A DNA stretch of 64,000 bases from NCBI GenBank assembly GCA_000004695.1, contig CM000153.2, forward strand, positions 544,001 to 608,000, written 5' to 3'. Below, piece after piece: positions 1-64,000 of the stretch. The position numbers and the translations under genes are program-made. The first letter of the stretch is position 1, and every line of letters begins with the position of its first letter. The notes under the pieces were generated by a model that saw only the letters and a list, made by a program, of their open reading frames with translations, was not told the DNA's origin and searched no databases. The stretch comes from Dictyostelium discoideum (Eukaryota).

Positions 1-25128: not shown

Positions 25129-28100
25129 CTATATTGATTTTCATTTTGAGATAAAGATAATAAAAGTTGTTCATCGAAATGTTTACCAAAATTAACATCT
25201 TCAGATAGACCTTTTCTCTTACGAGTTTTGATTAAAAGTTCACGAGCCAAATGAAGTTTTGGAGAAGGTTCTAATGGACGAAGTTTAATTGATTTATCTA
25301 AAGGATCACCTGGAACCACTTGCCAATGATCAAATGTTGAAAGACAGAAAGCTTGACCTTGAGTATGAACTCTAAGATCGGTTTCAAAACCATATGAATC
25401 CAATACGGGTATTAAAGCTTTTGTAATGTGAAGTGGTGTACCAGGTTTTGGCAAGTCATGAATGATATGACCACGACGACGTGTTAAAACATTTTCGATT
25501 GCATTGAGACAATCGATTGGTGAGATTACTTCAACTAGATAAACAGGCTCCATTAAACGTGGTGTTGATACTAAAAATGATGAATGTGTTACAGAACGTG
25601 CGGCAGGTACAATATGGCCACTGGATCTTTGAATTGGTTCAGAGGCAATGGTGGCATCCAATAGTTTGAATTTTACATTTCTAATTGGTTCATCAACCAA
25701 TGGACCTTCTTTAGTGGCCCATTGGAAGCCTCTAACCACGGAATCAGAGATGGATAATAGAAGGGATCTGTTCACTTCAGTTGGGAGGGTATCGTTCAAT
25801 AGGATATTTGGACCATTGATATCTGGACCAAATGCCCAAATCGAATTGGAGGCTAAAACATCCCAGTCGTACTTTGATTGGAAATATTCTGATCTCTTTT
25901 TCTTTGGCCAATCCAGTTTCACCATACCATTTTCAATATCATCGGCTAATCCATTCTCCAATGGTTCAGCGATCATTGTTAGACGATTCTTTTTATTTTG
26001 AGTATCAGCATAACATTTAATTGATGAAGTTTCAACGATTGTTTCTGTCAATGTGATAACTGGATCATCTACTTTGATTTCAATCTCTGTATACATTAAT
26101 CTAAGGTCATGTAAAATACAATCTAAATAAAGCTCACCTGTACCTAAAATAACATGTTCACCCGATTCCTCAGCCTTTGTAATTGCCAATGGATAGGATT
26201 TATCGATCTTTCTTAAACCATCCAACATCTTTGGTAATTCCGATGGATTGATTGGTTCGATTGCAACCTTACAAACTGATTTAGTTATGAAATGAAGTGG
26301 ACGGAAAATATGTGCCCTATTCTCATCCTCGTCAGATGATAAATCTTTTTTTGAGGTAATGGTGGCAGTCTTTACGATTGGACCATCGACACCATCTAAT
26401 AAAACCCACATACCTGCTTGTGCTTTTTCAATCTCGATTTTATAACGTGCTTCACCAATGAAAACGCCTTCACATTCACATTCTTCCATATCTTCTTCAT
26501 TATTATCTGGTGAGTATTTTTCACGTAAAACTCTAATGGATTGACCTTTACTAATGCTACCAGACATAATACGACCTAAACAATCGAATCCTTTACCATC
26601 GGGTTTTGATAATAACTTTGTGATATAAATTAGCAATGGACCCTTTGGATCACATTCCACCAATGACCTGCCATACTCACCATTCAATGGACCTGTATAG
26701 AGTGTTGTTGCTTTACGTCTAGCATTATCAATTGGTGATGGTAATGCTGCCAACATATCTACAAATGCATTTGATTTACCACCGAAAAATGAACCCAATA
26801 CAACTCTTAACAATGGTCTAATATCTAAATTATAAGTTTCTTTTGAAAGTTTAATACCCAATTCTCTTAGGGTTGCTTCAACCACTGGTTTCTCTTCACT
26901 AATTACAGTTGAATAAATCTTATAAATTGGATTTAAAATAAAGTGTACAAATGATCTTACATGTTCACCATTTCCTGATGCTTGTTTTCTAAACATACGT
27001 GTACTTTCATTAAAATAAAGATCACCCCATAATCTTTTAGCAAATTCACTACTCTTAAAACCACCACCATAAGTTTCAATATAAATATTTGCGAATGATT
27101 CTAAACTAAAACACCAACCCATTTCTGAACTTGCAAAAATAACATTACCTAATTCTGGTGATACTTTAATCTTTTCATTAGCACTACCTCTAGTATTACC
27201 ATCACTACCACCACTACCACTACCATGTGAACATAAATCTAAAATTGAATTAACTTCATCAATTGTATGTTTTAATTTAAAATATGCATCTACTGGTGGT
27301 AATTTTAATTCTAATATTAATCTATCCATTTTATTTATAACAACACAAATTGATAAACCTTCAGCAACAGCATGTTTAATTAATCTTTCAGTTTGCATCA
27401 TTACACCTTCTAATGCATCAATGATAATTACAGCAATATCTGATAATGCAATTGATGCAGTAACTTCATCTAAAAAGTTTGGATGTCCTGGTGTATCTAA
27501 TATATTAATTAAATATGATTTATCTTTTGAATTTGGTAAAACTAATGACATTGGTGTTGACTTTATTGATATTAATCTTTCTTGTTCATCATTTCTAGTA
27601 TCTGTATATCTCATCTATTTTTTTTTTAAAAAATTAAATTAAATTAATATATATATATATCTTTTTATAAAATATAATATATATTTATATACTTACTGGT
27701 TTTGAACTTAACCATTTCTTTTCATGAGTTTGTTGAAATAACATATCCATGAATGAAGTTTTACCATGATGTAATTGACCGATTAAAGAAACATTTCTAA
27801 TGAATTGTGGATATGTTGATAAATCGGTTAAAAATTGTTTAGAATAACTTGTTTCTGGATAATCTTTTTCAGTGATTGTAAATGATTTATTTTTCTTTGG
27901 ATCAATGATTGGTTTTGATAATGGTTGTGAATCTTCATCTTGTACCATAACTTCAACACCTTTATAAACATCTGATGCATCTGGAAAATATTGTTTATCT
28001 TCATGTAATACAATTGCTGATGTTGTTGAAATTTGTATATTATCTCTATCTATATTCATTTCATCACCACCATCATTATCTCCTGTTTCTTCTATATGTG

Positions 28101-28263
28101 CTTCATCGTCATTATATTGTTGTTGTTGTTGTTGTTGGTTTGGTTTTCTATCCTCTTCCTCCTCCTCTTCTTGTTGTTGCTGTTGTTGATCATATGTTAC
28201 TTCTTCATCTTCTAAACTTTCTCCAATATAATTACCAAATTCATCATATAAATTATCTGACAT
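25125..28263 (-). CDS. eftud2: U5 snRNP 116-kDa GTPase (Snu114/EFTUD2 homologue), about 1018 aa, two exons (27697..28263 and 25125..27614)
   Basis: Exon 1 is MSDNLYDEFGNYIGESLEDEE..HEDKQYFPDASDVYKGVEVMVQDEDSQPLSKPIIDPKKNKSF..IRNVSLIGQLHHGKTSFMDMLFQQTH. I compared this with my remembered human EFTUD2 segments MDTDLYDEFGNYIGPEL.., HEDKKYYPTAEEVYG.., QPLTEPIIKP and IRNVTLCGHLHHGKT. Exon 2 is MRYTDTRNDEQERLISIKSTPMSLVLPNSKDKSYLINILDTPGH..DRLILELKLPPVDAYFKLKHTIDEVN. The intron (27615..27696) is CCA|GTAAGT..aaaaatag|ATG. Confidence 0.88.
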
Positions 28264-28497
28264 TATTAATTATAATTCTATATGAATAAAAATAATATTA
28301 TATATATAAATATATATTTTAATTTACAAAATGTGAATGCTCAAATCACGCACACACCAATGAAAATTCACAAATAAAAAATAAATTTAAAAATAAAAAT
28401 AAAAATAAAAAAAAAAAAAAAAAATGAAAATTTCGAAAAGTGAAATTTTTACAATTAACATGTTGTAATTTTTTTTTTTTTTTCATTAATTAAATTA

Positions 28498-28539
<42 letters not shown>

Positions 28540-28565
28540 TAAATAAATAATAAAAATAAATAATA
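28264..28565. promoter_or_regulatory. Shared 302-bp divergent promoter region between the Snu114/EFTUD2 (-) and Aar2 (+) start codons
   Basis: The two genes are head-to-head, with an AT-rich spacer containing an (AAT)n array at 28501-28535. The regulatory role is inferred from the arrangement only. Confidence 0.4.
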
Positions 28566-30122
28566 ATGGATAATGAAAAAGCTAGAGAATTAAATGAAAA
28601 ATATGCAACATTATTAATATTAGATGTACCAGAAGGTTCAACAATTGGAATTGATAATAAAGTTTGGACGTCAGGTCCAATGTTTAAAGGTGTTAAAATG
28701 ATACCACCTGGTGTTCACATGTTTCATTGTACTTCTTCAAATGAATATGGTGATAGTGTTTTAATATCTAGTAGTTTTATATGGGTGAATGAAATCAATA
28801 ATAATAAAAAGAATAATAATAATAATAATAATAAAGATAATTATGTTGGTGAAGAAACTAATGGTTCACAACAAGTTTTCATAAAACGTTGGAATAAAGA
28901 AGAAGAAGATTTCTTTCCGGATCAGTCAATTACTGAACAAGAGATTCAATCTTATACATATGCAGTTAGAAACTTTGAATTTGATAAAAATCTTGCACCA
29001 TATCCATTCGATGGTACTCAAATTCAATGGAATTTACTAACATCACATATCACCAAATCCCTATTGGATAGAATTTTACCAATTTCAAATATCATAAATG
29101 GAGATTCATGTTCATATGATCAACAACAAAATAGTGCTTCTTCAAAAAAAGAAAAAAAACTTTTAAATGATTTAGATTTAAAATTAAAACAATTTAATGA
29201 ATCAAGAGGATCACCCTCAACAAGTAGCACCACCACCACCACCACCACCACCACCACCACCAGTAGTACTACTAATAATAGTAAATCAAAGAATTGGGGT
29301 GTACCATATTTTTCAAAAATACCAAAAAATCCAATAATTCAAAATTCAACAGCAACGACAACAACAGGTAATAATAGTATTGATATTAGTAATTTAAGTA
29401 AATGGAATATTGATAAATCTGAATGTATTGAATTTATAATTAATAAATATTATAAAGATAATGAAATGGATTTATTAGGTGAAATTGAATTTTGTTTTGT
29501 GTTATTTATATTTGGTATGACATGGTCAGGATTTCAACAATGGAAAGAATTGGTGACGTTGTTTCTATCATGTGATGAATTAGTTTTAAAGAAACCAATA
29601 CTTTTTATTGAATTTTTTAAGATATTAAAAAATCAATTACAAGAAGCACCAAATGATATGTTTGAATCGGAATTGTCAAATAGAGTATTCATTAAACCAT
29701 TACTAAAACAATTCATTGAATCAGTTTATAATCCTGAATTTACAAATCTTGAACAATTATCACCAATTCAATTACAATTATTTAAAACAATAATTGATTT
29801 AAAAAATTATGTTTCAAATAAATTTAATTGGAATTTAAATTTATTTAATCAAATTAATTTTAATAATAATTATAATGAAAATAATAATAAACCATTTGGA
29901 ATTAAAAAAGAATATAATGAAAATAATAAAAATAAAGATGATGATGATGATGAAGATGATGATGATGATGAAGAAGAAGATAATAATAATAATAATAACA
30001 ATAGTAATGAAAAATCAATTAATTATCAACAACAAAATAACTATGACAATGAAGATTATGATAGTGAAGATGATGAATATAAACCTGTATTAGTAATGGA
30101 TACTGATATGAATTATTTGTAA
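28566..30122 (+). CDS. aar2: AAR2 homologue (U5 snRNP assembly factor, Prp8-binding), 518 aa
   Basis: The N-terminus [41 protein letters not shown] was compared with my remembered human AAR2 segment [51 protein letters not shown] matches LDQFLGPYPY. A central [20 protein letters not shown] block is present, and the tail is acidic Asp/Glu. It is a single exon. Confidence 0.75.
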   Translation: [518 protein letters not shown]

Positions 30123-30407
30123 ATAAATTTTTTAAAAAAATAAAATTATATTTTTTTTTTTTTTTTTTTTTTTCAGTTTTAATATCAAGATTCTTAATAA
30201 AGTATTTTTTTTTTTTTTTTTTTTTTTACTAAAAAAACATTAACCAAAATAAAAATTTAATTTAATTTAAATTTAATTAAATTATTATTTTTATTTTTTT
30301 TTTTATTTTTTTTTTTCAATTTTTTTTTTTTTTTTTTGTTTTTTTTTTTATTTTTTTTTTTTTTTCCCAATATATTGAAACCTTCATTTAATATTATGTA
30401 ATAAATA

Positions 30408-32993
30408 ATGACGGATAATAAACAATCCTCAATACCTTCTTCCCCACCTATTGTGGTACCAACAACTACAACAGATATTAATTCATTTACATCTTCTCCA
30501 ACCTCAACACAAGGTTCAATGACACCAAACCCAAATGTTATTATACCAACACAACCACCAACACAACCAATAACTCAATCAAATTCAACATCTACTCCTT
30601 CTTCTTCTTCTTCATCTTCAAATAAAACATTTGAATCAATATTAGAATCATGGAAATTATTTAATATTGATAAAAAAAAGAATGAATTTGGTGATAATGT
30701 AACACAAATTGGTGCATTAAAAGAAGATTGTCTAAAGAGTAGAAAAGTATTAGCAAAACAAACACAAGATTTTAAAAAGTTTACAGATGATGAAAAGATT
30801 AAACAATTTGGATCACTTTTAAAACTTTATCAAGATGAAGTTGATAAACTCACCAAACGTAGTAAATTCACCGAGACAGTATTCCTTGGTATGTATAAGG
30901 ATTTGAATGAGATATCAGATCCTGTACCTGCATTGAGTGCAGCATTGGAGGAATGCTCAAAAGTTGATCAAACCACTAAATTAGAGATAGAGAATAGAAA
31001 ATTACAAATGCAGCTAACCGATTTCAAAAAGGAGTTTCAAGAGATTCAAAATCAAGAAGTCACAATCCGAAGATTGGAAGATAAAATCAAAGAGATGAAT
31101 TCCGAGCGTTCCGAATTCATTTCAATGGATAAATTGAATTTAAAAGAACAAGAGTTGAAACAAGAATTTCAACAACAGCTACAAGCTTCGAAACAACGTG
31201 AACAACAATTACAAAAACAAAATGACCAATTACAAGATGAACTTACCAAAATCTCCATTACAAATAATCAAATTCAAAATCAACTATTGGATATTAAAAC
31301 CAAATACGAGGATGAATTGCAATCTAAACATTCAGAGATTGAAATGCTAACTGTTGAATTCGATAGAGTTCAATCTAAACTCACCACACTTCAACGTGAG
31401 AATCTATCAATTCGTGAGGAATCAATGGTTGAAAAGAATTCCCTAACACCAATGGTTAAAAGAGTAGCCGATTTAGAGTTGGAAATGTTACAAAAAGAAA
31501 CTGAAACCTCTAAATTGGTCGACCAAATTCAAGAGTTAAAAACTCACATTTCAACACAACAAGATGAGAAATCAAATCTTTCAAGACTTTATGAAATTGA
31601 AAAGGAAAAAGTTGAAAAACTTGATAAATACATTCAAAATAATCCATCACCTTCTGAGGTTGAATTAATTAAAAAAGAACTATTAACCTTAAAAGCAATT
31701 GTTGATCAAGATGAAATTAATAAAGCAATAATTGATCAAGAAAAAGATAATAATCAAAATAATACTACTAATAACACTGGTGGTGGTAGTGATAAACTAT
31801 TAAAAGATAAAAATAGACAATTAGAAAATGAATGTACACGTTTACGTCTTTTAACAAATACACAAGAATCTGAATTAATTGAAAAGAATTTAGCAATTGA
31901 TGAATTACAAAAAGTTAAAGATGAACAATTATTATTAATTCAAAGATTAGAAGAAGATTTATCAAATGGTGGTGTTATTAATGGTTTAAATTCAAATGGT
32001 AATGCTGGTTCTTTAGTTTATCAACAACAACAACAACAACAACAACACCATCATCATTTAAATCATCATCATCATCATAACTCATTATCATCATCACAAT
32101 TACAATCATCAAATAAAGATATAATGGATATTTCTGACCTTTTACCTACAAATACAACAAACAATACAACAATTAATACATCACTATCATCATCATCATC
32201 ATCAAATAATAACTCACCATTAAATATTGGTACTAATAATAATAATAACAGTGTAAATACATTAATAAGATCATCAAATGAATCATTTTCAAATTCACCT
32301 CAACAAGTTGGTGCTGGTAATATTGTACAATCAAAAGATGACAAAATGTTAGATATTGTAATAAGTCAACGTGATAGATTTAAAACAAAGATTGTAGAAT
32401 TAGAGAGTGATAAAAGTAAACTTGAAAAACAACTAGATTCATGTCGTCAAGAATTATCATCATTAAAAACTGATAATATTAAATTATATGAAAAAATTAG
32501 ATTTTTACAAAGTTATGATAAAAATAAATCAGGTGGTGGTGGCATCAACAATGCCAATAAAGAAATTCATAGTAAAAGAAATAATAGTGGTTTTGAAAAA
32601 TCATATGATGTTGAAAGAGGTTTAGATATTCCTTCCTCTTCCTCATCATCATCATCTCAAGGTGGACCTGAAACTGAAGAGAAATATGGTAAACTTTATG
32701 AAGAATCAATAAATCCATTTTTATCATTCAATAAAAAAGAGAAATATCGAAGATATAGAGAGATGAATACAGCTGAAAGGGTGATTTTAAATGGTTCAAG
32801 ATTTTTCCTATCAAATAAATACAGTCGTCTATTCCTTTTCATATATTCTGTCCTACTTCATCTTATGGTATTTCTTACACTCTATAGATTAGCAACAATC
32901 ACAACTGAACAACACGAAATGGGTTTTGGTAATATACATCAAACTCCTCCACTACCTCAAAAAGATATTGTTGATAGTATAATAGAACAATAA
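30408..32993 (+). CDS. CASP-type golgin (CUX1/CASP family coiled-coil Golgi membrane protein), 861 aa, with a C-terminal transmembrane anchor
   Basis: The N-terminal domain ILESWKLFNIDKKKNEFGD..KLTKRSKFTETVFLGMYKDLNEISDPVPALSAAL..NQEVTIRRLEDKIKE was compared with my remembered human CASP segments MFQYWKRFDLQQLQ.., [31 protein letters not shown] and NQEVTIKALKEKIRE. A long coiled coil follows. The C-terminal FLSNKYSRLFLFIYSVLLHLMVFLTLYRLA matches the conserved CASP TM segment. Confidence 0.7.
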   Translation: MTDNKQSSIPSSPPIVVPTTTTDINSFTSSPTSTQGSMTPNPNVIIPTQPPTQPITQSNSTSTPSSSSSSSNKTFESILESWKLFNIDKKKNEFGDNVTQIGALKEDCLKSRKVLAKQTQDFKKFTDDEKIKQFGSLLKLYQDEVDKLTKRSKFTETVFLGMYKDLNEISDPVPALSAALEECSKVDQTTKLEIENRKLQMQLTDFKKEFQEIQNQEVTIRRLEDKIKEMNSERSEFISMDKLNLKEQELKQEFQQQLQASKQREQQLQKQNDQLQDELTKISITNNQIQNQLLDIKTKYEDELQSKHSEIEMLTVEFDRVQSKLTTLQRENLSIREESMVEKNSLTPMVKRVADLELEMLQKETETSKLVDQIQELKTHISTQQDEKSNLSRLYEIEKEKVEKLDKYIQNNPSPSEVELIKKELLTLKAIVDQDEINKAIIDQEKDNNQNNTTNNTGGGSDKLLKDKNRQLENECTRLRLLTNTQESELIEKNLAIDELQKVKDEQLLLIQRLEEDLSNGGVINGLNSNGNAGSLVYQQQQQQQQHHHHLNHHHHHNSLSSSQLQSSNKDIMDISDLLPTNTTNNTTINTSLSSSSSSNNNSPLNIGTNNNNNSVNTLIRSSNESFSNSPQQVGAGNIVQSKDDKMLDIVISQRDRFKTKIVELESDKSKLEKQLDSCRQELSSLKTDNIKLYEKIRFLQSYDKNKSGGGGINNANKEIHSKRNNSGFEKSYDVERGLDIPSSSSSSSSQGGPETEEKYGKLYEESINPFLSFNKKEKYRRYREMNTAERVILNGSRFFLSNKYSRLFLFIYSVLLHLMVFLTLYRLATITTEQHEMGFGNIHQTPPLPQKDIVDSIIEQ

Positions 32994-33173
32994 TAATTTT
33001 TTTAAAAAAAAAAAAAAAATTTTAATATAAAATATAATTTATAATAAATACAAATAAAAAAAAATAAAAATAAAAAATAAATAAATAATTTTAATTTTTA
33101 ATTTTAAAGAAAAAAGGATTTTGATTGATCACTCAAAAAAAAAAAAAAATAAATAAAAAAAATAAAAAATAAA

Positions 33174-33256
<83 letters not shown>
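33174..33256. repeat. (AAT)n microsatellite, about 27 units, intergenic
   Basis: Seen directly. Confidence 0.9.
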
Positions 33257-33258
<2 letters not shown>

Positions 33259-33345
33259 TTAATTATAATAATAATAAAATAATAAAACTTTTTAATCATT
33301 TTCCAGACTTTATTTTAATTTATTTTAATTAATTTTTTTTTTTTT

Positions 33346-33405
33346 TATTTTATTTTATTTTATTTTATTTTATTTTATTTTATTTTATTTTATTTTATTT
33401 TATTT

Positions 33406-33410
<5 letters not shown>
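33346..33410. repeat. (ATTTT)n pentanucleotide array, about 13 units
   Basis: ttttattttattttatttt seen directly. Confidence 0.9.
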
Positions 33411-33441
<31 letters not shown>

Positions 33442-34427
33442 CCGGACACAATTTGCCAAAAAATATTTTTAATAAAAAAAAAAAAAATAATAACAAATTG
33501 AAAAAAAAAAAAAAAATAATAATAAATAGAAAAATAATTAAATAAAAATTGTTGATTTCTTTTTTTATTTTTTTTTTTTTTTGTTTTTTTTTTTTTATTA
33601 TTATTAACCCCAAAATGATGTTTAAATTTAAAAAAAAATTCAAAAAACGATTTTGAAGTGGTTTGAAAATTATTATAAAAAAAATTTAAAAAACGATTTT
33701 TTTTTTATTTTTTTATTTGATATTTTTTTTAAATAAATTAATCAAAATCCCAGTTACGCCATATAATTATTTGGTAGGTATGACAGGCTTGCACAAAAAA
33801 ATGTTTTGGAAAAAAAAAATGTAAAAAAAAAATTAAAAAAAATTAAAAATAAATATATTTTTTTTTTTTTTCGATTTTTATAAAAAAAAAATTTTTTAAA
33901 CTTTTTTTTTTTTTTTTTTTTTAAACCATAAAAAACACACAAAAAAAAAACAAGTAAAGTATGACTACTACTACTATTTATTCATTTATTTTTGACACGT
34001 TTCAAAAAATAAAAATAAAAAAAAAAAATTTTTTTATTTTTTTTTTTTCTTCTTTTAAAATTTTTTTTCCACATACAATACTGTTTTTTTTTTTTTTTGT
34101 TTTTTTTATTTTATTTTATTTTATTTTTAGGAAATACAACACACTGTTGGTAATTTTATTGTGGTGTTTTAAATTTTAATTTTAAAATATTTTTTTTCTA
34201 ATCATAATTTTTTTTTTTTTATTTTTTTTTTATTTATTTTAAAAAATTAAAATTTTTATTTATTTAGGTTTTTACTATAATAATTATAATAATAATATAT
34301 AACAAGAATATCAAATTTATTGTTATAATTAATTTTATTTTATTTTGTCAAATTTTCAATTTATTTTAAAAAGCAATTCACTTTTTTAGACCAACAATTA
34401 CAAACAATCATTAATCAAGTCATTACG

Positions 34428-34834
34428 ATGGCAGCCCTCATATTGAGAACCCTTTTAGATAACAACGTTTTTAGTAGTAGTGACTACATACATACGATAA
34501 AAGACCCACTTTCAACTAGTATGGTCGAAGTTTCAGGAAATCCACAATCTTGTGGTGTTTCAGAAGCATTTTCTTCACCATCATTGAAGAAAGCTGATGT
34601 TTCACTTACTTTTGGCTCCAGTCAAGAAATCTCCTATGCCGCAATGTCGGCCCCATTAAATGCCGAGTTCGTAAGATTTGCTATCAAGCACAAGTCGTAT
34701 TCCTGATGAAATTGCCCCCACTGATGTCAACAAAACCGAACTGGATTTATCCACCAACAACTTTGGAGTACCATTGGCTGATGTTGTTCTTCCTTCTTCC
34801 TCCTCAACAACATTATCACCATCAATCGTTTCAG

Positions 34835-34878
<44 letters not shown>

Positions 34879-35892
34879 GCCATCAGTTCTGAAGAAATCA
34901 TAACTTCAAAGGGTGGAATAAAATCCGGAGCAGGAGAGTTACCTTTCTCTATAGTTTATGGTTCAGCTTTTTCAAAGACACCAGAAATTGTATCCTTCCA
35001 ACAACCAACTCAAAAACAAATCAATGATTTCCTTCAAATGAAATCTGATGCCACTAGAGTTGTTACATCTGATGGATACATCTTTAGAGAAATTTTCAAT
35101 CCTGATCATGATGATGGTTTCAAACAAGCCCTCGAAATGTATGGTTCAAGTTTCTTTGAACCAACAGAGCCAGGTAAAAATCACCTTCATACTTTATGCA
35201 ATAGAGGTCTTTATCGTATGATGGTAATGGAAGATGATAAAGGTTTAGTTTTAGCTTGTGCTTTTGTAAGTAAAAAAAAAAAAAAAAAAACTAACAACAA
35301 TAATAATAATTATATTCTCTATAATCTTCCAATCAATTTAAATATTAACATATTTTTATTTATTATTTATTATTTTTATTAGATTGTCGAAGTACATGCT
35401 TATAAATCCTACCATATGGATTATCTTGCAGTTAGACCAGGTATTAGAGGTGGTGGTTTAGGTGGAAAATTCTTTAAACAATTAACCACACACTTACGTA
35501 ATGAACAAAAGTATTTAATCATTACATTCGAAAGTGAACCAAAATTGGTGCCATGGTATCTCAGAATGTCTTGTCTTCATCTTAATGTAGTTAGTGATCA
35601 AGTAACCTATGAAAATGGTGAAACCTTTTTCTGGTGGTTATTAGTCGTTCCATTGGGTAAAATCATTGACGATGGCTCTGATGCTGACACTGATTCAGAT
35701 TCTGAACATCCTACTAGCGCTCCATCAACTACTGCACCCAACTATGCATTACCATTATCATTAACAGAAAAACAAAGAAATAGATCCTACATCCTCTACA
35801 ACGAAAGTGGTGTTTCATATGAATTCAATCAACAAACCATTAATGAAATCGCTCAATATTTACTTACTTTTATGTCTGATGCTAAAAAATAA
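34428..35892 (+). CDS. GNAT-family N-acetyltransferase-like protein. The coding region has an apparent +1 frame break near 34675-34706, then exons 34678..35265 and 35383..35892.
   Basis: Exon B carries the GNAT acetyl-CoA motif DYLAVRPGIRGGGLGGKFFKQL (R/Q-x-x-G-x-G/A). The intron (35266..35382) is TTT|GTAAGT..ttattag|ATT. The N-terminal 82 codons (MAALILRTLLDNN..VRFAIKHK, from acgATGG at 34428) are in frame 0 and the rest is in frame +1. The only in-frame stop between them is the TAA inside gtaaga at 34672-34674. There is no Met in the downstream frame before residue 115 or so. Confidence 0.55.
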
Positions 35893-35955
35893 TCATTTAA
35901 ACTGTAAATAAATAAATAAAAAAAAATAAAAAAAAAATATATGTTTACTTTATTA

Positions 35956-39549
<3,594 letters not shown>

Positions 39550-39558
39550 TATCTGAAT

Positions 39559-39594
<36 letters not shown>

Positions 39595-39737
39595 CTGAAA
39601 TAAATTTTTATTTTTAAATTGCGGAAAGTGATCAAATAAAAAAAAATTCAATAATAATTTTTATCTTTTAGAACTTTGGGTTTATCAAAAAAATAAAAAA
39701 AATAAAAAAAAAACTTAAATAATAATTTTTTTTATTT

Positions 39738-39775
<38 letters not shown>

Positions 39776-40358
39776 TTTTTTTTTTTGATTTAGATTGAGA
39801 AATTCTTTGTGTTGAAATAAAATTAAAAAAAAATAAAAAAAATAAAAAAATCTAATTTTAATTAGATGAAAAAAAACTATAAAAAAGCAAAAGTACTTTT
39901 TTTTCACAAATTCAAAGCAAAAAACAATTGTCACATAAAATTGGAAAACCAATAAACCAAAGGTTTGGATTGTTGTTTAAAACAATTCTTCCTGGCAACG
40001 TCAACTCTTGATAACTAAAAAAAAAAAAAATATAAAAAAAAAATAAAAAAATAAAAAAAAAACAAAAACTTTTTTTTTTTTTTTTTTTTATTTTTTTTAT
40101 ATTTTTTTCAATTTAATTTTGTATGACCAACCAAACCCTTTTTTTTAAAAAAAATTTTTATTTATTATTCATTTATTTATAAAAAAAAAAAAAAAAAAAA
40201 AAAAAACTAAGAGTGTTTAATAAACAACTAAAAAAAAAAAAAGAAAGAGGTAAAATAAAAAGTGAAAAGAATAATAAAATAATAAGAAAAATAATAATAA
40301 TAATTAAACAATACAATACATAAAAAAAAATAAATATATATATTAAAACACCCAGAGA

Positions 40359-40557
40359 ATGGTAAGTTTGTCAAACAACAACAACAACAACAACTAAAAT
40401 AAATATTACTATTGTATTCCTAATTTTATTATTATTTTTTACAAATGTTTAGAGTTTATTTGAATCATATGAAGAGGAAATTAAAGTATCCTTTAAACAA
40501 TTTGAACAAATTGCAGCAGGATTTCCAAAATTATTACCAGGTATGCACATTAAAAAG

Positions 40558-40588
<31 letters not shown>

Positions 40589-41348
40589 ATTTATAAACAA
40601 TAACTAATTAATTAATTTATAATTTAAAGAACAAAAACAACCAGAATTAGATAAATTAGAAAATTTATTATCAACGATTGAAGGTAATTTATCAAGTTTA
40701 AATTTAGAATCAAATCGAACAGGTAAATCGACACAACAATATTTTACACAATTTTATGGGGCAAAGAGAACCTATCAACAATTTAGAGATAAATATCAAG
40801 ATGAAAAGAATTATGCAGATTTAATACCTTCACAATATCACGATTTTAATACAACAGGATCACAAAATCAACGTGATCGTGTAGTTAGAGGCAATAAAAC
40901 ATTAGAGAATGGCATTCAAATGATTAGAATGGCAAACGATCAAGTTAGAGAGGATAAGAAAACAGCAGAATCCACATTGGAACAATTGGCAACTCAAAAA
41001 GAGCGTTTAATAGGTTTCGAAAAGAAATTCGATTCAATCGATGGTTATTTAGATAAAGCAAAGAAAACAATTGGTCAAATGTCAAGAAGGGCAATGGCAA
41101 ATAAATTCATTATGGCTGGTATAATTTTCATCTTATTAATTGCAATTGGTTTAATCATTTGGTTGAAATTCGTTAGAACTGGTGATTCAAATAATAATAG
41201 TAGTAGTAGTAGTAGTTTTGAAACTACTACCACTACCTCCACCACTGGTACTACTTCAACAACTTCTTCTACTTCCACTACTACTGGTACTACTACTTCA
41301 GATCCTGCAACTGGTTCATCAACTACTACCAGTGATACAAAAATATAA
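40359..41348 (+). CDS. Vti1-type Qb-SNARE, about 269 aa, three exons (40359..40361, 40453..40540, 40630..41348), tail-anchored, with an unusually long Ser/Thr-rich segment after the TM
   Basis: The start codon is split as ATG|GTAAGT, a common Dictyostelium arrangement, and the acceptor is tgtttag|AGT. The N-terminus MSLFESYEEEIK was compared with my remembered Vti1a MSSDFEGYEQDF. The SNARE motif NGIQMIRMANDQVREDKKTAESTLEQLATQKERLIGFEKKFDSIDGYLDKAKKTIGQMSRRAMANKF is followed by the TM FIMAGIIFILLIAIGLIIWLKFV. This is followed by a roughly 60-aa [22 protein letters not shown].. tail. Confidence 0.7.
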
Positions 41349-41705
41349 ATAATAAAAAAAAAAAAAAAGAAAAGAAAAGGAAAAAAAAAAAAAAAATGAA
41401 AAAAAAGAAAATTAAAAAGGAAAAAAAAAAAAAAAAGAGTATTTTTTTATTTATTTATTTTTACATAACTTGGAATTGTTATTTATTTTATTTTTAATTT
41501 AATAAAATCAATTTTTTTTTTTTTTATTTTTTTTTTATTTAAATTATATCTATTTGTATGTGGGGAATTAATTGTAGATATTTATAATTATTATTATTAT
41601 TAATTAATTAACTATTATACTATTATTATAAAAGACTTGATAGATGAATGAATTACAATTTTCCAGATTTAATATCGCAATTTGGAAATATGAAAAATTG
41701 GGAAG

Positions 41706-41755
<50 letters not shown>

Positions 41756-41873
41756 TTTTTTTTCGTTTTTAATTTTTTTTTTTTTTTTTCATTTTATTTT
41801 TTTTTTTTTAAATTTTTTTTTAATTTTCAAATCCCTTTACTCGGTTTAAACTAATAATAATAATTTAAATAAA

Positions 41874-42210
41874 ATGCCTTGTTTATATATCTGTGGTGGT
41901 AAGTAATACATACTTATATTTTTGATATAATCATTTGAAAAATAATGATATATATATTTATTAATATTTTCATTTATAATAAGAATGTGGTGCTGAGCAC
42001 GAAATCAAACCAAAAGAACCAGTAAAATGCAAAGATTGCACTCATCGTATTATGTACAAAAAGAGAACCGATAAAAGTATATATCTATTTACTTAAACAC
42101 ACACACACATATATATATATATATATTTATATATATATGCAATATTTGTATTAAATTCTATACTAACACTTAACCTTCCATTTACAGTGATTCAATTCGA
42201 AGCAAGATAA
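41874..42210 (+). CDS. RNA polymerase I/II/III common subunit RPABC4 (Rpb12/POLR2K), 46 aa, three exons (41874..41898, 41984..42076, 42188..42210)
   Basis: The spliced product is [46 protein letters not shown]. I compared it with my remembered human POLR2K segment [42 protein letters not shown], which has the same CxxC..CxxC zinc ribbon. Donors are G|GTAAGT and A|GTATAT. A TACTAAC branch-point-like motif sits at 42161-42167, before the acceptor tttacag. Confidence 0.75.
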
Positions 42211-42630
42211 AAAAAAGAAAAAAAGAGAAAAAAGAAAAAAAAAAAAAACAAAACAAAATCAAATCAATTAAAATATACCAAAACACAACAATATACATAA
42301 AAAAAACTAAAAAAAAACTAAAAAAAGAAAAGAAAAAAAAAAAATAGCTTAAAACAGCAACAACTTGTACACAGACCTTTAAATAAACAATTACCTTTTT
42401 TTTAAGTTAAAAATACAACAATGAACTTTAATATTAAAAGAAATAATAGAAAAAGATATTAAAAAATTTTTTTTATTCTTTTTTTTAAAATTGTTTTTGT
42501 CACACAAAATTTTGAATATTTAAAAAATAATAATATATATATATATATTATTAAAATTAAAAACATTGTATAATTAAACTAAAATTAATTTTATGTAACT
42601 TGAAATTATTTATTAATTTATTTTTATTTT

Positions 42631-43125
42631 TTATTTACATCTTTCTTCAACCAATGATTGTGAAATTTCAGTGTTGTCAGTTGCTTTGATTATTGCATCT
42701 ATTCCAACTAATTTTTTATAAATTGACTGTTCTGTGGCTGTGTGAACGATTTTATTTTTGATTTTTGTTTCCACTGGACACCAAGAAATGAAAAAGATTT
42801 TATTTTTTTTATTTTCTATACAATTTTTTAAAAGAGGGTATAAATTTACATATATTTTTTTTTAGTTTTTTAAGAGGAGGAGAGGGGATTAATAACACAA
42901 ACCTTTATTGTCCATATATGAGAAATCATAAACACCATATCTACAATCATCTTGGGGAAATTTATTTATATAGTCTTCAAATGATTCTCCATTGAAAGAA
43001 TCTTCAAAAACTACTTCTTTAAAATCATCTGAAAATTTAATGATAATTCCTTTACTTATGTGTCCCAATATTAGTTCATTGTATTTGGTAATAACTTCAT
43101 CATTAATCGAAGCACAACTATTCAT
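42631..43125 (-). CDS. Cofilin/ADF-family actin-depolymerising factor-like protein, about 135 aa, two exons (42903..43125 and 42631..42815). It is a divergent family member.
   Basis: Exon 1 is MNSCASINDEVITKYNELILGHISKGIIIKFSDDFKEVVFEDSFNGESFEDYINKFPQDDCRYGVYDFSYMDNK. Exon 2 is ENKKNKIIFISWCPVETKIKNKIVHTATEQSIYKKLVGIDAIIKATDNTEISQSLVEERCK. Both align to my remembered cofilin segments GGIIYRISDDSKEIIV..CRYVVLDYQY..KICFVAWCPDTANIKKKM..VGIQVEIQGTD. The intron is GTTTGT..gtatag, phase 1. Confidence 0.6.
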
Positions 43126-43177
43126 ATTTTATTATTCTATTATTCTATAAACTTTGAATATATGATAAATATATTGG

Positions 43178-43218
<41 letters not shown>

Positions 43219-43428
43219 TCTTGGATATTTAATAAAAATGATTGGCCAAAAAAAATAAATAAATAAAAAAAAAAAAAAAATAATTGAAAAAATAAATAAA
43301 TAATAATATTTAGTTTTTAAATAAAAAATAACACTATGGTAAAAATAAATAATTTATTTGTTATATATTTTTTTTTAATATTTTTTTTTTTTTTATTATT
43401 ATTAATATTATTGTTATTATTATTATTT

Positions 43429-50000
<6,572 letters not shown>

Positions 50001-50364
50001 TATTATATCTATTATTATTATTAAACCCGATGTTTCTTTTTATGTTTAAACAAAAAAATAAAATACAAATTTTAAACAAAAAAAAAAAAAAAAAAAAAAA
50101 ACTATACGGTTTCTTTTATTTTTTTTTTTTTTTTTTTTCCTATATTTTTTTTTATTGTTTTATAAACACGCACAATGAATAAATTAAAAAAAAAATAAAA
50201 AATAAAAAAATAAAAACAAAAATAAAAAAAACAAAAATAAAAAAAAAAATAAAAAAAAAAATATAAAATTTTTTAAAAATATAAAAATTTTTCTTTTGAC
50301 TTTTCCTGTTTGTTTTTTAAATTTACATTTATATGATATTTTTTATAATAATTATAAAATATAT

Positions 50365-50407
<43 letters not shown>

Positions 50408-50664
50408 GCAATAAAATAACAATAAACTATTTATATTAAAATAAATAAAATAAAAAATAAAATAAAATAATGAAAAATGGATTTTTTTGAAAAAAAAAAA
50501 AAAAAAAAAAAAATCACCCCTCTTTTTTTTAATTGAAAGCGCGCCTTTTTTTTTTTTTTTAAAAAAAAATAAAAATTGGAAAATTTTTTTTTTTTAATAA
50601 ATATAATATTTTTTTGAACACAAAAAAACAAATAAATTGTATATATATATAAATAAGAACCAAA
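50001..50664. promoter_or_regulatory. Divergent intergenic region between the RCC1-repeat gene (-) and the KNL1-like gene (+)
   Basis: The two start codons face away from each other and the AT-rich spacer contains long A/T homopolymers. The regulatory role is inferred from the arrangement only. Confidence 0.35.
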
Positions 50665-50727
50665 ATGAGTAACAATAACTTATTCTCCAATGTATCAAAA
50701 CAACTAAGTTCAAACAATGGAACTACA

Positions 50728-50759
<32 letters not shown>

Positions 50760-51083
50760 AGGATATAGTTCAAGATTTTCAATAGCGTCCACACTTCCAA
50801 CCAATAAAAATTATAATCAAACCGAGAATTTAGATTTTCTCTCAAAAATGAGTAATACAAATAATAATAATAATAACAATAATAATAATGGTAATAATAA
50901 TAATAATAACAATAATAATGTAAATAATATCAATGAAAATAATACAGTTAATATAAATCAAATTATTGATAATTCAAGTAGTGCTAGGTAAGACATCTTA
51001 TATATACATATACATATATATATATACATATACATACATATATATATATATATATATATTTATGTATATATATATATATATAT

Positions 51084-51123
<40 letters not shown>

Positions 51124-52001
51124 GTATTTATTAAATAACTATTTTATTATGTTATCTAACTCACACACACATTCAATTACAGAAAAAGAAAGAATGTTAG
51201 AATGTCAATGGGAGGTAGAGTTAGTTTTGCAAATACAGTGGAAGTTAGATTATTTGAAAAGACACAACAAAATAATAGAAGGCCAAGTTTAAGAAATCCT
51301 TTTCCTTCTAATTTATCAAATACTGACTCTCAATCTTTAGAAACACCATCAAATACAACAACACCAAATCAAAATATAGTGGGAGTAGAAAATGAAAATG
51401 AAAATGAAAATAAAACAACTGATAGTATTGGTGCTTATACATTTAGTAGCATTAGTAGTATAAATAGTACAAATACATTATTTAGTAGTAATAGTGATAG
51501 TGGTAGTAGTGGTAATAATGATGATAAATTCTTTTTCAATAGAGATGACGATGAAAATGATAATAGCAATAATAGTAATAATAGTAATAATAATGAAGAA
51601 CAAGATCAAAAAACAATGGATTTCACACAAACCTATGGTAAAATATTTGTACCTTTTATAAAGGATGAAACTCAACCACTTAGAATTCATGATGCATCAA
51701 ATGATAGTGGTTTCACTGATGATGATAGTAATAGTAGTGGTAATAGTAGTGGAGGATCATTAGAACTAACGGAAAATGATGAACAAAGTTATTTAGATAG
51801 TTTACAAAATGATGATTCAAGAATCATTCAAACTCCATCATTACAAGCCATTTTAGAAGAAGCTGAATTCTTATTTTCAATTAAAAGTAAATCACCTTCA
51901 AAATCAAAAATTACTGAAATTAATAATAATAATAATAATAACAATAATGATGATGGAAATGAAAATAGTAATAAAAAAGAAGATAATGATATCATTGTAA
52001 C

Positions 52002-52059
<58 letters not shown>

Positions 52060-54407
52060 AATGATGATGATAATAATAAAAGTAACTATAATAATAAATC
52101 AATTGCAGATATGGATATTTCAAGATACCAATCAACTATAAATTCACCAATTCATAAGAAATCACGTCAATTATTAGATAGTTCAGTCGTTGGTGATGGT
52201 AAATTAACATCACTTGAAGATCTTTTGAAAGAGGATACTGAAGTTTTAGATTTTGATGGTGCTAATGATTATAAACCACCACCACCATCAACAACAACAC
52301 CAACAACAACACCAATGAAATCTTTATCAACACCACCATCTTCTTCTAAAATATTCCCAAGAATTTCAAATATTTTCCCAAATTCACCATTACCAAGTTT
52401 ACAAAATCTAAGAAAGAAAAATAGTAATAGTGGTGGTAATAGTAGTGAAGATGAAATTTTAACAAATGGAGATTTAGGTGAAATCATTAAAAACTTTTCA
52501 ACTCCAAAACTTAATCAACTTTATTCTGATGATCATAGTTTTGATGATCAAGATTTTAATATTGTAAATAATAATTATGATAAAACTGATGATGAAACTG
52601 ATGATAATAATATTAAAAAATTAAACAATAATAATAATAATAATAATAATAAAGACAATCAGAAAGAAAGTGAAGAAGAAGAAGATAATGAAGAAGAAGA
52701 TGAAGAAGAAGATGATGAAGAAGAAGAAGAAGAAGAAAATTATAATAATACAACAGTTGATAGATCAAGAATTTATCATCATAAGAATGGTACAGCAGGT
52801 ATTGGTGGTAGATTAAAAGAATTAGTAGAAGATGATGAAGATGGTGATATTTATGATGCCGAACAAAGAGATATGACATTAACTTTAGCTTTTGATAAAA
52901 TTATTGCAATGGCTAATAATAAAAATGATAATAATAATAATAATATTGAAAATAATAATCAATTATTTTCAAATAGTTTAACGACAACAACAACAACAAC
53001 CAATGAAAATGATTATTTTATTGATGAGAATAATCAAGATCAAAAAGATATGACAATTACAAAATCATTTGGTAAAATATTAGAAATGTATAATCAAACA
53101 CTTACTGATATGAAAGAAATGTCAATTTCAACTCAAAATATTGATAAACTTTTAGAGAATAATAATAATCATAATAATAATCATCATAAAGGTATTTGGG
53201 ATAATGATAATATGATAGCAGATCCGAATATTACAAATAATCTTAGAGATTTATATGAAAATACTACAGTAACTCGTAATTTAAAAACTTTAGTACAAGG
53301 TAGAAAATCTATGATACCAATACCATCTTATTCAAAGGATAGGGATAATAATAATAATAATAATACTGGTACATTTAGATTCTCTGTTGCAAGAAATCCA
53401 ATGACACCATCACATGGTGGTGCTGGTGGTCAAATGATACCAACCAATAGTGGTGGTAGTAATACAATGAATTTAAATAAAAAGCTATGGAATCCTCAAG
53501 CTGATGTAACTCATAATTTAAAGAGTCTATACACAAATAACACAACCACAATGAATTTTGGTAGATATTCAATTGCAAATCCATCAAATTATTATAATAA
53601 CACAGCACCAATTAGCACTATTAAAAAGGATCAAGTTTTGGACATGTCATTCACTCAATCCTATGGAGTATTTTCAAAATATCAACCATTCTCAACTACT
53701 AAATCACCATTTGTTAATCCAAAATCTCATCAAAAACAACAACAACCACAACAACCACAACTTCCACAACCACAACAACAATTATTATTAGAATCAAGTG
53801 TTACTAGTATTAAAACTAATGAATCACATTATCCAAGTTCAAATGAAGATAGTTTAGATAATCCATTAATTGAATCAACTGCTTCAAACGTAACAATGGA
53901 ACAACGTAACCTTTTATCAAATTTCATTCTACAACAACCACAACCACAACCACAATCAATACAACAACCACAACTACAACAACCACAACCACAACCACAA
54001 CCACAATCAATACAACCACAACAACAATCACAACTTCAACAATCCCAATCAATACAAAAGCAACAACAATCTAATACTAACAAACAAGTTACACAAGAAT
54101 TTAATTTAACATCAAGTCAAATTCAACAATCACAATATCAATCTACAATTGCCAATAATAATAATAATAATACTACAAATATATTAAGCACTAACAATAA
54201 TTTTAATCAAACCACAAATACTAATAATTTTGGAACATCAATGGTTACTCGAATTCAAGAGATATCAACATCAACAAGAAAACAATATACACATTCACCT
54301 TCTTTAATTGAAAGCGATATTGGTTTTGACTATGGAAGAATTAATTTTGAACAAAAAGAAAAACAAATCAACACCATCACTAATAATAATAATAATAATA
54401 ATATTAA

Positions 54408-54500
<93 letters not shown>

Positions 54501-56163
54501 CACTACAACTAACACTACTACAAGCAATAATAATACAAACAACAATATCAACAATACTGATAATATTCTTGCCAATGTTTTTGATAATAAAAAATTACCA
54601 CAAAAGCAACAACAACAACAACAACACCAACAAAAACAACAACAACAACAACAAAATACAACTATAAATACACAAAAAATTACAATTCCAAATCATAGTA
54701 GTAATAATACACATACTACTAATATGCAACTTTATATTAATCATCCAATGGGTGAAATATCAGAGAATATTTATAATAGAGTTGGTGTTGAATATAATTC
54801 TTCATTTAAAGAGAGTCATATTAATTATCATCATCAACCAATATCTTCAATGGATTTAGAAGATCTTCAAGAGAAAATTGTTAATAATAATAATAATAAT
54901 AGTCAAAATAGTATTAATCAAAATAATTCAATAATTGCAACTAATATACCAATTGTTGGATGTGGAATAATTAAAAAGATAACATTGCATGAATTCCTCA
55001 GTTTGGCACATTGTCAATTTTTAGAAGATAAAGCATCTAGACGTGATTCAATGATTGGTATGCAATTTACAAATGTATTAGACGATCAAGATGATAATAC
55101 CAACAACAATAATAATAATAACAATGATATTGAATTTAAAAAGAGAATTAATAGTATTTATAATAATCAACGTCATTTAGTTATTTTAAAGAAAGGTTAT
55201 GAAGAATTAAAAACTATGGTATCAAATATAAAAGAGAGTAATCGTATGGAAGAGGAGAAAATCAATCAAAAGAATCCACCAATCTTTTCAAATATTCAAT
55301 TGAGTAGTGAAGAACTTTATGCAAAACAACGTCTATTAAAGAATATTAAATCATTTGCAAAACAAAAAGCACAATTGGCCTATAATGAATGGAGAAATCA
55401 ATTGGAAATTAAAATTTATGATGAAATTTTAAATTCAACTCATGAATTAATTAGTAGTGAAACTATATTAAATGAAAGTAAAAAATGGATTGAAAGAAGT
55501 ATTAAAACAATTGATGAAAATATAAATTATTTAATTGATATTGAAAAAGTTATAAAATTACAAAATCATCAATTAAATTCACCAATTTTATTATCATCAA
55601 ATAGTAATGCTAGTGGTAATAATAATAAACAACAACAACCAAATAAAGAAGAACAAGAACGTGAATTATTATCAATTTCTGAATTTACTAAACAATTTTC
55701 ATTATTTTTCAATTGGACACCGATTCAAATTTCAGAGAAATTAATATTATTAGAATTTAATGGTAAATTTTCAATCTCTTTAATTTTAAATCAAAATGAA
55801 ATTCAATCTTCAAATTTAATATTATTTTCAAATATTTCAAAGGTAAGTAATTATAAATATATATTAATTAAACTTAACTTACAATTTATTAACATTTTAA
55901 TTTTTTTTTTTTAAAAAAATAGTTTGAAATTGATTTAATAAATAAATCAAATATTAATAAAATGGTGAAAAGTATAAAAAATATTAAACAATTAAGTATT
56001 ATAATACAAGAGATTAGTTTTAGAATGTCAAGATTAAATACTTTAATTAAAGAAATTCAACAATTAGAAAGACTTTATAATATTAATAAAAATCAAGAAT
56101 CAATTTCAACAAATGTTAAAAATAAATATTCATTTAAATCAAATAATTTTAATGAAATATCAA

Positions 56164-56195
<32 letters not shown>

Positions 56196-56480
56196 GTAGG
56201 AGAAGAAGGAAAAGAAGAAAATCAATATGTTGATATTAAAGTTCAAATTTCAAATGTTGAAAGTTTAAAGAAAATTGTATTAAATCTTCAAATACCATTA
56301 TTATATCCAAAAGGTAAAATTGAATATGCTTTCACTACAATCATTGGATTTAATAATGGTAATACTCAAGGTTTCATTAATCAAATTAATCAAATTATTA
56401 CAAGTGAATTAAAAAGTAATCAAAGTAAATCAAAATTAACAAAAGTTTTACAATCATTAGAAATTTTAATTTCTTATTAA
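50665..56480 (+). CDS. KNL1/Spc105-like kinetochore scaffold candidate, about 1846 aa, three exons (50665..50987, 51183..55842, 55923..56480), with an N-terminal RVSF PP1-docking motif and four MELT-like repeats
   Basis: The start is aaccaaaATGAGT and exon 1 ends AG|GTAAGA. The 195-bp intron holds a (TA)/(CATA) microsatellite and ends ttacag|A. Exon 2 begins [27 protein letters not shown]; compare the KNL1 N-terminal basic patch plus RRVSF. There are four spaced repeats: [17 protein letters not shown] (about 51616), [15 protein letters not shown] (about 52870), [15 protein letters not shown] (about 53047) and [15 protein letters not shown] (about 53641). The remainder is mainly low-complexity Asn/Gln/acidic sequence, with a structured C-terminal part (..[39 protein letters not shown]..). 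Exon 2 ends AAG|GTAAGT and the acceptor aaaatag|TTT leads to [21 protein letters not shown]. Confidence 0.55.
50999..51125. repeat. (TA)n/(CATA)n compound microsatellite in intron 1 of the KNL1-like gene
   Basis: tatatacatatacatatatatata.. seen directly. Confidence 0.9.
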
Positions 56481-56576
56481 TAATAAAAAAAAACAATAAA
56501 AAAAACAATAACAAAAACAATTATTAATAATTGGGTATTACACATATTTTTATATATTTTTTATTTTCTTTTTAAT

Positions 56577-58174
56577 TTATAATTTTGAATTAATGAAATT
56601 TGAAAGTGATAAATTATTATTATTATTATTATTATTGTTATTATTAATAGTATTATTATTATTAATACCACCAATTGGTAAAGTTGTTACAGTTGAATTA
56701 TCAGATAATGATTTTTTATATTTATCTTGATATAATTCAATATAAGATTTTTGAAGATAATTATTTTCCAAACCTAATTTTTTACCAGCTTCTTGAACAG
56801 AGGTTGCATCGAAACCTTTGATTTGAACAAATGTTTGACCCAATTCTTCAAGTTCATCATAAGAGATAATGATTTTACCATCTTTAAAGATTGTTGATTT
56901 TCTATGAATGATTGCAACCATTTGATAGCCCAAGGACATTAGACCACCCAACATATTGACACCAACGACGAAATCGACACGTGGTGAAATGATGAAAGGA
57001 CCTTCTTTAATCTCCTCACTAAACATAATGCTATATTGACCATCGGCATTACGAACACGAATCCAATCACATGATGATGAGTTTGCAAAAGTAGTATTTG
57101 GTGGAATTAAATAGATGTCATAGTAACGTGCTGTGTTCTCTTGAATGGTGGATTTATTTAATACTGAATGAATCATGTCCACTGTAACACCTTGTTTAAC
57201 AGATTTTAAAATATAGATTGGATTTAATAGACCACCGAATGGGTTAAACTTATTGACCACTTGAATCTCGGCCAATTGTAAATCAGGCTCAATGAATGCT
57301 TTATACATTGGGTAAACGGTATCGGTGATTTGTTGTAGTGATTCGTGTGGTTGTTGACCAGTTCTATGAACATCTCTAAAAATACGTTTAATCAAATCGA
57401 AATGAACACCACCAGAGATCGATACTCTTAAATCCAATAAATGACGAATCTCTTCATGTAATGCATAGATACCTTCAATTAATAATACTTTGGATTCTGG
57501 TGGTTGTACTCTCTTGTATGCGTATCTACCACTCTTTGTAAAATCATATAATGGTAAATCAGTTGGTTTATTGCTAATTAAATCACTAATATTCTTTTTT
57601 AATAATTCAAAATCAACTAATCTATAATCATCATAATTCTCTTCAATAATTTGTCTTGAACTATCTAAATAATTATCTAATGAAATTAAACTAAAAAATT
57701 TTATAATTATAATTATTAGAAATTTTATTATCTCTTTCAAAAAATATATATTTTGTACATACATTGATTTTGGTAAAACAGAAACGATTTTTTGAGCAAT
57801 TGAAGTTTTACCAGCTCCTGATGGTCCAGCAATACCAACTACGATTACACTACCTTGACTCTTTTTTCTTATTGATTGAATTGCTCTAACTGCTAAAAAG
57901 AAACCTTTATCAAATGACTAGTAAATAAAGTAAATGAAAAAAAAATTAGATAAACTTTATTTATTTTCACACTATTATCAAAATAAAATAAAAAAAAAAA
58001 AAATAATAAAAAAATTATTTCTTCTTTTTTTATTTTTTTATTTTTCATAATAAAATAAATAATAATAATAATAAAAGTTTTTAATATACTTACAAGTGTA
58101 TCTTTTAATGGTTTAATTGTATATCTATCATCTTTATCAGGTCTTGGAATAACCTCAATCTCTAAACTGTCCAT
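56577..58174 (-). CDS. Uridine kinase/phosphoribulokinase-family P-loop kinase-like protein with a long C-terminal extension (possibly a CYTH-type domain), about 449 aa, three exons (58094..58174, 57763..57917, 56577..57690)
   Basis: Exon 1 is MDSLEIEVIPRPDKDDRYTIKPLKDTL, ending CTT|GTAAGT. Exon 2 is SFDKGFFLAVRAIQSIRKKSQGSVIVVGIAGPSGAGKTSIAQKIVSVLPKS; it has the G(A/G)xxSGKT(S/T) P-loop typical of uridine kinases and ends AT|GTATGT. Exon 3 starts I|LISLDNYLDSS..LPLYDFTKSGRYAYKRV..VLLIEGIYALHEEIRHLLDLRVSISGGVHFDLIKRIFRD, following the uridine-kinase LD.FY / D....GR.. pattern. A roughly 230-aa C-terminal extension follows. Confidence 0.6.
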
Positions 58175-58250
58175 GATTGCTTTGGTTTATTTTTTTATTT
58201 TTTTTTTTTGTTTTTTTGTAAACTTTGGAAATTGATCGTTTTTTTATTTC

Positions 58251-58295
<45 letters not shown>

Positions 58296-58318
58296 AAAAT
58301 GAAAGAAATTTAAAAAAA

Positions 58319-58364
<46 letters not shown>

Positions 58365-59664
58365 AAATAAATAATAATAAAAAAAAATAATATTTTAAAT
58401 AATTTATTCGAATTTTATATAACTATGTAATAATCTAATATCTTTCCAAATATGAATTGTATAATCAAATTTATGGGTCGACGATGTTTTATTTGGTACT
58501 AATACTTCGATCGGTTTAGGATTACTTTCATTATTATCTGTATTGATACAATTGCATTGACCAGAAATAGAAGGTGAACTAACTAATGTTTCTGTTGTTT
58601 TTTTTTTTTTTCATAAAAAAATTGAAAAAAAAAAAAAATATGGACAAAAAAAATTAATTAATTAATTAAATGAAAAAAAAAAAAAAAAAAAAAAGGTAAA
58701 AAGAAGAGTAAAGTAAAAAAAAAAAAAAATGATAAAAAAAAAAAAAAAAATAATAAAAAAAAAGTTTTACTAGTTAGTTCTTGCTCCCAGCATTAATCAT
58801 TTTATCACATGGATTTAGATTTTTTATTTTTTTTTATTTTTATTTCCATTTTTAAAAAAATAAAAATAAAAATAAAAATAAAAATAAAAAAGACATCATA
58901 CTCATAATCATTTTTTATTTTTTTTTTTTTTTTTTTTTATATTATATTATATTATTATTGTTTTTTTAAGCTAGGTTTGGATTAAATATAAATATTGAGA
59001 ACAATATGGTTATTATTTTTGGTTATTAAATTAATGGTAAAGAAATTTTTTTTTTTCTTTTTTTTTTTAAACCTCTATTTATTTCTTCTTTTTTTTATAT
59101 TATTTTGTTTTTTTTTATTTATTTATTTTCTTTTTATTTATTTTTTGTCCGTTTTTTTTTTTAAAAATATTCTTTTAAATCTAAAAATCTTATATTAAAC
59201 GATAAAATTACTATTTTTTTTTTTTTTTTTTAAATTTGATCATTTTATAGATAATCTTTTGAAAAAAAAAAAAATAATAAAAACAAAAAATTTAAAATTA
59301 AAAAATAAAAAAATTAAAATTTAAATTAAAATTATAAAATAATGGAAAAAAAAAAACTAATTCCACCGCTCTATTATTATAATAATCAATGCATCATTTA
59401 CCATAGATTTTTTTATTTTAAAATAAAGAACCACAACTAAAAATAAAATTTTAAAAAATTGTATAAAATAATTGTCATTTTTTTTAACCATTTTTTATAT
59501 TTTATTGTCTTTTGATTAAAAGTTTATTTTATAATTTATTTAATTTTTTTTAATTTTAATATTTTTTTTTTTTTTTTTGCTCATCAAATTATTTTAAAAT
59601 TATTTTGTTTTTGTTGTTGTAAAATTATGATTTATCTTATTTGTTGTAAAATTATTTTTTTCCC

Positions 59665-59710
<46 letters not shown>

Positions 59711-59964
59711 ATTATTTTTATTATTTTTTTATTATTTTTTTATTTTTTATTATTTTTTTTTATTTTATTATTTTAAAATCTAAATAAATTTAAATATGTG
59801 CTTTTGCTCTAGCTCTAATGGATCTAGCCAAAACATCTAACCAACCATAAGTATTTAAAATATTTGAAACATAATTATGATCTGTATAATTTTGGTTAGT
59901 TTTTATATTATTTGTTATAAAATCTTTTTTTGAATTTGATCCGACACCTTTTATTGATTGTATT

Positions 59965-60064
59965 NNNNNNNNNNNNNNNNNNNNNNNNNNNNNNNNNNNN
60001 NNNNNNNNNNNNNNNNNNNNNNNNNNNNNNNNNNNNNNNNNNNNNNNNNNNNNNNNNNNNNNNN
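59965..60064. other. Assembly gap of 100 N
   Basis: A run of n characters in the sequence. Confidence 1.
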
Positions 60065-60070
60065 AACCCA

Positions 60071-60120
<50 letters not shown>

Positions 60121-60273
60121 GATATTAAAAAAAAAATAAAAAAGAAATATAAGTTCATTCTCGTTGGAAACTGTTGTTGGAAAAAAATAATGAAATAATC
60201 AAAGAAAAAAGGGGTTTATAAATAATAATAATTTTTATCATTTGATTCATTAATGATTAAATTAAATTATTTT

Positions 60274-60322
<49 letters not shown>

Positions 60323-60562
60323 GAAAAGAAAATAATTTTTTCTTAAATTATTTGTTGGTGAAAAAATAAATCCTTTTTTTTTTTTTTTTTTTTTTTTAAG
60401 GGAAAATTTGCCCCCCCTGATTAATTTGTTTTTCAAAAAAAAATTTGGGGTTTTTTCGGCCTTCCCCCTGGGTAGGGTTAACCTTAAACCCCTGGGTTTG
60501 GGTTTTCCAATTTTAAAAAATTTTGGAATTTAAAAAATTAAAAAATAAATAATGAAAAGTGA

Positions 60563-60600
<38 letters not shown>

Positions 60601-61067
60601 TAAAAATAGAGAGTGGGGTCATGTTGTTGGAAATTAATTTTTTTAGTATAGACATCCAATAAATTAAATTATTAAAGATATAAAACAATGGTATTTTTTG
60701 GATTTTATTAATCTTTAAATAAATTATAAATATAAATAATTATTTTAGATAAGAATATTTTAATACTATTTTTTTTTTTCTTTTTAATTTTAAAAAATTG
60801 GAACCATTATAGTTCAATTTTAATTAATCAAAATGTTGGTAACTATCCATTTATTTATTTTTTATATTTATATATCCATTAAATAAAATATAAATGAAAA
60901 ATTTTGAAAACATTTTAAAACAATTTTTTTTTTTTTTTTTTTTATTTAAAAAATAAAATAATTTTATTTAATTGTAATGGTACTATGCTTTTTATTATTA
61001 AATATAATCAATTATAAATATTTGAAAATAAAATTCAAAATAATTTAAAATTAATTATTAATTTTTT

Positions 61068-61358
61068 TTAAAGGCTAATGTCAGCATCAACATGAACAGA
61101 TAATAATGGAGCAAGGTTTAAATCAATGCATGCAGCAACATCTAAAAGTTGATTAGAGTTTGAACCAAATTGTGATGAGCTTATTGTGTTTTTTAATTGA
61201 CTCTTTTGGGAAACTGATTTAATGGAGCTGATTGATTGTAATGATTCTATATAATTTAAAATAAATAATAATAAAAAAGGAATTAGAATGGATCTAAATC
61301 TCACAAATTGAATTATTATTTTTGGGGAAATATTTTGATGATAATTACTAAATAACAT
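61068..61358 (-). CDS. Small ORF (96 aa) with a hydrophobic N-terminal segment, lying in a tandemly duplicated block. Putative small secreted or membrane protein.
   Basis: The ORF is MLFSNYHQNISPKIIIQFVRFRSILIPFLLLFILNYIESLQSISSIKSVSQKSQLKNTISSSQFGSNSNQLLDVAACIDLNLAPLLSVHVDADISL*. It sits on a GC-richer island in AT-rich intergenic sequence. A second, degenerate copy of the 3' two-thirds lies at 62038..62230. Confidence 0.3.
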   Translation of the reverse strand: MLFSNYHQNISPKIIIQFVRFRSILIPFLLLFILNYIESLQSISSIKSVSQKSQLKNTISSSQFGSNSNQLLDVAACIDLNLAPLLSVHVDADISL

Positions 61359-61462
61359 TTTGGAATTTTATGTTTATTTTTTTTTAAAAAAAAAAAAGGT
61401 AATGATACAAAAATATGTTTATTTGATTTGAAATAAAAAAAGAGTTTCTTTTTTGGTTTTTA

Positions 61463-61503
<41 letters not shown>

Positions 61504-61666
61504 GGAATTAATTAGAAAAAAAAATATAAAAAATAAAATTTAATATTTATTACAAAATTCATTAGATCTTTTTTATTAAAATAAAATAATACCTATTTTT
61601 GTAAAAAATTTATTATTTATAAAAAAAAACTGATCTATTAAAAATTTATATTATACAAATGGTGTA

Positions 61667-61706
<40 letters not shown>

Positions 61707-62037
61707 ATAAATTTAAATTTTATACAAATTACCAAATAAAGAAACAACCTATTTTATAATTTTGTGGTTTTCAAAATAAATTTAGATCCCAATTCTATTT
61801 TTAGAACCACCACTAAAAAAAAAAAAAAATAAAAAAAAATAAAAAAAAAAATAAAACATATAAAAATAATTAAAAAAATAAAAAGGTGTTAACGGAATAA
61901 TTAATTTATGTATCAATTAATTAATTTTTATAGTAACGATATTATAATGTATTAAAATTTTTTAAAAAATAAATAATTATTTTTATTTATGCACACAATT
62001 GTAATGATACTGATTTATATGATTTTTTTTCCTTTAA

Positions 62038-62400
62038 AGGCTAATGAAAGCATCAATATGAGCAGATAATAATGGAGCAAGATTTAAATCAATGCATGCA
62101 GCAACGGCTAATAGTTGATTAGAATTTGAACCAAATTGAGTTGAATTAATTGTGTTTGTTAATTGACTCTTTTGGGAAACTGATTTAACAGAACTGATTG
62201 ATTGTAATGATTCTATATAATTTAAAATAAAATAAAATTAAAAAAAGAATTAATAAAGGATTAATTTTAAAATAAAAATTAAAATTTTAAAAAAAAACAT
62301 ATTTACTGAATAACATTTTTAGTTTTTAAAGTAATGATACAAAAAAAGATATTTAGGATTGAAAAATAAAAAAAAAAAATCTTTCTTTTTATAGCAAAAA
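62038..62400 (-). pseudogene. Degenerate second copy of the 61068..61440 block; the small-ORF N-terminus is disrupted
   Basis: About 85% identity to copy 1 over the roughly 190 bp encoding ..IESLQSISS(V/I)KSVSQKSQL..QFGSNSNQLL(A/D)VAACIDLNLAPLLS(A/V)H(I/V)DA.ISL*. Upstream, the ATG is followed by MLFSKYVFF* (stop), and the segment gaattagaatggatctaaatctcacaaattg of copy 1 is absent. Confidence 0.3.
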
Positions 62401-62732
62401 AAATTATTATTTTAAAAATTTAAGTTATTGGGTTTTAATAGCTTTTTAAATTTAAAACAATAATTTTAATTTTGTTTAGATTCAATAGATTGATTATAAT
62501 TTAAAATTACTTTTTTGTAAAAAAAGTTAAAATATTGTTTGGATTGATTAAAAAAAAAAAAAAAAAATTAAAAAACAAATAAAAATAATAATGGTAATTA
62601 ATATGTATTTTATGGGTTAATTTAAATTAAATTAATTAATCTGTACTATTTTTCAAAAATAGGTTAAAAAAAATAAAAATACATTTTTTTATTTACAAAA
62701 TATAAAATTATTGGAAAAAACAATTAGATAAC

Positions 62733-62776
<44 letters not shown>

Positions 62777-62938
62777 TAACACTTTTTTTTTAAGATTTGT
62801 TAAATAAATTAAAGTAAGGGGTTTTAGAAAAAATTAAAAAAAATAAGGAATAAATAAAGTTTTTTTTTGAAATTAAATAAATTATTTCTATTTATTTATT
62901 ATCGATATTATATTATTTTTATTATTTTATAATTTTAA

Positions 62939-64000
62939 TTAAGCTATAATTGAATAAAATTTATTTTTAGAAGAGAAAATGATTCGATTTTTTGAAATTA
63001 TTTGAGCAGATTGTAAAGGTTCATTCGACATCATACTATTTACATTTAATACCTTTGAAAATTCTACAGAATCGTTATCGTTACCACAATCATTATTATT
63101 ATTTTGATTATTTTGATTATTAATATTATTACCGCTATTAAAGAGTGAAATGGTTCCTTCAGAAGACCATGTTATCATTTGTTGAGAAGATTGATTTCTA
63201 TGAATACCTAATAAATCTTTATTATGAGATTGAAATGAATTTAAACAGGTTGAACTATACATATTCCAAACTTTAAATTTACAATCTTTTGATGAGCCTG
63301 TTAATATTATTGGATCTCTAACAGCATGTGGCGATCTAAATAAAACTGAATCAACACCTATACTACCACCACTGCTGGAAGATGGTGGTGAATGAGTTAA
63401 TGTACGAAAACAATGAGAATTTCTAATATCCCATAATTTGACTTTACCATCTGAATCACCAGAAATCATTAATGGTTGATGAGATTGTGAATCAATTGAC
63501 AAGATACCAACTCCACCATTATCCATTTTTGAGATTGGGTAAAGTGATTTCTCAAGATCCCAAATTTGAATTGAAGAATCTTTAAATGAACTTGTAATTA
63601 CATGAGTACCATTCCAAGTGATATCTTTAATCGTATGTCGTTGTTCATCACATTTAATAACTTTAATTGGTAATAGTGTTGTTGGGCTATTAGCACTACC
63701 ACTAAAATCTGTCTTTTTCAATTCAAATAATGATATATTATTATTTGACATTGCAACAACTAAAAATACCTTTTCATTTATAATTTGATATTTCATACAA
63801 ACTACTGATTGTTCCATTTGTAATGTACTTGTTAATGATTCATTATCTAAACTAAAATATTTAACAATATTACTATCTTGATATGATACTAAAAATGAAT
63901 TTTGTTCTGAAATATGATTTAAACTTTTAATTATTAAATTATCATTTAAATTATTCGTATTATTATTTTTATTATTTATATTATTATTATTATTATTATA
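62939..64000 (-). CDS. WD40-repeat protein, partial: the N-terminal part lies beyond the window end. The stop is at 62939.
   Basis: The minus-strand frame is open from 64000 down to the TAA at 62939-62941. WD-repeat signatures present are [53 protein letters not shown] and [15 protein letters not shown]. The C-terminal part is an Asn/Gln-rich tail ([16 protein letters not shown]). Confidence 0.65.

Follow-up and report, generated by a model that had tools for sequence, protein, structure and literature searches.

The Dictyostelium discoideum orthologue of the kinetochore scaffold KNL1/Spc105/Spc7 and its MELT-like modules

Within a 64,000-nucleotide window of Dictyostelium discoideum contig CM000153.2 (positions 544,001 to 608,000), a three-exon gene on the + strand encodes, with a probability that we put at about 93%, the single-copy orthologue of the outer-kinetochore scaffold KNL1/Spc105/Spc7. 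An earlier note, made from the DNA letters, had proposed this identity, and a match to the Spc7 domain and a C-terminal profile that finds the RWD structures of human KNL1, together with an RVSF motif and MELT-like modules, bear it out. What did not stand is the novelty that the note implied. The KNL1 identity is already known: the translation is 100% identical (1846/1846 residues) to the curated entry that van Hooff et al. (2017, Dataset EV1) list as "Dictyostelium_discoideum_DDIS000748_Knl1", and M-S/T-Φ-T variants followed by Gly or hydrophobic sites have been documented as recurrent. The dictyBase entry of the gene is presumably DDB_G0283381, which a 2026 review of Dictyostelium centromeres gives as an uncharacterised Knl1/Spc7/Spc105. 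For D. discoideum, the 2017 dataset also lists Bub3, MadBub, Mps1, Mis12, Dsn1, Nnf1, Nsl1 and Zwint-1; the authors of the 2026 review found no Mis12-complex orthologues in Dictyostelium, a statement that conflicts with that dataset.

The three exons (Table 1) join in frame into an 1846-residue protein with a single terminal stop, close to the length of about 1,850 residues first estimated, and the RVSF segment is retained in this structure, as it is in the published protein. Splicing is required, since in-frame stops immediately 5′ of exon 2 (51157) and exon 3 (55920) would otherwise end translation. The GC content is 9–13% in the introns versus 19–25% in the exons, and the residues across both junctions are continuous in the orthologues (SSSA-R-KRKN at the first; NISK|FEID at the second, compared with TKFES or NTFES in the others).

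Table 1. Layout of the D. discoideum KNL1 gene and its protein; nucleotide positions are those of the window.
Feature	Nucleotides	Residues	Strand	Description
Exon 1	50665–50987	1–107 plus 2 nt	+	Asn-rich N-terminus; ATG after in-frame stop at 50650
Conserved ENLDYL block in exon 1	50812–50844	50–60	+	Kept, like the N-terminus, in orthologues
Intron 1	50988–51182			195 nt, GT..AG, 12.8% GC, mostly (TA)n tract; donor GTAAGA starts at 50988
Exon 2	51183–55842	108–1661	+	Disordered middle, Spc7 coiled-coil domain, first half of RWD-N
Basic patch and predicted PP1-docking block	51184–51261	109–134	+	Kept in 8/8 dictyostelids; RVSF core 51217–51228
Module 1	51607–51684	250–275	+	Canonical M-D-F-T MELT-like motif (MDFT at aa 253), long conserved tail; same position in 8/8 species
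Fifth MELT-pattern site	52105–52167	416–436	+	M-D-I-S, then conserved SP-x-HKK motif
Module 2	52861–52914	668–685	+	DM[ST]ΦT variant (M-T-L-T), D at +4 instead of the usual G; same position in 8/8 species
Module 3	53035–53091	726–744	+	M-T-I-T; same position in 8/8 species
Module 4	53629–53682	924–941	+	M-S-F-T; counterparts only in P. violaceum, T. lacteum and P0003, after ITHNL motif
Spc7 domain	54973–55527	1372–1556	+	Conserved coiled-coil region of KNL1/Spc105/Spc7; Pfam PF08317
RWD-N, exon-2 part	55666–55842	1603–1661	+	Holds invariant Trp, which aligns with human LSEW in the 4NF9/4NFA profile alignment
Intron 2	55843–55922			80 nt, GT..AG, 8.7% GC
Exon 3	55923–56480	1662–1846 plus stop	+	RWD-N helices, RWD-C
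RWD-N, exon-3 part	55923–56084	1662–1715	+
RWD-C	from about 56226	from about 1763	+	Invariant YP at aa 1789–1790

The C-terminal region carries the family assignment. Pfam Spc7 (PF08317) scores 45.5 bits (E = 7.1e-12; cut-off, 34.5 bits), and the same domain was found in 6/6 dictyostelid orthologues scanned. A profile built from eight dictyostelid C-termini, D. discoideum included, matches human KNL1 with low bias and across both RWD domains (8Q5H_K, E = 4.8e-8; 4NF9, 1.9e-7; 4NFA, 2.7e-6), and yeast Spc105 marginally (E = 0.008). The tandem RWD arrangement (Petrovic et al., 2014; PDB 4NF9) is thus recovered by the profile, which is the sole support for RWD-N, and Pfam Knl1_RWD_C scores above its cut-off in the homologous stretch of the Tieghemostelium lacteum orthologue. 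Used on its own, the D. discoideum sequence finds no human KNL1 structure in the PDB, and a Pfam scan of the full-length protein gave no matches, probably because of the composition-bias filter. A structural model of the RWD region, which leaves the exon-2 half of RWD-N outside, is of moderate confidence (pLDDT 68), and its Foldseek E values are weak (0.02–0.2). The KNL1 homology and RWD-like fold that had been expected at the C-terminus are upheld by the Spc7 score and the eight-sequence profile.

An exhaustive search returned one match per dictyostelid species and hence a single orthologue per genome. The dictyostelid orthologues include those of T. lacteum (KYQ89052.1), P. violaceum (KAF2070252.1), A. 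subglobosum (XP_012760068.1), C. fasciculata (XP_004359554.1), P. pallidum (PPAL006832) and S. polycarpum. These are 27–39% identical to the D. discoideum protein over the C-terminal region, with the conserved blocks the same in set and order and with three to five modules each. At 1846 residues the D. discoideum protein is the longest (1002–1476 residues in the others) because its low-complexity spacers have expanded. The database names vary between ‘Spc7 domain-containing’, ‘hypothetical’ and ‘mediator complex subunit 26’, the last of which suggests a different reading, namely that the gene encodes the Mediator subunit Med26. We regard this as very improbable. It draws on the name of T. lacteum KYQ89052.1 (‘putative mediator complex subunit 26’), on a weak Pfam Med15_C match to the final 80 residues (E = 7e-5; 23.5 bits, cut-off 23.9 bits) and on a D. 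discoideum Med26 that Bourbon (2008) reports from PSI-BLAST and that may be another gene; the hallmark of Med26 according to Bourbon is an N-terminal TFIIS-I/LW domain (Pfam Med26/TFIIS_N), and no Pfam TFIIS-N/Med26 domain was found in any segment of the protein, in six dictyostelid orthologues or in the more distant P0007, all of this against a background of Spc7 and KNL1-RWD matches instead. KYQ89052.1 is probably mislabelled, and, dictyostelid names being transferred by homology, the Mediator label could therefore spread through annotations.

At the other end of the protein, exon 2 opens, as the earlier note had read it, with a basic patch (RKRKNVR) and directly after it an RVSF-bearing stretch (aa 118–129), the arrangement found in KNL1/Spc105/Spc7 proteins. 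The block resembles human RRVSFADTIKVF / RRVSFADTIKV almost residue for residue, and it matches the [KR]RVSFA common to the KNL1s of human, fungi, microsporidia and Thecamonas. An N-terminal RVSF ([KR]-[VI]-x-[FW]) next to a basic patch is a feature of family membership and, judged by its sequence, a predicted PP1-docking site. For a canonical SILK ([GS]-I-L-[KR]) upstream of it, there is no [GS]ILK match in the protein; a loose R-x-S-I-[AD] is present (SSRFSIAST, aa 35–43), but the eight-species alignment recovers no conserved block there.

All four modules quoted in the earlier note are present (starting at aa 252, 670, 729 and 927), and they lie far above chance: the pattern M[DEST][ILFMV]T..[FYL][GD] occurs four times against 0.00175 expected, and 0 of 20,000 composition-preserving shuffles reached four. 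Module 3 comes closest to DM[ST]ΦT[QK]S[LF]G[KR]I[LI], the dictyostelid consensus. Conservation among dictyostelids, which the earlier note had named as a check, holds for modules 1–3 in 7/7 other orthologues examined and for module 4 in three, and A. subglobosum has a literal MELT at the position of module 1. A fifth site, overlooked in the first reading (ADMDIS, aa 416–421, with MDIS at aa 418), fits the strict MELT pattern and occurs also in the T. lacteum, C. fasciculata, A. subglobosum and P0003 orthologues, so that the disordered middle contains at least one M-[ED]-[ILVMF]-[ST] motif, in the form of MDFT (module 1) and MDIS. With four modules and one MDIS site detected, the repeat count is low, as had been suggested. 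A long protein rich in Asn, Asp and Gln might produce such motifs by chance and without specific function, and this one does abound in homopolymer tracts and trinucleotide repeats, in a setting where short RVxF-like patterns are common; yet the shuffles never gave four modules, each motif sits inside a block kept across eight species, unlike the low-complexity spacers, and the domain matches exceed curated thresholds. We gave this reading next to no credence and rejected it, as conservation and domain matches already refute it.

Whether modules 2–4 are MELT repeats is a finer question. They depart from strict M-[ED]-Φ-[ST], with Ser/Thr and no acidic residue at −2, and Pfam MELT_2 stays below threshold on every module (best E = 0.12, module 1; no match on modules 2–4). 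The protein could be KNL1 and yet use modules 2–4 as another dictyostelid-specific short linear motif, for example for docking a checkpoint or motor adaptor, leaving module 1 and/or MDIS as the only true MELT. This we consider unlikely, although several observations lend it some weight: modules 2–4 lack the acidic −2 residue, which in the yeast structure lies opposite Bub3 R242, MELT_2 is silent on these modules, and the conserved tail S-Φ-G-K-I-Φ extends past the known Bub3 contacts. Set against these are the exact register that module 1 shares (Met, Φ, Thr, +3 aromatic, +4 Gly, +5 basic), the intact reader residues of Bub3, and the view of Tromer et al. (2015), who count DMSLT/MSLT, the class that modules 2–4 fit, as recurrent MELT variants. 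The description of the shared core as a degenerate MELT is supported by this common register and by the fit of modules 2–4 to the DMSLT/MSLT variants rather than to the strict pattern.

Human KNL1 (CASC5; 4NF9/4NFA, 8PPR, 8Q5H) has the same order of parts: a basic patch with RVSF at the N-terminus, MELT-type repeats in a disordered middle, then a coiled coil and, at the C-terminus, tandem RWD domains. By contrast, D. discoideum has four or five modules detected and long Asn, Asp and Gln tracts; it is without a canonical SILK and has one KI-like candidate (the ITHNL repeat) that differs in spacing; and T-Ω and SHT are absent as such, the +2 Ser being kept and +3/+4 being [FYL]-G, not H-T. Elsewhere, the MELT repeat counts given in one cited paper are 31 in frog, 16 in zebrafish, and 1 and 21 in fungi. 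With fungal Spc105 (Saccharomyces cerevisiae) and Spc7 (Schizosaccharomyces pombe) the protein has in common a Spc7 domain above the Pfam gathering score, the RVSF, a small MELT number comparable to fungal counts, and a +3 aromatic after the phospho-Thr like that of yeast MELT2 (Phe175), whereas modules 2–4 have Ser/Thr in place of Glu/Asp at −2. The DMSLT/MSLT variants of Lepidoptera, a beetle and others share with the dictyostelid modules the Asp before Met and the Ser/Thr in place of the acidic −2 residue and, in the text of Tromer et al. (2015), MELT variants arose in parallel, with conserved downstream Gly/hydrophobic positions recurring; the dictyostelid form differs in its independent origin, in Amoebozoa. 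Of the suggested lineage-specific MELT variant, the tail S-[LF]-G-[KR]-I-[LI] stands as dictyostelid-specific as far as that text shows, whereas the DM[ST]ΦT form itself matches variants known elsewhere.

In the yeast Bub3–MELT structure (Primorac et al., 2013), the contacts described are a Met/Met pocket, R217 and R239 facing the phospho-Thr, R242 opposite the Glu, and K193/Y194 beneath the +3 Phe (MELT2 Phe175). In D. discoideum Bub3 all nine MELT-contact residues are either unchanged or conservatively substituted, and the module aromatic at +3 falls at the position contacted by K193/Y194. By analogy, in the module M-x-Φ-T-x-[ST]-[FYL]-G-[KR]-I-Φ, Met and Φ would fill the hydrophobic pocket of Bub3, the phospho-Thr would face its Arg/Lys pair, and the +3 aromatic would stack on its Lys–Tyr platform.

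From what is known of the family, the modules would dock Bub3–Bub1 once the invariant Thr is phosphorylated by Mps1 or a Polo-like kinase, the RVSF block would recruit PP1 and thereby silence the checkpoint, the basic patch beside it may touch microtubules, the Spc7 coiled coil would pair with a Zwint/Kre28-like partner, and the tandem RWD would anchor KNL1 to the Mis12 complex via Nsl1. Kinetochore localisation and binding of Bub3–Bub1, PP1, the Mis12 complex and Zwint are predicted, with indirect support from partner orthologues in D. discoideum and from the conserved phospho-MELT pocket residues in Bub3. The context D-x-[ST]-Φ fits the Polo-like kinase consensus. In modules 2–4, the −2 Ser/Thr in this context would, speculatively, supply a negative charge only after phosphorylation. 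One could extend this to a two-step phospho-switch, in which the −2 Ser/Thr is phosphorylated first and faces the equivalent of Bub3 R242, and the strongly conserved [QK]-S-[LF]-G-[KR]-I-[LI] tail adds a second contact to the Lys–Tyr platform of Bub3 or to Bub1; we hold this proposal to be unlikely.

Little changes for the gene itself, which has been assigned as KNL1 since 2017. Of use for its future characterisation are a residue-level map of the conserved motifs (RVSF, five MELT-type sites and several further conserved blocks) and a structure-based reason for the aromatic that the modules carry at +3. The two-step switch, if true, would make checkpoint docking depend on two kinases per module.

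The three exons of the Dictyostelium KNL1 gene proposed in the earlier note (Table) join into a 5541-nt reading frame of 1846 residues with a single terminal stop, matching the expected length of roughly 1850 residues. Both introns (195 nt, 12.8% GC, and 80 nt, 8.7% GC; exons 19-25% GC) start with GTAAG and end with AG. In-frame stops lie directly upstream of exons 2 and 3 (at 51157 and 55920), and there is no ATG from 51157 to the conserved KRKN codons of exon 2; a continuous coding sequence is therefore obtained only via the proposed splicing. Programmatic comparison of the translation with 'Dictyostelium_discoideum_DDIS000748_Knl1' (Knl1.fa in Dataset EV1 of van Hooff et al. 2017, EMBO Rep, PMC5579357) revealed identity throughout all 1846 residues. 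Thus, the three-exon model, including both junctions, is the annotated one, and the KNL1 orthology of this gene has already been published. In a 2026 review on the centromeres of Dictyostelium, 'Knl1, Spc7, Spc105: DDB_G0283381' also appears as a candidate orthologue, yet to be characterised; putatively this is the same gene, because KNL1 is single-copy.

Of the two neighboring genes, one encodes a large protein in which RCC1 repeats occur seven times (E=3e-92) and may have an additional exon upstream, at 49353-50000; the other encodes a protein with uridine-kinase (PRK) and CYTH domains. No functional tie of either gene to KNL1 is evident. The KNL1 region itself is AT-rich and contains many trinucleotide repeats, as is usual for Dictyostelium, with long AAT, GAT, GAA and CAA arrays within the coding exons; the lengths of these arrays and of the tract in intron 1 are likely to differ between strains.

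Table. Features of the KNL1 gene and its surroundings; islands are those found by MAFFT alignment of eight dictyostelid sequences.
Feature	Nucleotides	Strand	Residues	Remarks
RCC1-repeat protein	43782-50000	-		
Exon 1	50665-50987	+		joined reading frame
Exon 2	51183-55842	+		joined reading frame
Exon 3	55923-56480	+		joined reading frame; 185 aa
Intron 1 tract	50999-51131			133 nt, (TA)n/(TATACA)-like, most of the intron
Poly-Asp	52002-52071			
Poly-Asn	54381-54497			~39 codons
Island			50-60	
RVSF block			108-129	overlaps island 109-134
Island, module 1 and long tail			246-277	module starts at 252; QQTM[DE][FL]T.T[YF]G[KR]IF[VL]P[FY][IV]KDE[IV]QPL
ADMDIS site	52105-52167		416-436	ADMDIS at 416-421
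Island				SP.HKK motif
Island	52384-52497		509-546	SP[IL]P[ST]L..L...E[ED][DE][ML]T(N)G[DN].[KG][ED].I (alignment form: SPIPTL..L...EED[ML]T.G)
Island	52768-52833		637-658	FH..NGT.G.GGRL..L
Island, module 2			668-685	module starts at 670
Island, module 3			726-744	module starts at 729
Second repeated motif, copy 1	53194-53256		779-799	
Second repeated motif, copy 2	53485-53532		876-891	
Island				[DN][IV]T[HN]NL[KN].L
Module 4				module starts at 927
Island	54232-54348		1125-1163	SM[VI]T...KQY..TPSF...DSF.YGK[IL]NF; looser: SM[VI]T...KQY..[ST]PS...[DE]..F.YG[KR][IL]NF
Island				SMMLEDL
Islands				Spc7 and RWD regions
PRK/CYTH protein	56577-57764	-		

A Pfam scan of the whole 1846-residue protein returned no match, for which the composition filter is the likeliest reason, and single-sequence phmmer against the PDB yielded only a poly-Asn tag artefact. 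The C-terminal 484 residues match Spc7 (PF08317; E=7e-12, 45.5 bits, curated cut-off 34.5). When the exon-2 portion of this region was used as query in an exhaustive phmmer search, seven proteins were found: six dictyostelid orthologues of 1002-1476 aa (Tieghemostelium lacteum, Polysphondylium violaceum, Acytostelium subglobosum, Cavenderia fasciculata, Synstelium polycarpum and one EukProt entry) and, more distant, a Logan-assembly protein of 819 aa. Spc7 is over threshold in all six dictyostelid orthologues. A profile built from eight C-termini, including that of D. discoideum, and searched against all PDB sequences matched 8Q5H_K, which is human KNL1 within the KMN structure (E=4.8e-8), the crystal structures of the KNL1 tandem RWD, 4NF9 (E=1.9e-7) and 4NFA (E=2.7e-6), and yeast Spc105 (E=0.008). 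The alignment with human KNL1 spans both RWD domains and pairs an invariant Trp (FFNW in D. discoideum, LSEW in human) as well as an invariant Tyr-Pro. A coiled-coil artefact was ruled out as the source of the match, since the bias term is small and no long coiled coil is part of the 4NF9 construct. Modelled alone by single-sequence AlphaFold, exon 3 gave a poor, all-helical structure (pLDDT 62.6); with the eight-sequence alignment, the model (pLDDT 68, pTM 0.59) comprises helices, a disordered Ser-rich loop, three strands and two helices. Taken with the Spc7 and 4NF9/4NFA matches, this argues for the KNL1 homology and RWD-like fold expected of the C-terminal region.

The T. lacteum orthologue (KYQ89052.1) goes under the name 'putative mediator complex subunit 26', and a D. 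discoideum Med26 was predicted by PSI-BLAST (Bourbon 2008), which would make the gene and its orthologues a Mediator subunit instead. That same study regards the TFIIS-I/LW domain as the feature that marks Med26, but in the Pfam scan the T. lacteum protein harbors no Med26/TFIIS-N domain and does contain Spc7 together with Knl1_RWD_C (36.2 bits, threshold 27.8). On these domain assignments, the Mediator name is probably a misannotation transferred by homology, and the protein is better read as KNL1; if so transferred, the Med26 label from the 2008 prediction may be, or may once have been, attached to the D. discoideum gene.

The RVSF segment that had been described after a basic patch is present and lies in an island conserved across the eight dictyostelids, these being D. 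discoideum, the six orthologues above and P. pallidum, whose sequence comes from the published set. It is near the family-wide form: the human protein reads RRVSFADTIKVF here, and [KR]RVSFA recurs in the fungal, microsporidian and Thecamonas family members. The sequence SSRFSIAST was considered as a SILK motif and dropped, as it forms no conserved block.

All four MELT-like modules quoted in the earlier note were located in the translation. The pattern M[DEST][ILFMV]T..[FYL][GD] is expected 0.00175 times per shuffle of KNL1, and 0 of 20000 shuffles reached four. A fifth site, overlooked earlier, is ADMDIS, which fits the strict MELT pattern with a Ser acceptor and is common to four orthologues; after it comes a conserved [ST].I.SP.HKK, which may represent a CDK site together with an NLS-like basic patch. 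In the alignment of eight, conserved islands stand amid non-conserved low-complexity sequence. Modules 1-3 are positionally orthologous in 8/8 species, and three other species have counterparts of module 4 after the ITHNL motif, so that the modules are indeed present in other dictyostelids. At the module 1 position, the sequence is a literal MELT in A. subglobosum and MEFT in P. pallidum.

A second repeated motif, [IL]W-x(5-9)-[DN]-[IV]-T-[HN]-N-L-[KR]-x-L-Y, occurs in two copies, and in one or two copies in each dictyostelid orthologue. Its W-x(5)-[DN]-[IV]-T-[HN]-N-L-[KR]-x-L form was dropped as a KI-motif equivalent, its hydrophobic spacing being unlike that of human KI1/KI2. The strongly conserved block at residues 1125-1163 ends in a second RVxF-like sequence (GRINF in D. 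discoideum, GK[IL]NF in orthologues), a candidate for an additional PP1 site or a docking motif of another kind. The distant, KNL1-like 819-aa protein (3146-nt contig) contains KRRVSFA, DEDMQFT, IMELTNATGRIF and two RMSMGT.HGNILF repeats, which suggests that the M-x-Φ-T-x-x-x-G-x-I-Φ layout may extend more widely than dictyostelids.

The proposed lineage-specific MELT variant is likewise not new in kind. The text of Tromer, Snel & Kops (2015) describes DMSLT in place of ME[LF]T in Lepidoptera and in a beetle, parallel MELT-to-MSLT changes across eukaryotes, recurrent downstream glycines and hydrophobic stretches, and repeat numbers from 0 to about 40; Dictyostelium is absent from that text. 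The observation is confirmed and the KNL1 interpretation supported by Spc7, the RWD profile and motif conservation; novelty is nil for gene identity, published in 2017, and small for motif details.

In the yeast Bub3-Bub1-MELT(P) structure (Primorac et al. 2013), Met side chains at -3 and -1 (numbered from the invariant Thr, 0) occupy a pocket of F236, F238, W278 and R283; R217 and R239 face the phospho-Thr, R242 faces Glu at -2, and a +3 Phe stacks on K193, held by Y194. Exactly this +3 position is taken by the aromatic residue noticed earlier in the module of dictyostelids, M-x-Φ-T-x-[ST]-[FYL]-G. The S. cerevisiae Bub3 sequence used for alignment reproduces all nine residue identities at their published numbers, in support of its accuracy. 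Aligned with it, D. discoideum Bub3 from the 2017 dataset keeps all nine contact positions: K184, Y185, R207, Y224 (for F236), F226, K227 (for R239), R230, W266 and R271. D. discoideum Bub3 thus retains its reader pocket, the Arg expecting a negative charge at -2 included. In modules 2-4, this position is Ser/Thr in a D-x-[ST]-Φ context, which fits a Polo-like kinase site; priming phosphorylation there would be a reasonable though speculative idea.

From what is known of the family, the tandem RWD of D. discoideum KNL1 would bind the Mis12 complex. On that complex the sources conflict: the authors of the 2026 review report no orthologue, whereas the 2017 dataset holds D. discoideum entries for Mis12, Dsn1, Nnf1 and Nsl1, alongside Bub3, MadBub, Mps1 and Zwint-1. 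Likewise, a Zwint/Kre28-like protein would be the partner of the Spc7 coiled coil, PP1 that of the RVSF motif, and Bub3-Bub1 that of the phosphorylated modules.
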